DNA of 64,000 bases, taken from the IMG/VR virus record IMGVR_UViG_3300046787_000200, positions 62,001-126,000 of that record, one strand, 5' to 3'. Under the pieces are notes generated by a model. It made no database searches. It had not been told where the DNA came from and was given only the letters and a program-made list of their open reading frames with translations. Made by a program: the position numbers and the translations under genes. Shown piece by piece: positions 1-64,000 of the stretch (positions within the stretch are counted from its first letter, which is position 1; the number at the start of each line of letters is the position of its first letter).

Positions 1-2
1 AA

Positions 3-563
3 ACCAATTCAGTATTTGACTATTGGAAACACTTTAAAAGTGTACATGTACAAACAAGTATTGATGCTGAAGGTAAAAGAGCAGAATATTGGAGAGACGG
101 TACTGTTTGGGAAGACATACTTACTAATATAAAACTTATTAAAGAAAGCAAAGTTCAATGGTCTATACATAGTGTAATCTCTTGGGCTAATGTTTATAGC
201 TATGTAGAATTAGTTAAAACATTATTACAAGAAAAATTATCACTCGGGTATAATTTTACCATATGGTGCTTAGATGAAAGCCATGAATTTAACTTACAAG
301 AATTACCTGACTTTAAAAAACAAGAAATAGCAAGTATGCTAGATACATTTATTGTAGAGTTAGAAGATGGTAAATTTGGTAGATATTTAGGTGAACCTGT
401 AATAAAAACAAATATAGAAAATATTAAAATGTTTATGTTTGCTAAATCAATACCTATAAATAAAGAAAAATTTGAAAAACATTTCATACTAGATGGTATA
501 AGAAATAAGGATTTCTTTGAGTACTTCCCCGAACATGAAAACATGAGAGAATATATACAATGA
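3..563 (+). CDS. Radical SAM protein, C-terminal part (5' truncated by window edge)
   Basis: Frame open from base 3 (TNSVFDYWKHFKSVHVQTSIDAEGKRAEYWRDG...), with the SID-x-G-x-RAEYWR motif of the downstream paralogues; same frame as ORF 336..563. Confidence 0.85.
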   Translation, partial: TNSVFDYWKHFKSVHVQTSIDAEGKRAEYWRDGTVWEDILTNIKLIKESKVQWSIHSVISWANVYSYVELVKTLLQEKLSLGYNFTIWCLDESHEFNLQELPDFKKQEIASMLDTFIVELEDGKFGRYLGEPVIKTNIENIKMFMFAKSIPINKEKFEKHFILDGIRNKDFFEYFPEHENMREYIQ

Positions 564-1738
564 GTAACACTCTATGCGTATTGCCCTGGATGCATTTAGC
601 CACACACCCAAACGGTGGTGCAAGTCTTTGTTGTCGCAGTAATCACACTGATGCAATTAGTTGGGCAAAGAAAACAGATAGTCACAATCTAGTTATGCTA
701 GATAATGATAGTGTTTCCGATATAATGAACAGCGACAAGTTTGTTGAAGTAAGGCAAGCTATGATTGATGGAAAACGTCCAATTGAATGTGAAGGATGTT
801 GGAGTGATGAAGATAAAGGCATTAAAAGCAAACGACAATATGAGAATGAGCGTTGGGCACACATTATCCCTAAACTTGAAAAATCAGCGAAACTACAAGA
901 CATTAATTTAATATATGTGGAACTACGTTTGGGTAATGTGTGCAACAATGCCTGCTTAACTTGTAACAGTTATAGCAGTACTAAGTGGTATCCAGATGAA
1001 AAGAAGATATCAAATGATTTACCTTGGTTTCAACTACGACCAATGGAAAACTTTAAGTGGTTTGAGAAAGAAGAATTCTACTATGACTTAGCAAACAAAA
1101 GTAAGTCTGTAGAAGAAATCTATATCAACGGTGGCGAACCTACAATGATTAAGGCTCACTTTGAATACTTAAAGCACTTGATTACATTGGGTACAGCACA
1201 GAATGTTCACTTAGTTTATAGTTTGAACATGATGGATATACCAGACAGATTGATTGAGTTGTGGAAAGATTTTAAACAAGTTACAGTTAATGCAAGCATT
1301 GATGATTTAGGTGAACGTAACTATTATATTCGATATCCAAGTAAGTGGGAAGAAACAGTTGCAAGTATAGATAAATTAAATAAACTATCTAATGTCAATT
1401 GGCATGTAACACAAACTGTTAGCATACTAAACATATATCATTTAGCAGAATTTGGACATTGGCTTGAGACAAACTACAACAAGACACCTCATCATAATTA
1501 TGTACTGTACCCTGATTATTTGAGCATTGCGGCATTGCCCGATTATTATAAAGAAGAATTACGTAGTCATTATTCAAATAGATTACATGAATGGCAACGT
1601 AAAGATTTGTTTAATAAATTGCATGAGCCTTACCAACCCGACTTGCTAAAGAAAGCAAAAGAGTTTATACTAGCAGTTGACAAAGCACGTGGATTAGATT
1701 ATAAAAACTATATACCGGAACTAAAAGACATACTATGA
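560..1738 (+). CDS. N-terminal twitch-domain radical SAM protein
   Basis: CVLPW...LCC...CEGC twitch cysteines; CNNACLTC (CX3CX2C); GGEP. Confidence 0.9.
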   Translation: MSNTLCVLPWMHLATHPNGGASLCCRSNHTDAISWAKKTDSHNLVMLDNDSVSDIMNSDKFVEVRQAMIDGKRPIECEGCWSDEDKGIKSKRQYENERWAHIIPKLEKSAKLQDINLIYVELRLGNVCNNACLTCNSYSSTKWYPDEKKISNDLPWFQLRPMENFKWFEKEEFYYDLANKSKSVEEIYINGGEPTMIKAHFEYLKHLITLGTAQNVHLVYSLNMMDIPDRLIELWKDFKQVTVNASIDDLGERNYYIRYPSKWEETVASIDKLNKLSNVNWHVTQTVSILNIYHLAEFGHWLETNYNKTPHHNYVLYPDYLSIAALPDYYKEELRSHYSNRLHEWQRKDLFNKLHEPYQPDLLKKAKEFILAVDKARGLDYKNYIPELKDIL

Positions 1739-3021
1739 TACCAATTATACCAGACAAAATTAAAGACTCATTCTGTTCAGCTAAGTGGCTGATGGCTACT
1801 ATGCACTTTGGTATGGGTGAAAATCATAGTTGCTATCACCCACCTATTCATCGCTGGAACTTAGAAGATGTAAAACGTGATCCTAGTATGCTACATAATA
1901 CACAGCATAAGATTGAACAACGCAGACAGATGATGAATGGCGAGAAGCCAAAAGAATGTTACTATTGCTTTGACATGGAAGCAATCAATCCAGATGTTAT
2001 TAGCGACCGTAAACGTTTCACTAACGAACACTATGCCATTGAACGTAGACAAGAATTGATTGACGCACCGTACAATAAACACGTTAATCCTAGCTATTTA
2101 GAGTTGAGTTTCAGTAATGTATGTAACTTTGGTTGCAGTTATTGCAGTCCAGGACAGTCTAGTAAGTGGGAGAATGAAGTACGTAAGTATGGTAGTTACC
2201 CAGTAGAAGATCCTACTGTACATGCTGATAAGATGCATGATATGCTTCCGGAAGATGATAACCCATACATTGATGCATTCTGGAAGTGGTTACCTGATGC
2301 ATACAAAGACTTGAAGTACTTGCGAATTACAGGTGGTGAGCCATTAGCCACACGTAACTTTATGAAGTTGCTAGACTTTGTTGCAACAAATCATAACCCT
2401 AATCTTACATTAGTTGTTAATACAAACTTGTGTGTACCAGATAAGAACTTAAACATGTTCTTTGAGAAGGCAACAACATTACTAAATGCTAAGACTATTA
2501 AGGGTTTAGAAGTGTATACTAGTATGGATACATGGGGACCTCAAGCAGAATACATACGTGATGGGTTAGATATTACACGTTGGGAAGCAACAGTACGCAA
2601 AGTTAGCACAACGTTTCATGTACCAATTCGTGTGATGGTTACATTCGGATTGATGAGTATCTTTAACTTTCAAACGTTTGCAGAAAAAGTTATTCAGATG
2701 CGCAGTGAAGGTATCGATATTATGTTTAATATTGCTAGACTAGTTGATCCTAAACAGTTTGACTTACGTATATTACCTGACTATTGTGATAAGTATTTTA
2801 CTAAGATGAATACGTTTATTGTTGATAACGGTCAAATTGCGAATGTAGAACGTGAAACATGGCAAATGGTTTATGACTTTTGGAAAGCACGACATGAAAC
2901 TATGACAACCGAAGACCGTGAATGGAGAAGAACTCAGTTTGCTAAATTTATTAGTGAGTATGATAAACGTAGGGATAAGAGTTTTGAAGAAAACTTTCCG
3001 GAGATATCAGGTTGGATTTAA
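1735..3021 (+). CDS. N-terminal twitch-domain radical SAM protein
   Basis: CSAKW...SCYHPP...CYYC; CNFGCSYC; GGEP. Confidence 0.9.
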   Translation: MIPIIPDKIKDSFCSAKWLMATMHFGMGENHSCYHPPIHRWNLEDVKRDPSMLHNTQHKIEQRRQMMNGEKPKECYYCFDMEAINPDVISDRKRFTNEHYAIERRQELIDAPYNKHVNPSYLELSFSNVCNFGCSYCSPGQSSKWENEVRKYGSYPVEDPTVHADKMHDMLPEDDNPYIDAFWKWLPDAYKDLKYLRITGGEPLATRNFMKLLDFVATNHNPNLTLVVNTNLCVPDKNLNMFFEKATTLLNAKTIKGLEVYTSMDTWGPQAEYIRDGLDITRWEATVRKVSTTFHVPIRVMVTFGLMSIFNFQTFAEKVIQMRSEGIDIMFNIARLVDPKQFDLRILPDYCDKYFTKMNTFIVDNGQIANVERETWQMVYDFWKARHETMTTEDREWRRTQFAKFISEYDKRRDKSFEENFPEISGWI

Positions 3022-4202
3022 GTAAATATAAAAATTGTAGAGCACATAAGCAATGGATTTTCATAAGCAATAATCCTAAACCTTATAGACCTTGTTGTTG
3101 GTTTCGTACGGATATCACGGCTGAATCATATGAGGAATATTACAGTAAACTAGAAACATTAGACATAGAAAAGAATTGTCAATACTGTATTAAAATGGAA
3201 GAACAGGATGGAGGAGAGTGGAGTCCTAGAACACTCTTTGAAAGCCAGACACCTGAAGATACTTTTGTAATTACAGCTAGTATCGATAATGTTTGTAACT
3301 TAAAATGTGTCACTTGTAATCCAATCAATAGTACTCAAATAGCAGCCGAGCTAGAACCAAAAGATATACATGCTAAATGGCTTAAAAAAAGATATCTAAA
3401 AGTGTCAAACCAATCAGCATCTAAAGTTGAGTTTATACAAGAAGCCGTGTCAACTAATAATTTTGATAATATCAAAGTAGAAATATTAGGTGGTGAGCCA
3501 TTAATTAATCCAAAAGTATTTGAATTATTAGATTGGTTAGCAGAACACCATACAGCAAGTAAAACCTCAGTTGCAATAACTAGTAATGGTACTACATACA
3601 CAGACAAACTACTAACATATATTGATAAATTTAAACGAGTGGGAGTTCAATTTAGTATTGATGGCACTGGAAAACATTTTGAATATTTACGATTCAATTC
3701 AGTAGAAGATACAATGAATGAAAACATCGATACGTTTTACAATAACGGATTACCTATCAGTTTTAATTTCACAATATCATGGATGAATATGCTGAATTTT
3801 GCAGACACATACAATTGGATGCAAAATAAATATCCAAAATTAAACACAATATTAATAACTAAATTAGAAAAACCTGATGGATATTGCGTAGAAGTATTAC
3901 CTAAATATGTTAGACAAGCAATATATGAATCAGAACTTAAACGGTTCGATAAACCTATAAATGACATATTTGCAAATTCAATAAATTTATACAAACAACA
4001 TACTACTATTGGCGGAACAGATGACTTTAACATGCCGATGTTATTGAACGGTGTTAGCAGTATGTTTGAGTTAGACATAAAACGTAAAGCAGATCACTAC
4101 CCAATATTCAAAAAAGAATATGATTTAATTATGAGCTATATGTCACCTGAACAAACACAGTTATTAACTGATACTATTTTAAAATATAGGAATTCACTGT
4201 GA
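3012..4202 (+). CDS. Radical SAM protein with short N-terminal twitch domain
   Basis: PYRPCCWF...CQYC; CNLKCVTC; GGEP; TTG start overlapping upstream gene. Confidence 0.88.
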   Translation: MDLSKYKNCRAHKQWIFISNNPKPYRPCCWFRTDITAESYEEYYSKLETLDIEKNCQYCIKMEEQDGGEWSPRTLFESQTPEDTFVITASIDNVCNLKCVTCNPINSTQIAAELEPKDIHAKWLKKRYLKVSNQSASKVEFIQEAVSTNNFDNIKVEILGGEPLINPKVFELLDWLAEHHTASKTSVAITSNGTTYTDKLLTYIDKFKRVGVQFSIDGTGKHFEYLRFNSVEDTMNENIDTFYNNGLPISFNFTISWMNMLNFADTYNWMQNKYPKLNTILITKLEKPDGYCVEVLPKYVRQAIYESELKRFDKPINDIFANSINLYKQHTTIGGTDDFNMPMLLNGVSSMFELDIKRKADHYPIFKKEYDLIMSYMSPEQTQLLTDTILKYRNSL

Positions 4203-4246
4203 ATGGTATACGGAACTAAATAAAAAGATCCCGTAATATTATCACA

Positions 4247-5536
4247 ATGTCTATATTAGAAAAAGCCTCTACCAGTAAAACCTTTTGCATATACCCATGG
4301 ATACATCAGTATGTAGGCCCTAAAGGTGACGTTAAACCATGTTGTTTATTCAACCCTAATAAAGATGGTATAGGTAGTCTTAAAGAAAATACGCTTAAAG
4401 AAATATGGAACAATGACGCAACAAAACAAATGCGTTTAGATATGCTTAACGGAGTCACCATAAAAGGCTGTGAAAAATGTGACAGTCGTGAGGGTATTAT
4501 TGCTGTTCACCGTGATGAAGCAAATAACAATTGGTACTATCAATCTAAAGATATATTAGAACAAACCAATGAAGATGGATCATTGCCCACACATCAATTA
4601 AAATATATTGATGCAAGATTCAATAATCTATGCAATTTTAGATGTAGAACATGTGGCCCTAGATTTAGCACATCATGGAATGAAGATTATCAAGCATTAC
4701 GATCTCCGAATTCGATGAATGAGTTTCCTAAAACACTTATTTTTCCCGGTAACACTAAAGATCAATTATTAGATGAGATATTAGAGCATTTACCTTATGT
4801 CAATCGTATCTACTTTGCAGGTGGTGAACCGCTCATGCAAGCAGAACACTATATAATGTTAGAAAAGCTATTAGAGTTAAAAAATGATGGTATAATTAAT
4901 AAGATGCCAATCATTGTTTATAGTACTAATTTCAGCACATTGCGATTGGGTAATAGATCAATTATTGATTTATGGAAACACTTCCCTACATTGATTCTCA
5001 ATTTAAGTATTGATGGTAGCTATGAACGTGCAGAATATTGGCGTAAAGGTACAGATTGGCAAGCAATTGTTGATAATTTAAAAGAAGTAAAAAACAATAT
5101 ATCACATGCTCAAATTAATATTAATTACACATTGTCATGGGTTAATGCATTTAATTTAACAGAATTGCATAAAGAATGGGTAACACTAGATTATATAAAT
5201 CCAAATAAAATAAATGTCAATTGTTTGGATGACCCGTCGTTTTATTCTTTGAAGTCTATTCCAACATGGAAGAAACAAAGTATTGAACAAAACTTTTTAC
5301 AGCATATTGAATGGTTAAAAAATAATAGACCTAATATGAATAGAAGAATCTATGATAAGACAATTAAGCAATTTACAGATGCAATTAGTTTTATGAATAG
5401 TTATGATTCTGGTAATGACTTTATTCATAAAAGAGAATTTAATGAAATGAATGGGCAATATGACAGAATACGTAACGAAGATTTTTTAAAGGTATTCACA
5501 GAACATATTGACATGCAACAATTTATACAAAAATAA
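4247..5536 (+). CDS. N-terminal twitch-domain radical SAM protein
   Basis: CIYPW...VKPCC...CEKC; CNFRCRTC; GGEP. Confidence 0.9.
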   Translation: MSILEKASTSKTFCIYPWIHQYVGPKGDVKPCCLFNPNKDGIGSLKENTLKEIWNNDATKQMRLDMLNGVTIKGCEKCDSREGIIAVHRDEANNNWYYQSKDILEQTNEDGSLPTHQLKYIDARFNNLCNFRCRTCGPRFSTSWNEDYQALRSPNSMNEFPKTLIFPGNTKDQLLDEILEHLPYVNRIYFAGGEPLMQAEHYIMLEKLLELKNDGIINKMPIIVYSTNFSTLRLGNRSIIDLWKHFPTLILNLSIDGSYERAEYWRKGTDWQAIVDNLKEVKNNISHAQININYTLSWVNAFNLTELHKEWVTLDYINPNKINVNCLDDPSFYSLKSIPTWKKQSIEQNFLQHIEWLKNNRPNMNRRIYDKTIKQFTDAISFMNSYDSGNDFIHKREFNEMNGQYDRIRNEDFLKVFTEHIDMQQFIQK

Positions 5537-5548
5537 CGAGAGACATTA

Positions 5549-6730
5549 ATGGATTTAACACCTTACAAAAATTGCCTAGCATTAAAAAATAGTATTTTTA
5601 TTGCCAACGAAGAAAAGCCATATCGCCCATGTTGTTGGTTTAAAACATATATAGATGCAACAGATGTTGATGACTATAAAAAACAGTTAAGTGAATTAGA
5701 TTTGGAATACAACTGTGATTATTGTATTAAACAAGATCAAGGTGGGCAATATAGCTATAGACAAATGTTTGGTGATCCAAACGAGATGGTTATCACGGCT
5801 TCATTTGATAACATATGCAATTTAAAATGTGTCACTTGCACACCAAATAACAGTACACAAATCCTTGCAGAAAGATTTAAGTTTGATGAAAAAGTTGAAG
5901 CAGAATATGCTAGAAAGTATATCACTGAGGTAGTAGCTAAACAAGCACCTAAGAAAATCGACTTTATAAAAACAACACTAGCAAATGCTAGTTTTAACAG
6001 ATTGCGATTTGATATATTAGGTGGTGAACCATTGATTAACCCAGCCATCTTTGAATTTATGGATTGGTTATCAGATCAACCTTATGCACATAAAACAACA
6101 GTGGCGATTACTACTAATGGAACCACTTACACCGACAAGCTAATTAAGTACCTTAATAAGTTTCAACGTGTGGGAGTGCAAACTAGTATAGATGGTATAG
6201 AAGAAGAATTTGAATATTTACGTTATGGATCATCATTTGAAAATTTAGAACAAGTATGTAATAAATTCTATGCATTGAAAAAACAATATTCTAATTTTGG
6301 TATGGGAACTCATTACACATTATCATGGATGAATTGTTTAAACTTTGCAGAATATTTTAATTGGTCACAAACTAACTACCCTGATATTGAAATTTATGTA
6401 AGTAAGTTACAAAGTCCTGATCATTATTCTATTGAATTATTGTCATTAGAAATGCGAACGCAAATATATAATGAAACAATGAGAAAGATACACACTCCTG
6501 TAAATGCATATTATGAGAAAGCTTTGTTCTTATATAAAGAACATATGTTATCTACAGCGTATGATGAATATAACGAAAAATTATTACAGCACGGCATGTC
6601 TACACTAAACGTTATTGATTATAGACGTAATGCCGATCATAGAAAGATAATTAAAAACTTTGTTAACTTTTTGTCATTAAATAAGAAAAATCCATGGTTC
6701 AACTATGTCATGGATAAAAACCCTAAATAA
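5549..6730 (+). CDS. Radical SAM protein, paralogue of 3012..4202
   Basis: PYRPCCWF...CDYC; CNLKCVTC; GGEPLINP. Confidence 0.88.
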   Translation: MDLTPYKNCLALKNSIFIANEEKPYRPCCWFKTYIDATDVDDYKKQLSELDLEYNCDYCIKQDQGGQYSYRQMFGDPNEMVITASFDNICNLKCVTCTPNNSTQILAERFKFDEKVEAEYARKYITEVVAKQAPKKIDFIKTTLANASFNRLRFDILGGEPLINPAIFEFMDWLSDQPYAHKTTVAITTNGTTYTDKLIKYLNKFQRVGVQTSIDGIEEEFEYLRYGSSFENLEQVCNKFYALKKQYSNFGMGTHYTLSWMNCLNFAEYFNWSQTNYPDIEIYVSKLQSPDHYSIELLSLEMRTQIYNETMRKIHTPVNAYYEKALFLYKEHMLSTAYDEYNEKLLQHGMSTLNVIDYRRNADHRKIIKNFVNFLSLNKKNPWFNYVMDKNPK

Positions 6731-6739
6731 GAAACGAAT

Positions 6740-8056
6740 ATGATAGATAAAAAAATTGAAGATTTATCACCACATTTTTGCAGTGTGCCGTGGCTGCAAA
6801 TACACACTGAACCCAACGGGAAGGTATTTCCCTGTTGCTATTATAGCTTTGATGCAAAGCATGATTTGGGTAATTGGAATAAAGAAAAGCTATCTGACAT
6901 TTTCAATAGTACTAAATGGAATCAACTACGCAAAGATTTCTTAGATGGTAAGAAACCAGACCAATGCACACGTTGTTGGAAAGAAGAAGATTCAGGTTCA
7001 ACTAGTATGCGTCAACGTTTCAATGAAAGATATAGCGATTTCCCTGACTATACAAATCAGAATGGTTACAATAAACTAAAAGATATTATTACATATACCA
7101 ATGATGATGGGTCAGTCGGTGATATAAAATTGGCAACGATTGATTTAATCTTTAACAACTTGTGTAATCTCAAGTGCAGAACATGTGGTCCTGGATTAAG
7201 TACTGGTTGGATCCCTGACCAGATTAAACTAGGTAGATATCAGATTAACCCTACATCATTGATAACAAATGACGGTGTGTTGCATATGCAAGAGGATTTG
7301 GATTATCTGATTGATATGATAGATCCATACACAGAAATACATTTTAGTGGTGGTGAGCCGATGATGCAAGAGGAACACTATCTATTCTTAAAGTTATTAG
7401 TTGAGAAGGGTAAAACTAAAACTAAAATAAGATATAATACTAACCTTACAGTTTATACACTTAAAGACTATAACGCATTTGAAATGTTAAAGCACTTTGA
7501 TAATGTTTTCATTGTGGGTAGTATTGATGCAATGGGTAGTGAAGGTGAATATATACGTAAAGGATTTGATTGGGAGTTAGCTAAAAAGTGGATAGAGACT
7601 GCCAAAGAATATCTACCTAAAGCAGATTATGGAATCAGTGCTGTGTTCAGTTTATTGAACTGTTATGGATCCGTTGACCTACATAGATATATGTGTGAAA
7701 GTGACACGTTCAAAAGACCTGACGGTAGACAATTTGGATTCTATTTAAATACATTACATGCTCCATCACAGTTAAGAACTAAAATATTACCACCTAGCGT
7801 AAAATTAGAAGTAACAGAAAAGATTAATAAGCATTTAGAGTGGTTAGCAGAAACACAAGAACGTGATTTCAACTATGATGTAACAGTAGCACATTGGAAA
7901 GATGCAATTCAGTTTATGAATAGTGAAGATGAGAGTAAGCAATTACCAAGATTTTATGCGGAAACTGAATTGCTAGATGACATTAGAAAAGAAAAATTTA
8001 GTGATGTGTTCCCTTATTTAGATTCAAAAATTAAAGAGTTTTTAGCAAATGAATAA
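6740..8056 (+). CDS. N-terminal twitch-domain radical SAM protein
   Basis: CSVPW...FPCC...CTRC; CNLKCRTC; GGEP. Confidence 0.9.
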   Translation: MIDKKIEDLSPHFCSVPWLQIHTEPNGKVFPCCYYSFDAKHDLGNWNKEKLSDIFNSTKWNQLRKDFLDGKKPDQCTRCWKEEDSGSTSMRQRFNERYSDFPDYTNQNGYNKLKDIITYTNDDGSVGDIKLATIDLIFNNLCNLKCRTCGPGLSTGWIPDQIKLGRYQINPTSLITNDGVLHMQEDLDYLIDMIDPYTEIHFSGGEPMMQEEHYLFLKLLVEKGKTKTKIRYNTNLTVYTLKDYNAFEMLKHFDNVFIVGSIDAMGSEGEYIRKGFDWELAKKWIETAKEYLPKADYGISAVFSLLNCYGSVDLHRYMCESDTFKRPDGRQFGFYLNTLHAPSQLRTKILPPSVKLEVTEKINKHLEWLAETQERDFNYDVTVAHWKDAIQFMNSEDESKQLPRFYAETELLDDIRKEKFSDVFPYLDSKIKEFLANE

Positions 8057-9362
8057 TAATTTTAATCCAGTCGAACTAGCAAAGAACAGTAAAACATTTT
8101 GTATTTTTCCATGGATACAACAATATGTTGGTCCACCCGGTGATGTTAAACCATGCTGTGTATATGACAACAAAGATGAGATAGGTAACTTAAAAGAAAA
8201 CACATTAGCAGAAATTTGGAACAACGATAAGACTAAACAGATGCGTTTGAATTTTCTGAATGGAATAGAAGAACCGGGATGTAGTATTTGCAACAGACGA
8301 GCAGAACTGGGTCATGCACATAAGAATGAATATAATAGAATATTCTTTGATTCTGATGCAGAAATTCAGAAAATAGTAGCAAGTACAAATATAGATGGAT
8401 CACTCGATGAACATAAACTTTACTATATTGATGTACGTTATAATAACTTATGTAACTTAAGTTGCCGTAGTTGTGCTCCGCACTTTAGTACTAGCTGGGT
8501 ATTGGATCATAGAAAGTTGTACAATATACAACATAAAAGAGATAAAGATGATGGATTTCAATTTCCGGGCAAGACTGAAGAACAAGCATTAGAAGAAATA
8601 TTACCGCATTTGGCTACTGCAAAGATGATTTATTTTGCAGGTGGAGAACCATTAATGCAAAAAGAACATTATGAAGTTCTTAATAAGTTGATAGAGTTGG
8701 GTAATACTGATTTAGAAATACGTTATAATACAAACTTCAGCAATCTTAAATTGAAAAAATATGATAACGTAATTGAATATTGGAAGAAGTTTTCTAATGT
8801 GCATGTATATGCTAGTTTAGACGGTAGTCATGCGAAAGGTGAATATTGGCGTAATGGTATAAATTGGGACCAAGTAGTAGAAAACCGTAAACAAATGATG
8901 AAAGAATGTCCGCATGTTAATTTTATGATTTCATATACATTGAGTTGGCCTAATGCATTGAACTTAGTAGAGTTCCACAGAGAATGGGCTGATTTGGGCT
9001 ATTTGAAACCAGAACACATGTTAGTAAACCCATTAGATACACCATCATATTATTGTTTGAAGAATATTCCTGATTGGAAGAAACGTGAAATAGAAGAAGC
9101 GTTGCAGAAAAACATAGCATGGTTGAAATCTTTTGGACAACCTTTTGGAATCATAAGTATGTATGAAACTGCAATTAAGTTTATGTGGGATGATACCGGA
9201 AAATATAGTTATGGTGTTGATGAAAGCTTGAAAGAGTTTAACAAAATAACTACAAAGTTAGATGATATACGCAATCAAAATTTCTATACAGTATATCCAG
9301 AACACATAAACATTAAAAATTATTTGACACAAAACAATTTAAATGTTGAGTTTAATTATTAA
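8049..9362 (+). CDS. N-terminal twitch-domain radical SAM protein, paralogue of 4247..5536
   Basis: SKTFCIFPW...VKPCC...CSIC; CNLSCRSC; GGEP. Confidence 0.9.
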   Translation: MNNNFNPVELAKNSKTFCIFPWIQQYVGPPGDVKPCCVYDNKDEIGNLKENTLAEIWNNDKTKQMRLNFLNGIEEPGCSICNRRAELGHAHKNEYNRIFFDSDAEIQKIVASTNIDGSLDEHKLYYIDVRYNNLCNLSCRSCAPHFSTSWVLDHRKLYNIQHKRDKDDGFQFPGKTEEQALEEILPHLATAKMIYFAGGEPLMQKEHYEVLNKLIELGNTDLEIRYNTNFSNLKLKKYDNVIEYWKKFSNVHVYASLDGSHAKGEYWRNGINWDQVVENRKQMMKECPHVNFMISYTLSWPNALNLVEFHREWADLGYLKPEHMLVNPLDTPSYYCLKNIPDWKKREIEEALQKNIAWLKSFGQPFGIISMYETAIKFMWDDTGKYSYGVDESLKEFNKITTKLDDIRNQNFYTVYPEHINIKNYLTQNNLNVEFNY

Positions 9363-10615
9363 TGGATGAAAAGAAGCTATTTAAAATAAGAGATGAGACT
9401 AGTCCAACTATGTGTTTGGCTAAGTTCCATGAGGCTAGTATTTGGGTTTACTCAGGTAAGATAGCCAGCTGTCACTACACTCCGTTCATACAAGTAGGTA
9501 ATACAGTAGATACATTCTACAATCCTACTGAAAAACGTGAACAACAAAAACGTATGCTTGCAGGAGAACAACCACCTGCATGTGATAGTTGCTGGCGTTA
9601 TGAGAACTTAGGATTGCGTAGTGATAGAACACGTAAGAGCTTGAGCTTCAAGGATCACTTATCAGCAGAAGATTATAAGAATCCTAACTATGTATTCAAA
9701 CCAAAAGCATTAGAGTTAGCTTTTCAAAATACATGTAACTTAGCATGTAGCTACTGTAGTCCACAATTCAGTACAAGCTGGATGAATGATATCAGAGTAA
9801 ATGGTGTTTATCAACAAATCGTTACAGATGATCGTAGACATTATCAAAAAGATATCAATGAAATCAATGAGATGATTGACCCTCCTGACATGACATTGTT
9901 CTGGGAATGGTTTGAAACTGTTGCAACTAGTTTAGAATCTATCCGTGTTTCGGGCGGAGAGCCACTAATGCATGAAGAAGTTTTTCGTGTGTTTGAGATG
10001 ATGACAGAGATGAACCCTAACATTGAATGCGTGATACACAGCAACCTCTGTCAAAAGCCAGTAGTTATGGATAGATTCTTTGATAAGATTAGTGGCTTAA
10101 CTAACTTGCGTATGAACATTAGTAATGAATCTGCAGGTGAAACAGCAGAATTTATACGTGAGGGTATGGTATATACTGAATGGTTAGAAAATATTGAACG
10201 ATTGGCTAATAGTACAGTAAGAGAATTTAGTGTAAGCACAACAGTTAGTGCAATTGCATTACAATCATTAGATCAAATGTATTTGGATATTATTGCTATT
10301 CGTAATCGTAGTAAAGTAAAGCCATATATATCTATCAATATGGTTGATAAGCCAGACTTTCAGGGCTTTGCTTGTTTAACTAGAAGTGAACGTGATTTCT
10401 ATATTGATAAATATACCAAGTTCTATGAATCAATTAACCATGAATTGTTACCAGTTGAACATGAACACTGTGCTAGATTGTTAAAGTTCTTAGATGAAGG
10501 GTTTGTTAAAGAAACACAACCTCAATTGCGTAAAGACAGTGATATCTTTTTTGAACAATATACTAAACGTAGAAACAAGCCAGACAATTTGGCAAAATAT
10601 ATAGGATTAAAATAA
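9362..10615 (+). CDS. N-terminal twitch-domain radical SAM protein
   Basis: CLAKF...SCHYTP...CDSC; CNLACSYC; GGEP. Confidence 0.88.
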   Translation: MDEKKLFKIRDETSPTMCLAKFHEASIWVYSGKIASCHYTPFIQVGNTVDTFYNPTEKREQQKRMLAGEQPPACDSCWRYENLGLRSDRTRKSLSFKDHLSAEDYKNPNYVFKPKALELAFQNTCNLACSYCSPQFSTSWMNDIRVNGVYQQIVTDDRRHYQKDINEINEMIDPPDMTLFWEWFETVATSLESIRVSGGEPLMHEEVFRVFEMMTEMNPNIECVIHSNLCQKPVVMDRFFDKISGLTNLRMNISNESAGETAEFIREGMVYTEWLENIERLANSTVREFSVSTTVSAIALQSLDQMYLDIIAIRNRSKVKPYISINMVDKPDFQGFACLTRSERDFYIDKYTKFYESINHELLPVEHEHCARLLKFLDEGFVKETQPQLRKDSDIFFEQYTKRRNKPDNLAKYIGLK

Positions 10616-11787
10616 TGGAAGAACAGATGTATGATATAAATTGTGTGACGAGATTGCACATTGAGTTATCAAGTAGATGTAATGCTAGTTGCCCTGCATG
10701 TAGTAGAAATCATAGCGGTGGCCCTGTTGCAGAAGATTTAGAACTTACTGAGTTATCAATCGATGATATCAAACGTATGGTTCCAGTAGAGATTGCACGA
10801 AATATAAAAAGTATTAATTACTGTGGCAATGTTGGTGATCCAGGTATGGCACCTGATCTATTAGAAATCATACAATATTTTAGAGAACATTCACCTAAGG
10901 TCGTACAACAAATTAGAACAAACGGTGGAATGCGCAACCCTGAGTATTGGACTAAGTTGGGTAATTTCTTTGCAAGACAAGCAGATCCCAATAATAAGTT
11001 CTTATTTAACATGGCAGGGGTAGTGTTTAGTGTTGATGGATTAGAAGATACTAATCACATTTATCGCAGAGGTGTTAAATGGGAAAAGTTAATTGCTAAC
11101 ATGAGAGCATATAGTGCTACCGGTGCATATGCTATATGGGAGTGGTTGATATTTGAGCACAATCAACATCAAGTTGAAGAAGCAAGAGCATTAGCAAAAG
11201 AATTAAATTTTCAGTTTATTGTTAAGAATCCACTAGGATTCGGTGAATATGATGGTAAAGTTAAGGGCTTATCTGTGTATAACAAAGAAGGTGCGTATGA
11301 GTACTCTATTTGGCCTGCTAATCACAAAGGTCCCAAAGAAGGACCAAACTTTGGTGAGAAAGTAGATTTCACTAAAATGATTAAAACGATTCCTATCATA
11401 AATGAATTCAGTAAAGAATTAGAAAAAACTTCTACAATAAAATGTAAGTCAATTGAACGTAAAGAATCACAAGAAGTTTATATCTCTGCTACTGGATACA
11501 TGCTACCATGTTGTTTCTTGGGAGGTGTATTTGGACAATTTAATAGTTCTTATAGTAGATATCAATTTAATACAATGATTAATGATTATGGATTGGATGT
11601 GTTTAATTTAAACAAACGTTCAATGTTAGAGATAATTAAAGGTCCTGAATTTTCAAAATTCTTTTTAGATGGTTGGAAAGCAGATACGATTGAGAATGGT
11701 AAATTGTTATTTTGTTTAGAAACATGCGGAAATCAATCTGCTATGGATAAATTATATAGAACTAAGATGATAGAGGTATCAAAATGA
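10615..11787 (+). CDS. Radical SAM protein with C-terminal SPASM/twitch cysteines
   Basis: N-terminal CNASCPAC; CGNVGDP in place of GGEP; C-terminal IKC...LPCC...CLETC. Confidence 0.88.
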   Translation: MEEQMYDINCVTRLHIELSSRCNASCPACSRNHSGGPVAEDLELTELSIDDIKRMVPVEIARNIKSINYCGNVGDPGMAPDLLEIIQYFREHSPKVVQQIRTNGGMRNPEYWTKLGNFFARQADPNNKFLFNMAGVVFSVDGLEDTNHIYRRGVKWEKLIANMRAYSATGAYAIWEWLIFEHNQHQVEEARALAKELNFQFIVKNPLGFGEYDGKVKGLSVYNKEGAYEYSIWPANHKGPKEGPNFGEKVDFTKMIKTIPIINEFSKELEKTSTIKCKSIERKESQEVYISATGYMLPCCFLGGVFGQFNSSYSRYQFNTMINDYGLDVFNLNKRSMLEIIKGPEFSKFFLDGWKADTIENGKLLFCLETCGNQSAMDKLYRTKMIEVSK

Positions 11788-12533
11788 GAATAGGTGTATT
11801 TGGTGATAGTTTCGCAGATAGAAACCCATACAATCCAGAAAGTCCCTTTAAGGAAGATGAATCATGGATGAAATGTATGGAAGATTCAGGACATGAAATT
11901 ACTACGTATGGGAAAACTGGTACTTCAACATGGTATTCGTTTCAACAATTCTTAGCACACCATGATCAATTTGATCATGTTATATTCTGTTATTCATCAA
12001 TGCATAGAATACATCATTTGCCAGAAGGACTTGAAGATTTAAGTTTCTTGACCACACCCGATCAACTTTATGAATTGAGAAAAAATAAAAACTTAACTCA
12101 ACGACAAGAATTGGATATAGTAAGAATACTTACAGGTCACGTACCTAACATTAGTACTACGTTTGACTTGTTTGTTAAGCAACATATATTTGATGAAGTT
12201 AATAATCTATGTAGAAATAAAAACATCAAGTTAGTTAATCTACTAACATTTGATGATAGAAAAGAAAAAAATTATTCTATTGACCTAGCGTTAAGAGCAG
12301 GTGATTGTTTATATAACTTATTTGAAGTAAGTCGTAGAGAATTACCTAGTATGGATAGAGTAGATAACAGATGGTGTCATTTATCACACGAATTAAATCT
12401 ATCATTGTCTGTACTATTAAGTCAATCTCTTAACAGTAAAGAATTACGCATTTTAGATTTACGCAAACATCCGGAATTTAATAAAGTTAACTATGATATC
12501 ACCTTGAGGTATATGAATGAGCCAACTACGTAA
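11784..12533 (+). CDS. SGNH/GDSL-like hydrolase or acyltransferase
   Basis: N-terminal FGDSF and late R-x-CH motif. Confidence 0.65.
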   Translation: MRIGVFGDSFADRNPYNPESPFKEDESWMKCMEDSGHEITTYGKTGTSTWYSFQQFLAHHDQFDHVIFCYSSMHRIHHLPEGLEDLSFLTTPDQLYELRKNKNLTQRQELDIVRILTGHVPNISTTFDLFVKQHIFDEVNNLCRNKNIKLVNLLTFDDRKEKNYSIDLALRAGDCLYNLFEVSRRELPSMDRVDNRWCHLSHELNLSLSVLLSQSLNSKELRILDLRKHPEFNKVNYDITLRYMNEPTT

Positions 12534-13263
12534 GATTATCACTTTGGGTGATAGTTTTACGTTTGGACATGGGTGTGCAGACCGTGAATATTACTATGAC
12601 CATGATACTAAAACATTCATAGGTGATCATAGACCTTTTAAAGAAAATATTCCTAGTCAATATTGTTGGCCTACTTTACTTCAGCAACATATGCATGAGG
12701 TTGAAGTTATTAATTTATCGCAACCGGCAAATTCCAATCAGGGACTATTCCGTAACTTATTAACCTATTGTGAAACCAACACAATTAATGAAGGTGATAT
12801 TATCATCTTTAACGGATCATTCCCGGGTAGGATAGACATTGCATCAGGTGCTCGTCCTGAAGTTACTGTTCCTTGGGTCATGGGTTGGGATCACCAATCA
12901 CAAATGGAAAATGAAATTGAATACAATGTTGCTAAAAAAATGTACATAACACATTTATTCAATGATTCAATAGGATATACACAATCATTGTCATCAGTAT
13001 TAGCAACACATGCATTTGCTACAATGTATAAAGCAAAGTATATTTGGTCATTGCCCAATCATGTTTATCCAAAAGAAGTTCTGGATAAACTAAAACCAAT
13101 TAATCATTTACGAATAACAGACTTATGTAAATATGATTTTTCTGGCACTAACACATATGATTTTAACAAAACTTGTTTTGCTCCCGATTATCACGTGAAT
13201 AATTTGGGACATTCTATATACTTGCAAAAACAAATAATCCCCGTCATACAATCCCTTCTATAA
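12517..13263 (+). CDS. SGNH/GDSL-like hydrolase
   Basis: GDSFTFG, NLS-x-P-x-x-SN, DYHVNNLGH. Confidence 0.75.
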   Translation: MSQLRKIITLGDSFTFGHGCADREYYYDHDTKTFIGDHRPFKENIPSQYCWPTLLQQHMHEVEVINLSQPANSNQGLFRNLLTYCETNTINEGDIIIFNGSFPGRIDIASGARPEVTVPWVMGWDHQSQMENEIEYNVAKKMYITHLFNDSIGYTQSLSSVLATHAFATMYKAKYIWSLPNHVYPKEVLDKLKPINHLRITDLCKYDFSGTNTYDFNKTCFAPDYHVNNLGHSIYLQKQIIPVIQSLL

Positions 13264-13271
13264 ATATCGTA

Positions 13272-14621
13272 ATGAATAATAATGAACAAATAGACAATCC
13301 AGACTCTGAATTCGTTGAAAAGAAAGTATTTCCCATACAAAACGAAGCCGCATGCTTGTACAAATGGGCATGGAGTACTATTTTCTTAAGCAGAGGTACA
13401 ACATCAAGTTGCCATAGAGGTCGTCATTGGAGATTGACTGAGGATAACTTCATGGATTTTCATAACCATCACGGTAAATTAGCCGACAGAGAAAAAATGT
13501 CGAGTGGGGAATGGCCTGGTAATGGTTGTGAGTACTGTAGAGATATAGAAAAAGCAGGTGGAACTAGTGATAGATCAGGATTTGTAAATGAATCAATAGA
13601 ACTATTACCACCTGAGTTTGAAGGATATGTACAGCGTATATATGAATATGATACTATCCCGTTAAAAGTAAGTCCTACACTATTAGAAGTTTATTTTAAC
13701 AATGTATGTAATCAATCATGTGTCTATTGCACTCCTGGATTTAGTAGTCAGATTGAACAAGAGGTTCGCAAATACGGGCCTAGCAAGTATAATGAAGATT
13801 ACAGCACATGGCGTCCTGATTCAAAATACGAATTGTATAAAGAAAAGTTTTGGGAATGGATGGCAAAGAATAGTGAGCATGTACAGATATTACAAGTATT
13901 AGGCGGTGAGCCACTATATCAAAAAGAGTTTGAACAATGTTTAGATTTCTTTGACAAGAACCCTAGACCTAATTTAGTATACCGTTCATTTAGTAATCTA
14001 AAACACGATCCTGAAAAGTTTAAAGCAAAGATACAGCGAGTACAAAACTTGATTGATCAAGGTAAATTAAAACGTATGGAAGTTGTATGTAGCATTGATT
14101 GCTGGGGTCCGGAAATTGAATATGTACGTGATGGCTTGATACTAGCCGAATGGGAAGAAAACATGAACACATTGTTAACGACTCCTGGTATGGGAGTATT
14201 AGTTCATGCTACACTTACTGCATTAACGTTGCCTACATTGAATCAATTGATAGAGAAAACAAATGAATGGCGTAAGATAAAAGATACAGTAGGTATCAAT
14301 TGGAATACAGTTGTTAGACCATCAACATTCAATCCATATAATTTTGGTAAATATTTGGCACCGTTTATTGATAGATCGATTGATGCATTAAATTACTATA
14401 GTAACCATGTAGAGAAAGAAAAGTTACAGACACACTTACGTGGTATACAACAACAGTTATTAACTACACCCGCAAATAAAAAAGAAGTTAATGACTTTGC
14501 TAACTTCTTAGATGATATAGACAAACGTAGAAATAGAGATTGGCGAACATTATTTCCGCAAATTGTAGATATTGTAAATATTATAAACAAAGAGGAACCA
14601 GACTATGTTCAAGTGGATTAA
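13272..14621 (+). CDS. N-terminal twitch-domain radical SAM protein
   Basis: CLYKW...SCHRG...CEYC; CNQSCVYC; GGEP; TATAAATA 5 nt upstream. Confidence 0.88.
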   Translation: MNNNEQIDNPDSEFVEKKVFPIQNEAACLYKWAWSTIFLSRGTTSSCHRGRHWRLTEDNFMDFHNHHGKLADREKMSSGEWPGNGCEYCRDIEKAGGTSDRSGFVNESIELLPPEFEGYVQRIYEYDTIPLKVSPTLLEVYFNNVCNQSCVYCTPGFSSQIEQEVRKYGPSKYNEDYSTWRPDSKYELYKEKFWEWMAKNSEHVQILQVLGGEPLYQKEFEQCLDFFDKNPRPNLVYRSFSNLKHDPEKFKAKIQRVQNLIDQGKLKRMEVVCSIDCWGPEIEYVRDGLILAEWEENMNTLLTTPGMGVLVHATLTALTLPTLNQLIEKTNEWRKIKDTVGINWNTVVRPSTFNPYNFGKYLAPFIDRSIDALNYYSNHVEKEKLQTHLRGIQQQLLTTPANKKEVNDFANFLDDIDKRRNRDWRTLFPQIVDIVNIINKEEPDYVQVD

Positions 14622-14709
14622 AAACTTATATCACAGCATAAAATCAGAGTTACGTTATCGTAAACGATTAAAAGAATTAAAGAAACGTGACCCATTTATA
14701 TACAAATGA
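14605..14709 (+). CDS. 34-aa basic micro-protein MFKWIKNLYHSIKSELRYRKRLKELKKRDPFIYK (not in ORF track)
   Basis: AGAGGA SD upstream; fills the gap between genes; ATGA overlap with next gene. Confidence 0.7.
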   Translation: MFKWIKNLYHSIKSELRYRKRLKELKKRDPFIYK

Positions 14710-15518
14710 TTCCGCTGAATAATTTATTGGACTCACAAGACTTTAGTGAGGTAATTCCGTATACAAAAGTCGAGCATAAAACATTATCAATTGATGCATA
14801 TACTACTGATTTTGCATCATTTGATGATATGAAATATGCTGAGTACTGGCAAGGAGAGCAGTTCAATTATTTTTATAATAGATATGGATTCAGAGATATT
14901 GATGTTATCCCTGAATCCATAGACATAGGTGCATTTGGTTGTAGCTTCACTGCCGGGTTAGGATTACCGGAACATATGCTTTGGCATAAACTGTTAGGCA
15001 CCTCATCATACAATTTTGGTGTGTCGGGTGCTAGTACTAAATCAGTGTTTGATTTGTTTTTAATAACATCTAAACATGTTAAAATGAAAAATGCTATATT
15101 TTTACTACCAAGTTTAAATAGAGTTCAAATTGCGGCGACAAATCCATTATTGTCCAGAATATCTTATTTGTCAATTGTCCCTTCGCATAAAAGTGAATTA
15201 GCATTAGTACATGGGGTTGATAGTGAGTTGGTATACAAAGTATTACCGGAAGAAGAACAGATAAAAAACTTTAGAAACGATGCATACATCATAGATCATA
15301 TAGCAAAAGAACGTGGTATTAATGTATATCTGTCTACTTGGGACAGTCTTACATATGAAGTATTGGCACAATTAAAATTTACACATTGTACTGTATTGCC
15401 AGTATGGGGTTCTCTCTCACAGGAACAAGCAGAATCAGATTTAGCTAGAGATAAAAAACATCCGGGGCCAATACATCATCAGCAATGGGTTGACAAAATT
15501 AAACATTTAATAAAATGA
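14706..15518 (+). CDS. SGNH-like protein
   Basis: NRYGFRD, FGCSFTAG, NFGVSGAS, ARDKKHPG. Confidence 0.7.
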   Translation: MIPLNNLLDSQDFSEVIPYTKVEHKTLSIDAYTTDFASFDDMKYAEYWQGEQFNYFYNRYGFRDIDVIPESIDIGAFGCSFTAGLGLPEHMLWHKLLGTSSYNFGVSGASTKSVFDLFLITSKHVKMKNAIFLLPSLNRVQIAATNPLLSRISYLSIVPSHKSELALVHGVDSELVYKVLPEEEQIKNFRNDAYIIDHIAKERGINVYLSTWDSLTYEVLAQLKFTHCTVLPVWGSLSQEQAESDLARDKKHPGPIHHQQWVDKIKHLIK

Positions 15519-17020
15519 ACTACATAGGAATATCAGCCGGATTCCATGATGCGGCATTATCAGTTATTGACGATAGTGGCAATATATTATTTGCTGGACA
15601 TAGTGAACGTTATAATAAACAGAAACATACAAAACACTTATCAATTGGTATAGTTGAAGATGCATTATCGTATTGCAATAGCAGAGATATACAGATTCAT
15701 TACTATGAACGCCCGTGGATGAAGTTTCTACGACAAGTTCGTTCAGGTGAAAAGCCTAAGTTATCTAGTCTATTGCTTAAAGAAACAATTGGTACTGGAT
15801 TACTACACAAACTACAAGATGGCCGTGGGGGTAAAGTACATACTCACAATCATCATTTAAGTCATGCGGCTGCAGGGTTTCAAACAAGTCCATATGATGA
15901 TGCTACAGTAGTTGTTATTGATGCTATTGGTGAGTTCGACACTATCAGTATTTGGAACGCATACTATGACAAGAACGGTGTAGCACAATACAAAAAACTA
16001 TGGGGACAGAAGTACCCAGATAGCATTGGCTTATTCTATTCGGCAATGACAGAACGAGTGGGTTTGCGACCATTAGATGAAGAATACATTTTGATGGGCA
16101 TGGCGGCATATGGTAAGTCAAACCTAAAACAAGAATTAAAAGAAATGTCCGATACATTAATACGATCATATAAAGATATTACTTTTAAAGACAATCTACA
16201 TACGGGTGTGTCAGATGATTTGCTTAAAGATACAGACCATATGGATATTGCTTGTAGTACACAATTGATCGCAGAACAATTGATTGCATCTGTTATCAGT
16301 AGAGCAAAAAGTTTAAGTAATAGTAAGAACTTAGTATATGGTGGTGGCGTAGCATTAAATTGTTTAGCAAATAGATTATTAGGAAACTTTTATGACAACA
16401 TTTGGATTATGCCTAATCCTGGCGATGCTGGTTCTAGTCTTGGAGCGGCTTGTCTTGGTTATGGCAAACGTATTAACTGGACTGATGCTTACCTTGGTCA
16501 TAATATTCTTGGTCAGTATCCTGTCAATCAGTTATTGGATCATCTTACTACCACTGGCATTGTTGGTGTGGCTAATGGTCGTGCTGAGTTCGGACCTAGA
16601 GCCCTTGGACATAGAAGCCTACTTGCAGACCCAAGAGGAACAGAAATAAAGGATAAAGTAAATGAAATTAAACGTAGGCAAAAGTTTAGACCCTTTGCGC
16701 CAGTCATTCTGGAGGAGTATGCTGATATGTATTTTGATATGCCTCGTGGCTTCAGTAACAGTAGGTATATGCAAGTCATCGCTCGTTGCAGGCATCCTGA
16801 CTTATTTCCTGCTATCGTTCATAATGATGGTACTAGTAGGGTACAGACTGTGCCAAGGGATGGCTCCGGAATACGAGGACTATTAGAGAAATGGTATGTA
16901 TTGACAGGTTGCCCGATGTTGCTTAATACTAGCTTAAACATACGAGGCGAGCCAATGGTAAATGACCGAAACGATGCAGATCGCTTTGAAATAATGTATA
17001 ATGTAAAAGTTATATCATAA
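15515..17020 (+). CDS. Carbamoyltransferase (NodU/CmcH/TobZ family)
   Basis: GFHDAA, HHLSHAAA, GGVALNC, PGDAG, EFGPRALGHRSLLADPR, RPFAP, LLNTSLN. Confidence 0.95.
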   Translation: MNYIGISAGFHDAALSVIDDSGNILFAGHSERYNKQKHTKHLSIGIVEDALSYCNSRDIQIHYYERPWMKFLRQVRSGEKPKLSSLLLKETIGTGLLHKLQDGRGGKVHTHNHHLSHAAAGFQTSPYDDATVVVIDAIGEFDTISIWNAYYDKNGVAQYKKLWGQKYPDSIGLFYSAMTERVGLRPLDEEYILMGMAAYGKSNLKQELKEMSDTLIRSYKDITFKDNLHTGVSDDLLKDTDHMDIACSTQLIAEQLIASVISRAKSLSNSKNLVYGGGVALNCLANRLLGNFYDNIWIMPNPGDAGSSLGAACLGYGKRINWTDAYLGHNILGQYPVNQLLDHLTTTGIVGVANGRAEFGPRALGHRSLLADPRGTEIKDKVNEIKRRQKFRPFAPVILEEYADMYFDMPRGFSNSRYMQVIARCRHPDLFPAIVHNDGTSRVQTVPRDGSGIRGLLEKWYVLTGCPMLLNTSLNIRGEPMVNDRNDADRFEIMYNVKVIS

Positions 17021-17028
17021 GTATATGT

Positions 17029-20000
17029 ATGTTAAGAGATGTATTTTATTTCGGAGATAAACCCAACGTTCACCCAAGAGAAAAGTTTGCAGTAGATTTA
17101 GCTGATGCTAAACGACAGTCAACCACTGAGCACTTTTGGATAATTAACGAACATTGTAATTATAAAGATTTTGATTGGGACTGGGACTTTGATTTCCTAC
17201 CCGATGAAGATGTGTGGGCAGAAGAACACAACAATGTTTGGCCTAGCCCCTATCAGAAAGATAGTGGCACTTGGTTATGCAATGCAGACAATGATGAACC
17301 ACTAACAATCTATCGTGCAGACGTAGATCCTATTCCATTAAAAGATGAAGTAACAAGTAACTGGAAGATCATTGAATATATTGAAAAAGATAAATTTGAT
17401 TTTAAATGGCATCCAGACCCAACTGACCCTCCCTACATATATGTATTTGGTAATGAATGGTATCCCGGGACTATTATGCCCACAGTTGAATATCATGTTG
17501 AAGGTGCAACAGAACGTAAATATGTAACTGATCAAATAGCTCAACTATTACCAATGCCAATGTTGTTCAATATCATATATGAACCGGCGGAGTTTGATTA
17601 TAGTTGGAGACCAGACCCTACAGCACCACCTTATATCTATGTATTTGGTAACAATCAATATCCTGCAAGTGTGATGCCAACGGTTGAGTTTCATGTTGAA
17701 GGTGCAACAGAACGTAAGTTTATTGAAAATATTGTTCCTAAGTTGGCAGCAAGACCTGCAGAATTTGATGTATTAGAAGATATAGATCAGTCATCATTTG
17801 ATTTTAGTTGGGTCCCTGATCCTACTGCGCCTCCTTATATATATGCTTGGGGTAATCAATGGAACAAGCCAGAAGATAAAATTAGTGTTCAGTATGTAGC
17901 AGAAGGTGCGACAGAATACAAATACATGGATGCACGTACTAAACGTAAGGAGTCAATGAATAATTGGAACATACCACCTAATATGTTTCAAAATAAGTTT
18001 GATTTTAGTTGGGAACCTAGTCCGGCTGATCTACCGTTCATATATCAATTTGGTACTCAATGGCAAAAAACACATGGTCCTCAATATATTGTAGAAGGCG
18101 CTACCGAGATAAAATATGTTGACGTATTAAAAGCAGAAGTTGTATGTACTGAGTTTGAAAATTGGCAAGTACCTAGAAACATTGACCAATCTAAGTTTGA
18201 TTTTAGTTGGCATCCCGATAGCACAGAAGAACCATACATCTATCAATTTCCTGATCAGTGGACCAGAACCGGTGGACCTAGATATGTCGTACCCGGCGCA
18301 ACTGAAATCAAGTACATAGATGTGCAGACAGCAACAGCTAAACATGACAAGACACACTGGGTTATACCTGATGATATTGATGTTAGTGAGTTTGATTTTA
18401 GTTGGCACCCCGACATAGATCACGCACCATTGATATATCAATTTGGAACTCAGTGGCAACGAACTAGTGGACCTAAGTTTTATGCAGTCGGTTGCACAGA
18501 AGATAGTGATATACAATATGTTGACATTATCAAAGCTAAAGCTTTGCCTAATAAAGAATTATGGCAAACATTAATCTCAGTAGATAATTTTGATTATAGC
18601 TGGCATCCAGATGAAACTGAAGAACCCTACATATATGTTTTTGGCAATCAATGGAATCGTGCTGAAGTAGAACCTACATTAATATATGAGATGCCTGGAG
18701 CAACACATAAAAAGTATATTAATGACATTGGTATTAAAGCATCTGCATATGCTGAAGGTTGGGAAACAATTGAAGATATTGAATCATTTGATTACAGTTG
18801 GAGACCTGATCCAGGGGATCCCGCATACATATATGTATTTGGTAATAAGCAATATGATGGCACAATTATGCCCACAGTTAAATTACATATCAAAGACGCT
18901 ACACAAGAAAAGTTTGTTGATGATATTGTTGCAACATTGGCACAACGTCCCGATCTATTTAAAAACACAGAACTAATCAAAGACTTTGACTATTCATGGA
19001 GACCAAACCCTAAAGACCCACCGTATGTATATCAGTTCGGGACACAATGGGCTAAAACACATGGACCTCAGTTTATTATACCTGAAGCTATTGAGACAAA
19101 ATTTATTAACTATCCAGTTGCAACAATATTGCCTGATATGACACACTGGGAAATACCAGAGAATGTTGATGTTACTAAGTTTGATTTTAGCTGGCACCCA
19201 GATGGTACTGCACCCGCATACATCTATCAATTTGGCACACTGCTTGATGATAAAGATGGTCCTAGATATATTACACCTGATAATGATGGTATAGTTGTTA
19301 ATTTAGAGCGTAAAGAAATCATATTAGAAGAATTGATATTCCCTAAGTACAATATAAAGACCACACTAGAAGATTTAATAAACGAACATGAAGGTGAAAT
19401 CTTTTGGGCTATCAACCCTGAACTTGACTACTCAAACTTTGATTTCAAGTGGGTACCTGATAAACAAAATGTCTATCACATTAATGCATTCGGTAGTAAA
19501 GATAATATCAACACACAGACTTATTTTGTCAATGGTAAAATGTGGCAGAAAGGCTACCGTGATATTAATTACGTTGAAGATAAAGTAATTGATGTTAGAA
19601 CTAAAATTGATATGTTCTTTGTTGACAGAGGTAATAGTCAATCACAAGAACGATTCAATAAGCTAAAGGCAAAGTTTGATAACATCACTAAAACACGATA
19701 CTTGAACAGTTGGGTTGATACAATTAATCGGTGTATTACTAAGTCAAGTACAAACTTGTGCTGGATATTGAACAGTGAGCTTGACTATGATGATTTTGAG
19801 TTTGATTACTATCCTAGTCCATGGCAAATGCGCATGGTTCATGTGTTCGGTACTCAGTGGAGTCATTGGGGCACAACGTTTATGGTTAACAAACATAGCT
19901 TCAGTGAAGATACAAAATATGTTAAAGTTATTGAACATTTAAGTAATCTTAACTTTGTCAAACGTAAGACTGCTAAAGCAACTAATTGTTTGTATGACAT

Positions 20001-21312
20001 ATATTTGATAGACCATGGAAATGAGTTACCAAAAGACATTAAAGGACATAATTATACTACGGTCAAATATGAACGTAGTTACTTAAACACATTTAAGAAT
20101 TTAGTAAAGACTTTACCGGACAAGAAAGAACATTATATTTGGATATGCAGTAGCGTATGTGATTATGAAAACTTTGATTTTGGTTATATTTGTGATCCAT
20201 ATGCCAAAGATCAATTACATGTATTCCCAAGCGACAAACAAAAGTTTGGAGATACTTTCCTAATTGATGTAAATAAGTTACGCACATTAATTGATGATAT
20301 GATTATGTTGGAAGATTATGAGAAGGTCAACTATAATCAACATCAAAGGGCGAAACGTTTACCTGCCCCTATTATTATTACGAAAGAAGATACACATGTT
20401 AACGATATTCATACTGACTTTGATTGGCCTTACGCTACGTTTGTCACGGAAGACAATAAAGAAATACAAGTAACAGATGTAGAACCAATGAGTTTATGGA
20501 CACCTGATAGTAAAAATATTATTATTACTAGTACCGGTGCAACACGAATCATTGTACCTAAAGAAGCAAAAGATTATGTAGAGAATGAGTTGTATGATTA
20601 TCCATACATCAGCCGTAGTAAATCTCTAGTTAAATCTCAGCCACTGGATATAGTCTTCCTAAGCAACGGTGAAACTGGTGCTGACGAGAACTACGAACAT
20701 TTACTGAAAGTGACTACGGGATTAAAGAATAGAGTTGTGCGTGTAGATGGCGTTAATGGTCGTGTACAAGCCTATCATGCGGCAGCAGAAGCAAGTAACA
20801 CGCCATGGATGTTCACCGTGTTTGCTAAGTTACGTGTTGATGATAAATTTGATTGGTCATGGCAACCTGATAGACTACAAGTACCCAAGCATTATATCTT
20901 TAATGCAACAAACCCTGTCAATGGATTAGAGTATGGTCACCAAGCTATGATTGCTTATAACAAGAAGATTACATTAGCTAATACTGGTAGAGGGCTTGAC
21001 TTCACATTAGATGACGAACATGAAGTTGTTGAAATGAATAGCGGTATAGCTATGTACAATACAGATGCCTGGAGTACATGGCGTACTGCATTTAGAGAAG
21101 CACTAAAACTAAGAGCCGATACTAGCCAAGCAAGTAAAGATAGATTAGATGCATGGTTAAATAAAGGCGAAGGGAACTTTGCCCAATATAGTTGTGAAGG
21201 TGCGCAACATGCTATAGAATACTATGAATCAGTTAATGGTGATTTAGATAAATTACGTCTAAGTTATGATTGGCCTTGGTTGAAAGAGTATTTTAATAAT
21301 AAATACAATTGA
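17029..21312 (+). CDS. 1427-aa protein with internal tandem repeats and C-terminal glycosyltransferase(GT-A)-like domains
   Basis: About 10 FD(F/Y)SWxPDx4PYIYxFG repeats; C-terminal DIVFLSNGE...RVDGVNG...YHAAA...WRTAFRE. Confidence 0.75.
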   Translation: MLRDVFYFGDKPNVHPREKFAVDLADAKRQSTTEHFWIINEHCNYKDFDWDWDFDFLPDEDVWAEEHNNVWPSPYQKDSGTWLCNADNDEPLTIYRADVDPIPLKDEVTSNWKIIEYIEKDKFDFKWHPDPTDPPYIYVFGNEWYPGTIMPTVEYHVEGATERKYVTDQIAQLLPMPMLFNIIYEPAEFDYSWRPDPTAPPYIYVFGNNQYPASVMPTVEFHVEGATERKFIENIVPKLAARPAEFDVLEDIDQSSFDFSWVPDPTAPPYIYAWGNQWNKPEDKISVQYVAEGATEYKYMDARTKRKESMNNWNIPPNMFQNKFDFSWEPSPADLPFIYQFGTQWQKTHGPQYIVEGATEIKYVDVLKAEVVCTEFENWQVPRNIDQSKFDFSWHPDSTEEPYIYQFPDQWTRTGGPRYVVPGATEIKYIDVQTATAKHDKTHWVIPDDIDVSEFDFSWHPDIDHAPLIYQFGTQWQRTSGPKFYAVGCTEDSDIQYVDIIKAKALPNKELWQTLISVDNFDYSWHPDETEEPYIYVFGNQWNRAEVEPTLIYEMPGATHKKYINDIGIKASAYAEGWETIEDIESFDYSWRPDPGDPAYIYVFGNKQYDGTIMPTVKLHIKDATQEKFVDDIVATLAQRPDLFKNTELIKDFDYSWRPNPKDPPYVYQFGTQWAKTHGPQFIIPEAIETKFINYPVATILPDMTHWEIPENVDVTKFDFSWHPDGTAPAYIYQFGTLLDDKDGPRYITPDNDGIVVNLERKEIILEELIFPKYNIKTTLEDLINEHEGEIFWAINPELDYSNFDFKWVPDKQNVYHINAFGSKDNINTQTYFVNGKMWQKGYRDINYVEDKVIDVRTKIDMFFVDRGNSQSQERFNKLKAKFDNITKTRYLNSWVDTINRCITKSSTNLCWILNSELDYDDFEFDYYPSPWQMRMVHVFGTQWSHWGTTFMVNKHSFSEDTKYVKVIEHLSNLNFVKRKTAKATNCLYDIYLIDHGNELPKDIKGHNYTTVKYERSYLNTFKNLVKTLPDKKEHYIWICSSVCDYENFDFGYICDPYAKDQLHVFPSDKQKFGDTFLIDVNKLRTLIDDMIMLEDYEKVNYNQHQRAKRLPAPIIITKEDTHVNDIHTDFDWPYATFVTEDNKEIQVTDVEPMSLWTPDSKNIIITSTGATRIIVPKEAKDYVENELYDYPYISRSKSLVKSQPLDIVFLSNGETGADENYEHLLKVTTGLKNRVVRVDGVNGRVQAYHAAAEASNTPWMFTVFAKLRVDDKFDWSWQPDRLQVPKHYIFNATNPVNGLEYGHQAMIAYNKKITLANTGRGLDFTLDDEHEVVEMNSGIAMYNTDAWSTWRTAFREALKLRADTSQASKDRLDAWLNKGEGNFAQYSCEGAQHAIEYYESVNGDLDKLRLSYDWPWLKEYFNNKYN
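17395..19290 (+). repeat. Ten diverged ~60-70 aa protein repeats
   Basis: Recurrent FD(F/Y)SW(H/R)PD, P(Y/F)IY(V/Q)FG, GATE-x-K(Y/F); recurrent ttgattttagttgg at DNA level. Confidence 0.9.
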
Positions 21313-21648
21313 AGTTATTGCTGTATGAAGCAAAGAGAAAAGTGTCTTGGACGGGGGTGCGAATCCCCCCAGGTCCACCATAAAACACATTAAGCCTGGG
21401 TTGCCGGGTCAGTAGACATGCAGGGTTACCTTGCGTCACTTCTGAAAAATAGTGTGTTTTATGATGGGCCTGACCTAGATTCGACAGGGCAACAAGTAAA
21501 TTAGTGGACAGCTCGGCAACGCAGAAGCCGTCAGGGTTGGGGGTTCCCGACTATAGAAGCACAAAAGTAAACGCAAACGACTCACAGTTCGCATTAGCAG
21601 CCTAAACGCCGCTTAGGGTAAGACATACCTCGTAACAGAAAATCAGAT
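21311..21648 (+). ncRNA. ssrA: Circularly permuted (two-piece) tmRNA; tag peptide ANDSQFALAA
   Basis: Acceptor piece first (T-arm GGGGG-TGCGAAT-CCCCC, CAGGTCC-ACCA ending 21380), intervening segment 21381-21465, then 5' end GGGCCTG at 21466 (G3.U70 Ala identity), GATTCGAC, tag frame 21573-21605; outer ends approximate. Confidence 0.92.
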
Positions 21649-21649
21649 G

Positions 21650-21674
21650 GGGCACTTAGGTGCCCTTTTCTTTT
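21650..21674 (+). terminator. Intrinsic terminator after tmRNA
   Basis: GGGCAC-TTAG-GTGCCC followed by TTTTCTTTT. Confidence 0.85.
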
Positions 21675-21701
21675 GCTATCATACAAGTTGTGATATATAA
21701 T
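21673..21701 (+). promoter_or_regulatory. Sigma70-type promoter of the tRNA
   Basis: TTGCTA-17 nt-TATAAT ending 10 nt before the tRNA. Confidence 0.7.
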
Positions 21702-21711
21702 AGATACAAAT

Positions 21712-21786
21712 GCGATTGATACTCGGTGGACGAGAAGGAGCCTCTAAAACTCTGATTTGCGGGTTCGATTCCCGTCAATCGCACCA
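21712..21786 (+). tRNA. Amber suppressor tRNA (anticodon CTA at 21744-21746)
   Basis: Acceptor GCGATTG/CAATCGC + ACCA; D-stem CTCG/CGAG; anticodon arm GGAGC-CTCTAAA-ACTCT (one C.A mismatch); T-arm GCGGG-TTCGATT-CCCGT. Confidence 0.88.
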
Positions 21787-21919
21787 GAGCAGAGGTTTAT
21801 CTATTGAAACCAGTATGAGTCGCTAAGGTAGTATACTAACCCTTAGGGCAAGCAACAGTATTAAATATACAGTAGATGACGGCCGAGAATAGAACGGCAA
21901 CTTTTTAAAGGAAAATAAA

Positions 21920-22492
21920 ATGGCATAGATTGAATATGGTTGTAAAGATGTAGTCTTTCACTTTAACAAAAAACATTTAGAAGACGAGACCGTACCAATG
22001 TGGGTCTTAAAAACACATGGTGAAACTTTTTACGTGAATCATGTTCATTGTAAAATGCCTTGGGATACAAAAGAAACTCCGGACAATACGCACACTAAAG
22101 GCTCTATCAAAATCAAGGAATGTCTCCTTACGATTGACGATGAGAATAATGCGACAATAGATAAACTGTCTGTATACGATAAGATTCGATTACGCAATCA
22201 ACGATTGGGTATCACACGAATTATGTTCAAGCCTGGCAGTCAAATGCATAGAGCATTACAGAACAAAGAGTTTAAGCACAGTTCTTTCAAAGTTATTGCA
22301 GGTGCATGTACAACTACATTCTTTGTTTGTGATATGCTAGTAAAATCTGAGGTTACATTTGCTTCATTGAAGTATGATGACTTTAGAATTTTATCACCCA
22401 ATGAAGGATATTATAAAGAATATGATAGTGTAAAAGATGGAAGGATTCAAGCAAATTATAGTGATCCGGACACCCCATATGAGTATTCTTAA
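21920..22492 (+). CDS. Hypothetical protein (190 codons) with in-frame TAG at codon 3; ORF track starts it at internal ATG 21998
   Basis: AAGGA SD then ATG GCA TAG ATT GAA TAT..., in frame with 21998 (78 nt, no other stop); ATG 21998 lacks a comparable SD. Confidence 0.7.
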
Positions 22493-22507
22493 CCAAAATA
22501 CAGTAAA

Positions 22508-22530
22508 AACATGTGATTTCAGTCACATTT
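22508..22530. promoter_or_regulatory. CRP-like binding site
   Basis: aacaTGTGAtttcagTCACAttt upstream of TTGACA(22547)-18 nt-TATACT(22571). Confidence 0.55.
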
Positions 22531-22610
22531 GCGTAAAATATGAATATTGACAAGTATGCCTCATATGATATATACTTATTCAGTTATTTTTATATATAAA
22601 AGGAAAATTT

Positions 22611-23513
22611 ATGACAACAACAATTACAATTAAAGACAAGCCAGTTAACACTACATATCAAAACGTTACAGGTTTGACAGGTGGTACAGGAACTGGTGCA
22701 GTTTTTGACGTAGTAAAAGAAAACGGTGTTTACACTGCAAGCTTAGACAGTCTAGCCGCAAGTGCTGGTTCTGGTTATGCCGCAGGTGATACTATCACTA
22801 TTTTGGGCTCTGCACTTGGTGGCGTGAACGTAACAAACAACTTGATCCTAACTGTTGCAACAGTTGGTGCCGCAGGTAAGATTGCTACATTCGGTGCTGT
22901 TGGTACAGGTCGTGTAGGTGATGGCACAGTTGACATTCAAGTTGATGTTACCGGCACTGCCGACGTTGACACATACACACTAAATGGCGCAAGCACAGAC
23001 TTCACACTTACTAAAACCGCAGACAAAATTACAGCCACAAGCACAGTCGCAACTAATGTTACATTTACATTAGCAGACCACGAGCGTGTTGTATTTGACA
23101 ACAAAGGTATTGCATTTGATGCCTCAGGTAAAGCAGGTGATGTTTATGCATTACTAGCTGCCGCACTTGGCACAGCAGATGTTACTAATGCATATAAAGG
23201 TATTGGTATCTATCTTGCAGATGCAGGTTGGACTAACAAAGAATTAGCAACAGCGTTGTTAGCTACTGACACTTACAAAACTGATGCCGGTGGTGTAAGT
23301 GATGAGACATTTATCAAACACGTTTACAAAAACGTATTTGGTACTGATGCTACATTGACACAAGTTACTGAATACACAACTTGGATGCACAATAGCAATC
23401 TAAGTCAAGCAGATGTTTTAGTAGCCGCAAGTGAGTTGGCTGCATTTGAAACTACAATCGGTTTGACTGGGTTAGCAACAACTGGTATTGAATATACCCC
23501 ATTCGTTGCTTAA
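22611..23513 (+). CDS. Thr/Ala/Gly-rich surface-layer-like protein with DUF4214-like C-terminus
   Basis: ERVVFDNKGIAFDASGKAG...FIKHVYKNVFG...SQADVLVAASE; AAGGA SD. Confidence 0.7.
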   Translation: MTTTITIKDKPVNTTYQNVTGLTGGTGTGAVFDVVKENGVYTASLDSLAASAGSGYAAGDTITILGSALGGVNVTNNLILTVATVGAAGKIATFGAVGTGRVGDGTVDIQVDVTGTADVDTYTLNGASTDFTLTKTADKITATSTVATNVTFTLADHERVVFDNKGIAFDASGKAGDVYALLAAALGTADVTNAYKGIGIYLADAGWTNKELATALLATDTYKTDAGGVSDETFIKHVYKNVFGTDATLTQVTEYTTWMHNSNLSQADVLVAASELAAFETTIGLTGLATTGIEYTPFVA

Positions 23514-23531
23514 TTGATTTAAATCAATATA

Positions 23532-23555
23532 GGAAAGGCTCTACGGAGCCTTTCC
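23532..23555 (+). terminator. Terminator-like hairpin
   Basis: GGAAAGGCTC-TACG-GAGCCTTTCC. Confidence 0.65.
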
Positions 23556-23570
23556 CATTATAAATACGTC

Positions 23571-24125
23571 ATGGAAACATTTACTTTAGTACCCGACATA
23601 CTCAACCCAGTAGTTGAATGTCACAATTTAGATTTACCAATTCCTATTAATCCAAATTTTAAAAAGAATGAAGGATATGCTACACAAGATGGTCATAATA
23701 GATTCGTAGCAGACCCATATTCAGATACAGATCAAGTAACAATATATTTTAAAAATATGATGTATGAAAATATAGTTCCTTTATTTTTTCAACATCAAAG
23801 ATTTAATTGGACTTGGCCTATTAAAATGGAAACTTTAATTAAAAACACTGATGTTAGTGTAACACTAATTAAAGATGAGATAGGATTTAATCAAGGTAGA
23901 CATGAAGATCCTAGAAACTTTGTAGCGTCAGGTGTATTACATTTACAAGATTGTGAACAAGGCACAACCTTTGAAAGTGGGTATGTTGCACCTACAAAAA
24001 AATTCTCAGGTGCATTCTGGTCTAATAGTCAATTATCTTATCATTGGGTAGAAAAAGTTACAAGCGAACGAATGGCATACTTAGTGATAGCTCAATGGAA
24101 ATTTTTGCCCTTTTATGTAAAGTAA
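23571..24125 (+). CDS. Putative 2OG-Fe(II) oxygenase
   Basis: H-x-D (RHED), distal H (SYHWV) and R (SERMAY). Confidence 0.6.
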   Translation: METFTLVPDILNPVVECHNLDLPIPINPNFKKNEGYATQDGHNRFVADPYSDTDQVTIYFKNMMYENIVPLFFQHQRFNWTWPIKMETLIKNTDVSVTLIKDEIGFNQGRHEDPRNFVASGVLHLQDCEQGTTFESGYVAPTKKFSGAFWSNSQLSYHWVEKVTSERMAYLVIAQWKFLPFYVK

Positions 24126-24248
24126 TAATACATTTAGCGCAATTAGACATATGTTATTGCTCAAACAGTCTTTTTATTTGCAAGACAATCTTCGTGTTAA
24201 ATATTAGTCTAGCCTGAGGAATCAGGTTAATTTTTAAAGGAAAATTAT

Positions 24249-25133
24249 ATGAAGAAAATCGCAATAGCGACATTATTAGTTGCATCAACAATGGTAGCAA
24301 CTGCACAAGTTAGATTAACAGGTAAAGTTAGCGAGTTCGTTGACAATACTAAAACAGGTGCAGTAAGCAAGACCAGTCTAGTAGCAGATCCAACAAGTAA
24401 CATTACCTTCTCAGCAACTGAAAAGATTATTGGTACTTTGACAGCTAATGTAGTACTAGATACAAGTTTAGCGGCTAATGATCCTATCGGTGGTGCTGAT
24501 ACTAAATTGGGCAATCGTCAATCTACAATTGGCTTGTCTAGTAAAGTTGGTAGCATTGACCTAGGTCGTAATCTACACAGTCATTTCTTAGCAATTACTA
24601 ACAATGATGCATTCGGCACATTGTATGGTTCTATTGCAGGTGATGTACATAATGTGCGTGGTGTTCGTGTCAGTAATGGTACGTTCCTTGCATTGAAGCC
24701 TATTATGGGCGTAACTGCAACTTATGACCGCACACACAATGGTGTAGGAACTGAAGCATCTAGTTACAGCGCAAGCGCATCAATGTTTGGTGTTAATGCA
24801 ACTGTTGCACAATTCACACAAGGTATTGAGAAAAGTACAGTGATTGGTGCAAGTGCAAAACTAGGTACTGCTAAAGTATTTTACACACATAGTGATGACA
24901 AAGGTGTAGTAGCAAGCACAGGTGATCTAGTCGGTGTAAGTCAACAATTTGGTGCAGTAACGGCAAAAGCAAGTTATGGTAAAACCAATACTGATGTTAA
25001 GGCTTACGCATTAGGTGCTGATTATAATTTGAGCAAGCGTACTATTGTTGGAGCAACATATCGTAATGTTGACGCAGTAGGTACAGCAAGTGATATTAAA
25101 CAAGTTGGAGTTGGTGTAACACACCGCTTCTAA
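24249..25133 (+). CDS. Gram-negative porin (betaproteobacterial type)
   Basis: Signal peptide; NRQSTIGL, IDLGR, ADYNLSKRT, C-terminal VGVTHRF. Confidence 0.88.
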   Translation: MKKIAIATLLVASTMVATAQVRLTGKVSEFVDNTKTGAVSKTSLVADPTSNITFSATEKIIGTLTANVVLDTSLAANDPIGGADTKLGNRQSTIGLSSKVGSIDLGRNLHSHFLAITNNDAFGTLYGSIAGDVHNVRGVRVSNGTFLALKPIMGVTATYDRTHNGVGTEASSYSASASMFGVNATVAQFTQGIEKSTVIGASAKLGTAKVFYTHSDDKGVVASTGDLVGVSQQFGAVTAKASYGKTNTDVKAYALGADYNLSKRTIVGATYRNVDAVGTASDIKQVGVGVTHRF

Positions 25134-25151
25134 TCTCAATGAGATAGAAAC

Positions 25152-25175
25152 AAAAGGCTCTTCGGAGCCTTTTTT
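25152..25175 (+). terminator. Intrinsic terminator after porin
   Basis: AAAAGGCTC-TTCG-GAGCCTTTTTT. Confidence 0.85.
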
Positions 25176-25211
25176 GTTGACATAAATACCATAACATGTT
25201 ACATTAACGAT

Positions 25212-25466
25212 ATGAAAATAGAACGTGCAATCGATTGGAATCAAGTTAGCGTTGAGTTAGCTACTCAAATGAATGGCATTGGCTACAACCCCGATTTAGT
25301 TCGAATGCATTTGAACATTGGTAAAATGGTAAGTGAGTTAAGCAAACTTGAAGTCAACTTGCGCAGAACAGGCAAGTTTGAAATGCTTGATGACAGAGTA
25401 GCCGAAATCAATAAAGCAATCAATCACTTTGAGAAGCTACTATTGATGGCTAATCTAATGAAGTAA
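25212..25466 (+). CDS. Hypothetical protein (probably leaderless)
   Basis: ORF; TTGACA(25177)-17-TACATT ends 6 nt before ATG. Confidence 0.7.
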   Translation: MKIERAIDWNQVSVELATQMNGIGYNPDLVRMHLNIGKMVSELSKLEVNLRRTGKFEMLDDRVAEINKAINHFEKLLLMANLMK

Positions 25467-25467
25467 T

Positions 25468-25496
25468 TTGACAATAAATCATTTTGGGTCTATAAT
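25468..25496 (+). promoter_or_regulatory. Phage early promoter (TTGACAATAAAT class)
   Basis: TTGACA-17-TATAAT. Confidence 0.85.
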
Positions 25497-25523
25497 AGTC
25501 TTTCACTTAACTAAGGACCTATT

Positions 25524-25820
25524 ATGAAAATAGCAAATTATGTATTGAAGTACACAAGATCAGTCGATGGACCACTAATGATCCCTAAGAAAAAGATTGA
25601 TAGTACAATGAAATGGGTAGAGTACAGTTTAGACATTGTAGATATGCAGAAAATGCTTATGGGAACACGTGATCTAAAAGACAAATATCAATTGATGGAC
25701 CTTTTAGAAATTGCAGAGCGTAAGAAAAAATGGCACTATCGCCAAGAAAACTTTAACGTGAGTAGGGCCAGCACTCTCTTGCAAGCTATGCTCAGTAGAG
25801 CTTACAAGCGCATTGCTTAA
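25524..25820 (+). CDS. Hypothetical protein
   Basis: ORF with AAGGA SD downstream of promoter. Confidence 0.75.
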   Translation: MKIANYVLKYTRSVDGPLMIPKKKIDSTMKWVEYSLDIVDMQKMLMGTRDLKDKYQLMDLLEIAERKKKWHYRQENFNVSRASTLLQAMLSRAYKRIA

Positions 25821-25822
25821 AT

Positions 25823-25953
25823 TTGACAATAAATCAATAACGTGATACAATACTTGTATTGAAGCTAGAAAACTGACTAGTTAATCAAATGGGTAGTTGT
25901 TGTAAATAAACAACAACACAAAATTTGACAATAAATCAGTTTTCTACTATACT
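25823..25953 (+). promoter_or_regulatory. Two tandem early promoters
   Basis: TTGACA(25823)-17-TACAAT and TTGACA(25925)-17-TATACT, both with ATAAATC spacer start. Confidence 0.8.
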
Positions 25954-25984
25954 TCATATATCAAATTTTTAACAGGAGCATCTA

Positions 25985-27085
25985 ATGGCATCAGTATCAG
26001 ACAATCTGACAATCACATCAGTACAAACCCGCAAAGCTATTCTTAAAGCTTTTAAAGCAAAACGTCCCGTATTCTTGTGGGGCCCGCCCGGTATCGGTAA
26101 ATCAGAAGTTGTGCAGGAAGTTGCTGACGAACTTCAAGGTCATGTGATTGATTTGCGTATGGCACAGATGGAGCCGACTGATATTCGCGGTATCCCTTAC
26201 TTCAACAAAGATATCAATAAGATGGATTGGGCGGCACCGGTTGATTTGCCTAGTGAAGAACTTGCAAGTCAGTACCCGATTGTTGTATTGTTCTTGGATG
26301 AAATGAACAGTGCGCCCCCAGCTGTACAGGCTGCAGGCTATCAGTTGATTTTGAATCGCCGTGTAGGTAAGTATGTATTGCCCGATAACGTTGTTATCGT
26401 TGCGGCTGGTAACCGTGATAGCGACAAAGGTGTTACATATCGTATGCCGATGCCCCTCGCTAATCGTTTCTTGCACTTGGAAATGCGAGCCGATTTTACT
26501 GCATGGCAGAACTGGGCTGTGAACAAAGGTATTCACAAAGACGTTGTGGGTTACTTGTCATTCGCTAAACAAGATTTGTATGAGTTTGATAGTAAATCAA
26601 GTTCACGTGCGTTCGCTACACCGCGTTCATGGTGTTTCGTTAGTGACTTGTTGAATGATGAAGATGACACAGATTCAGATACATTGTTCAACTTGATCAG
26701 TGGTGCAGTTGGTGAAGGTCTTGCTGTTAAGTTTGCGGCACACCGCAAAGTTGCAGGTAAGATGCCCGACCCGGCAGATATCTTGTCAGGTAAAGTTAAG
26801 GACCTTGCAGTTAAGGAAATCTCTGCAATGTATTCATTGACAATTTCAATGTGTTATGAATTGCGTGATGCACTTGAAACTAATAAAGTTGAAAGCAAGA
26901 AATTCCATGAAATGGCTGATAACTTCTTCAACTACATTATGACTAACTTTGAGACTGAGTTGGTTGTGATGGGTGCTAAGATTGCGCTTAAGACATACAA
27001 GTTGCCGATTGAGCCAAGTCAGTTGAAAAACTTTGACGAGTTTCATAAGAAATACGGCAAGTATATTGTTCAAGCAGGTGAGTAA
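25985..27085 (+). CDS. MoxR-family AAA+ ATPase
   Basis: GPPGIGKS Walker A, LFLDEMN Walker B, AAGNR, LANRF, TPRSW. Confidence 0.9.
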   Translation: MASVSDNLTITSVQTRKAILKAFKAKRPVFLWGPPGIGKSEVVQEVADELQGHVIDLRMAQMEPTDIRGIPYFNKDINKMDWAAPVDLPSEELASQYPIVVLFLDEMNSAPPAVQAAGYQLILNRRVGKYVLPDNVVIVAAGNRDSDKGVTYRMPMPLANRFLHLEMRADFTAWQNWAVNKGIHKDVVGYLSFAKQDLYEFDSKSSSRAFATPRSWCFVSDLLNDEDDTDSDTLFNLISGAVGEGLAVKFAAHRKVAGKMPDPADILSGKVKDLAVKEISAMYSLTISMCYELRDALETNKVESKKFHEMADNFFNYIMTNFETELVVMGAKIALKTYKLPIEPSQLKNFDEFHKKYGKYIVQAGE

Positions 27086-27128
27086 TTCGAAGGGTGCTAG
27101 TCACCCTTCTTTTTAATAAGGAAATAAA

Positions 27129-27281
27129 ATGAGTGGTAAGAAATATTTTTATGCATTGGGACAAAGTGCCCGGGCCAAAGGAATGACAAAGGACCAAGGC
27201 ATGGCCCTGTACTCAATTGAGTCCGCACAGGATTACGCACGTATTGCATTTGATGCAGGATATCGTGGACTGTCAATTTGA
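27129..27281 (+). CDS. 50-aa hypothetical protein (not in ORF track)
   Basis: AAGGA SD, MSGKKYFYALGQSARAKG...GYRGLSI. Confidence 0.6.
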   Translation: MSGKKYFYALGQSARAKGMTKDQGMALYSIESAQDYARIAFDAGYRGLSI

Positions 27282-27306
27282 CAATAAATCATATATGTGC
27301 TATAAT
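27278..27306 (+). promoter_or_regulatory. Phage early promoter
   Basis: TTGACA-ATAAATC...-TATAAT, 17-nt spacer. Confidence 0.85.
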
Positions 27307-27332
27307 ACACACATATTCAGTAAAGGAACAAC

Positions 27333-28610
27333 ATGAGCGAAGTTCTCTCTCCCAGTAAAAAACGTAGTCGTAGCAAGAAGTTTGAAAATCTTGTAGGTCC
27401 GACAGATAAAAAAGTTGACTTTGATGCACGTGAGCGATTGGTCACTGCCCGTATCGGTCTACTATTGCGTCATTCATTCTTTGGTAATCTTGCAACACGT
27501 ATGCAATTGATTAATGCCGATGAATGGTGTAGTACTGCCGCAACTGACGGCCAGAAGTTCTATTATAATAGTCGCTTCATTATGATGTTGAAGCCTAAAG
27601 AAGTTGAATTCTTGGTAGGTCATGAAGTGTTACACGTGGTGTATGATCACATGGGCCGACGTGATAATCGTGACCCTGAAATCTGGAACATTGCTGATGA
27701 CTATGCAGTTAATGCAGATTTGAAACGTCACAAAGTAGGTCAATTCATTACATCGGTACCTTGCTTGTATGAAACAAAGTATGATGGCAAAGCCGCAGAA
27801 GCAATCTATGATGACTTGATGAAGAATGTTCAAAAGATTGACATTAATTCATTGATTGATCAAATGCTTGATGATCACCTCGATGGTGAAGGTGATGACG
27901 GTGAGGGTGATGGTGAGGGAAATCAAAAGGGTAAAGGTCGTCCCAAGATGACACCTGAAGAACGTGAGCGAGTTCGTCAGGAAGTTAAGCAGGCTATTAT
28001 CAATGCCGCACAAAGTGCAGAAGCAGGTCAATTGCCCTTGGGTGTTGAGCGTTTGATTCGTCAACATACTAACCCTGTGATGCCCTGGCGTGAATTGATT
28101 CAAACGAATTTGACAAGTGCTATTCGTTCAGATTACAGTTGGATGCGCCCCTCACGTAGAGGTTGGCATATGGATGCAATTATGCCTGGTATGAATCCCG
28201 GTGAAGAAATTGATGTTGTTGTATCAATCGATATGTCAGGCTCTATCAGTAACAAACAAGCACAACAGTTCTTGGGTGAGATTGGTGGCATGATGGATTC
28301 GTTTGATGGTTACAAGGTCCATGTATTCTGTTTTGATACTGACACTTACAATCCGAAAGATTTCAGTAGCGAGAATATGGAATTGATTGAAGAATATGAG
28401 CCGATGGGCGGTGGCGGTACTGACTTTGATTGTATCTTCAAGTACTTGAAAGATAATGCTATTGATCCGAAACGATTGATTGTGTTTACAGATGGCTATC
28501 CCTGCGGTAGTTGGGGTGACCCAGACTATTGTGATACTACTTGGATCATTCACGGTGACCCTAATCCGAATCCCCCATTCGGTACATTTGCACTATATGA
28601 CGAGAAGTGA
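27333..28610 (+). CDS. Metallopeptidase-like plus vWA domain protein (DUF2201-like), MoxR partner
   Basis: TAATDG, HEVLH (HExxH), DMSGS MIDAS, GGGGTDF, FTDGY. Confidence 0.88.
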   Translation: MSEVLSPSKKRSRSKKFENLVGPTDKKVDFDARERLVTARIGLLLRHSFFGNLATRMQLINADEWCSTAATDGQKFYYNSRFIMMLKPKEVEFLVGHEVLHVVYDHMGRRDNRDPEIWNIADDYAVNADLKRHKVGQFITSVPCLYETKYDGKAAEAIYDDLMKNVQKIDINSLIDQMLDDHLDGEGDDGEGDGEGNQKGKGRPKMTPEERERVRQEVKQAIINAAQSAEAGQLPLGVERLIRQHTNPVMPWRELIQTNLTSAIRSDYSWMRPSRRGWHMDAIMPGMNPGEEIDVVVSIDMSGSISNKQAQQFLGEIGGMMDSFDGYKVHVFCFDTDTYNPKDFSSENMELIEEYEPMGGGGTDFDCIFKYLKDNAIDPKRLIVFTDGYPCGSWGDPDYCDTTWIIHGDPNPNPPFGTFALYDEK

Positions 28611-28613
28611 TAT

Positions 28614-28724
28614 ATGAGCTGGTTAGATTACATTATAGTTTCATTAATTGGACTAGGATTGATTTGGCTGTTCTTCATTATCGTTATAAAGTTTTTTGGG
28701 ATGATGAAAGACGTAGATGATTAA
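28614..28724 (+). CDS. 36-aa membrane micro-protein (not in ORF track)
   Basis: MSWLDYIIVSLIGLGLIWLFFIIVIKFFG...; fills intergenic gap. Confidence 0.55.
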   Translation: MSWLDYIIVSLIGLGLIWLFFIIVIKFFGMMKDVDD

Positions 28725-28959
28725 ATCTAGTGAGGAAATAATCATCTACGAAAGTCCCGATGGTGGTAAGACGGTCTACTCACGTAAGAGTGGATCGGCT
28801 GACAGAACACTAATTAAAGAAGATACTTCACAAAATTACATTACTAAATGGTATGAGTGGAAAGAGATTCTTAAACTAGCAGAAACAGAACCTTCATTAG
28901 CAAACGCAATTAGTAAAGCAGAGATGTTATATGTCATCCTCAAGAAAGAAGAAAAATAA
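28717..28959 (+). CDS. Hypothetical protein
   Basis: ORF, IYESPDGGKTVYSR motif. Confidence 0.7.
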   Translation: MIKSSEEIIIYESPDGGKTVYSRKSGSADRTLIKEDTSQNYITKWYEWKEILKLAETEPSLANAISKAEMLYVILKKEEK

Positions 28960-29305
28960 ACACTATCTAGCAATGTGGGACTCACAAGGTCTTGAGTGCC
29001 TGTATGATGTTGACCTACATATGAATAGGTATGATGAATGGGAAAAACTAAAAGTTGTTGCTATTCTTAAAGAAGAAAAACTCCCGGCAAAGCCACCTAG
29101 TATTCCATTGCAACATATGATATTACGAGCAAGGGTGAATAGTCAACGATGCTACGAGATTTATGAATTCACTAGCACAATGGGATATAAAGAACTTACT
29201 GAAGTGTTTAATGATTATCCTCAACCCATTGTAGAATGGATTAGAGAGAACGGTAAAAAAGTTTATAGCGACTATGTTAAACAAGATAGAAAGATGATTG
29301 TATGA
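28931..29305 (+). CDS. Hypothetical protein
   Basis: ORF in overlapping gene string. Confidence 0.7.
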   Translation: MSSSRKKKNKHYLAMWDSQGLECLYDVDLHMNRYDEWEKLKVVAILKEEKLPAKPPSIPLQHMILRARVNSQRCYEIYEFTSTMGYKELTEVFNDYPQPIVEWIRENGKKVYSDYVKQDRKMIV

Positions 29306-29727
29306 AGTATATAGGTACTAGTCTAGGTGGTTGTTTGAAAAGTCTCATGGCAGGTGAAGTGTCCATCGATGAGGTTATGTTCATTGTGACACGCACAATG
29401 TGCCCTACATTTGACAAATATATTGATGTAGTTAAGCAATACTATGCAGAAGGTAATCTATATGCACGTAAGCCATCGCAATATGATTTGAGTGAATCAT
29501 CACTGGATGATGTAATTGAGATGGCTAGTAGATTATATTATTTGGGTAAGATTCATCAGCCAAGAGTTTTTGTTGAAGAAGGTGGGTTTGGTGTTGCATA
29601 TCAGCATCCTACTGAATATGGTAATAGTTTGTGGATGCAAGTAGTACCCACTAATACTAACACTACACCTGCAGTAGTCGAAGCTTATGAAAAATATAAA
29701 TTGTTGGATGCGTTGACACGTGACTGA
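29302..29727 (+). CDS. Hypothetical protein
   Basis: ATGA-coupled ORF. Confidence 0.75.
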   Translation: MKYIGTSLGGCLKSLMAGEVSIDEVMFIVTRTMCPTFDKYIDVVKQYYAEGNLYARKPSQYDLSESSLDDVIEMASRLYYLGKIHQPRVFVEEGGFGVAYQHPTEYGNSLWMQVVPTNTNTTPAVVEAYEKYKLLDALTRD

Positions 29728-29965
29728 ATATAATATTGATCCCTACATTTGGTTTGCAAATAGAGAAGTAGAATTCTTACCTAAACATTTTGTATTATCT
29801 AATACCCCATTGTCAATGGATTCCAAGCAATGGGTTTTAGATAAACTAAAAGGTAGATTTTGCGTAGTTCAAACCACTGAGTTTTTTATAATAGATTATT
29901 GTTTGGGTAAGATTGCATTTGAAGATCCTTCTGAAGCAACTTTTTATGAATTAAAATGGTCATGA
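29720..29965 (+). CDS. Small protein of the 'F-x-L(K/R)W' C-terminus family
   Basis: Ends FEDPSEATFYELKWS like the array at 61-64 kb. Confidence 0.7.
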   Translation: MTEYNIDPYIWFANREVEFLPKHFVLSNTPLSMDSKQWVLDKLKGRFCVVQTTEFFIIDYCLGKIAFEDPSEATFYELKWS

Positions 29966-31158
29966 CAAAATTACGTATTCTATTATCCTCAATACTATTT
30001 GTATTAGTAGGATGCGGCGGGGGCGGAACAACTCAACCAGAAGTTACACCCAAACCTACATCGCAGTTTGAAACACCTGTTGTTATACCTACAGACAAAT
30101 TTAGGTTAGCAAAAATTGATTATAGATATGATACACCTAAAAATCAAGTTGATATTAATGGTAATCATACTACTTCATTTGAATCTGTAAAATCTACAAT
30201 TGACAATATTAAGCAGATAGGGTTTAATGGAGTAATTTTTCTACTACAAACGCCAGTAGATAAGAATACAGGTGTTGTAATTACTGATAAACCTATTCCC
30301 AAAGATACATGGAAGTTAGTTGACTATGCAAAATCTCAAGGTCTAAACGTTTGGCTATCGTTACAAATTGTAGATAGTGTTACAGATGTATTATTGACTC
30401 CTAATTTCAATCTTTATACTGAACAATATATGTTTAACAACATTATTGAATATCAACGAAAAATTGCAACAACGGCAGAACAATATAAAGTACAAGGTAT
30501 TTTTATTAGTGAAGGTAATTATAATTTAGAGTCATATGAACATTTGTTTTATTGGCAACAACTAATTACTGAAATTAGAAAAGTCTATTCAGGTAAACTA
30601 TCCTACGCCACTCATATGATGATGCCAACTAGTATTTGGAATCATGTTGATTATGCTAGCATTAATTTAAATGAAACATTGTCTAAGACTCCAAATTACG
30701 ATTTAAAAACTATTATAAATTTTTATTTCAATGATGCGTATAGTAAGAACCAAGTACAATTAATTAAGAACTTCCATATGGTATATGGTAAGAAGTTTAT
30801 ATTGATGACAATGCCTACTATTACTGATATGGGAGTAGGTCACGTCCCTTCTACATTTTGGGAAAATGTAATGAACAATGTTTGGACTGCTATATACACT
30901 CCTCAAACTGACAAGCAAATGCAATTATTGAAAATTCGTGCATTCGTAGAAGTAATTAATAAACATTTGATTGATGTAGTTGATGGTGTAGGGTTTGGTG
31001 AATTTGATCCATGGCTACAGCATGTGAATTTTAGTAAGCAAGGTACCGGAATATATCACTACTATTGCTGTGGCTTTGATCTAACTACTAATGTAGATGC
31101 CCAAAAAACAATCAATTCGTATTTTAGTAAACCATGGGGACATTATACAGTCCAATAA
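29962..31158 (+). CDS. Lipoprotein with glycoside hydrolase-like TIM barrel (GH113-like)
   Basis: Lipobox LVGC-GGGG; YWQQLITEIRKVYSGKLSYA...IWNHVDY. Confidence 0.6.
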   Translation: MTKLRILLSSILFVLVGCGGGGTTQPEVTPKPTSQFETPVVIPTDKFRLAKIDYRYDTPKNQVDINGNHTTSFESVKSTIDNIKQIGFNGVIFLLQTPVDKNTGVVITDKPIPKDTWKLVDYAKSQGLNVWLSLQIVDSVTDVLLTPNFNLYTEQYMFNNIIEYQRKIATTAEQYKVQGIFISEGNYNLESYEHLFYWQQLITEIRKVYSGKLSYATHMMMPTSIWNHVDYASINLNETLSKTPNYDLKTIINFYFNDAYSKNQVQLIKNFHMVYGKKFILMTMPTITDMGVGHVPSTFWENVMNNVWTAIYTPQTDKQMQLLKIRAFVEVINKHLIDVVDGVGFGEFDPWLQHVNFSKQGTGIYHYYCCGFDLTTNVDAQKTINSYFSKPWGHYTVQ

Positions 31159-31219
31159 AAATATTTGACGTAATGATTTTAGTTAAATATGATTAACTTA
31201 TATAAGAGGAGAACACAAT

Positions 31220-31885
31220 ATGAGTTTTACACGACATGTTGGTAAACACGGTGATAGAAAAGTTGCAATAGTATTCAGAGAAGTACCTGGTGAAGCACAC
31301 ATGTGCTTGGTAACATATACTGAGACATTGAATCAACACGTACATGATCCATTAATTAAATGCATTGAATCTGATATCGGTCAGAATAGCGAACATTTAG
31401 CCGATGCATTGAATAGAACATACGCTAAAGATGGTAGACCAATCCTACAAGTATTGCACCTAGAAGGTCAATTAAAGAAAGTTCAAACAAGTCAAATTGT
31501 TATGACACCTTCGCCAAATCAAACGATTCGTTTAGATGAATTGAATAAGATTTTAGATGAGATGCAACAAGGTGAAAGTGCTGTTAAACGTCTACAAGAA
31601 CTAGATGATAGCCGAGGATTACAAGATCCGGCTGATGTAGTCCGTAGAATGCGTGGAAATCAGAATCCAGTCACACCTACTGGTGATTTGCTAGGTGACC
31701 AAGCACTTGCTAAACAACGTATCGATCAGGCACAAAAGATGGAACGTGAAGCTAAAGGCTTAATGGCTGAAGCACAACGTCTAATGGATGAAGCTAAATC
31801 ATTAGATCCATCAGTGGCCCCTGCTCCGGCAGTAGAAGTTAAAGCAACAAAAGCTAGAAAAACTAGAGCAAAAGTTAGTGTCTAA
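31220..31885 (+). CDS. Hypothetical protein with coiled-coil C-terminus
   Basis: Long ORF with GAGGAG SD. Confidence 0.8.
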   Translation: MSFTRHVGKHGDRKVAIVFREVPGEAHMCLVTYTETLNQHVHDPLIKCIESDIGQNSEHLADALNRTYAKDGRPILQVLHLEGQLKKVQTSQIVMTPSPNQTIRLDELNKILDEMQQGESAVKRLQELDDSRGLQDPADVVRRMRGNQNPVTPTGDLLGDQALAKQRIDQAQKMEREAKGLMAEAQRLMDEAKSLDPSVAPAPAVEVKATKARKTRAKVSV

Positions 31886-32181
31886 TGTCACCAGAATTTA
31901 TCGAAAAATGGGAACACATCCTTGAAGATGTTGAGAAAAACAAAATCCCTGTACAATTTATTAAAAAGCTAATTATTAAGCTTCAAGGTAAAAAGCAACA
32001 GACTATCAACATTCAAAAGTTTTTAGAACAAGGATTGGACCCAGAACAAATAGAAGATGCGGTTAGTCGCAAGCTAGATGAACTAGATGAATTGATAGTG
32101 AGTGTAGAATTTATTCTCAATGTTCAAAGTATTGCAGACACGGTACAACCAGAGACAGACAGACTATTAGGTAAATTATGA
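31885..32181 (+). CDS. Hypothetical protein
   Basis: TAATG-coupled ORF. Confidence 0.75.
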   Translation: MSPEFIEKWEHILEDVEKNKIPVQFIKKLIIKLQGKKQQTINIQKFLEQGLDPEQIEDAVSRKLDELDELIVSVEFILNVQSIADTVQPETDRLLGKL

Positions 32182-32633
32182 AATTAATTGTAGCGTGTGA
32201 TCCGAAAGGTGGAATAGGCTATGAAAATAAATTGCCCTGGAGTAAAATCGAGGGCGATTTGCCAAGATTCAAAGAATTGACTAACGGCGGTGTTGTAGTA
32301 ATGGGTAGAAACACATGGGAAAGTCTTCCCTTTAAACCCTTACCCAATAGAATAAATTTTATTGTTACTAGCCAAAAGGGAATGTATCCAAGAAGTTGTT
32401 TTACTATTCCTAGCTTAGATTACATTAGTAATTTCAAAAACGCATGGTTAATAGGTGGAGCCAAACTAATCAATAGTAGTTGGGATGTGATAGATGAAAT
32501 ACATCTTACGAAGACATTTACCGAATATACTTGTGATACCTTCATTAATCTGTTACAATTAGAAAATGATTTTACGTGTTGGTTTAAAGAACAACACAAT
32601 GATCATACTTATGAAATTTGGAAAAGAAAATGA
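32178..32633 (+). CDS. folA: Dihydrofolate reductase
   Basis: IGYENKLPW, DLPRFKELT, VMGRNTWESL, PLPNR, IGGA. Confidence 0.95.
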   Translation: MKLIVACDPKGGIGYENKLPWSKIEGDLPRFKELTNGGVVVMGRNTWESLPFKPLPNRINFIVTSQKGMYPRSCFTIPSLDYISNFKNAWLIGGAKLINSSWDVIDEIHLTKTFTEYTCDTFINLLQLENDFTCWFKEQHNDHTYEIWKRK

Positions 32634-33204
32634 AAGCATACAGTGTTCCGGGACTGTCACAAACTATTGAGCTTGATATTATAAGTAATTGGGCAAAAGA
32701 TGTACCTGCTAATGGTGTAATTGTTGAAGTAGGATCATTGTTCGGTAGAACTTCAGTTGCGTTCGCTGAAGGAGCAGATCCATCAGTTACAATCTATTGT
32801 ATAGATTACTTTGATGAGGTTTGGTCTAGCGATACAACTGACTTACATCCAAAAGGAGTTTTTGAAAAAGGCACAGTATTTCACCGAGGTGATGAATTTA
32901 AAAAATATACTAGTGAGTATAAAAATATAATTCAACTGACTAATAAAAAACTTGTTTACCCGTACGACAAAGAACCAATAGATTTATTTTTTTAGATGCT
33001 ACTCATATGAATCCAAATGATATGCATAATTTGATTTACTTTAAAAAGTTTTTTAAAAAAAATACTTTAATTTGTGGACATGATTATAGTCATAAGTTTT
33101 TTCCTGACGTTGTTAGAAATGTACATATACTAGAATCATTGTATAAAACTAAAGCAAAATTGTATGAACGATCATCTCTATGGTCTATAAGGATACCTGA
33201 ATGA
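32630..33204 (+). pseudogene. Class I SAM methyltransferase split by a -1 frameshift at T7 run (32987-32993)
   Basis: VEVGSLFGRT and CIDYF in first ORF; a -1 shift restores IDLFFLDATH, continuing to ICGHDY. Confidence 0.8.
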
Positions 33205-34100
33205 AACAATATAAAGAATTATTACAAGATATACTAGATAACGGAGAAATTAAAGATGATAGAACTGGTGTTGGCACTTATAGTGTTTTTGGACGTCATA
33301 TTCGCTTTGATTTGCGTAGGGGCTTTCCCGCAGTCACTACTAAGAAACTTGCTTGGAAAGCTTGCGTCGGTGAGCTTCTCTGGTTTATTGAAGGGTCTAG
33401 TGATGAACGTAGATTGGCAGAACTTACCCACGGTACAAGTGAAGGAAAGGTTACTATCTGGACCCCGAATGCACAGGCTCCGTACTGGAAGCCTAAAGCG
33501 AAATTCGAAGGTGATCTTGGCCGTGTATACGGAGTACAATGGCGCCATTGGAACAAAGATACGATTGAGAAAGACATGGGTCCGGCACACAAAGGTGGTA
33601 CACGCCTCGCAGTGGATCGGACGGAAGTCGACCAATTGGCAAATCTCATTAAAGGATTAACTGAAGATCCTAATGGGCGCAGACACATTCTAAGTGCCTG
33701 GAACGTGAGCGAGCTAGACCAAATGGCATTGCCCCCTTGTCACGTTATGAGTCAATTCTATGTTAACAAAAATAAAGAACTATCTTGCCATATGTATCAG
33801 CGTAGTGTTGATGTTTTCTTGGGCTTACCTTTTAACATTGCTTCTTACGCACTACTTACACATCTATTGGCACATCACTGTAATCTGAAAGTAGGTGAAC
33901 TTGTTATTAGTACAGGGGATACACATATCTACCAAGATCACATTGAACAAGTCAAAGAACAATTGCAACGTGAAACTTATCCATTGCCAACGTTAATGTT
34001 GAACGCATCAAAGACTAATATCTTTGAAATGACAATGGCTGATATACATTTGGAAAACTATGAAAGTCATGGACCAATTAAAGCAACTATGGCAGTCTGA
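33201..34100 (+). CDS. thyA: Thymidylate synthase
   Basis: DRTGVGT, ELLWF, YGVQWR, LPPCH, YQRSVDVFLGLPFNIASY, DTHIY. Confidence 0.97.
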   Translation: MKQYKELLQDILDNGEIKDDRTGVGTYSVFGRHIRFDLRRGFPAVTTKKLAWKACVGELLWFIEGSSDERRLAELTHGTSEGKVTIWTPNAQAPYWKPKAKFEGDLGRVYGVQWRHWNKDTIEKDMGPAHKGGTRLAVDRTEVDQLANLIKGLTEDPNGRRHILSAWNVSELDQMALPPCHVMSQFYVNKNKELSCHMYQRSVDVFLGLPFNIASYALLTHLLAHHCNLKVGELVISTGDTHIYQDHIEQVKEQLQRETYPLPTLMLNASKTNIFEMTMADIHLENYESHGPIKATMAV

Positions 34101-34353
34101 TGACGAAGCCAAAACAATCACTTACACAGTTAAAAAACTTAATGTAGGTGATGTTGAAGACCCTGATATTATTGTAGGACAATATATATGGGAGTGGCAA
34201 GAATCTGAAGCAGGTAAATGGATTATGGAAAACTCAAGACCTTTACCTAGTTGGCATCGTAGTATTAATCATGTAACATATGGTTATCAATATGATATCA
34301 GAGCATATCTTACACCTAAACAAATAACTTATTTTGAATTGAAATATAAATGA
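34060..34353 (+). CDS. Hypothetical protein
   Basis: GDVEDPD...GKWIMENS; ends YFELKYK. Confidence 0.7.
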   Translation: MKVMDQLKQLWQSDDEAKTITYTVKKLNVGDVEDPDIIVGQYIWEWQESEAGKWIMENSRPLPSWHRSINHVTYGYQYDIRAYLTPKQITYFELKYK

Positions 34354-35315
34354 ACATTCTAGTAACAGGCGGTCTCGGCCTTATCGGACATCATGTAGTT
34401 AATAAATTAGAATCATTGGGACACGATGTTGTAGTCACTGATACTCGTACTACTTATGGAATTATTCCACAAGATGAGATTGATTATCTAATGTCCGAGC
34501 GTATTAAGAAAATTAAAACTAAACACATATACAATATCGATATCAGTAATGCAGATAGTATTGATTGGTTGATACAAAAACATCAACCTGCAATCGTTAT
34601 TCACATGGCTAGTTTTCCCCGTCAGAAAGTTGTCAATGCTAATCCAGCAATGGGTGCAAGAACAATGATGGAAGGCTTGATGAACCTATGTGAATCAGCT
34701 AAGAAACACAACGTGTGTAAGTTCTTGTATATCAGTAGTTCAATGGTGTATGGTGACTTTACTGACGATGTAACAGAAGATTACAACTGCAAACCGCAAG
34801 GTCAATACGGTATTATGAAACTATCCGGTGAGCATATTGTTAAAGATTATAGCCGTCGTAATTGCTTCAGTCATACTATCATTCGTCCAAGTGCTGTGTA
34901 TGGTCCATTAGATGTTGAGGATCGTGTTATTGCTAAGTTCATGTTGACTGCTATGCGTGGTGGAACACTTAAAGTTAATGGCGCAAGTGAAACATTAGAT
35001 TTTACATATGTAGAAGATGCCGCGGATGGTATTGTAGCTGCCGCACTAAGTGACAACACTACTAATAAAACATATAACATTACAAAGAGCCATAGTCGTA
35101 GTTTGTTAGATGCCGCAAACTTAGCAGTTAAGATTGCAGGTAAAGGTAACATCGAAGTCAAAGATAAAGATGCAGACTTCCCTAGTCGCGGTGCATTGAA
35201 CATCGATCAGGCACGAAAAGACTTTGGCTACGATCCAAAAGTAGATGTAGAAGAAGGATTTCAAAAGTATTATGACTGGCTCAGCAATTCAACATACTGG
35301 CAGAACAAACTATAA
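34350..35315 (+). CDS. NAD-dependent nucleotide-sugar epimerase/dehydratase
   Basis: TGGLGLIG, SSSMVYG, YGIMK, DFTYVED. Confidence 0.92.
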   Translation: MNILVTGGLGLIGHHVVNKLESLGHDVVVTDTRTTYGIIPQDEIDYLMSERIKKIKTKHIYNIDISNADSIDWLIQKHQPAIVIHMASFPRQKVVNANPAMGARTMMEGLMNLCESAKKHNVCKFLYISSSMVYGDFTDDVTEDYNCKPQGQYGIMKLSGEHIVKDYSRRNCFSHTIIRPSAVYGPLDVEDRVIAKFMLTAMRGGTLKVNGASETLDFTYVEDAADGIVAAALSDNTTNKTYNITKSHSRSLLDAANLAVKIAGKGNIEVKDKDADFPSRGALNIDQARKDFGYDPKVDVEEGFQKYYDWLSNSTYWQNKL

Positions 35316-35499
35316 TCAAGTTTATAGGAAAGTAATAAAATTGCCCTGGAATAAATGGTTTGCGTGGTATCCAGTAAGAGTTCATGGAAAATATACATGG
35401 CTTAAAATTGTGTACCGTCGTAGTCTACTTACATATGTTGATATGGATGATTGGTCACGATATGAGTATGGCACAATATTTGATATAATTAAAGAATGA
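35272..35499 (+). CDS. Hypothetical protein (start uncertain)
   Basis: WNKWFAWYPV...WLK; ATGA overlap with next gene. Confidence 0.6.
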   Translation: MTGSAIQHTGRTNYNQVYRKVIKLPWNKWFAWYPVRVHGKYTWLKIVYRRSLLTYVDMDDWSRYEYGTIFDIIKE

Positions 35500-36560
35500 A
35501 CATTCCACACTTTGGATTAGCAAGACAATATAAGAACATTGGTGAAGAGTTGCTTGATGCAAGTCACCGTGCGCTCAAAGACGGGCAATTGGTAGGTGGG
35601 CATTACACTCGTTCTTTTGAAGAATGGCTAAAGTTTAGAACCACAACAAAGTATGCAGTAACAGTTCATAGTGGTACGCAAGCATTAGAGATTATTGCAC
35701 GATATAAAAAGATTAAGCATAGTCAAACAATGGAAGGTAATCCTAAAGCTAGACTTCCTAATCTTACATACCCTGCGACACTTAACGCATTCTTAACTGC
35801 GGGTTGGGATGTTGAGTTAGGGGATACTGACAAGAATGGTATATTACCTCATCACAACAGAGTCGGGGGCATATATGATTGTGTTGTAGGATTTGCAGGA
35901 TTAAGACCATGGCCTAATACTAACTATTATGACAGTCACGGTGTAATTGTTGACGGTGCACAACATTGGTTAGTGTCTGGCGGCATGGTTGGTAGTGGTA
36001 TGGCAATCAGTTTTGACCCCACAAAGAACTTACCAAGCTCAGGCAACGGTGGTGCTATTGTAACAAATGATCACCACTTGTATATGTTTGCATCTTCATA
36101 TAGAGATAACAACAAGCCATCATTTTATGATGTAGGAACTAATAGTAAAATGAGTGAACAAGATTGTGCTCAAATATTAGTTAGAACAAAGTATCTGGAA
36201 GAATGGCAAAAGCGTAGAAGTGAGATAGCAAAGTATTGGTGTGACGCATTTAGAGACCTGCCATTGACTTGTCTATCTGACACAAAAGACCCACACGCAC
36301 ATCAAAAGTTTGTGATGTATTTACCTGATCGTAATAGCTTACACACGCATTTACTAACTGATGGAATCGATAGTAAGATTCATTATGAATATGTGTTAGG
36401 TGATTTGCCAACCGCACAAGATAGAAACATTAGTAGACCTGATTTGTTAAGTACTAGCGTAATGTTGTCTAGAGGCGCACTAAGTCTCCCCATGTACCCA
36501 GAATTAACCGATATTGAAGTTCAATATATTGCTGATAAGGTTGTAGGGTTTTATAAATAG
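35496..36560 (+). CDS. DegT/DnrJ/EryC1/StrS PLP-dependent sugar aminotransferase
   Basis: SGTQAL, VDGAQ, SFDPTKNL, GNGGAIVTND, LSLPMYP; TAG stop. Confidence 0.92.
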   Translation: MNIPHFGLARQYKNIGEELLDASHRALKDGQLVGGHYTRSFEEWLKFRTTTKYAVTVHSGTQALEIIARYKKIKHSQTMEGNPKARLPNLTYPATLNAFLTAGWDVELGDTDKNGILPHHNRVGGIYDCVVGFAGLRPWPNTNYYDSHGVIVDGAQHWLVSGGMVGSGMAISFDPTKNLPSSGNGGAIVTNDHHLYMFASSYRDNNKPSFYDVGTNSKMSEQDCAQILVRTKYLEEWQKRRSEIAKYWCDAFRDLPLTCLSDTKDPHAHQKFVMYLPDRNSLHTHLLTDGIDSKIHYEYVLGDLPTAQDRNISRPDLLSTSVMLSRGALSLPMYPELTDIEVQYIADKVVGFYK

Positions 36561-36563
36561 TTG

Positions 36564-37553
36564 ATGAAGATATTTCCAATTAAAGTAGAAAAAGCCGTAC
36601 CGACAGATCAAAAGTTTATAGAGTGGAAAATACATAATGTATGTAACCATGATTGTAGTTTTTGCGGTGCAAGACACAAAGATGGTAGCCAGCGCTGGTT
36701 CAGTTTAGAAAAGTATAAAGAATATACCGATAAATTAGTTGAAGCTTGCGGTGATAGTCCTTTCTGGATACAAATCACCGGAGGCGAACCCACATTGTTC
36801 CCTGACTTATTGCCATTACTTGCATATATGAAATCAAAAGGTGCAATGGTAAGTCTAATATCAAATGGATCACGTACTATACGTTGGTGGAAAGAATTAC
36901 AAGAAGCACATATAATTGATTACTTGTTTATAACATACCATAGTGAACAGACTGATAATTATACACATATTAGTGAAATATTAAATTTATTCCATAATGA
37001 ACCAATTGAAGTTGTTTGTTTAGTTACACATTCTATTAATAGTTTAGACAAAGCGTTTGAAGCTAGGGATTATTTAATGAATAACACCGGAGCTATAGTT
37101 ACTCTTAAATCAATGGTTTTTGGTGACTTTGACATTTATGAATTATATAGCAAAGAACAAATAACTAAACTAAAGCAAAACAATTGGGTATATGGTAATT
37201 TGAGAAATACAAAAAAACTATCCACATTGCCTATCAAATATAAAATAAATCACGCACTTAAAGTAACCTACAATAAAGATAACTTGTCACTAACAGTTGA
37301 TCCTCAATTGTTGATGAAGAAAAAACAAAATAAGTTTTTAGGTTGGGAATGTGCTATTGGCAATCATAACATGCGTATAGACCATGATGTAATATATCGA
37401 GGTGTATGCGAAGTTGGTGGACAGAAAAATTTGAATGATCCTAGTATTCAATTTGCAGATGATTATATAACCTGTACTAGCACTCAATGTTTTTGTGGTA
37501 CTGATATGATTGCACCTAAAATATTACCTGAGAATTTATACCCAAATGATTAA
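36564..37553 (+). CDS. Radical SAM protein with C-terminal Cys cluster
   Basis: CNHDCSFC, GGEPT, ISNGSR, C-terminal CAIG...C...CFC. Confidence 0.88.
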   Translation: MKIFPIKVEKAVPTDQKFIEWKIHNVCNHDCSFCGARHKDGSQRWFSLEKYKEYTDKLVEACGDSPFWIQITGGEPTLFPDLLPLLAYMKSKGAMVSLISNGSRTIRWWKELQEAHIIDYLFITYHSEQTDNYTHISEILNLFHNEPIEVVCLVTHSINSLDKAFEARDYLMNNTGAIVTLKSMVFGDFDIYELYSKEQITKLKQNNWVYGNLRNTKKLSTLPIKYKINHALKVTYNKDNLSLTVDPQLLMKKKQNKFLGWECAIGNHNMRIDHDVIYRGVCEVGGQKNLNDPSIQFADDYITCTSTQCFCGTDMIAPKILPENLYPND

Positions 37554-38514
37554 GATACCTATAAAACTTGAACGAGCAGACTCGCCGGAATTCAGAGTTA
37601 TTGAATGGAAAATCCATAACGTATGCAACTATAATTGTAGTTTTTGCTTTGATGACAATAAAGACGGTAGTGTTAGGTGGCTATCGTTAGATGAATATAA
37701 ATCTCAATTTGATAAATTATACTCAATATGTGATGGAATGCCCTATTGGGTGCAGATCACGGGCGGTGAACCAACACTATATCCGCAACTAATAGAGTTG
37801 TTAACTTACATTAAATCAAAAGGTGCATATACTAGTATAATAAGCAACGGAGCCAGAACTATCAGATGGTGGAAAGAGTTAAGAGAAAGTAATGTATTAG
37901 ACGTATTATACCTCACTCATCATTCAGAACAAAAAGGTGACCATATACACAATGCAGAAGTAATGAATTTGTTTTTAGATTCAACGACTGAAACCATTTG
38001 TGTAGTAACGCATGTATTAGACACGTTGGATAGTGCTATTGAATCGTATGATTATTTGGTTGAAAATACCGGATCAGTAATTTCATTGAAAGCTATGATT
38101 ATTAAAGAATATGATATTAACTTAGCATATACTGCTTCTCAACAAGAAAAAATAAAAAACTCTACGATGACAGTAGGTAAATTAAGACCTAATAAAATAC
38201 CTACACCTATCCCCGAAAAACTGCATATTTGGCACACATTCTTAAAAGTAGAATACAATGACGGTACTGTCGAGGAAATGAGAGCGCAGATGTTTTTAAA
38301 GAACAATAGACCTAAGTTTAAAAACTGGAAATGTGCTAACGGCAAGTATTACATAAAAATTGAAGGTAATACTGTACTGCGTGGTGTTTGTGGGGAAGGA
38401 CCAGTGGCAAACATAAATGATACTGATTTGAAGTTTCAAACTGATTATGTAACTTGTACATATGATATGTGTTATTGCAGGTCTGATTTAGCATCACCTA
38501 AATATATGGAATAA
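37546..38514 (+). CDS. Radical SAM protein, tandem paralogue of 36564..37553
   Basis: IEWKIHNVCNYNCSFC, GGEPT, RTIRWWKEL, CYC. Confidence 0.88.
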   Translation: MIKIPIKLERADSPEFRVIEWKIHNVCNYNCSFCFDDNKDGSVRWLSLDEYKSQFDKLYSICDGMPYWVQITGGEPTLYPQLIELLTYIKSKGAYTSIISNGARTIRWWKELRESNVLDVLYLTHHSEQKGDHIHNAEVMNLFLDSTTETICVVTHVLDTLDSAIESYDYLVENTGSVISLKAMIIKEYDINLAYTASQQEKIKNSTMTVGKLRPNKIPTPIPEKLHIWHTFLKVEYNDGTVEEMRAQMFLKNNRPKFKNWKCANGKYYIKIEGNTVLRGVCGEGPVANINDTDLKFQTDYVTCTYDMCYCRSDLASPKYME

Positions 38515-38522
38515 ATAACGTT

Positions 38523-38981
38523 ATGTGGATACTATCAATACTACCCGAAGCCGCAATACATACAATCTTTGGATTGGGTATTTTGGGCACAATAGCAGGA
38601 TTCGTCCTAGGATTCATTCCTTTCATCAAAGCATACAGATTAGCGATACAAGTTATCAGCTTAGTAGTGCTAGTTCTTGGTGTCTACCTTGAGGGGGGAT
38701 TAGCTGACTATAAAGAGTGGGAACTTAAAGTCAAAGAGATGGAAGCTAAAGTTGCACAAGCTGAAGCTAAATCAGCTAATGTAAATACTGAAATACAAGA
38801 AAAGGTCGTAGAAAAGACCAAAGTTGTCCGTGAAAAGGGACGCACCATCGTTCAGTACGTTGATAAAGAAATCGTCAAAAAAGAAGAAATTATCAAATAT
38901 ATTGAAAATTGTCCAGTACCTAAGGACATTATTGATATACATAATCAAGCCGCTGAATTGAACAAAGGAGCAACAAAATGA
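38523..38981 (+). CDS. Putative inner-membrane spanin (Rz-like)
   Basis: N-terminal TM segments, coiled coil, C-terminal Cys; overlaps lipoprotein gene. Confidence 0.6.
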   Translation: MWILSILPEAAIHTIFGLGILGTIAGFVLGFIPFIKAYRLAIQVISLVVLVLGVYLEGGLADYKEWELKVKEMEAKVAQAEAKSANVNTEIQEKVVEKTKVVREKGRTIVQYVDKEIVKKEEIIKYIENCPVPKDIIDIHNQAAELNKGATK

Positions 38982-39241
38982 GATATCTCTTAATTGCTCT
39001 ATTATTAGCAGGATGCTCAACAACTGTTCCTGTTACTCAAAAGTTCCCCAATGCTACTCCTGAACTAATGAAAAAATGTGAAGACCTTAAAAAGATTGAA
39101 GGTGACAAAGTAGCCATTACTGAAATGATGAAAGTAGTTGTTCATAACTATTCATTGTATTGGGAATGCAGTGCTAAAGTAGATGGTTGGCAAGACTGGT
39201 ATAACGCACAGAAGAAGATTTATGATGATATCTCAAAATAA
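38978..39241 (+). CDS. Putative outer-membrane spanin lipoprotein (Rz1-like)
   Basis: Lipobox LLAGC, Pro-containing linker, two Cys. Confidence 0.62.
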   Translation: MRYLLIALLLAGCSTTVPVTQKFPNATPELMKKCEDLKKIEGDKVAITEMMKVVVHNYSLYWECSAKVDGWQDWYNAQKKIYDDISK

Positions 39242-39497
39242 TAGCATATTATTAGCAATTTGTTTATTATTGACGGGCTGTGCAACAGTAGATAACTATC
39301 CAGTGTATGTAGAAGCACAAAAGTCATTAAGCCGTGATGCTACTGTAGCAGAAGCGGCACGTATTGCAGCCTTAACTGAAATGGTTAAAAGTTCTGACAA
39401 TGAAGTAAAGATACAAGCAATTAGAGCATTACAAGAAATCCAGCGTAGTAAGCGTCCAATTATCATACAGCAACCCAAAGGTATGTTCGGTAACTGA
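39222..39497 (+). CDS. Small lipoprotein
   Basis: Lipobox LLTGC. Confidence 0.6.
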   Translation: MMISQNNSILLAICLLLTGCATVDNYPVYVEAQKSLSRDATVAEAARIAALTEMVKSSDNEVKIQAIRALQEIQRSKRPIIIQQPKGMFGN

Positions 39498-39521
39498 TAA
39501 ATACTATATCTAGGAATTAAA

Positions 39522-40340
39522 ATGACACAAGAAGTTATCGATACAGGCGAATTACCGAACGACGGTTCCGGTGATCCGTTACGTTTAGCCTTCGACAAAA
39601 TTAACAACAATTTTGCTAACTTATTCACTACATTAGGTGCTAATGTAGAGTTGATTGATTCCTCACAATTTCCTGAACCTACTCCTACTAATAGCGGAAC
39701 GCAGAACATATTAAATATTGGTCAAGTAGTTTTTAACACCAATATTATTTCAGATCCTACTCCAGTAGAACCTCAACTACTTTCATTTAGCACTACTGAA
39801 GGCCCGTACGGTGCACAAGAATACATTAATCTTGGTGTAACACCCAATGATGGTTTAGGTGACCCATTAAGAACAGCTTTCAATAAGATTAACAATAACT
39901 TTAGTAATCTGTTCTTTACTACAGTTAATACAAGTAACATTTACACTAGCGGTTTAACTGCAGGACAAGTAATTTACGAGTATCCAGCAAATGCATTTAC
40001 ACAAGGGTCGTTCCAAATTCGTTCTAGTGATCCTGGAACCCCTGATAGTCAAAGCATTACTATATCTGCACAACTAACTAACAATAATGAAGCAGTAAAG
40101 TTTACTGGTTATGCTATGACGTTTGAAGGTAACGCATTAACAAGATATGATATGGATGTTAGTAGTGGTAACGTTAGGATTTTAGCTAATCCAATAGCTA
40201 ATACATACATATTACACTTTATCGCATCACAAGTTACATTCATAGGTGAGATTACACCGGGCGTTGATATTGGACTTGATGGCTATGTTGACTCAGTATT
40301 GGGCACACAGAATGATGATATTTTGACGACTGAGAATTAA
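39522..40340 (+). CDS. Baseplate/tail structural protein with duplicated T4 gp9/gp10-like N-terminal motif
   Basis: NDGSGDPLRLAFDKINNNF and NDGLGDPLRTAFNKINNNF; late promoter GATAAATA at 39496. Confidence 0.75.
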   Translation: MTQEVIDTGELPNDGSGDPLRLAFDKINNNFANLFTTLGANVELIDSSQFPEPTPTNSGTQNILNIGQVVFNTNIISDPTPVEPQLLSFSTTEGPYGAQEYINLGVTPNDGLGDPLRTAFNKINNNFSNLFFTTVNTSNIYTSGLTAGQVIYEYPANAFTQGSFQIRSSDPGTPDSQSITISAQLTNNNEAVKFTGYAMTFEGNALTRYDMDVSSGNVRILANPIANTYILHFIASQVTFIGEITPGVDIGLDGYVDSVLGTQNDDILTTEN

Positions 40341-40341
40341 T

Positions 40342-40743
40342 ATGAGAGCTAAAGAGTTTATAGTTGAGCAAAAGTTAGATGATGCACATGATGGCTTGGC
40401 CATTGTTGCAAAATCATTGCCCAATACATTTATTATACCTGATTTAAAGAACCAAGACTTTTATCAGTTATATCGCTTTGGCGTAGCTATGGCAGCAGTA
40501 CGTGGCGAAAGCGGTCATGACGGAGTTCAAAATGGATTTGAACCTGAATTTCAAGCTGAGTCTGATTGGGGAGAACATCAGATTGTTAGTTCAATGGATC
40601 CTGAAGTAGGGCAATTAATTGACAAAGCATTAAACAAAATAGGTAAGTCAGGTAAAAAAGCCGTTAGTACTCCAACTAGTGATGAGATGGATGATACAGT
40701 AATTAAATCACCTATTAAAGCGTTCAAAGGATATAAACGATGA
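40342..40743 (+). CDS. Putative internal head protein
   Basis: N-terminal MRAKEFIVE; C-terminal FKGYKR. Confidence 0.55.
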   Translation: MRAKEFIVEQKLDDAHDGLAIVAKSLPNTFIIPDLKNQDFYQLYRFGVAMAAVRGESGHDGVQNGFEPEFQAESDWGEHQIVSSMDPEVGQLIDKALNKIGKSGKKAVSTPTSDEMDDTVIKSPIKAFKGYKR

Positions 40744-41108
40744 GAGCAACAGAGTTTGTATTTGAAAATAAAAAAGGTAAAATAACCAAGAGACAACAGC
40801 AACCTACTCGTGGTTTGAATATCTTTGCTGACAATCAGTTTGACCGCACATATGATTTGAATCGTGTAATGATGGCAGTTGCTTGTAGCGACGGTGTAAA
40901 TCCTATTGAAATGGATGCTGAAAGTTGGGTTGGTAAGAACAATACAGCACATCCTTATACAAAAGAAGAACAAGCTATGCTTAAGTTGGCATATAAAGCT
41001 GCCGGCATCACTTATAAAGATTTAAACAAAGGTGATCTAAATAGCCAAGAATTAGAATCAACTAATACACAAAGCACAATAAAGCCTTTCAAGGGCTACA
41101 AAAAATAA
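40740..41108 (+). CDS. Putative internal head protein, paralogue of the previous gene
   Basis: N-terminal MRATEFVFE; C-terminal FKGYKK. Confidence 0.55.
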   Translation: MRATEFVFENKKGKITKRQQQPTRGLNIFADNQFDRTYDLNRVMMAVACSDGVNPIEMDAESWVGKNNTAHPYTKEEQAMLKLAYKAAGITYKDLNKGDLNSQELESTNTQSTIKPFKGYKK

Positions 41109-41160
41109 TTTCATCATTGATATAGAGAATAAGTAATTATATCAAATTACAGGATTCTCA

Positions 41161-41850
41161 ATGATAGATATTAACAACACTTTAGATTTAATCAAATTAA
41201 AATTTTATAATGAATGGCTTTATACCGCTCATATTTACGATGAGGGCACAAGCCAAATGCATGAAAATCTCACTAGAGAAATTGTAAAAAAATATATCGA
41301 TCCGATCAATTTACCAAAGAATTATAAAATCTTAGATTTGGGTTGCGGACCTGGTTACTTCTTAGATGAGATGAAACAACGTGAATATACAGATGTTACC
41401 GGAGTTACATTAAGTCCCGGTGATATTAAGATTTGTGAAGATAAAGGTCATAAAATTGCAAAATATGATTTAAGTTTCTTGCCACAAAAAGACGGATACT
41501 TTGATGAAAGTGTTGACTTTATCTTTTTACGTCATGCACTAGAACATAGTCCATATCCTATCTTTAGCTTAATGGAATATAATCGTGTATTGAAACAAGG
41601 TGGTAAAATGTACATAGAAGTACCAGCTCCGAATTGTGAAAGAATGCACGAATACAATTTGAATCATTACAGTATTTTGGGTGAAAATCAATTGGCAGCA
41701 TTACTAACACGTTGTGGTTTTGATATTGATTATTTTAACAACTTAGATTTTGATATCGAAATTCCCGGTGAAGAGAGTGAAAAGAAAACAGTTAAAGAAA
41801 AATATTTTTGTATTTTAGTAACTAAACAAAGACCATTAGATATTAAATGA
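41161..41850 (+). CDS. Class I SAM-dependent methyltransferase
   Basis: ILDLGCGPG, DFIFLRHALEH, RVLKQGG. Confidence 0.9.
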   Translation: MIDINNTLDLIKLKFYNEWLYTAHIYDEGTSQMHENLTREIVKKYIDPINLPKNYKILDLGCGPGYFLDEMKQREYTDVTGVTLSPGDIKICEDKGHKIAKYDLSFLPQKDGYFDESVDFIFLRHALEHSPYPIFSLMEYNRVLKQGGKMYIEVPAPNCERMHEYNLNHYSILGENQLAALLTRCGFDIDYFNNLDFDIEIPGEESEKKTVKEKYFCILVTKQRPLDIK

Positions 41851-42566
41851 CGGGTAAAAAAAGATTCTTAATGCATTACCCGGTTGGTGCAAGAGGTGAT
41901 TTTTTATGTACCCTACTATGCGATGACAAGTACGGTATTAATGGAACGTTCTATTCTCTTCCGCCACCGGATAAAAGAGTAGTTAAAGTCCATAATATCA
42001 ATAATGGGGTAATTTCAACTATTGATACTTTTCCTGAGCAAGTAAAAGACTTCACTGAATTATTTGAATTAGCAGATGCACATGAATTAATTAAAATAAA
42101 AATAGTGGCAAAAACAATTGAAGAAAAGCTAGACATAGCTTACTTTGGTTGGATTAAAAGTATATTTTATGGTATTGATAGAGCCAGACCGTATATTACA
42201 GTAGAGAAAAGAGACATTCCTAATCACCAAGAAGAACTAAAAAAACAAGCAGTATATTTAGTTACTACTGCTCTTACTGGAATTGATCAAACTCAAAAAG
42301 AAGATGCAGGTTATGAAGAAAAGTATAATTATATTGTCAATTTTAATGACCTGTTCAACATCGAATTCTTAAAAGAAATATTTGAAAAAGTAAATAATAA
42401 GCCTCTACCACTGGTATATATTCCCAGACTTAAAGCTAATATATCAATACAGAATAGGTTAAGCGAATCTGAGAATTATAAGTATTTTAAAGAAATGATA
42501 TTAAGGCATCAGCAGATACATGAGCATTATTGTGCCATCGACAATCTGATACAACAAATAAAATAA
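41847..42566 (+). CDS. Hypothetical protein
   Basis: ATGA-coupled long ORF. Confidence 0.75.
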   Translation: MTGKKRFLMHYPVGARGDFLCTLLCDDKYGINGTFYSLPPPDKRVVKVHNINNGVISTIDTFPEQVKDFTELFELADAHELIKIKIVAKTIEEKLDIAYFGWIKSIFYGIDRARPYITVEKRDIPNHQEELKKQAVYLVTTALTGIDQTQKEDAGYEEKYNYIVNFNDLFNIEFLKEIFEKVNNKPLPLVYIPRLKANISIQNRLSESENYKYFKEMILRHQQIHEHYCAIDNLIQQIK

Positions 42567-42605
42567 AATAAAACGATAAATACTCACTAACAGTGAGTAT
42601 TTTTT

Positions 42606-44087
42606 ATGGCCTATCCAGAACCAACAGAAGTTTCCCCGTGGTATTTACGCAATATTACGCAAGCATTAGCACTAGATAGTGTTACAGGCAATGTATATGT
42701 TCGCACCGACTCAAATGTTACAGTAGGAAATCTTACAGTAGGCAATGTAGGTATTACTAGCCTAGGTAATGTAGATATTTCAGGTAATACTTTACCAATC
42801 ACCGGTAATATTACAATAGACCCTGGTCAAACAATTGAAGTCACGCAGGGCACAGATCCTTGGGTGGTATCAGGCAATGTAAATGCCACATTATCGGGTA
42901 CTCCGCAAGTAGAAATTACCGGTTATAACTTAGATGCGTTTGCTAGGTTGCGTGTATCTAATCCCTATACATTCTTTGACTCGGCATTGACCGGTGAGCG
43001 TAGATATGATTGGTCAAGTGCTACTGCCACCAGCGGTACTGTAACTTTTGATTACAACGCTAATGTTAGAAATTTAAATGTAACTGCGGCCAGTGGCAGT
43101 GAAGTTATCCGTGAAAGTATTTGGTGCTTCCCTTATCAAGCAGGTAAGAGCTTGTTAGTAATGTCAAGTTTCATTATGAGTCCTGCTAAAACAGGATTAA
43201 GACAACGAGTTGGATACTTTGGCGCAAGCAACGGTGTATACTTTGAGCAAGCAAATAGCACAAAGAATATGGTTATCCGTTCAAGTAGTTCAGGAAGTCT
43301 AGTTGAAGATAGAGTAGCACAGATTGATTGGAATACAGATAAATTAAACGGTACTGGACCATCAGGTATAACACTTGATACTACCGCTACACAGATTTTC
43401 TGGTGCGACATTGAATGGCTAGGTGTAGGTACAGTTCGTTGTGGATTTGTTATTGACGGTCAATTCATCACTTGTCATACATTTAATCACGCCAATGACC
43501 CAACATATACCACAACATATATGGGTTCTGCGACATTACCTTGTAGATATGAGATAACTAATACGGGCGCCACCTCAGGGGCAAGTACGATGCAACAAAT
43601 ATGTACTACTGTCATTAGTGAGGGTGGTTACAATATGCCTGCATTTACGAATACTGCAGGTACTGGAATTTCTACAGTAAGATTAACGACCGGAGGGACA
43701 TATTATCCTATCGTTAGTATTAGACTAAACAGTTCATATCTGAATAGTATTGTAAAAGTAAATCAAATTGATATTTTAAGTCCATCAGTAAATTATTATC
43801 GTTGGGAATTATTACGCAATGCTACATTAACCGGTGCAACTTGGACTGACACTTCATCTACTGTGAGAGTGGATGTTGATACTGCTGCCACTGCAGTAAC
43901 AGGTGGTACTCCTATGCAAAGTGGTTTTGCAAGTTCTAGGGAAAATGCAACATTACAAGCAGAAAACATTTATGCACAGTTAGGAAGAACGCTCGCCGGT
44001 GTTAGTGATACTTACACACTGGTAATTACAGCCGCATCAAACAACGCAGATGTACTAGCACAAATGGGTTGGCAAGAAATACTGTAA
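42606..44087 (+). CDS. Putative virion structural (beta-rich) protein
   Basis: Thr/Gly/Ser rich; DAFARLRVSNP, YQAGKS, EWLGVG, C-terminal WQE; late promoter upstream. Confidence 0.65.
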   Translation: MAYPEPTEVSPWYLRNITQALALDSVTGNVYVRTDSNVTVGNLTVGNVGITSLGNVDISGNTLPITGNITIDPGQTIEVTQGTDPWVVSGNVNATLSGTPQVEITGYNLDAFARLRVSNPYTFFDSALTGERRYDWSSATATSGTVTFDYNANVRNLNVTAASGSEVIRESIWCFPYQAGKSLLVMSSFIMSPAKTGLRQRVGYFGASNGVYFEQANSTKNMVIRSSSSGSLVEDRVAQIDWNTDKLNGTGPSGITLDTTATQIFWCDIEWLGVGTVRCGFVIDGQFITCHTFNHANDPTYTTTYMGSATLPCRYEITNTGATSGASTMQQICTTVISEGGYNMPAFTNTAGTGISTVRLTTGGTYYPIVSIRLNSSYLNSIVKVNQIDILSPSVNYYRWELLRNATLTGATWTDTSSTVRVDVDTAATAVTGGTPMQSGFASSRENATLQAENIYAQLGRTLAGVSDTYTLVITAASNNADVLAQMGWQEIL

Positions 44088-44115
44088 AGTTATTTTTACC
44101 CAATAAATACTCACT

Positions 44116-45675
44116 ATGAGTAAGCCATTAAGCAACGCACCGTCATTAGTAAAGAATCCTTATACTAAAACAGTTTTCAAAACTGATAAAGAACTACAGG
44201 ATTTTATTAAATGCTGTGACCCAGATACAGGTTATCTATATTTTATGGATAACTTCTTCTACATACAACACCCTACAAAAGGTAGTATGTTGTACCACCC
44301 ATGGCCCTATCAGCAACGGTTGATTGATACATATCATAGATATCGTTATAGTATCTCATTGATGCCTCGACAATCAGGTAAATCAACTTCAGCCGCAGGT
44401 TATTTACTTTGGTACGCAATGTTTGTTCCCGATTCAACTATCTTAGTTGCGGCACACAAATACACAGGTGCTCAGGAGATTATGCAACGTATTCGTTATG
44501 CATATGAAAACTGCCCCGATCATATTAAAGCAGGTGTAACAACATACAACAAAGGTTCATTAGACTTTGAGAACGGTAGTCGTATTGTTTCAGCAACAAC
44601 TACTGAAAATACAGGTCGTGGTATGTCTATTACACTATTGTACCTTGACGAGTTTGCATTTGTTAGACCAAGTATCGCTAAAGAATTCTGGACAGCGATT
44701 ACACCTACACTATCAACTGGTGGTAAAGCGATTATCACAAGTACTCCTAACTCAGACGAAGATCAATTCGCACTGATTTGGAAAGGTGCTAACAAGACTG
44801 AAGATGAGTTTGGTAACACAACAGAACTAGGTGTTAATGGTTTCCGTTCTTACAGAGCATACTGGAATGAACAACCGGGAAGAGATGAGCAATGGGCTAA
44901 AGAGATGAAAGCTCAGTTGGGTGAGGATCGTTTCAACCGAGAGATTGGTTGTGAGTTCATTATTGCTGACGAAACATTAATCAATCCAAACACATTGATT
45001 ATGATGGAAGGCACAGAACCAGTAAGTCGTCAAGGTCAGGTCAGATGGTATCAGACACCTAAGAAGGGCAATATCTATTGTGTAGGCCTAGACCCAAGTC
45101 TTGGTACAGGAGGTGATCCGGCTGCTATTCAAATATTTGAAGCTAATACAACTACACAAGTAGGTGAGTGGAAACATAACAAAACAGACATTCCTAGTCA
45201 GGTTAAACTAATAGCACAGATTAACAAGTATATCGCAGAATGCACCGGGGAACCTAATAATATCTATTACAGTATTGAATGTAATGGCATCGGGGAAGCC
45301 GCTATTGTATCATTAAATGAATACGGGGAATCTAATATCCCGGGTATCTTTATCAGCGAAGCAGGTAAAGGACGTAAAGGATTCAATACAACTAATAAGA
45401 GTAAGCTAGCAAGTTGTGCTAAGTTCAAAACATTAGTTGAAAGTAAGAAAATGACTGTAAATAGTCGTAGTCTTATCAGTGAATTAAAAGCTTTTGTAGC
45501 ACATGGTGGTAGTTATGCCGCTAAGATTGGGGACACTGACGATTTGATTATGGCCAGCTTATTAGTAACACGTATGTTACAGCAATTAAGTGACTATCAT
45601 TATGATTTAGAGAATCAAATCAGAGATCACAACGAAGTTATAATGCCTTTGCCGTTCTATGCGGTCATGGGTTAA
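44116..45675 (+). CDS. Terminase large subunit (T4 gp17-like)
   Basis: PRQSGKS Walker A, LYLDEFAF Walker B, TSTPN, GLDPS and DDLIMA nuclease motifs. Confidence 0.95.
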   Translation: MSKPLSNAPSLVKNPYTKTVFKTDKELQDFIKCCDPDTGYLYFMDNFFYIQHPTKGSMLYHPWPYQQRLIDTYHRYRYSISLMPRQSGKSTSAAGYLLWYAMFVPDSTILVAAHKYTGAQEIMQRIRYAYENCPDHIKAGVTTYNKGSLDFENGSRIVSATTTENTGRGMSITLLYLDEFAFVRPSIAKEFWTAITPTLSTGGKAIITSTPNSDEDQFALIWKGANKTEDEFGNTTELGVNGFRSYRAYWNEQPGRDEQWAKEMKAQLGEDRFNREIGCEFIIADETLINPNTLIMMEGTEPVSRQGQVRWYQTPKKGNIYCVGLDPSLGTGGDPAAIQIFEANTTTQVGEWKHNKTDIPSQVKLIAQINKYIAECTGEPNNIYYSIECNGIGEAAIVSLNEYGESNIPGIFISEAGKGRKGFNTTNKSKLASCAKFKTLVESKKMTVNSRSLISELKAFVAHGGSYAAKIGDTDDLIMASLLVTRMLQQLSDYHYDLENQIRDHNEVIMPLPFYAVMG

Positions 45676-45696
45676 ACCAAATTTGATAAATACATT

Positions 45697-47310
45697 ATGC
45701 CAAAAAATTCAGAATCATTAAACCGCTCGTTATTCGATCTTTTACACAGTAAAGGGTTCGATCCTACTATGCTTGACACCTCAGGTAAGGAAATTCCTAC
45801 CCCAGAAGAAGCAGAAGTATTTCAATTTAATTTCGTTAAAGATGGAGAAAATTACGGAAAAGTAACTATCTCTGTTGACGGATTACACAAACTAGTCATT
45901 TACTTTAGTGATGATATAGCAAATAGTGAAAAAGAAGAAAGTCACGGTGAAGATGAATCTTGGTATAAAGTTTTAAATCAATTGAAACGTTTTGCACAAC
46001 GATATCAATTGAGTTTTGAATTACGCAATGTTGATAACTTAAAACATGACATGGCAAAAAGGGAATATATGAAAAAGCAAGAAAGAATATCTGAAGGTTA
46101 CTACCCAATGGGTAAAAAAGCAAGCTACAATGATGCAGTGCCAAATGTAAAAATTGTATTACAGCACACTCGCCAAATTGAAGAAGGTGAGCAACGTTAT
46201 CGTAATATTGCTAAAATCTTCTTAGAGAATAGTGAAGGTGAAAGATTCTTAGCTCCAACTATCAAGCCAGGTATTGCACGTGTGTATGGTCGATTGATTG
46301 CTGAAGGTGATAAGCCCCACGGTGATCGTTGGAATCACGTTACTAGCTTAGTAGAAGAATATCAAAAGATGGGCGCATTCGTTCGTGCTACCCGTAATGG
46401 TCAGTTCAATGAATCAGCACAGCGTTTGGTTAATGAAGGTGTTAACCACTATCAATCACTACGTGAAACATTGAGCAAGATGACTGGTCATCGTGGTTAC
46501 AATACATATTTTGAAAGCTGGACACCATCATTGATGGAAGAAGAATCTGAAGAAACAAATTTAAATGAGTTGTTTGTGCAAGAAACATTAGATCCACGTA
46601 TTGAAAGTGTAATGCCAATACTATCTAAGCTACAAAAGAAAGTAGCAGAGATGAAAGAAGTAGGTGAGTTAAGTGAGTGGGCCGATAGTTTATTAGAAGC
46701 TCCTGGAGCTGAGACATTAAAGCATAATGATGATACAGAAGAAGGTAATCTAAAAGCATTTGACTTAGCTGAAGATGAAGCAGATTTAGAACCAGCCATT
46801 GATGAGTTAGATGAAAATTTCTTTGACAAAATTAAACAAGGAGCTAAGAAACTTGATAGATTAGTAACTGGTGGTGATAAAGAAGATTTATTGAAGAAGT
46901 TACAACAAGATGCAGGTGTTCCAGCTTCAGCACAACACGGTAAGCCAAATATGGCAAAGCCAAATGAAAAAGAAGTAGACGAAAGCGCATTACAAGCATA
47001 CTTGGGTGACAAGAAGTATGGTAAAGATGGTATGGATGCATTACGTAAAGCAGGACAAGAACACGCTAGCGAAAAGAAAATGCAAAACATTCGTGCCAAG
47101 TATAGTAAAAAAGAAGAAGTTGCAGAAGATGAATTTGCCGGCGACTTTAAAACTGGTCCTGCCGGACAATGGCGTAATAAAGGGCCTAAAGCAAATAAGC
47201 CTGCTAAAGTAGGTGACTTGGTTGGTGCAAGCGAGAGTATTGAATCAGATAGTAATGTAGTTGAAGGTCAAGAAGACCTAAATGCTATTAAGCGTTTATT
47301 GGGTAAGTAA
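45697..47310 (+). CDS. Acidic late protein, possibly head-associated
   Basis: Long ORF after terminase, GATAAATA 4 nt upstream, many (I/L/V)-x-E sites. Confidence 0.7.
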   Translation: MPKNSESLNRSLFDLLHSKGFDPTMLDTSGKEIPTPEEAEVFQFNFVKDGENYGKVTISVDGLHKLVIYFSDDIANSEKEESHGEDESWYKVLNQLKRFAQRYQLSFELRNVDNLKHDMAKREYMKKQERISEGYYPMGKKASYNDAVPNVKIVLQHTRQIEEGEQRYRNIAKIFLENSEGERFLAPTIKPGIARVYGRLIAEGDKPHGDRWNHVTSLVEEYQKMGAFVRATRNGQFNESAQRLVNEGVNHYQSLRETLSKMTGHRGYNTYFESWTPSLMEEESEETNLNELFVQETLDPRIESVMPILSKLQKKVAEMKEVGELSEWADSLLEAPGAETLKHNDDTEEGNLKAFDLAEDEADLEPAIDELDENFFDKIKQGAKKLDRLVTGGDKEDLLKKLQQDAGVPASAQHGKPNMAKPNEKEVDESALQAYLGDKKYGKDGMDALRKAGQEHASEKKMQNIRAKYSKKEEVAEDEFAGDFKTGPAGQWRNKGPKANKPAKVGDLVGASESIESDSNVVEGQEDLNAIKRLLGK

Positions 47311-48720
47311 ATGAAAATATCAGCGTTGTTAAGAGAAGCACAAAAAGGCCCTACATTATCCTTAGATCAGGATTTAATGCAGAGAGCTATGTTAAGGTTC
47401 CCTGGCTATGATAGCCAACAGGCACTATCATTATACATAGCTGATAAGGCTTCTCAACAACAAAAAACTGATGCGGCACAAAACAATTTAATCACTAAAC
47501 AACAAAACGCTATATCATCCTTGGGTCAAGAATTACAAAATTATGAAGCACAAGCACAAGAGACTGACCGTGAAGTTGAAAGATTAAAACAACTAAGTGG
47601 TGCATTGACAACTGGTAGTGCTGATAGACAACAGAAGGCTAAAGTAAGTGCTGATGAGTTAGAGAAGCTACAGAAAGATTTAGAAGCACTGAAGACTAAA
47701 CCAAACTTAGATCCAGAAAAATATAAAGAGATTGAACAACAGATTACTGCTTTGGCTAATAGTGCCGGCGCAGAAGATGAAGATGTTAAGAAATTACAAA
47801 ATTTAGTTAATAATATACAAACTAAAGCAACTATTAACTACGATGATGTATCTGCCCAACTTGCAAAGACACAACAAGATTTAGCAAGTAAAGAAGAAAG
47901 ATTTTCAAAATACATAAGAAAGACTGGCGAGAAAGCAAGAACCAGTTCTGAAGAAATTAAAAAGTATTCTGATATAGTTAATGGTTACAAAAAAGATATT
48001 GAAAACTTTGATAAGTTCATGGCCAGTGAAAAGGATAATATTATTACCTTACGTGGTGAAATTCAACAGCAAGCACAAGAGATTGAAGATATGGCTAGTG
48101 AGTTAGCAAGCAGTATTGGATTTGTAAAACCTTTACTTAAAAATAAGTCTGCTACTATGGCAAAAAATGCAATCGACAATGCAAAAAATTCAGCTACAGA
48201 CGCAACATCAAATGTGCCACAACGACAACTACCTGATATTGAATATGATGATACTGAAGATTTAGAGCCAGAATTGTTTGGCGACGAAGATCAGGAAGAT
48301 GAAACTAAGGTTAACTATAGATATGAAAGCAAAATAGTTGAGCAAACTAATCGTCCGGTAGGTCCTGTACTAGACCATGATCCAAATACAGAAGAATGGT
48401 TAACTAAACACTTGCCAATAATGGTAAGAGACTTTAAAAAACTATTTGCATTAGCGTTAGTTAAGAAAAACCCAACATATAATGATCACCAAATTGCATA
48501 TGCAATTGAAGATATGATAGACATTTTATTTAGCCATGAAGAAAATCCTATATCCAAAGCAACAATGAATGGATTTTATAGTTTGGTTAAAACTAATTTA
48601 TTCCAGCAAGCACCAGAAACATCTACCCTACATATGAAACAAAATAGATTGTTCACCGAGAGTTTAGATAAAACATATTCACGTATGTTGGACAAAATCA
48701 TTGGCTTACCCTACATTTAA
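47311..48720 (+). CDS. Long coiled-coil protein
   Basis: Q/E/K-rich heptads; N-terminal MKISALLRE. Confidence 0.75.
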   Translation: MKISALLREAQKGPTLSLDQDLMQRAMLRFPGYDSQQALSLYIADKASQQQKTDAAQNNLITKQQNAISSLGQELQNYEAQAQETDREVERLKQLSGALTTGSADRQQKAKVSADELEKLQKDLEALKTKPNLDPEKYKEIEQQITALANSAGAEDEDVKKLQNLVNNIQTKATINYDDVSAQLAKTQQDLASKEERFSKYIRKTGEKARTSSEEIKKYSDIVNGYKKDIENFDKFMASEKDNIITLRGEIQQQAQEIEDMASELASSIGFVKPLLKNKSATMAKNAIDNAKNSATDATSNVPQRQLPDIEYDDTEDLEPELFGDEDQEDETKVNYRYESKIVEQTNRPVGPVLDHDPNTEEWLTKHLPIMVRDFKKLFALALVKKNPTYNDHQIAYAIEDMIDILFSHEENPISKATMNGFYSLVKTNLFQQAPETSTLHMKQNRLFTESLDKTYSRMLDKIIGLPYI

Positions 48721-48776
48721 AAGGGTTAAAAACCCATAGAAAAAAATGTGTTTACCCACAAACGGGATAAATACTA

Positions 48777-48805
48777 TTGACATTCAGAGATAGTCTTGCT
48801 ATACT
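48777..48805 (+). promoter_or_regulatory. Sigma70-type promoter of SSB gene, overlapped by inverted repeat
   Basis: TTGACA-17-TATACT; AGAGATAGT...ACTATCTCT; GATAAATA late box at 48766. Confidence 0.75.
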
Positions 48806-48882
48806 ATCTCTAATGTTAGTCACTAATAGGTAGTGGCGAATATTAAAAACGAGACCATCTCAATTTATAAGGAAATAAAATC

Positions 48883-49887
48883 ATGGCATCATTAGCAGAC
48901 ATTCGTGCCCGTATCGCGGCACAAGACAACAAAGCAAACAACAAGGGTACACAAACCCAATCAGATAACTCTATCTACCCCCATTGGAACATTGACGAAG
49001 GCACAACAGCTACTGTTCGTTTCTTGCCTGACGCAAATGGTAACAACACATTCTTCTGGGTAGAACGTCAACTTATTAAGTTGCCATTCAATGGTGTCAA
49101 GGGTGATCCTAACGTAAAACAAACTATCGTTCAAGTTCCATGTATTGAAATGTATGGCACTGGCGAGACATGTCCTATCTTGGCAGAAGTTCGTCCTTGG
49201 TATAAAGACGAAACATTGAAAGAAATGGCAAACAAGTATTGGAAGAAGCGTAGTTATATCTTCCAAGGTTTTGTTCGTCAGAACCCACTAGGTGATGACA
49301 AAGTTCCAGCGAATCCGATTCGCAGATTTGTTATCAGTTCACAGATTTTCAATGTTATTAAATCTAGTTTGATGGATCCAGAAATGGAAGAATTGCCAAC
49401 AGATTACTTGCATGGTGTTGACTTCAACATTAAGAAAACAAGTAAAGGTGGCTATGCTGATTATTCAACTAGTAACTGGGCACGTAAAGAAAGTGCATTA
49501 ACAGAGACAGAACAAGCCGCAATTGAAGCACATGGTTTGTTTAATCTTTCTGACTTCTTGCCTAAGAAACCAGGTGAAGCAGAATTGCGTATCATCAAAG
49601 AAATGTTTGAAGCATCAGTAGATGGTCAACCTTTCGACAATGAACGTTGGGGAGCATATTATCGTCCATATGGATTAGAAGCACCTGCAGGAGCGACAGC
49701 GGAAAAACAAACAGTGTCTGCTGGAACCAGCACCCCCGCGACAGCACCCGTAGCAGAGACTTCAGCACCGTGGGAAGATGAGCCTGCAACTACAACTGCA
49801 CCTGTTCAAGTCCCAACAGCTAGTCCATCAAGCGACAAAGCACAAGACATTCTAGCAATGATTCGTGCTAGACAAAACAAGTCTTAA
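48883..49887 (+). CDS. Single-stranded DNA-binding protein (T4 gp32-like)
   Basis: VRFLPD, PC...CPI, DFNIKKTSKGGYADYSTS; followed by UvsX/UvsY. Confidence 0.88.
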   Translation: MASLADIRARIAAQDNKANNKGTQTQSDNSIYPHWNIDEGTTATVRFLPDANGNNTFFWVERQLIKLPFNGVKGDPNVKQTIVQVPCIEMYGTGETCPILAEVRPWYKDETLKEMANKYWKKRSYIFQGFVRQNPLGDDKVPANPIRRFVISSQIFNVIKSSLMDPEMEELPTDYLHGVDFNIKKTSKGGYADYSTSNWARKESALTETEQAAIEAHGLFNLSDFLPKKPGEAELRIIKEMFEASVDGQPFDNERWGAYYRPYGLEAPAGATAEKQTVSAGTSTPATAPVAETSAPWEDEPATTTAPVQVPTASPSSDKAQDILAMIRARQNKS

Positions 49888-49926
49888 TAGGTGATGGGGC
49901 TTCGGCCCCTTCCTAAGGAGAACTAC

Positions 49927-50160
49927 ATGACACTACCAGACGAACGCTACCGTGCCCTAAAACAGGGCAAGAAGTTGTTGGAAGAATTATGCGATCCAGG
50001 CAAAACACCTCGTGTTCCTAGTTTAATTAGAGATAGAGCAAGGACCGCATTACGACATTTCCCTAACGATTGGGAAATTGATATGTTAACAGACAAATGT
50101 CCAGATATGCTAGACAAACAACCGTTTAGTGTATATAATAACGGCATACACAAACAATAA
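49927..50160 (+). CDS. Hypothetical protein
   Basis: AAGGAG SD, MTLPDERYRAL...LRHFP. Confidence 0.75.
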   Translation: MTLPDERYRALKQGKKLLEELCDPGKTPRVPSLIRDRARTALRHFPNDWEIDMLTDKCPDMLDKQPFSVYNNGIHKQ

Positions 50161-50168
50161 GGATTATA

Positions 50169-51236
50169 ATGGCAAAACCATTCGACATTAGTAAATTTAG
50201 AAAAGATATTACAAAAAGTATTGATGGTCTATCAATCGGATTTAATGATCCGACGGATTGGATCTCGACAGGAAATTATGCTCTCAATTACCTCATTAGT
50301 GGTGATTTTAATAAAGGCGTTCCTCTTGGTAAAGTTACTGTCTTTGCCGGAGAGTCAGGTGCAGGAAAATCATTCATCTGCTCAGGAAACCTTGTTAGAC
50401 ACGCACAAGAACAAGGAATCTTTGTAGTCTTAATTGACACAGAGAACGCACTAGATGAAGCGTGGCTACACGCACTCGGTGTATCTACTGACGAAGATAA
50501 ACTATTGAAGTTGAATATGGCTATGATTGATGATGTAGCTAAAACAATTTCAGAGTTTATGAAGTCATACAAAGTATTGCCTGAAACAGACAAGCCGAAA
50601 GTTCTTTTCGTCTTAGATAGTTTAGGTATGCTATTGACACCTACTGACGTTAATCAGTTTGAAGCAGGTGATATGAAAGGTGATATGGGTCGTAAGCCTA
50701 AAGCACTAACAGCACTTGTTCGTAACTGTGTTAATATGTTCGGTAGTCACAATGTTGGATTAGTCGCAACTAATCACACATATGCTTCACAAGATATGTT
50801 TGACCCAGATGATAAAATCAGTGGTGGTCAAGGTTTCGTTTACGCATCAAGTATTGTAGTTGCGATGAAGAAACTGAAACTTAAAGAAGATGAAGATGGT
50901 AATAAGATTAGTGATGTGCGAGGTATTCGTGCGGCATGTAAGATTATGAAAACTCGTTATGCAAAACCATTTGAATCTGTACAAGTTAAGATCCCTTATG
51001 AAACAGGTATGAGCCCTTACTCAGGTATGCTAGATATGATTGAGAAGGCTGAACTTGTTAAGAAAGAAGGTAACTCATTAGTCTATACAACACTTGATGG
51101 AGAAATTATTAAGAAGTTTCGTAAAGCATGGGAATCAAATACTGACGGTTGCTTAGATAAAGTAATGAGTGAGTATGGACAAAAGGCAACAACAAAGATA
51201 AGTAATGTAACACCGGAGGAGGATGTTACAGAATGA
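50169..51236 (+). CDS. uvsX: RecA-like recombinase (UvsX)
   Basis: ISTGNYALN, GESGAGKS, IDTENALD, LDSLG, SGGQG. Confidence 0.93.
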   Translation: MAKPFDISKFRKDITKSIDGLSIGFNDPTDWISTGNYALNYLISGDFNKGVPLGKVTVFAGESGAGKSFICSGNLVRHAQEQGIFVVLIDTENALDEAWLHALGVSTDEDKLLKLNMAMIDDVAKTISEFMKSYKVLPETDKPKVLFVLDSLGMLLTPTDVNQFEAGDMKGDMGRKPKALTALVRNCVNMFGSHNVGLVATNHTYASQDMFDPDDKISGGQGFVYASSIVVAMKKLKLKEDEDGNKISDVRGIRAACKIMKTRYAKPFESVQVKIPYETGMSPYSGMLDMIEKAELVKKEGNSLVYTTLDGEIIKKFRKAWESNTDGCLDKVMSEYGQKATTKISNVTPEEDVTE

Positions 51237-51484
51237 GTTTAAATTTTGTTGCTGAAGTATGGGACGCTATGCGTTCCCATATTGATTTCAATGAGCGTAG
51301 TGATGCTGCCGACACATTGATTAATCTGTTGATTGATAACAATTATGAAACAGAAGATATCAAAGATGCTTTCAGGGGTGACAAGGAAGTGCTTAGTGCA
51401 TTGAAAGGTTACGCTGAACAACATGATGTTGAAGATGACTATGAAGAATATGATGACGATAACGACACAGACGAATGGGATTAA
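51233..51484 (+). CDS. Acidic hypothetical protein
   Basis: ATGA-coupled ORF. Confidence 0.75.
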   Translation: MSLNFVAEVWDAMRSHIDFNERSDAADTLINLLIDNNYETEDIKDAFRGDKEVLSALKGYAEQHDVEDDYEEYDDDNDTDEWD

Positions 51485-51946
51485 ATGTCAAATTGGTACA
51501 CACGAGTATCGCAAAATTTGGGTGTAATACCCGATTTCATATTGCACTTTGAAACTGAATTAGTATCTGCAAAACAAGAGGTAAAGGTATACGGTAATGT
51601 TGAAAAGAACATTGCCGCTATTCCGGGCGTTACCGAACATCGTTTCAATCAACTACAAGAGATAGAAGCAGTATTGAACTATCTCAATATTAAATTAAGG
51701 CAAATTCGCCGAAAACATTTTCAAAAATACCTAGAGGCGTATAATAGAGCTTTAACAAGCCGTGATGCTGAAAAGTATGTTGATGGTGAAGATGAAGTAG
51801 TTGATTTTGAAACACTTATCAATGAAGTGGCATTGTTAAGAAATAAGTGGTTGGGCATTATGAAGGGTCTTGAAGCTAAACAATGGCAGATGGGTCACAT
51901 CGTAAGATTACGCACAGCTGGTATGGAAGATATCACAATAGGATAA
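51485..51946 (+). CDS. uvsY: Recombination mediator (UvsY-like)
   Basis: Helical protein, AEKYVDGE...KGLEAKQWQMGHIVRLRTAG, downstream of uvsX. Confidence 0.7.
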   Translation: MSNWYTRVSQNLGVIPDFILHFETELVSAKQEVKVYGNVEKNIAAIPGVTEHRFNQLQEIEAVLNYLNIKLRQIRRKHFQKYLEAYNRALTSRDAEKYVDGEDEVVDFETLINEVALLRNKWLGIMKGLEAKQWQMGHIVRLRTAGMEDITIG

Positions 51947-51948
51947 AA

Positions 51949-52770
51949 ATGTCAAATTATACAAACCCTTGGCAAATAGGTGCCGCTAGCGCAATTGCCG
52001 GCTCTGCTATGAATCTACAAGCCGCAAGCCAGAATACAATTTCATTAAGTAGTTTAAATTCCGCCGGCGGCATTGACTTTGATTGGAACCATCTAACTAA
52101 CGGATTGAATTCTAATGTTAAGAAATATGAAGTATATGAAATCAGCCAAGACCTATTAGCATTAAGCGTATGCTGGGCACGATATCGAAAAGTTAGAAAT
52201 GAACCTGGTATACACCCTACTATCACTAAGTTATTGGATAGTGAGTTGTTTCGTTTAGTAACGGCTGAAGATATCGAACAAGCAAACATCATCCGTGATT
52301 ACTATAGTAAGAAAATCATGGTATGGAAGCTTAAGAACATTACACTTACTGCTTTCCGTGAAGATTTAAATACATTTGTGCATAGTGATGGTAAAACATT
52401 TAAAGAGTCTATGTTGCCATTGGTATATCGTTTGCCTGAGTTTTACGAGTATGATGTTGAGTTTGAACAAATGTTATTTGATTATAATAAAGAAGTTAAA
52501 CGACACGATGCTCAATTTGTAACTGATTCTAAGCAATTGAAATTCGTAAAACAACTTTCAGTTAATACTAAACGACAGAAGCGAAAAGAATATTGGTTCA
52601 GTGATACACATAACAACTTAGTTACGTTTAGTATTGAAACTCATAATTCACTAGTTTCGTTGTTAGACATGACATTGAAAAATAATGACATTAATGTAAT
52701 CGGTAGATACAAAAAATCTATGCGTGATGGTAATGAATATTTAAAAGTTGAGAAGTTTAGTTTTGTTTAA
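51949..52770 (+). CDS. Hypothetical protein
   Basis: Long ORF; start re-set to ATG 51949 after AGGA. Confidence 0.75.
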   Translation: MSNYTNPWQIGAASAIAGSAMNLQAASQNTISLSSLNSAGGIDFDWNHLTNGLNSNVKKYEVYEISQDLLALSVCWARYRKVRNEPGIHPTITKLLDSELFRLVTAEDIEQANIIRDYYSKKIMVWKLKNITLTAFREDLNTFVHSDGKTFKESMLPLVYRLPEFYEYDVEFEQMLFDYNKEVKRHDAQFVTDSKQLKFVKQLSVNTKRQKRKEYWFSDTHNNLVTFSIETHNSLVSLLDMTLKNNDINVIGRYKKSMRDGNEYLKVEKFSFV

Positions 52771-52796
52771 ATACATGCTAAAGTTTAAAGGAAAAA

Positions 52797-53717
52797 ATGA
52801 AAATATTATTGACAGGTAGTTCTGGTTTTATTGGATCTCACCTTACTCCATTGTTAGAAAAAACACATGAGCTATATCACTTGAAAAGTGATTTATTAAA
52901 TCATAAGCAAGTGCAGGAAGAAGTTGCATCGATATCACCTGATATCATTATACACTTGGCGGCTCGTACTGAAGTTGAACAAAGCTTTTATGAACAACTT
53001 ACGTTTAGTGAAATCAATTATGTAGGTACAGTCAATTTGATTGAATCGGCAGCAAAAGTAAAGAATCTTAAGAATTTTGTTTTTGCTAGTACTATGGAAG
53101 TATATGGTTGGCAACCTATTAGTGATATTGTTAAAGCCGGAAATATACCTGACTTTATTGCATTCGATGAAAACACACAACCTAATCCTAACGCACCATA
53201 TGCAGTTGCAAAATATGCATGTGAAAAGTATTTAGAATATGCACATCGTTGTTATAATCTACCATTTACTGCTATTAGACAAACTAATGCATATGGTAGA
53301 GTAGATAATGATTTCTTTGTAACAGAACAAATCATTACACAAATGATTAAAAATCCTAACGAGATTAACTTAGGTTACGGAGAACCATATCGTAATTTCA
53401 TATTCATTGATGATTTATTGAAAGCTTGGATTACTGTTATTGAGAATCCTGATATTGTTCAAGGTAAGATTTTCACTATTGGTCCTGATAATCCTATTAA
53501 GATTAAAGATTATACTAACAAGATTGCACAGAAACTAAATTGGAATGGTGTTATTAATTGGAATACTAAACCACATCGTCCTGGTGAAATATATTGGTTG
53601 AATAGTAATCATAATTTAATCACATCTATTACTGGCTGGAAACCTGCAGTTAGTTTAGATGATGGATTAGATATAACGATTGATATATGGAAAAAGAATT
53701 TACTTAATAGGAAATAA
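52797..53717 (+). CDS. NAD-dependent nucleotide-sugar epimerase/dehydratase
   Basis: TGSSGFIG, HLAA, ASTMEVYG, PYAVAK, RNFIFIDD. Confidence 0.92.
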   Translation: MKILLTGSSGFIGSHLTPLLEKTHELYHLKSDLLNHKQVQEEVASISPDIIIHLAARTEVEQSFYEQLTFSEINYVGTVNLIESAAKVKNLKNFVFASTMEVYGWQPISDIVKAGNIPDFIAFDENTQPNPNAPYAVAKYACEKYLEYAHRCYNLPFTAIRQTNAYGRVDNDFFVTEQIITQMIKNPNEINLGYGEPYRNFIFIDDLLKAWITVIENPDIVQGKIFTIGPDNPIKIKDYTNKIAQKLNWNGVINWNTKPHRPGEIYWLNSNHNLITSITGWKPAVSLDDGLDITIDIWKKNLLNRK

Positions 53718-54986
53718 TTTCTTATCTCTGAACTCATGCCAAAAATTACTACGCATTTTTTTATTAGCATAAAACGAACTTAATAATTCATAGTTATGCG
53801 TAGTAATAGTCATTGATTTATAGAAAAGTGTTTTCTTCTTTTTCTCATCCCATTCACTTATTTCTTTGCATAATTCTACTACTTTGATTAATCGTTCTAT
53901 TGGATCTTTAATATCATCGTAGCTTTCATCATAAAAATCACTAAATGTTTTGTAACCCATATTACGTAGATTTTCTAATGTTTTATATGGACCTACTACA
54001 ATAAATGGTTGTCTATGAACCATAGGTTTAAATATTTTTTCAGTATTAAAAATCTCACCTACATTAGTTTCGGTTACTACACTTATTAAACTACTTTGAT
54101 AATATGAATCAATTGGTCCATATAATAATGCCATTACTGACGATTCTTTGAATTCATCCAATTCTAATGGTAATGTAGATTCAATTTCATCTATGTAAGA
54201 ATCATTGATATTGTATTTTTCAATTAATTTAGGATCAAGTAAATCTCTTAAAACATTTTCTGATGGTAATCCTGATTGTTTATTTAAAGTAAAATAACTG
54301 TCATCTATTAAGTTAAATTTATTCCATAATAAAAATAAATTAACACGTTGCCATCTATGAACTCTGTTTAAACATAAAAAAGTTTTTTCTATTTTAGAAT
54401 AATCTATATTTTTTGGTAATGCTATATTTTCTTTAGAATTTTTAAATTCATAAATATGTCTACTCGCCATCCATTCAAAATATTCTAAACATGATATATT
54501 CATACCTTTATTTAAAGGGATACTATGTCTAAAACAATAATCATTATATTGGTCATTACCATTAGTATTACCGGTTTGTAATATAACTTTATTAAGTGGA
54601 ATCTTTTTCGAATATACATATCGATGAATGGTTTGAATTACATGATCGGTAATAGCACACTCATTACCTAAATCTAAAAATAAATATCCATTTCTACCGC
54701 ATATACTATTATAAACATTAAGTGATATTGAAGTAGATGCTAAAATATCAATTTCCGGATTCATTGGCCACTCATTTGGACCCAAAGATATTCTTATTGG
54801 ATATATGAATAAATCATTATCATTTAGTGTTAATGTAGGGACACAATCATACCCACCTACTTTATTAAAAAATTCATAAGTACCATTATCTATTTCTAAT
54901 TCGGATAATGGTCTATTAAAGTTTTGATTGTTGACTAACGGAAAAGTGGGTGAAAAGTAGTCAAAAGCAACAAGGATTCTGTTCAT
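53700..54986 (-). CDS. Hypothetical protein, possibly glycosyltransferase-like; only convincing minus-strand gene
   Basis: 428 aa; FLCLNR, SVVTET, TEKIFKPM...PFIVVG, GYKTF...DESYD; CATAAATA 6 nt upstream on minus strand. Confidence 0.75.
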   Translation of the reverse strand: MNRILVAFDYFSPTFPLVNNQNFNRPLSELEIDNGTYEFFNKVGGYDCVPTLTLNDNDLFIYPIRISLGPNEWPMNPEIDILASTSISLNVYNSICGRNGYLFLDLGNECAITDHVIQTIHRYVYSKKIPLNKVILQTGNTNGNDQYNDYCFRHSIPLNKGMNISCLEYFEWMASRHIYEFKNSKENIALPKNIDYSKIEKTFLCLNRVHRWQRVNLFLLWNKFNLIDDSYFTLNKQSGLPSENVLRDLLDPKLIEKYNINDSYIDEIESTLPLELDEFKESSVMALLYGPIDSYYQSSLISVVTETNVGEIFNTEKIFKPMVHRQPFIVVGPYKTLENLRNMGYKTFSDFYDESYDDIKDPIERLIKVVELCKEISEWDEKKKKTLFYKSMTITTHNYELLSSFYANKKMRSNFWHEFRDKKLFPIK

Positions 54987-55013
54987 AATTTTTATTTATG
55001 TTTGGGTCAAAGG

Positions 55014-55042
55014 TTGACAATAAATCAGTTTGGGCGTACAAT
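55014..55042 (+). promoter_or_regulatory. Phage early promoter
   Basis: TTGACA-ATAAATC...-TACAAT, 17-nt spacer. Confidence 0.8.
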
Positions 55043-55073
55043 ACATGTATTGAATCAATTAAAGGAGATTGCG

Positions 55074-55316
55074 ATGAAAGTTCTTTACACTAGCCCGTTT
55101 TCTAAGTATACAGATGGCACTTATCGTAAGTTTATGATTCCGGTAAAAGCATTGTCAACATATGCAAAACGTGATGCCGCACTTATCCAAATGTCTGCAT
55201 TAGGCGGAATCCATGCTCAACCCACTAAAGAATTCATGTCACTCCGCAAAGTTATGATGACAGCCAAGCGTAAGATTGAGCGTGAGGGTTGGTTTAGTGA
55301 GCCAGTTTTTGACTAA
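55074..55316 (+). CDS. Hypothetical early protein
   Basis: AAGGAG SD before ATG 55074. Confidence 0.72.
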   Translation: MKVLYTSPFSKYTDGTYRKFMIPVKALSTYAKRDAALIQMSALGGIHAQPTKEFMSLRKVMMTAKRKIEREGWFSEPVFD

Positions 55317-55319
55317 AAT

Positions 55320-55348
55320 TTGACAATAAATGGACATTGTGCTATAAT
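55320..55348 (+). promoter_or_regulatory. Phage early promoter
   Basis: TTGACA-ATAAATG...-TATAAT. Confidence 0.85.
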
Positions 55349-55379
55349 AGAATCTTAAACAGTCAACTAAAGGAATCAA

Positions 55380-55562
55380 ATGATTACAACTATTGCTGAA
55401 TTTATTCAAAAATGTGAAGTGTCTACGAACGATCAAATTTATGATATGTTTGAATTTAATTGTTCTGATGAAGTTAGGGCTGATGTTTATTTCTGGGCCA
55501 ACCCCGCAAGCTCGGAACCATTCCGTAGTGCTATGTATAATCTTGGCTTTACTGAATATTGA
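55380..55562 (+). CDS. Hypothetical early protein
   Basis: AAGGA SD, own promoter. Confidence 0.7.
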   Translation: MITTIAEFIQKCEVSTNDQIYDMFEFNCSDEVRADVYFWANPASSEPFRSAMYNLGFTEY

Positions 55563-55587
55563 CAATAAATGGCATTCGTGCTATAAT
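55559..55587 (+). promoter_or_regulatory. Phage early promoter
   Basis: TTGACA-ATAAATG...-TATAAT. Confidence 0.85.
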
Positions 55588-55621
55588 ACTTGTATTGATT
55601 GATTAACACACAGGAGCAACT

Positions 55622-56653
55622 ATGTCTACAATTCGCATTTTGTCAGGTTCTTATCGTAAACAACCTGTAGTCAATACAGAGTTCACACTGGTCAAGGGTT
55701 TTCAGACCGGTGCTAAAGGTGGTTATGTGACTGTTAAAAATGACGGTCAATTCGCAATCAACATTCCTGAAGTTAAGGTCCTTGTTGATAGTATCAATGA
55801 TATTGAATTTTTGAATGGAGAACAAGTGGTAGCTAATACAGTAGAGTTTAAAAAAGAAGTAGTGAAAGAAACAGAAACAGAAACAGAAGCAATGGACCGT
55901 ATTGCAACACGTTTCGAGGTCCTCGATGAAATGTCACGTGCATGTATTAACGGTGACATTCGTGCTATGATTGTTTCAGGTCCACCCGGTGTCGGCAAGT
56001 CACACGGTGTTGAAACACAAATGGAGAAGGCAAGCATGTTTGACAAGCTTGCGGGTAAGAAAGTTCGCTTTCAAATTGTTAAAGGTGCGATGACTGCATT
56101 GGGTTTGTATGCACAATTGTACAAATATTCTGACAGTAAGAATGTATTGATTTTTGATGACTGCGATTCAGTTTTTACTGATGACTTGAGTTTGAACATT
56201 CTCAAGGCAGCACTTGATTCAGGTAAGACACGTAGAATTTGCTGGAACTCTGATTCACGTTTGTTGCGTGAAGAAGGTATCCCGAATACTTTCAACTTCA
56301 ATGGTAGTGCTATCTTTATCACTAACTTGAAATTCGGTAACTTGAAGTCTAAGAAGTTGCAGGATCACTTGGAAGCATTGCAGTCACGGTGTCACTTCTT
56401 GGACCTGACTATTGATGGTGATCGGGATAAGATGTTGCGCATCAAGCAAGTTCACCGTGATGCTGATGGTGGTTTGTTTAAAGACTATGATTTCACTGAA
56501 GAACAAGCACAAACTGTAATTGACTTCATGTGGGACAATCATACTAAATTGCGTGAAGTGTCCTTGCGTATGTGTTTGAAGATTGCAGACTTGGTTAAGA
56601 TCAGTCCCAGTAACTGGCAGAATCTTGCTAAGACAACTTGCATGAAGGCTTAA
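55622..56653 (+). CDS. AAA-family P-loop ATPase
   Basis: GPPGVGKS, LIFDDCD, IFITN, ALQSRC. Confidence 0.85.
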   Translation: MSTIRILSGSYRKQPVVNTEFTLVKGFQTGAKGGYVTVKNDGQFAINIPEVKVLVDSINDIEFLNGEQVVANTVEFKKEVVKETETETEAMDRIATRFEVLDEMSRACINGDIRAMIVSGPPGVGKSHGVETQMEKASMFDKLAGKKVRFQIVKGAMTALGLYAQLYKYSDSKNVLIFDDCDSVFTDDLSLNILKAALDSGKTRRICWNSDSRLLREEGIPNTFNFNGSAIFITNLKFGNLKSKKLQDHLEALQSRCHFLDLTIDGDRDKMLRIKQVHRDADGGLFKDYDFTEEQAQTVIDFMWDNHTKLREVSLRMCLKIADLVKISPSNWQNLAKTTCMKA

Positions 56654-56654
56654 T

Positions 56655-56810
56655 ATGACAGGCGTGTTTAGTTGTATTATCAGCCTTGCAATTGCTAACT
56701 TCGGCATTGCGGCTTTGCATAGTGTGCCACATTATCAAAGTGCCCTAGGTACAACTTGGAGCCAAGCATTTGCTGTATTGATCTATTATTTCATCTGGGT
56801 CAAGGAATAA
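56655..56810 (+). CDS. 51-aa hydrophobic protein (not in ORF track)
   Basis: MTGVFSCIISLAIANFGIAAL...AVLIYYFIWVKE. Confidence 0.5.
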   Translation: MTGVFSCIISLAIANFGIAALHSVPHYQSALGTTWSQAFAVLIYYFIWVKE

Positions 56811-56855
56811 CCCCTGCAGTGTGCGTAGAGGCAATGTCAATAAGTCCTCTTCGAT

Positions 56856-56876
56856 AAAGGAGCAATGCTCCTTTTA
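56856..56876 (+). terminator. Terminator hairpin
   Basis: AAAGGAGC-AAT-GCTCCTTTT. Confidence 0.7.
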
Positions 56877-56919
56877 CCATTATGATTGTAAATAATAATC
56901 GAACGTGATATAATAAACG

Positions 56920-57924
56920 ATGGATTTTAAGACACTTGAAGATGTAGGAACGTTTATGCTTGTCAATATACGACTAAGCAGGTATGACCTACAATTCGTT
57001 AATAACTTAACTAATATGATTGGTGTAAGAAATACAATTACTACTAATCAGGATAATCTCTTTAGACGGGTCGCATTAAAATATCGTAGGCAATTTACTC
57101 AACAAAAATTTGATATTGATACTTTACTATTATTACCTTGGACATGTAACGTAATAGAAAGTTCACCTCAATATACAAATGCATCTATCTCAATCATAGG
57201 GGATAAGATAATCTTTAGATCACCTTTCAATAAAAGCTTTTTAAACGCATTGAAAAAGAATCCAATCTATTCAATGGAATGGCATAAAGATAAACGTCAA
57301 TATGAAATCATATACGGTCCTACAACATTGAAAATGTTAATTACTTTAAGTGCGGATCACTTTGAAGTAATAGATTATTGCCCTATTACTAAAAATATTA
57401 TCAATAGTCTTAGCGAATTTGAAACAGTTAAATATTGGAAGCCGACACTTGTATGTAACAATGGTTACTTCTACATAGCCTCACTCAACGAAATATTATA
57501 CGAAACTATTAAAGATATTCCAGTAACCAACGATTTAACAATGGTTGCAGATTATGTTCAGTATGGAATTGAAGTAAGTGAATCTGTTATTGAGCACTTT
57601 TTTGATATAGAAAATCCAATGAAGATAACTCTTGCATGTAGTTATCGGGTTGAATGTGAAATTAGAGATTTAAATTCTGCTATTGAATGGTTACGTGAAC
57701 TTGGATGCGATAGTGTTACTACACATCTTTCAAAAAATACAACATTATCTAGTTTAGTGGAACAACACGATGTTGCTATGATTAAAGACCAATCAAACTT
57801 GCTATCATACAATAAACCTGTTATGATTCATTATAGGAATTATAGCTATATGGATCAGCCAGCCGGCTTATTTAAAATTATAAAATGCGTGAATTCAGAA
57901 CCCATCAATCTAGGAGATAAATGA
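56920..57924 (+). CDS. Hypothetical protein, possible HARP-like domain
   Basis: IIFRSPFNKSFLNALKK...WHKDKRQYEI; coupled to helicase gene. Confidence 0.65.
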   Translation: MDFKTLEDVGTFMLVNIRLSRYDLQFVNNLTNMIGVRNTITTNQDNLFRRVALKYRRQFTQQKFDIDTLLLLPWTCNVIESSPQYTNASISIIGDKIIFRSPFNKSFLNALKKNPIYSMEWHKDKRQYEIIYGPTTLKMLITLSADHFEVIDYCPITKNIINSLSEFETVKYWKPTLVCNNGYFYIASLNEILYETIKDIPVTNDLTMVADYVQYGIEVSESVIEHFFDIENPMKITLACSYRVECEIRDLNSAIEWLRELGCDSVTTHLSKNTTLSSLVEQHDVAMIKDQSNLLSYNKPVMIHYRNYSYMDQPAGLFKIIKCVNSEPINLGDK

Positions 57925-59372
57925 AACAATGTAAGATTATCGTTAAAGATGAAGTTAACGTCAAAATAGAAGGACTTGAGCTATCAGAGCGAAAAGCACT
58001 GATGAAACTTTTTGAGTATGAAGTTCCAGGTGCACGTTATTTACCTGCAGTCAGACTAGGTAGATGGAATGGTAAAGTAAGTTATTTTAGTTTAGGTGGT
58101 TCAAGTTACATTAACTTGTTACCTGAAATCATTCCTGTATTAGACAATGCAGGTTATGATATTGAACTAGAAGATACTAGAGATTATACAACTACATTTG
58201 AATTTGCTGAAGTGTCCGAGGCAACGTTTGCACATAAGAATTGGCCTAAAGGTCATCCTAAAGAAGGACAGCCGGTAGAACTACGTGACTATCAAATCAA
58301 TATTGTTAATAACTTCTTAAAGAATCCGCAATCACTACAAGAAATTGCAACTGGTGCAGGTAAAACATTAATGACAGCCGCACTGAGTTATAGTGTAGAG
58401 AACTATGGTCGTAGCATTGTTATTGTCCCGAACAAAAGTCTAGTAACACAAACTGAGGCTGACTATATTAATCTAGGATTAGATGTTGGTGTATACTTTG
58501 GTGATCGTAAAGAATACAATAAGACACATACTATTTGCACTTGGCAAAGCCTTAACAATATGCTTAAGAAAACAAAAGCAGGTGAAGCAGATATTATGGA
58601 CTTCATTGAAGGTGTAGTATGTGTAATGGTAGATGAAGTGCATATGGCTAAAGCTGATGCATTAAAAACATTGCTTACAAGTGTATTTGCTAAAGTTCCA
58701 ATTCGTTGGGGACTTACAGGAACTATCCCTAAAGCTAAATTTGAAGCTCAATCATTGTTTGTAAGTCTTGGTCCTGTTATCAGTAAGTTATCAGCAAGTG
58801 AACTACAAGATCAGGGTGTGTTGGCACAATGTCACGTAAACATTGTTCAATTAAAAGATGAAGTTGAATTCACTAATTATCAAAGTGAACTAAAACACTT
58901 ATTAGAAGATACTCATAGACTTGATGCTATCGCTGAATTGATATTAAAGATTAAAGAGAGTGGCAATGTATTGATTCTAGTTGATAGAGTGAATGCAGGT
59001 AAGGAACTGATTAGTAGATTACCGGATAGTGTGTTCGTTAGTGGTGCTACTAATATGACTGACAGGAAAGAAGAATATGATGAAGTTGCTACTAGCACGA
59101 ACAAAATTATTGTTGCGACTTATGGTGTTGCGGCTGTTGGCATTAACATACCTCGTATTTTTAATCTGGTTCTCATTGAACCTGGAAAATCCTTCGTCCG
59201 TGTTATCCAAAGTATCGGTCGAGGAATTCGTAAGGCAGAAGATAAAGACTTTGTTCAAATCTGGGATGTAACCAGCAGTTGTAAGTTTGCCAAACGACAC
59301 TTAACACAACGTAAGGCTTTTTACAAAGAAGCTAATTACCCGTTTGACTTAGAAAAGTTGACATACAGATAA
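57921..59372 (+). CDS. uvsW: Superfamily 2 helicase (UvsW-like)
   Basis: LRDYQ, ATGAGKT, DEVH, GLTGT, QSIGRGIR. Confidence 0.92.
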   Translation: MKQCKIIVKDEVNVKIEGLELSERKALMKLFEYEVPGARYLPAVRLGRWNGKVSYFSLGGSSYINLLPEIIPVLDNAGYDIELEDTRDYTTTFEFAEVSEATFAHKNWPKGHPKEGQPVELRDYQINIVNNFLKNPQSLQEIATGAGKTLMTAALSYSVENYGRSIVIVPNKSLVTQTEADYINLGLDVGVYFGDRKEYNKTHTICTWQSLNNMLKKTKAGEADIMDFIEGVVCVMVDEVHMAKADALKTLLTSVFAKVPIRWGLTGTIPKAKFEAQSLFVSLGPVISKLSASELQDQGVLAQCHVNIVQLKDEVEFTNYQSELKHLLEDTHRLDAIAELILKIKESGNVLILVDRVNAGKELISRLPDSVFVSGATNMTDRKEEYDEVATSTNKIIVATYGVAAVGINIPRIFNLVLIEPGKSFVRVIQSIGRGIRKAEDKDFVQIWDVTSSCKFAKRHLTQRKAFYKEANYPFDLEKLTYR

Positions 59373-59392
59373 GAAAGTGTTATAATACTATT

Positions 59393-59893
59393 ATGCGAAT
59401 ATTAACCTTAGACAACGAATTCTATAACTTAGAAACACTCCCCGAAGAAATTGATGACCTGCGTTTTGCTATATTAGATAACTCTAATCCTAGCAATGTA
59501 GATTATCATTATATCCCACTTATCTTTTTAGAGAGTTTTAACAGCCCTGCACTTGTATTGAAGATCGGTAATCAAACTATTAAGATGCCCATTGACTGGC
59601 AGATACTTATAGGTGAACAAGAGCATGGAGATTTAGAAACGTTACCTCTTACAAGTATTAATGATAGAGGTTTCAATGCATTTGAATTTAATCCACTAAC
59701 AGCATTCAGCCCGAGTTTTGTACCTATTGAGATTGTAGACATTTACCACGATGTAACATGGTATGCACCAAGATTGAAGAACGGACAGTTCTTATGTGTA
59801 CCGATTGATGATGGTCCTAAACCACGATGTGTATATTTTGTAAAAGAGATTAGTCGTAACTGTGAGATTGTAGATTATAGTCAGGCATTCTAA
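59393..59893 (+). CDS. Hypothetical protein (probably leaderless)
   Basis: TTGACA(59358)-17-TATAAT ends 6 nt before ATG. Confidence 0.8.
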   Translation: MRILTLDNEFYNLETLPEEIDDLRFAILDNSNPSNVDYHYIPLIFLESFNSPALVLKIGNQTIKMPIDWQILIGEQEHGDLETLPLTSINDRGFNAFEFNPLTAFSPSFVPIEIVDIYHDVTWYAPRLKNGQFLCVPIDDGPKPRCVYFVKEISRNCEIVDYSQAF

Positions 59894-60486
59894 TGGCAAC
59901 AAAGAAACAAGCAATACCACAAGATGAAAAGTTAGAGAACCAAGACTTTAACATGTTTGAAGCATTATCGGCTTTGGACAAGAAAGACTATGGTTACTAT
60001 GATAGACTTACACCTGAACAACAACGTAAATTTGTGCCATTCATGTTAATTAAGTGGTTAAGTTATGTTAAAGGTTCAGGTGATATTGCTGGTTATTATG
60101 TAATGAGTACTGAGTACAATGCTAATAAGTATTTCTTTAATGAAAGTGTCGGTAAGCATCCTAAACTACAATGGTACATGTTATGCGCAAGTAGTCCTGG
60201 ATTAGGTAAGCAGTTTCATCAGTGGTTACCGCAGATTAAAGAACGTGTAAGCTTATTGAAAGAACCAGCTGTATTAAAAGACACAAAAGAATATTTTACA
60301 AAGATATATCCCAAAGCAAATGTTGAAGATATCACAGAATATTCGAAACAATTTGTGCAAGAACAGAAAAAGAAAATGCATCTTGCAGAAATTTATCCCC
60401 ATTTAAAAATAGCAGACATAGAAGTACTAAGCCAAACGGTTACAGATGAAGATATCTCTCAATACGAAAAAGACAGAGGCAACTGA
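59893..60486 (+). CDS. Hypothetical protein, possibly clamp-loader small subunit (gp62-like)
   Basis: FVPFMLIKWLS...N...LQWYML pattern; replication context. Confidence 0.45.
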   Translation: MATKKQAIPQDEKLENQDFNMFEALSALDKKDYGYYDRLTPEQQRKFVPFMLIKWLSYVKGSGDIAGYYVMSTEYNANKYFFNESVGKHPKLQWYMLCASSPGLGKQFHQWLPQIKERVSLLKEPAVLKDTKEYFTKIYPKANVEDITEYSKQFVQEQKKKMHLAEIYPHLKIADIEVLSQTVTDEDISQYEKDRGN

Positions 60487-61168
60487 TAAGCCAACTAAGT
60501 TTGGTTGTGAGTTTTGCAATAGAGAATTCATGCGTGAATCTACTATGGCTAAACACCTATGTGAAAATAAACAACGTTTTTTGAACAAAGACCTACAAGG
60601 TAATCGTATTGGATTTCAAGCTTGGCTACAATTTTACAAAAAAAACACATCAAGCAAAAAGAATAAAACATATGATGAGTTTATTCGTAGCGCATATTAT
60701 ACTGCTTTTGTAAAGTTTGGCACACATTGCGCTGATATCAATGCTATTAATATTAGCCGATATGTTGATTGGTTGTTGAAGAATCAAATACGTATTGATA
60801 CCTGGACTACTGATAGTGTTTACACAAAATACTTAATTGAATATCTACGTGTGGAAGATCCGTTAGATGCAATTGCACGTAGTGTCCAAACTACTATTGA
60901 TTTAGCAGAAATTGAAGGCATATTACCTAGAGATTATTTGCGTTACGGTAATACAAATAAGATATGTCATAATATTACTAATGGTAAACTTAGTCCTTGG
61001 ATGTTATATCAGAGTGACAGTGGTGTAAAGTTTTTAGATAATTTAAATGAATCACAAGTAAAATTGGTTATTGATTACATCAACCCAGAGTTATGGAAGA
61101 TCAAATTTAACCGTGAATCAGAAAATGTGAAACAAGTTAAGGAATTATTGAATGCAGGCGGGTACTAG
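60446..61168 (+). CDS. Zinc-finger-containing hypothetical protein
   Basis: CEFC-x12-HLC; TAG stop. Confidence 0.75.
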   Translation: MKISLNTKKTEATDKPTKFGCEFCNREFMRESTMAKHLCENKQRFLNKDLQGNRIGFQAWLQFYKKNTSSKKNKTYDEFIRSAYYTAFVKFGTHCADINAINISRYVDWLLKNQIRIDTWTTDSVYTKYLIEYLRVEDPLDAIARSVQTTIDLAEIEGILPRDYLRYGNTNKICHNITNGKLSPWMLYQSDSGVKFLDNLNESQVKLVIDYINPELWKIKFNRESENVKQVKELLNAGGY

Positions 61169-61349
61169 AGTTCGTATACCATGGCAAGCAAATCACGGCA
61201 TACCTACATGGAATGAAACATGTGCTTGGGCAATAGAACAGTTTGGATTATCTGGTGATAGATATGTTACAAACGCAACTGAAGATTATTTGGATTTCTA
61301 TTTTGTAGATGAGCGTGATGCTATCATCTTTGAGTTAGCACGGGGTTGA
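61152..61349 (+). CDS. Small 'LRW-family' protein
   Basis: CAWAIEQFG...FYFVDERDAIIFEL. Confidence 0.7.
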   Translation: MQAGTRVRIPWQANHGIPTWNETCAWAIEQFGLSGDRYVTNATEDYLDFYFVDERDAIIFELARG

Positions 61350-61350
61350 A

Positions 61351-61566
61351 GTGCAACAGGTAAAACTATATATTAATGTAACCAGAACATTAGAAATAGT
61401 ATACGAACTAAAGCAAATGGGTTGGATTATGGGTACAGACTTTGACTTTGCCTATTATAAGTCTGAATGGGATAGTTTTGGGCATGAACCTCCCAGTCAA
61501 CAATATACTATGTTTACCTTTTACAACGATAGTAATGCCAGTTACTTTACATTAAAGTGGGGATGA
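61351..61566 (+). CDS. Small 'LRW-family' protein
   Basis: Ends ASYFTLKWG. Confidence 0.7.
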   Translation: MQQVKLYINVTRTLEIVYELKQMGWIMGTDFDFAYYKSEWDSFGHEPPSQQYTMFTFYNDSNASYFTLKWG

Positions 61567-61579
61567 TGTATAATATACT

Positions 61580-62008
61580 ATGTTATACAGATTTATACAT
61601 AGGCTAAAAGCCCGTATTAGAAAATATCGGGCAGAACGAAAACTTGAAAAAAGTGGGTGTTCATCTTGGTATATGTACCGTCGTAAGTTTGATACTGCTT
61701 ATAATATTCGTGCTAATAAAATAAATGATTGTTATCACGGATACAAGTTTATTCATTCTATAACCGATCATAGTCATTATGCTTATCAGTTTCTTTACTA
61801 TTATGATTGGCACATACAACGATTTGGTTATGATGAGATGGTTGATTGGTGTAATGAAAATCTAAAACATAAACATCGTTTTGATTTTCATCGTGTGATT
61901 AACTATCAAGGTGGGTGGGAAATTAATGAACTTGGTGGTAGTGATTATTTGTTTGTTGCGTTCGAAGATGAGAAAGATTACATTCATTATATGTTGAGGT
62001 GGTCGTGA
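61580..62008 (+). CDS. 'LRW-family' protein
   Basis: DWCNEN...FEDEKDYIHYMLRWS; TTTACA-17-TATAAT 5 nt upstream. Confidence 0.75.
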   Translation: MLYRFIHRLKARIRKYRAERKLEKSGCSSWYMYRRKFDTAYNIRANKINDCYHGYKFIHSITDHSHYAYQFLYYYDWHIQRFGYDEMVDWCNENLKHKHRFDFHRVINYQGGWEINELGGSDYLFVAFEDEKDYIHYMLRWS

Positions 62009-62193
62009 AACTTACCCCCAAACACGGCTACGGGCCAAACTGCTATACTGTGGCTACAACTTCAGAATGGTATGACATTGTTATTTGGATGTTGGAAAAT
62101 GAAGTGGATCACTGGCATGTGTCTACTGGTCCCGAAGGCTATGGATTTCAAGTAAAATCAAAGGTTGAATGGTTTTTGTTGAGGTGGAGTTAA
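62005..62193 (+). CDS. Small 'LRW-family' protein
   Basis: GTG start after GAGGTGG; ends WFLLRWS. Confidence 0.7.
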   Translation: MKLTPKHGYGPNCYTVATTSEWYDIVIWMLENEVDHWHVSTGPEGYGFQVKSKVEWFLLRWS

Positions 62194-62429
62194 TGGATTT
62201 AGATACGGTAAAACGAATAGCATATAAGTGGTCCACTGAAAATAGTAATCTCAAACCAATGATTGGTGACGCAAGAGTTATTACCGGTGATTATATAGTT
62301 GACTCAAGGATATATCATTTTGAAAAAGCTAGTGGTATAGAATTAGATGTTTCCGGACTTAATCTCATAACAGGATATAAAATAGTTGATGAAGAAAAGT
62401 TTGCTTGGTGTGTATTGAGGTATAGTTGA
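62193..62429 (+). CDS. Small 'LRW-family' protein
   Basis: TAATG coupling; ends DEEKFAWCVLRYS. Confidence 0.7.
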   Translation: MDLDTVKRIAYKWSTENSNLKPMIGDARVITGDYIVDSRIYHFEKASGIELDVSGLNLITGYKIVDEEKFAWCVLRYS

Positions 62430-62746
62430 TGCGTAAATTCATACATCGTATCTGGTGGAAACTTATGCCTGGCACAATCATTAAAGTGAAATGGCCTAAA
62501 GGTAAGATTACAGTAGATCATAATGATTCGAGATGGTGTGATCTTGGTGGTGCAGTATGGATAGAGTTTGAAAGCGCGGATCCAAACGATCACTATCGTC
62601 CATGGATGGAAGCAAATGTAGGTCGTCAGAATTGGGATTGGAGTTGGGATATGCGAGACAATGATGTTGCTGAAAATGTATTGTCTATCAAGTTTCGTAA
62701 AGGTAAAGAACAATATGCTTCAATGGTGGCACTAAAATGGATGTAA
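62429..62746 (+). CDS. Small 'LRW-family' protein
   Basis: TGATG coupling; ends MVALKWM. Confidence 0.7.
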   Translation: MRKFIHRIWWKLMPGTIIKVKWPKGKITVDHNDSRWCDLGGAVWIEFESADPNDHYRPWMEANVGRQNWDWSWDMRDNDVAENVLSIKFRKGKEQYASMVALKWM

Positions 62747-62928
62747 AAGTGTTTAGTTTACCCGGTGGAATAGACGGCTGGGATCAAGTTGTAGAACGGA
62801 TTACTTGGTGTAGAGAACAGTTTGGTGAACGAACATTTGCAGGTCCTTGGGAATATAATGCAGTTAGTCATATGATTATTGTGCGTGAAGAAAAGAATAT
62901 TATGTTGTATATGTTGAGGTGGTTATGA
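62737..62928 (+). CDS. Small 'LRW-family' protein
   Basis: TWCREQFG...LYMLRWL. Confidence 0.7.
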   Translation: MDVKVFSLPGGIDGWDQVVERITWCREQFGERTFAGPWEYNAVSHMIIVREEKNIMLYMLRWL

Positions 62929-63137
62929 AAGAGTTTCCATACACTGTAACTACTAAGAAACTCAAGCACGAGGCCGAACAATGGTGCACCAAGAATATTG
63001 GGGAACGATGGTTTGCTGTGGGGAGAAAGACAGGCAATTGGACATGCTTTTGGGCAGGAAGAGATGATCCTAAAAGTTATCGCTGGCACTTTAAAAATGA
63101 AAAAGATGCTGTTATGTTTTCGTTGAGGTGGTTATGA
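62925..63137 (+). CDS. Small 'LRW-family' protein
   Basis: QWCTKNIG...FKNEKDAVMFSLRWL. Confidence 0.72.
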   Translation: MKEFPYTVTTKKLKHEAEQWCTKNIGERWFAVGRKTGNWTCFWAGRDDPKSYRWHFKNEKDAVMFSLRWL

Positions 63138-63340
63138 TAAAGAAACAATATCATAGGCATCCAACGTCAGTAGGTTATTTCAGTAACTTTATCAGAATGA
63201 ATGACCCCGAAGGTGTCATTGAAGATGAACTGAAGAAATACAATGCCTCAGTTGGTAAAAGCAAGAATAAAAACTATAAACTGAATGTTAAGTGGCACGA
63301 TGAAAAATTATATATGTTGTTTGTATTGAGGTATCAATGA
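63134..63340 (+). CDS. Small 'LRW-family' protein
   Basis: Ends DEKLYMLFVLRYQ. Confidence 0.7.
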   Translation: MIKKQYHRHPTSVGYFSNFIRMNDPEGVIEDELKKYNASVGKSKNKNYKLNVKWHDEKLYMLFVLRYQ

Positions 63341-63546
63341 GAGAACTAAAGAAAGAACTGTGGCCCCACAAGGTAGAGCTTGATTTGGATCAAAGTCAGC
63401 AAAAGATTGTGGAAATAGAAACTTGGCTGGGCGAACATTATGGTATTTATAAAGGTCGCTGGAATCAGGTCAACCATTATGACCATACTACATTTTATTT
63501 CCGTTCAGGCAGTGATGCTACTATGTTTAGTTTGAGGTGGCAATGA
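63337..63546 (+). CDS. Small 'LRW-family' protein
   Basis: TWLGEHYG...DATMFSLRWQ. Confidence 0.72.
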   Translation: MRELKKELWPHKVELDLDQSQQKIVEIETWLGEHYGIYKGRWNQVNHYDHTTFYFRSGSDATMFSLRWQ

Positions 63547-63794
63547 CTATTACTAGTTCAATGTTACAACATCTTAATGTTAAGGTACCAAAGTTATACA
63601 AAGTTGTATATGCTAAAACAATAGACGGCGTTCAAGCACAATGGCAAGTAAGTTATAAAGATTATATTGTAAATGAATGGCTTAAGGAAAACTGCGAATA
63701 TCCTTACTATCATAGTCCCGGATATCTTACAGAAAAGTTTATTGAGTTTACAGATGAAAAAGAAGCGTTGTGGTTTAGTTTGAGGTTTGAATGA
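63543..63794 (+). CDS. Small 'LRW-family' protein
   Basis: EWLKENC...DEKEALWFSLRFE. Confidence 0.72.
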   Translation: MTITSSMLQHLNVKVPKLYKVVYAKTIDGVQAQWQVSYKDYIVNEWLKENCEYPYYHSPGYLTEKFIEFTDEKEALWFSLRFE

Positions 63795-64000
63795 TAGTAA
63801 GTGAAGGTAAAATATTCGGTGAAAGATACTATACAGTTGATCCTGAGTTGGTTGACTTCAATGACTTTGATCCAAACTTTTTTCATCAATCCTGGCACGA
63901 TATAGAAATATGGTGTATCAAAACATTTGGATGCACCCCTGCAAATGGTGTTTGGGAACCTCACGGTAGATGGTATATGAACAATAGTAAGTTTTGGTTC
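63791..64000 (+). CDS. Small 'LRW-family' protein, 3' truncated
   Basis: ATGA coupling; MIVSEGK...IWCIKTFG...RWYMNNSKFWF runs off the window. Confidence 0.65.
   Translation, partial: MIVSEGKIFGERYYTVDPELVDFNDFDPNFFHQSWHDIEIWCIKTFGCTPANGVWEPHGRWYMNNSKFWF

What the first reader, a model, noticed from the sequence alone, without database searches (positions are those of the whole stretch)
61152..64000. Array of small paralogous genes whose C-terminal LRW codons encode the next gene's SD
Seen: at least 12 consecutive small ORFs (about 60-140 aa), many with W(C/L)xxx(F/Y/I)G and ending F-x-(D/N)EKDA-x-x-F-x-L(R/K)(W/Y/F). At eight junctions the DNA is TTGAGGT(GG/AT/TT) followed within a few nt by an overlapping stop/start, so Leu-Arg(AGG)-Trp doubles as the GAGGT Shine-Dalgarno. 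A dispersed member lies at 29720 and possibly 34060. Inference: a self-coupling cassette array in which the conserved junction guarantees translation and offers microhomology for shuffling a hypervariable family, such as anti-defence or host-interaction proteins.
Basis: partly seen in the sequence, partly recalled or inferred. Interest (0 to 1): 0.7.

Follow-up and report, generated by a model that had tools for sequence, protein, structure and literature searches.

The report
Phage gene cassettes carrying next gene's ribosome site
A freshwater jumbo phage carries about 20 back-to-back copies of a small, previously undescribed protein domain whose last codons (Leu-Arg-Trp, written TTG-AGG-TGG) also form the ribosome-binding site of the next gene, and the number and order of these cassettes differ among related phages.

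Summary
The window's last 2.85 kb begins an array of 22 tightly packed + strand genes, equivalent to window 61152-66471 and so running past the window end. Twenty of them share a small domain with no Pfam, PHROG or PDB match. AlphaFold2 predicts a beta-alpha-beta-beta-alpha fold (pLDDT 90).

Eleven junctions read TTG AGG T.. nnn TGA/TAA, with the next start codon overlapping the stop.
- AGG is 4% of Arg codons genome-wide. It is 12 of 14 at this Arg and 2 of 30 at other Arg positions in the same genes.
- In relatives, AGG is commoner when an overlapping start follows (56% vs 21%).
- In a distant phage, Phosso (37 profile matches), this Arg is not conserved.

The codon choice therefore looks selected as a Shine-Dalgarno site (GAGGTG, 5 nt before ATG).

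In 54 related metagenomic contigs that carry at least one profile match, the flanking genes are constant. The array varies from 1 to 11 profile matches in different order, and two further contigs have none. Twelve clean cassette gain/loss breakpoints map within -15..+4 nt of the stop codon.

The proteins' function is unknown. An early, fast-evolving accessory role is inferred. This is a new variant of known principles: translational coupling and modular shuffling in T4-type phages.

The parts
59358..59386 (+). Perfect sigma-70-type promoter (TTGACA-17-TATAAT, with TG before the -10), 1.8 kb upstream of the array on the same strand. It is the likely start of the early transcription unit that runs into the array.
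   Evidence: 12 of 12 match at L001:1358-1386. One search finds 27 perfect matches in the genome, against about 0.7 expected from base composition (my arithmetic). A relaxed form is present at the same place in 31 of 78 relatives.
61152..61349 (+). Cassette 1 (65 aa, OG5). It is the first array member in most relatives that have an array. Its tail is F-E-L-A-R-G, with no LRW.
   Evidence: HMM E 5.6e-13; synteny.
61351..61566 (+). Cassette 2 (71 aa, GTG start). Its tail is TLKWG (TTA AAG TGG). It is followed by the only intergenic gap of the array in the window (13 nt), which holds an 11 of 12 promoter-like match.
61580..62008 (+). Cassette 3 (142 aa, long N-terminal extension). Its tail is MLRWS, with TTG AGG TGG TCG TGA.
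62005..62193 (+). Cassette 4 (62 aa, GTG start in a GTGA overlap). Its tail is LLRWS TAA.
62193..62429 (+). Cassette 5 (78 aa, TAATG overlap). Its tail is VLRYS. It is a divergent member.
   Evidence: HMM E 0.004; junction.
62429..62746 (+). Cassette 6 (105 aa, TGATG overlap). It is below the HMM threshold but carries the W-M-E-A-N-V-G and ..V-A-L-K-W-M motifs. CTA AAA TGG here creates the next gene's ATG.
   Evidence: Direct reading. Membership is by motif only.
62737..62928 (+). Cassette 7 (63 aa). Its tail is MLRWL, with TTG AGG TGG TTA TGA.
62925..63137 (+). Cassette 8 (70 aa). Its tail is SLRWL.
63134..63340 (+). Cassette 9 (68 aa). Its tail is VLRYQ.
63337..63546 (+). Cassette 10 (69 aa). 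Its tail is SLRWQ. This is the member that was modelled.
   Evidence: AlphaFold2 pLDDT 89.7, E11-15 H21-35 E42-46 E51-55 H58-68.
63543..63794 (+). Cassette 11 (83 aa). Its tail is SLRFE.
63791..64000 (+). Cassette 12 (84 aa; ends at window-equivalent 64045). Ten further ORFs follow outside the window, to window-equivalent 66471.
61994..62008 (+). Junction element TTGAGGTGG-nn-(A/G)TGA. This is the first of eight in the window. The TTGAGGT motifs of the others start at 62179, 62415, 62914, 63123, 63326, 63532 and 63780. GAGGTG pairs with the 16S rRNA 3' tail, with a 5-nt spacer to the start.
   Evidence: (duplex dG -6.3 to -8.5 kcal/mol).
29720..29965 (+). Dispersed family member (81 aa, tail ELKWS, TTA AAA TGG TCA TGA).
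   Evidence: HMM E 2.4e-5.
34060..34353 (+). Dispersed family member (97 aa, tail ELKYK).
   Evidence: HMM E 3e-7.

Best explanation
The region is a polycistronic, probably early, array of about 20 paralogous cassettes. Each encodes a small beta-alpha-beta-beta-alpha domain of a large family that has not been described before.

The last helix of the domain ends F-x-L-R-W-x-stop. In this phage lineage the Leu-Arg-Trp codons are locked to TTG-AGG-TGG. The mRNA therefore reads GAGGUGG, which gives 6-7 base pairs with the 16S rRNA 3' tail. This lies five bases before an AUG that overlaps the stop codon (AUGA). Every cassette thus carries at its own 3' end the ribosome-binding site of whatever gene follows. 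A ribosome finishing one cassette is placed to start the next, by termination-reinitiation or by fresh initiation at an exposed Shine-Dalgarno site.

Because the ribosome-binding site and the start/stop overlap sit in the conserved tail, cassettes can be added, lost or reordered at the junction without losing expression. That turnover is what related phages show.

Shown: paralogy, the predicted fold, the codon lock and its link to an overlapping start, variable content and order, and breakpoints at the junction.

Inferred: actual coupling of translation, a causal role of the roughly 10-nt junction homology in recombination, early timing, and an accessory host-takeover or counter-defence role for the proteins.
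For: Paralogy:
- The family HMM hits 23 ORFs in the genome, 19 of them consecutive in the array.
- A profile search finds 1474 clusters at E<=1e-3 among 1.8 billion representatives. The listed hits are small proteins (57-147 aa), mostly with the domain at the extreme C-terminus. Of 152 sequences (150 hits plus two close homologues), 102 end LRW plus one residue.

Fold:
- AlphaFold2 gives pLDDT 89.7 and pTM 0.77.
- Structural neighbours are only uncharacterised phage proteins.

Codon lock:
- Genome-wide, AGG is 4.1% of Arg codons and TTG is 21.8% of Leu codons.
- At the tail, AGG is 12 of 14, against 2 of 30 other Arg codons in the same domains (Fisher 3.5e-7). TTG is 13 of 14, against 9 of 44.
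- In 148 tails from relatives, AGG is 69 of 148, against 35 of 447 elsewhere (1e-23). CGT is 2 of 148, against 144 of 447.
- AGG is 63 of 113 when an overlapping start follows and 6 of 28 when none does (p=0.0014).
- Exactly one residue follows the aromatic residue in 170 of 178 tails, and 106 have an ATGA overlap.

Shine-Dalgarno quality:
- The genome's own starts use AAGGA/AGGAG with 5-8 nt spacers. By my alignment to the AGGAGG core, GAGG plus 5 nt is the equivalent register.
- Duplex dG is <=-6 kcal/mol at 12 of 20 array junctions. The figure is 4% for random sites and 13-18% for other overlapping pairs.

Lineage specificity:
- In Sinorhizobium phage Phosso the same domain gives 37 matches. 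Its tail is F-K-L-[R/T/A/S/V]-[W/F]-x, with mixed CGC/CGT/AGG codons and frequent intergenic spacers.
- The Arg is therefore not required by the fold.

Modularity:
- The backbone helicase-1-3-4-[array]-12-7-13-15 is conserved. The array ranges from 0 members (L055, L072) to 11 profile matches in relatives, against about 20 here, with different content and order. Orthology was checked.
- Twelve non-redundant indels have crossover intervals within -15..+4 nt of the stop. Their microhomologies include ATTGAGGTGG and TGGTCATGAG.

Operon:
- There is a perfect sigma-70 promoter upstream. Promoter-like and terminator-like sites across the 12-kb locus around the array are no commoner than in shuffled sequence.

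Background:
- Intragenic Shine-Dalgarno motifs at 4-nt overlaps promote termination-reinitiation in E. coli (PMC6728339).
Against: - There is no direct expression or coupling data. The RNA-labelled runs hold only a few contigs of relatives and could be DNA.
- Eight of 20 junctions have weak Shine-Dalgarno sites (AGA, AAA, ATA or GTA before TGG). The lock is therefore not obligatory. In six of those eight the xxA-TGG sequence instead creates an in-frame upstream ATG whose use is unknown.
- The predicted accessibility of the Shine-Dalgarno hexamer is no different from controls (0.35 vs 0.46 +/- 0.25). Coupling and independent initiation cannot be told apart.
- Counts from relatives are not phylogenetically independent.
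- Breakpoints at gene ends are also what selection for intact genes would leave.
- The proteins' function is entirely inferred.
Confidence: 0.7

Rival explanations
1. The nucleotide identity of the junctions is a by-product of recent tandem duplication plus protein-level conservation of L-R-W. Its resemblance to a Shine-Dalgarno site is incidental.
For: The family is a tandem array, so common descent is certain. L and the aromatic residue are nearly invariant core residues of the last helix.
Against: - Paralogues are only 14-33% identical.
- Other conserved positions use several synonymous codons. For example, the Ala of the D-A motif uses GCT, GCA and GCC.
- Other Arg and Leu codons of the same genes follow genome usage.
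- AGG use depends on whether an overlapping start follows.
- The Arg is not conserved in Phosso.
Confidence: 0.07
2. The conserved 3' element (about 50 nt, with the core TTGAGGTGGnnATGA) is selected mainly as a recombination junction that lets cassettes be exchanged between co-infecting phages. Ribosome binding is secondary.
For: - The array's content and order vary among relatives.
- Crossover intervals lie in the junction, with up to 10 nt of microhomology.
- There is a 13-copy repeat family at cassette ends.
- PeSL motifs in T4-type phages are a precedent for repeat-mediated modular shuffling (PMC2839356, PMC4122927).
Against: - Ten nucleotides is short for homologous recombination.
- A recombination signal would not need AGG specifically, the exact 5-nt spacing to ATG, or the dependence of AGG on an overlapping start.
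- Survivorship bias explains breakpoints at gene ends.
Confidence: 0.15
3. The Shine-Dalgarno-like element next to a rare AGG codon and a stop acts as a programmed pause or frameshift site, as in prfB. It would make fused two-cassette proteins.
For: - The geometry is similar to the RF2 site, where a Shine-Dalgarno-like element lies 3 nt before the last sense codon and UGA (my own knowledge).
- Natural two-domain fusions exist in metagenomes, for example P0025, P0030 and P0004.
Against: - The last sense codon is variable (CAA, AGT, GAA, TTA and others) and offers no slippery re-pairing.
- A -1 shift would need an X-XXY-YYZ heptamer, which is absent.
- The fusions are explained by simple loss of the stop.
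Confidence: 0.03

Closest known systems
Translational coupling by termination-reinitiation at 4-nt or 1-nt gene overlaps with an intragenic Shine-Dalgarno motif (Huber et al. 2019, PMC6728339)
   Same: Co-directional ATGA and TAATG overlaps, with a Shine-Dalgarno motif inside the upstream gene at initiation distance.
   Different: Here the Shine-Dalgarno site is written into three conserved residues of a protein-family signature and is repeated at 11 successive junctions of paralogues. The family motif and the ribosome-binding site are therefore one element that travels with the cassette. Coupling itself has not been tested.
PeSL (promoter-early stem-loop) mobile regulatory cassettes in the hyperplastic regions of T4-type phages (Arbiol et al. 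2010, PMC2839356; Comeau et al. 2014, PMC4122927)
   Same: A plastic block of small accessory genes lies between conserved core genes of a T4-superfamily phage. Repeated short motifs sit at gene borders, and indel endpoints coincide with those motifs.
   Different: PeSLs are intergenic promoter-plus-terminator motifs, so each ORF has its own transcription signals. Here there is no intergenic space. The repeat is coding sequence plus a translation signal, and the shuffled genes are paralogues of one family.
Codon-usage distortion at gene 3' ends caused by the downstream gene's Shine-Dalgarno site (Eyre-Walker 1996, J Mol Evol; cited from my own knowledge, not retrieved)
   Same: Synonymous codon choice near a stop is set by the next gene's ribosome-binding site.
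   Different: Here the effect appears to reach the amino-acid level (Arg is kept in this lineage but not in Phosso) and is family-wide.
Ferredoxin-like / ACT-like alpha+beta sandwiches (best match 5v0s_B, the ACT domain of TyrA, Z 6.7)
   Same: A three-stranded sheet is packed by two helices in the order beta-alpha-beta-beta-alpha.
   Different: The fourth strand is lacking. Z is below the level the tool itself calls typical for chance (7-8), there is no sequence similarity, and there are no ligand-binding motifs.

Membership tests
Termination-reinitiation coupled overlapping gene pairs | Co-directional genes with a 4-nt (ATGA/GTGA) or 1-nt (TAATG/TGATG) stop/start overlap | tested here: met
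   Sixteen of 20 array junctions. In relatives, 113 of 141 L-R-aromatic-x tails are followed by such an overlap.
Termination-reinitiation coupled overlapping gene pairs | A Shine-Dalgarno motif inside the upstream gene at initiation distance | tested here: met
   GAGG(T) lies 5 nt before ATG at ATGA-type overlaps, and 8 nt before it at TAATG/TGATG-type overlaps (my count). This occurs at 11 junctions, with dG -6.3 to -8.5 kcal/mol. The register equals the genome's own AGGA plus 6-7 nt.
Termination-reinitiation coupled overlapping gene pairs | Downstream translation depends on upstream translation | not testable with these tools
   This needs a reporter with a premature stop in the upstream gene. 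The structure prediction was uninformative.
PeSL mobile regulatory cassettes | An intergenic early promoter plus a stem-loop/terminator flanking each shuffled ORF | tested here: not met
   Genes overlap. Promoter-like and terminator-like sites are not above shuffled expectation (56 vs 54.7; 5 vs 5.1).
PeSL mobile regulatory cassettes | Indel or replacement endpoints coincide with the repeated motif, in a plastic region between core genes | tested here: met
Any Pfam, PHROG or PDB-represented protein family | A significant profile or sequence match | tested here: not met
   - Pfam: none for 10 members, and none shared across 102 members.
- PHROGs: none.
- PDB profile search: best E 0.35.
- Foldseek against PDB: best E 0.27.
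RF2-type Shine-Dalgarno-stimulated frameshift site | A slippery last sense codon before the stop that can re-pair in the new frame | tested here: not met
   The last codon is variable and not slippery.
ACT / ferredoxin-like fold | A beta-alpha-beta-beta-alpha-beta topology with a clear structural match | tested here: inconclusive
   The model has beta-alpha-beta-beta-alpha only. The best Z is 6.7, within the tool's chance range.

The most novel reading that the evidence does not exclude
The conserved tail of this domain family has been recruited as a portable 'translation plus recombination' junction. This would make the array a plug-and-play cassette system without an integrase. Jumbo phages would use it to gain, lose and reorder diversified small binder proteins, for example counter-defence or host-takeover factors, while every newcomer is expressed automatically. 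The ribosome-binding site would then be dictating a conserved amino acid (Arg) in a protein family.
Probability: 0.25. Interest if true: 0.8.

Novelty: new variant of a known kind. Interest (0 to 1): 0.55.

Why it matters
First, it defines a large small-protein domain family that has not been annotated. The family has more than 1,400 clusters at 50% identity in metagenomes, about 23 copies in this phage and 37 profile matches in Sinorhizobium phage Phosso. It has a confident predicted fold and no known function. It is a concrete target for counter-defence and host-takeover screens in jumbo phages.

Second, it is an unusually clean natural example of dual coding. A translation signal fixes both codon choice and, apparently, the amino acid at a family-signature position. 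It is repeated at successive junctions, with an internal control (other Arg codons in the same genes) and an outgroup control (Phosso).

Third, it suggests a way other than PeSLs for T4-superfamily phages to keep shuffled accessory genes expressed. The ribosome-binding site travels in the upstream cassette.

Practically, it warns gene callers about start-codon choice in such arrays, because GTG inside AGGTGG competes with the ATGA start. It also offers a compact design for synthetic polycistrons.

Tried and rejected
- Megablast of the region and tblastn of one member against GenBank phages gave no match.
- A word-based homologue search found only 2 near-identical proteins. The exhaustive profile search was needed.
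- The search for related loci with the family alignment failed because no stretch was conserved enough. I used the neighbouring helicase instead.
- Pfam, PHROGs, a PDB sequence search, Foldseek against PDB, VIA-align, AFDB clusters and the ESM Atlas returned nothing with a known function.
- My first automatic comparison of Shine-Dalgarno strength used a greedy gene set that dropped most family genes, so n was 5. I redid it with curated junctions.
- Reads: two RNA-labelled runs hold contigs of relatives that span cassette borders, and one contig ends in letters that I recognise as a SMART-type cDNA adaptor. DNA carry-over cannot be excluded, so I do not count this as proof of transcription.
- The predicted accessibility of the Shine-Dalgarno hexamer did not differ from controls.
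- I rejected the frameshift reading because there is no slippery codon.
- Charge and pI show no common trend: median pI is 5.6, with a range of 4.3-9.7. A DNA-mimic reading therefore has no support.
- Longer homologues carry no informative fused domains.


Full report
**Where the window lies**

The window is bases 62001-126000 of a single 352,012-bp IMG/VR virus record. CheckV rates it 100% complete, and its GC content is 36.6%. Runs holding the sequence are freshwater and estuary metagenomes.

A UvsW/RadD-type helicase lies just upstream of the finding, at window 57921-59372. It is 50-55% identical to the helicases of the jumbo phages Phosso, Atu_ph07, PA5oct and PBECO4. This is therefore an uncultivated jumbo phage related to that group. 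No GenBank phage is close at the DNA level.

From window 61152 onward the + strand carries tightly packed small genes. The series runs past the window end to genome 128471, which is window-equivalent 66471. It holds 22 ORFs.

An HMM built from the array hits 23 ORFs in the genome at E<=0.01.
- Nineteen are consecutive in the array.
- Two lie elsewhere, at genome 259341 and 263833.
- One more array ORF (window 62429-62746) is a member by motif only.

The shared pattern is W-C-x-E-N-x-G ... W ... F-x-F-x-x-E-K-D-A-x-x-F-x-L-(R/K)-(W/Y/F)-x-stop.

TTGAGGT occurs eight times on the + strand between 61994 and 63786, each time at a gene junction. Three more junctions beyond the window have it. The repeat finder independently reports a 13-copy, 50-nt repeat at cassette 3' ends. 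Nucleotide information content peaks on TTGAGGTGG and on the stop.

**Is the Leu-Arg-Trp tail also a Shine-Dalgarno site?**

Geometry. The junctions read TTG AGG TGG nnA TGA. GAGGUG is complementary to the 16S rRNA 3' tail, and GAGG ends 5 nt before the AUG that overlaps the stop. The phage's long genes use AAGGA/AGGAG with 5-8 nt spacers. By my alignment to the AGGAGG core, this is the same register.

Strength. The predicted duplex energy is <=-6 kcal/mol at 12 of 20 array junctions. The figure is 4% for random positions and 13-18% for other overlapping gene pairs of the genome.

Codon test.
- AGG is 4.1% of Arg codons and TTG is 21.8% of Leu codons in 285 long ORFs.
- At the tail, AGG is 12 of 14 while other Arg codons in the same domains are AGG 2 of 30 (Fisher 3.5e-7). 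TTG is 13 of 14 against 9 of 44.
- In 148 non-identical tails from related contigs, AGG is 69 of 148 against 35 of 447 elsewhere (1e-23). The genome's favourite Arg codon, CGT, falls to 2 of 148.
- AGG is used in 63 of 113 tails followed by an overlapping start, but in only 6 of 28 tails without one (p=0.0014).

Outgroup. Sinorhizobium phage Phosso gives 37 matches to the same profile. Its tails read F-K-L-[R/T/A/S/V]-[W/F]-x, Arg codons are mixed, and many genes have spacers after them. The fold therefore does not need this Arg.

Taken together, in the freshwater lineage both the residue and its codon look fixed by the translation signal. These results fit a selected Shine-Dalgarno site and do not fit mere shared descent, since the paralogues are only 14-33% identical.

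Limits.
- Eight of 20 junctions are weak (AGA, AAA, AAG, ATA or GTA before TGG, or AAA before TTC). Six of them read xxA-TGG, which instead creates an in-frame ATG two codons upstream of the overlap start. Its use is unknown.
- Coupling versus independent initiation cannot be decided from predicted RNA structure.
- No convincing RNA data exist.

**The protein**

An alignment of 102 family sequences gives a confident AlphaFold2 model for window 63337-63543, with pLDDT 89.7 and pTM 0.77. Its elements are strand 11-15, helix 21-35, strands 42-46 and 51-55, and helix 58-68.

Structural neighbours of any significance are only uncharacterised proteins of uncultured phages, one Atu_ph07 protein and unnamed bacterial proteins. 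PDB searches give only generic alpha+beta matches. Foldseek's best E-value is 0.27. VIA-align gives Z <= 6.7, which is inside the tool's stated chance range. There is no Pfam, PHROG or PDB sequence match.

The exhaustive profile search finds 1474 clusters at E<=1e-3. The best 150 listed are small proteins (57-147 aa), mostly with the domain ending at the last or second-last residue. PA5oct has three matches, Atu_ph07 has one and PBECO4 has none. The PA5oct genes are 'hypothetical' and lack the virion mass-spectrometry mark that their neighbours carry.

Members have no common charge and no informative fusions.

**Turnover in relatives**

Eighty IMG/VR loci were fetched through the helicase, at 73-97% identity. 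They share the backbone helicase-OG1-OG3-OG4 ... OG12-OG7-OG13-OG15-OG18-OG20. Between OG4 and OG12 the family content varies.
- Two contigs have none (L055, L072).
- Fifty-four contigs have 1 to 11 profile matches.
- This genome has about 20.

The membership differs and so does the order. For example, OG8-OG14 here and in L017 is OG14-OG8 in L041. OG14-OG6-OG8 occurs in L029. Each of these members matches only one partner in the other locus.

Array genes are also less conserved than the backbone. Their identity relative to the helicase is 0.52-0.92, against 0.78-1.07 for backbone genes. Four family cassettes, plus one divergent array ORF that missed the profile threshold in that analysis, have no orthologue at 45% identity or more in any locus.

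In the 12 non-redundant cases where both flanks of a cassette indel are at least 80% identical, the crossover interval lies between -15 and +4 nt of the upstream stop. The microhomologies include ATTGAGGTGG, TGGTCATGAG and ATGA. An independent metagenomic contig (L083) shows 15 overlapping small genes. Nine match the family profile, and six of those nine use TTG AGG.

**Transcription context**

A perfect TTGACA-17-TATAAT promoter with an upstream TG lies at window 59358-59386. The genome has 27 such perfect sites, against about 0.7 expected from base composition (my arithmetic). The phage therefore evidently uses host sigma-70 promoters.

Across the 12-kb locus that contains the array, promoter-like and terminator-like matches are no commoner than in shuffled sequence. 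I infer, but have not shown, that the array is part of an early polycistronic unit.

**Interpretation**

The best-supported reading is a modular array in which each cassette's conserved C-terminal codons double as the ribosome-binding site for the next gene. Cassettes can then be inserted, deleted or reordered at the junction and still be translated.

The principle of an intragenic Shine-Dalgarno site at 4-nt overlaps is known (PMC6728339). Repeat-bordered modular shuffling in T4-type phages is also known as PeSLs (PMC2839356, PMC4122927). This system fails the defining PeSL feature, because it has no intergenic promoter/terminator motif. It differs from ordinary coupled pairs in that the signal is part of a protein-family signature repeated along an array of paralogues.

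I therefore rate it a new variant of a known kind, carried by a protein family that has not been described. The proteins' role as early accessory, host-takeover or counter-defence factors rests only on context, copy-number expansion and fast turnover. It should be treated as a hypothesis, with a probability of about 0.25.

Noticed in passing
window 21279-21786: A phage-encoded tmRNA of the betaproteobacterial two-piece (permuted) type (RF01850, 106 bits; tag peptide ANDSQFALAA). It is followed 16 nt later by a tRNA with anticodon CUA, which looks like an amber suppressor. The tmRNA type hints at a betaproteobacterial host.
   Followed up: partly
genome 300450-315120 (outside the window, - strand): A cluster of 34 tRNA genes. 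The tRNA-Arg genes have anticodons UCU, UCG and ACG but not CCU, so the AGG codons at the junctions depend on wobble by tRNA-Arg(UCU) or on a host tRNA.
   Followed up: no
window 25468, 27278, 55320, 55559, 59358 (and 22 more in the genome): There are 27 perfect TTGACA-N16-18-TATAAT sites in the genome, against about 0.7 expected. Twenty-one are on the + strand. They look like a set of host sigma-70 (early) promoters.
   Followed up: partly
L087:822-1190 (Sinorhizobium phage Phosso PV764938.1 2821-3189): In Phosso a tRNA-Arg(CCU) gene lies directly upstream of a family member. Phosso holds 37 matches to the family profile, in at least eight clusters around its genome.
   Followed up: no
P0025, P0030, P0004 (metagenomic proteins): Natural two-domain proteins in which two cassettes are fused. 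In P0030 the sequence continues past LRWS with a Cys where the stop codon would be expected. Junction stops can therefore be lost to give tandem-domain proteins.
   Followed up: no
window 61546-61574: An 11 of 12 promoter-like match (TTTACA-17-TATAAT) fills the only intergenic gap of the array within the window. It ends 5 nt before the ATG of cassette 3. It could be an internal promoter giving a nearly leaderless mRNA.
   Followed up: no
window 61364-62020 (run X20, record 13): A 690-nt contig from an RNA-labelled library spans the border of cassettes 2 and 3. It ends in letters that I recognise as a SMART-type cDNA adaptor. This is possible evidence of a polycistronic transcript in a close relative, but the run's RNA label is only a guess.
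   Followed up: partly
genome 129078-129641 (window-equivalent 67078-67641) and L083:3956-4498: A small exonuclease gene follows the block of small genes in this genome. In the independent contig L083 a gene with an Rv2179c-like Pfam hit sits in the same position. I did not test whether the two are homologous. If they are, the gene could serve as a second anchor for finding more arrays.
   Followed up: no
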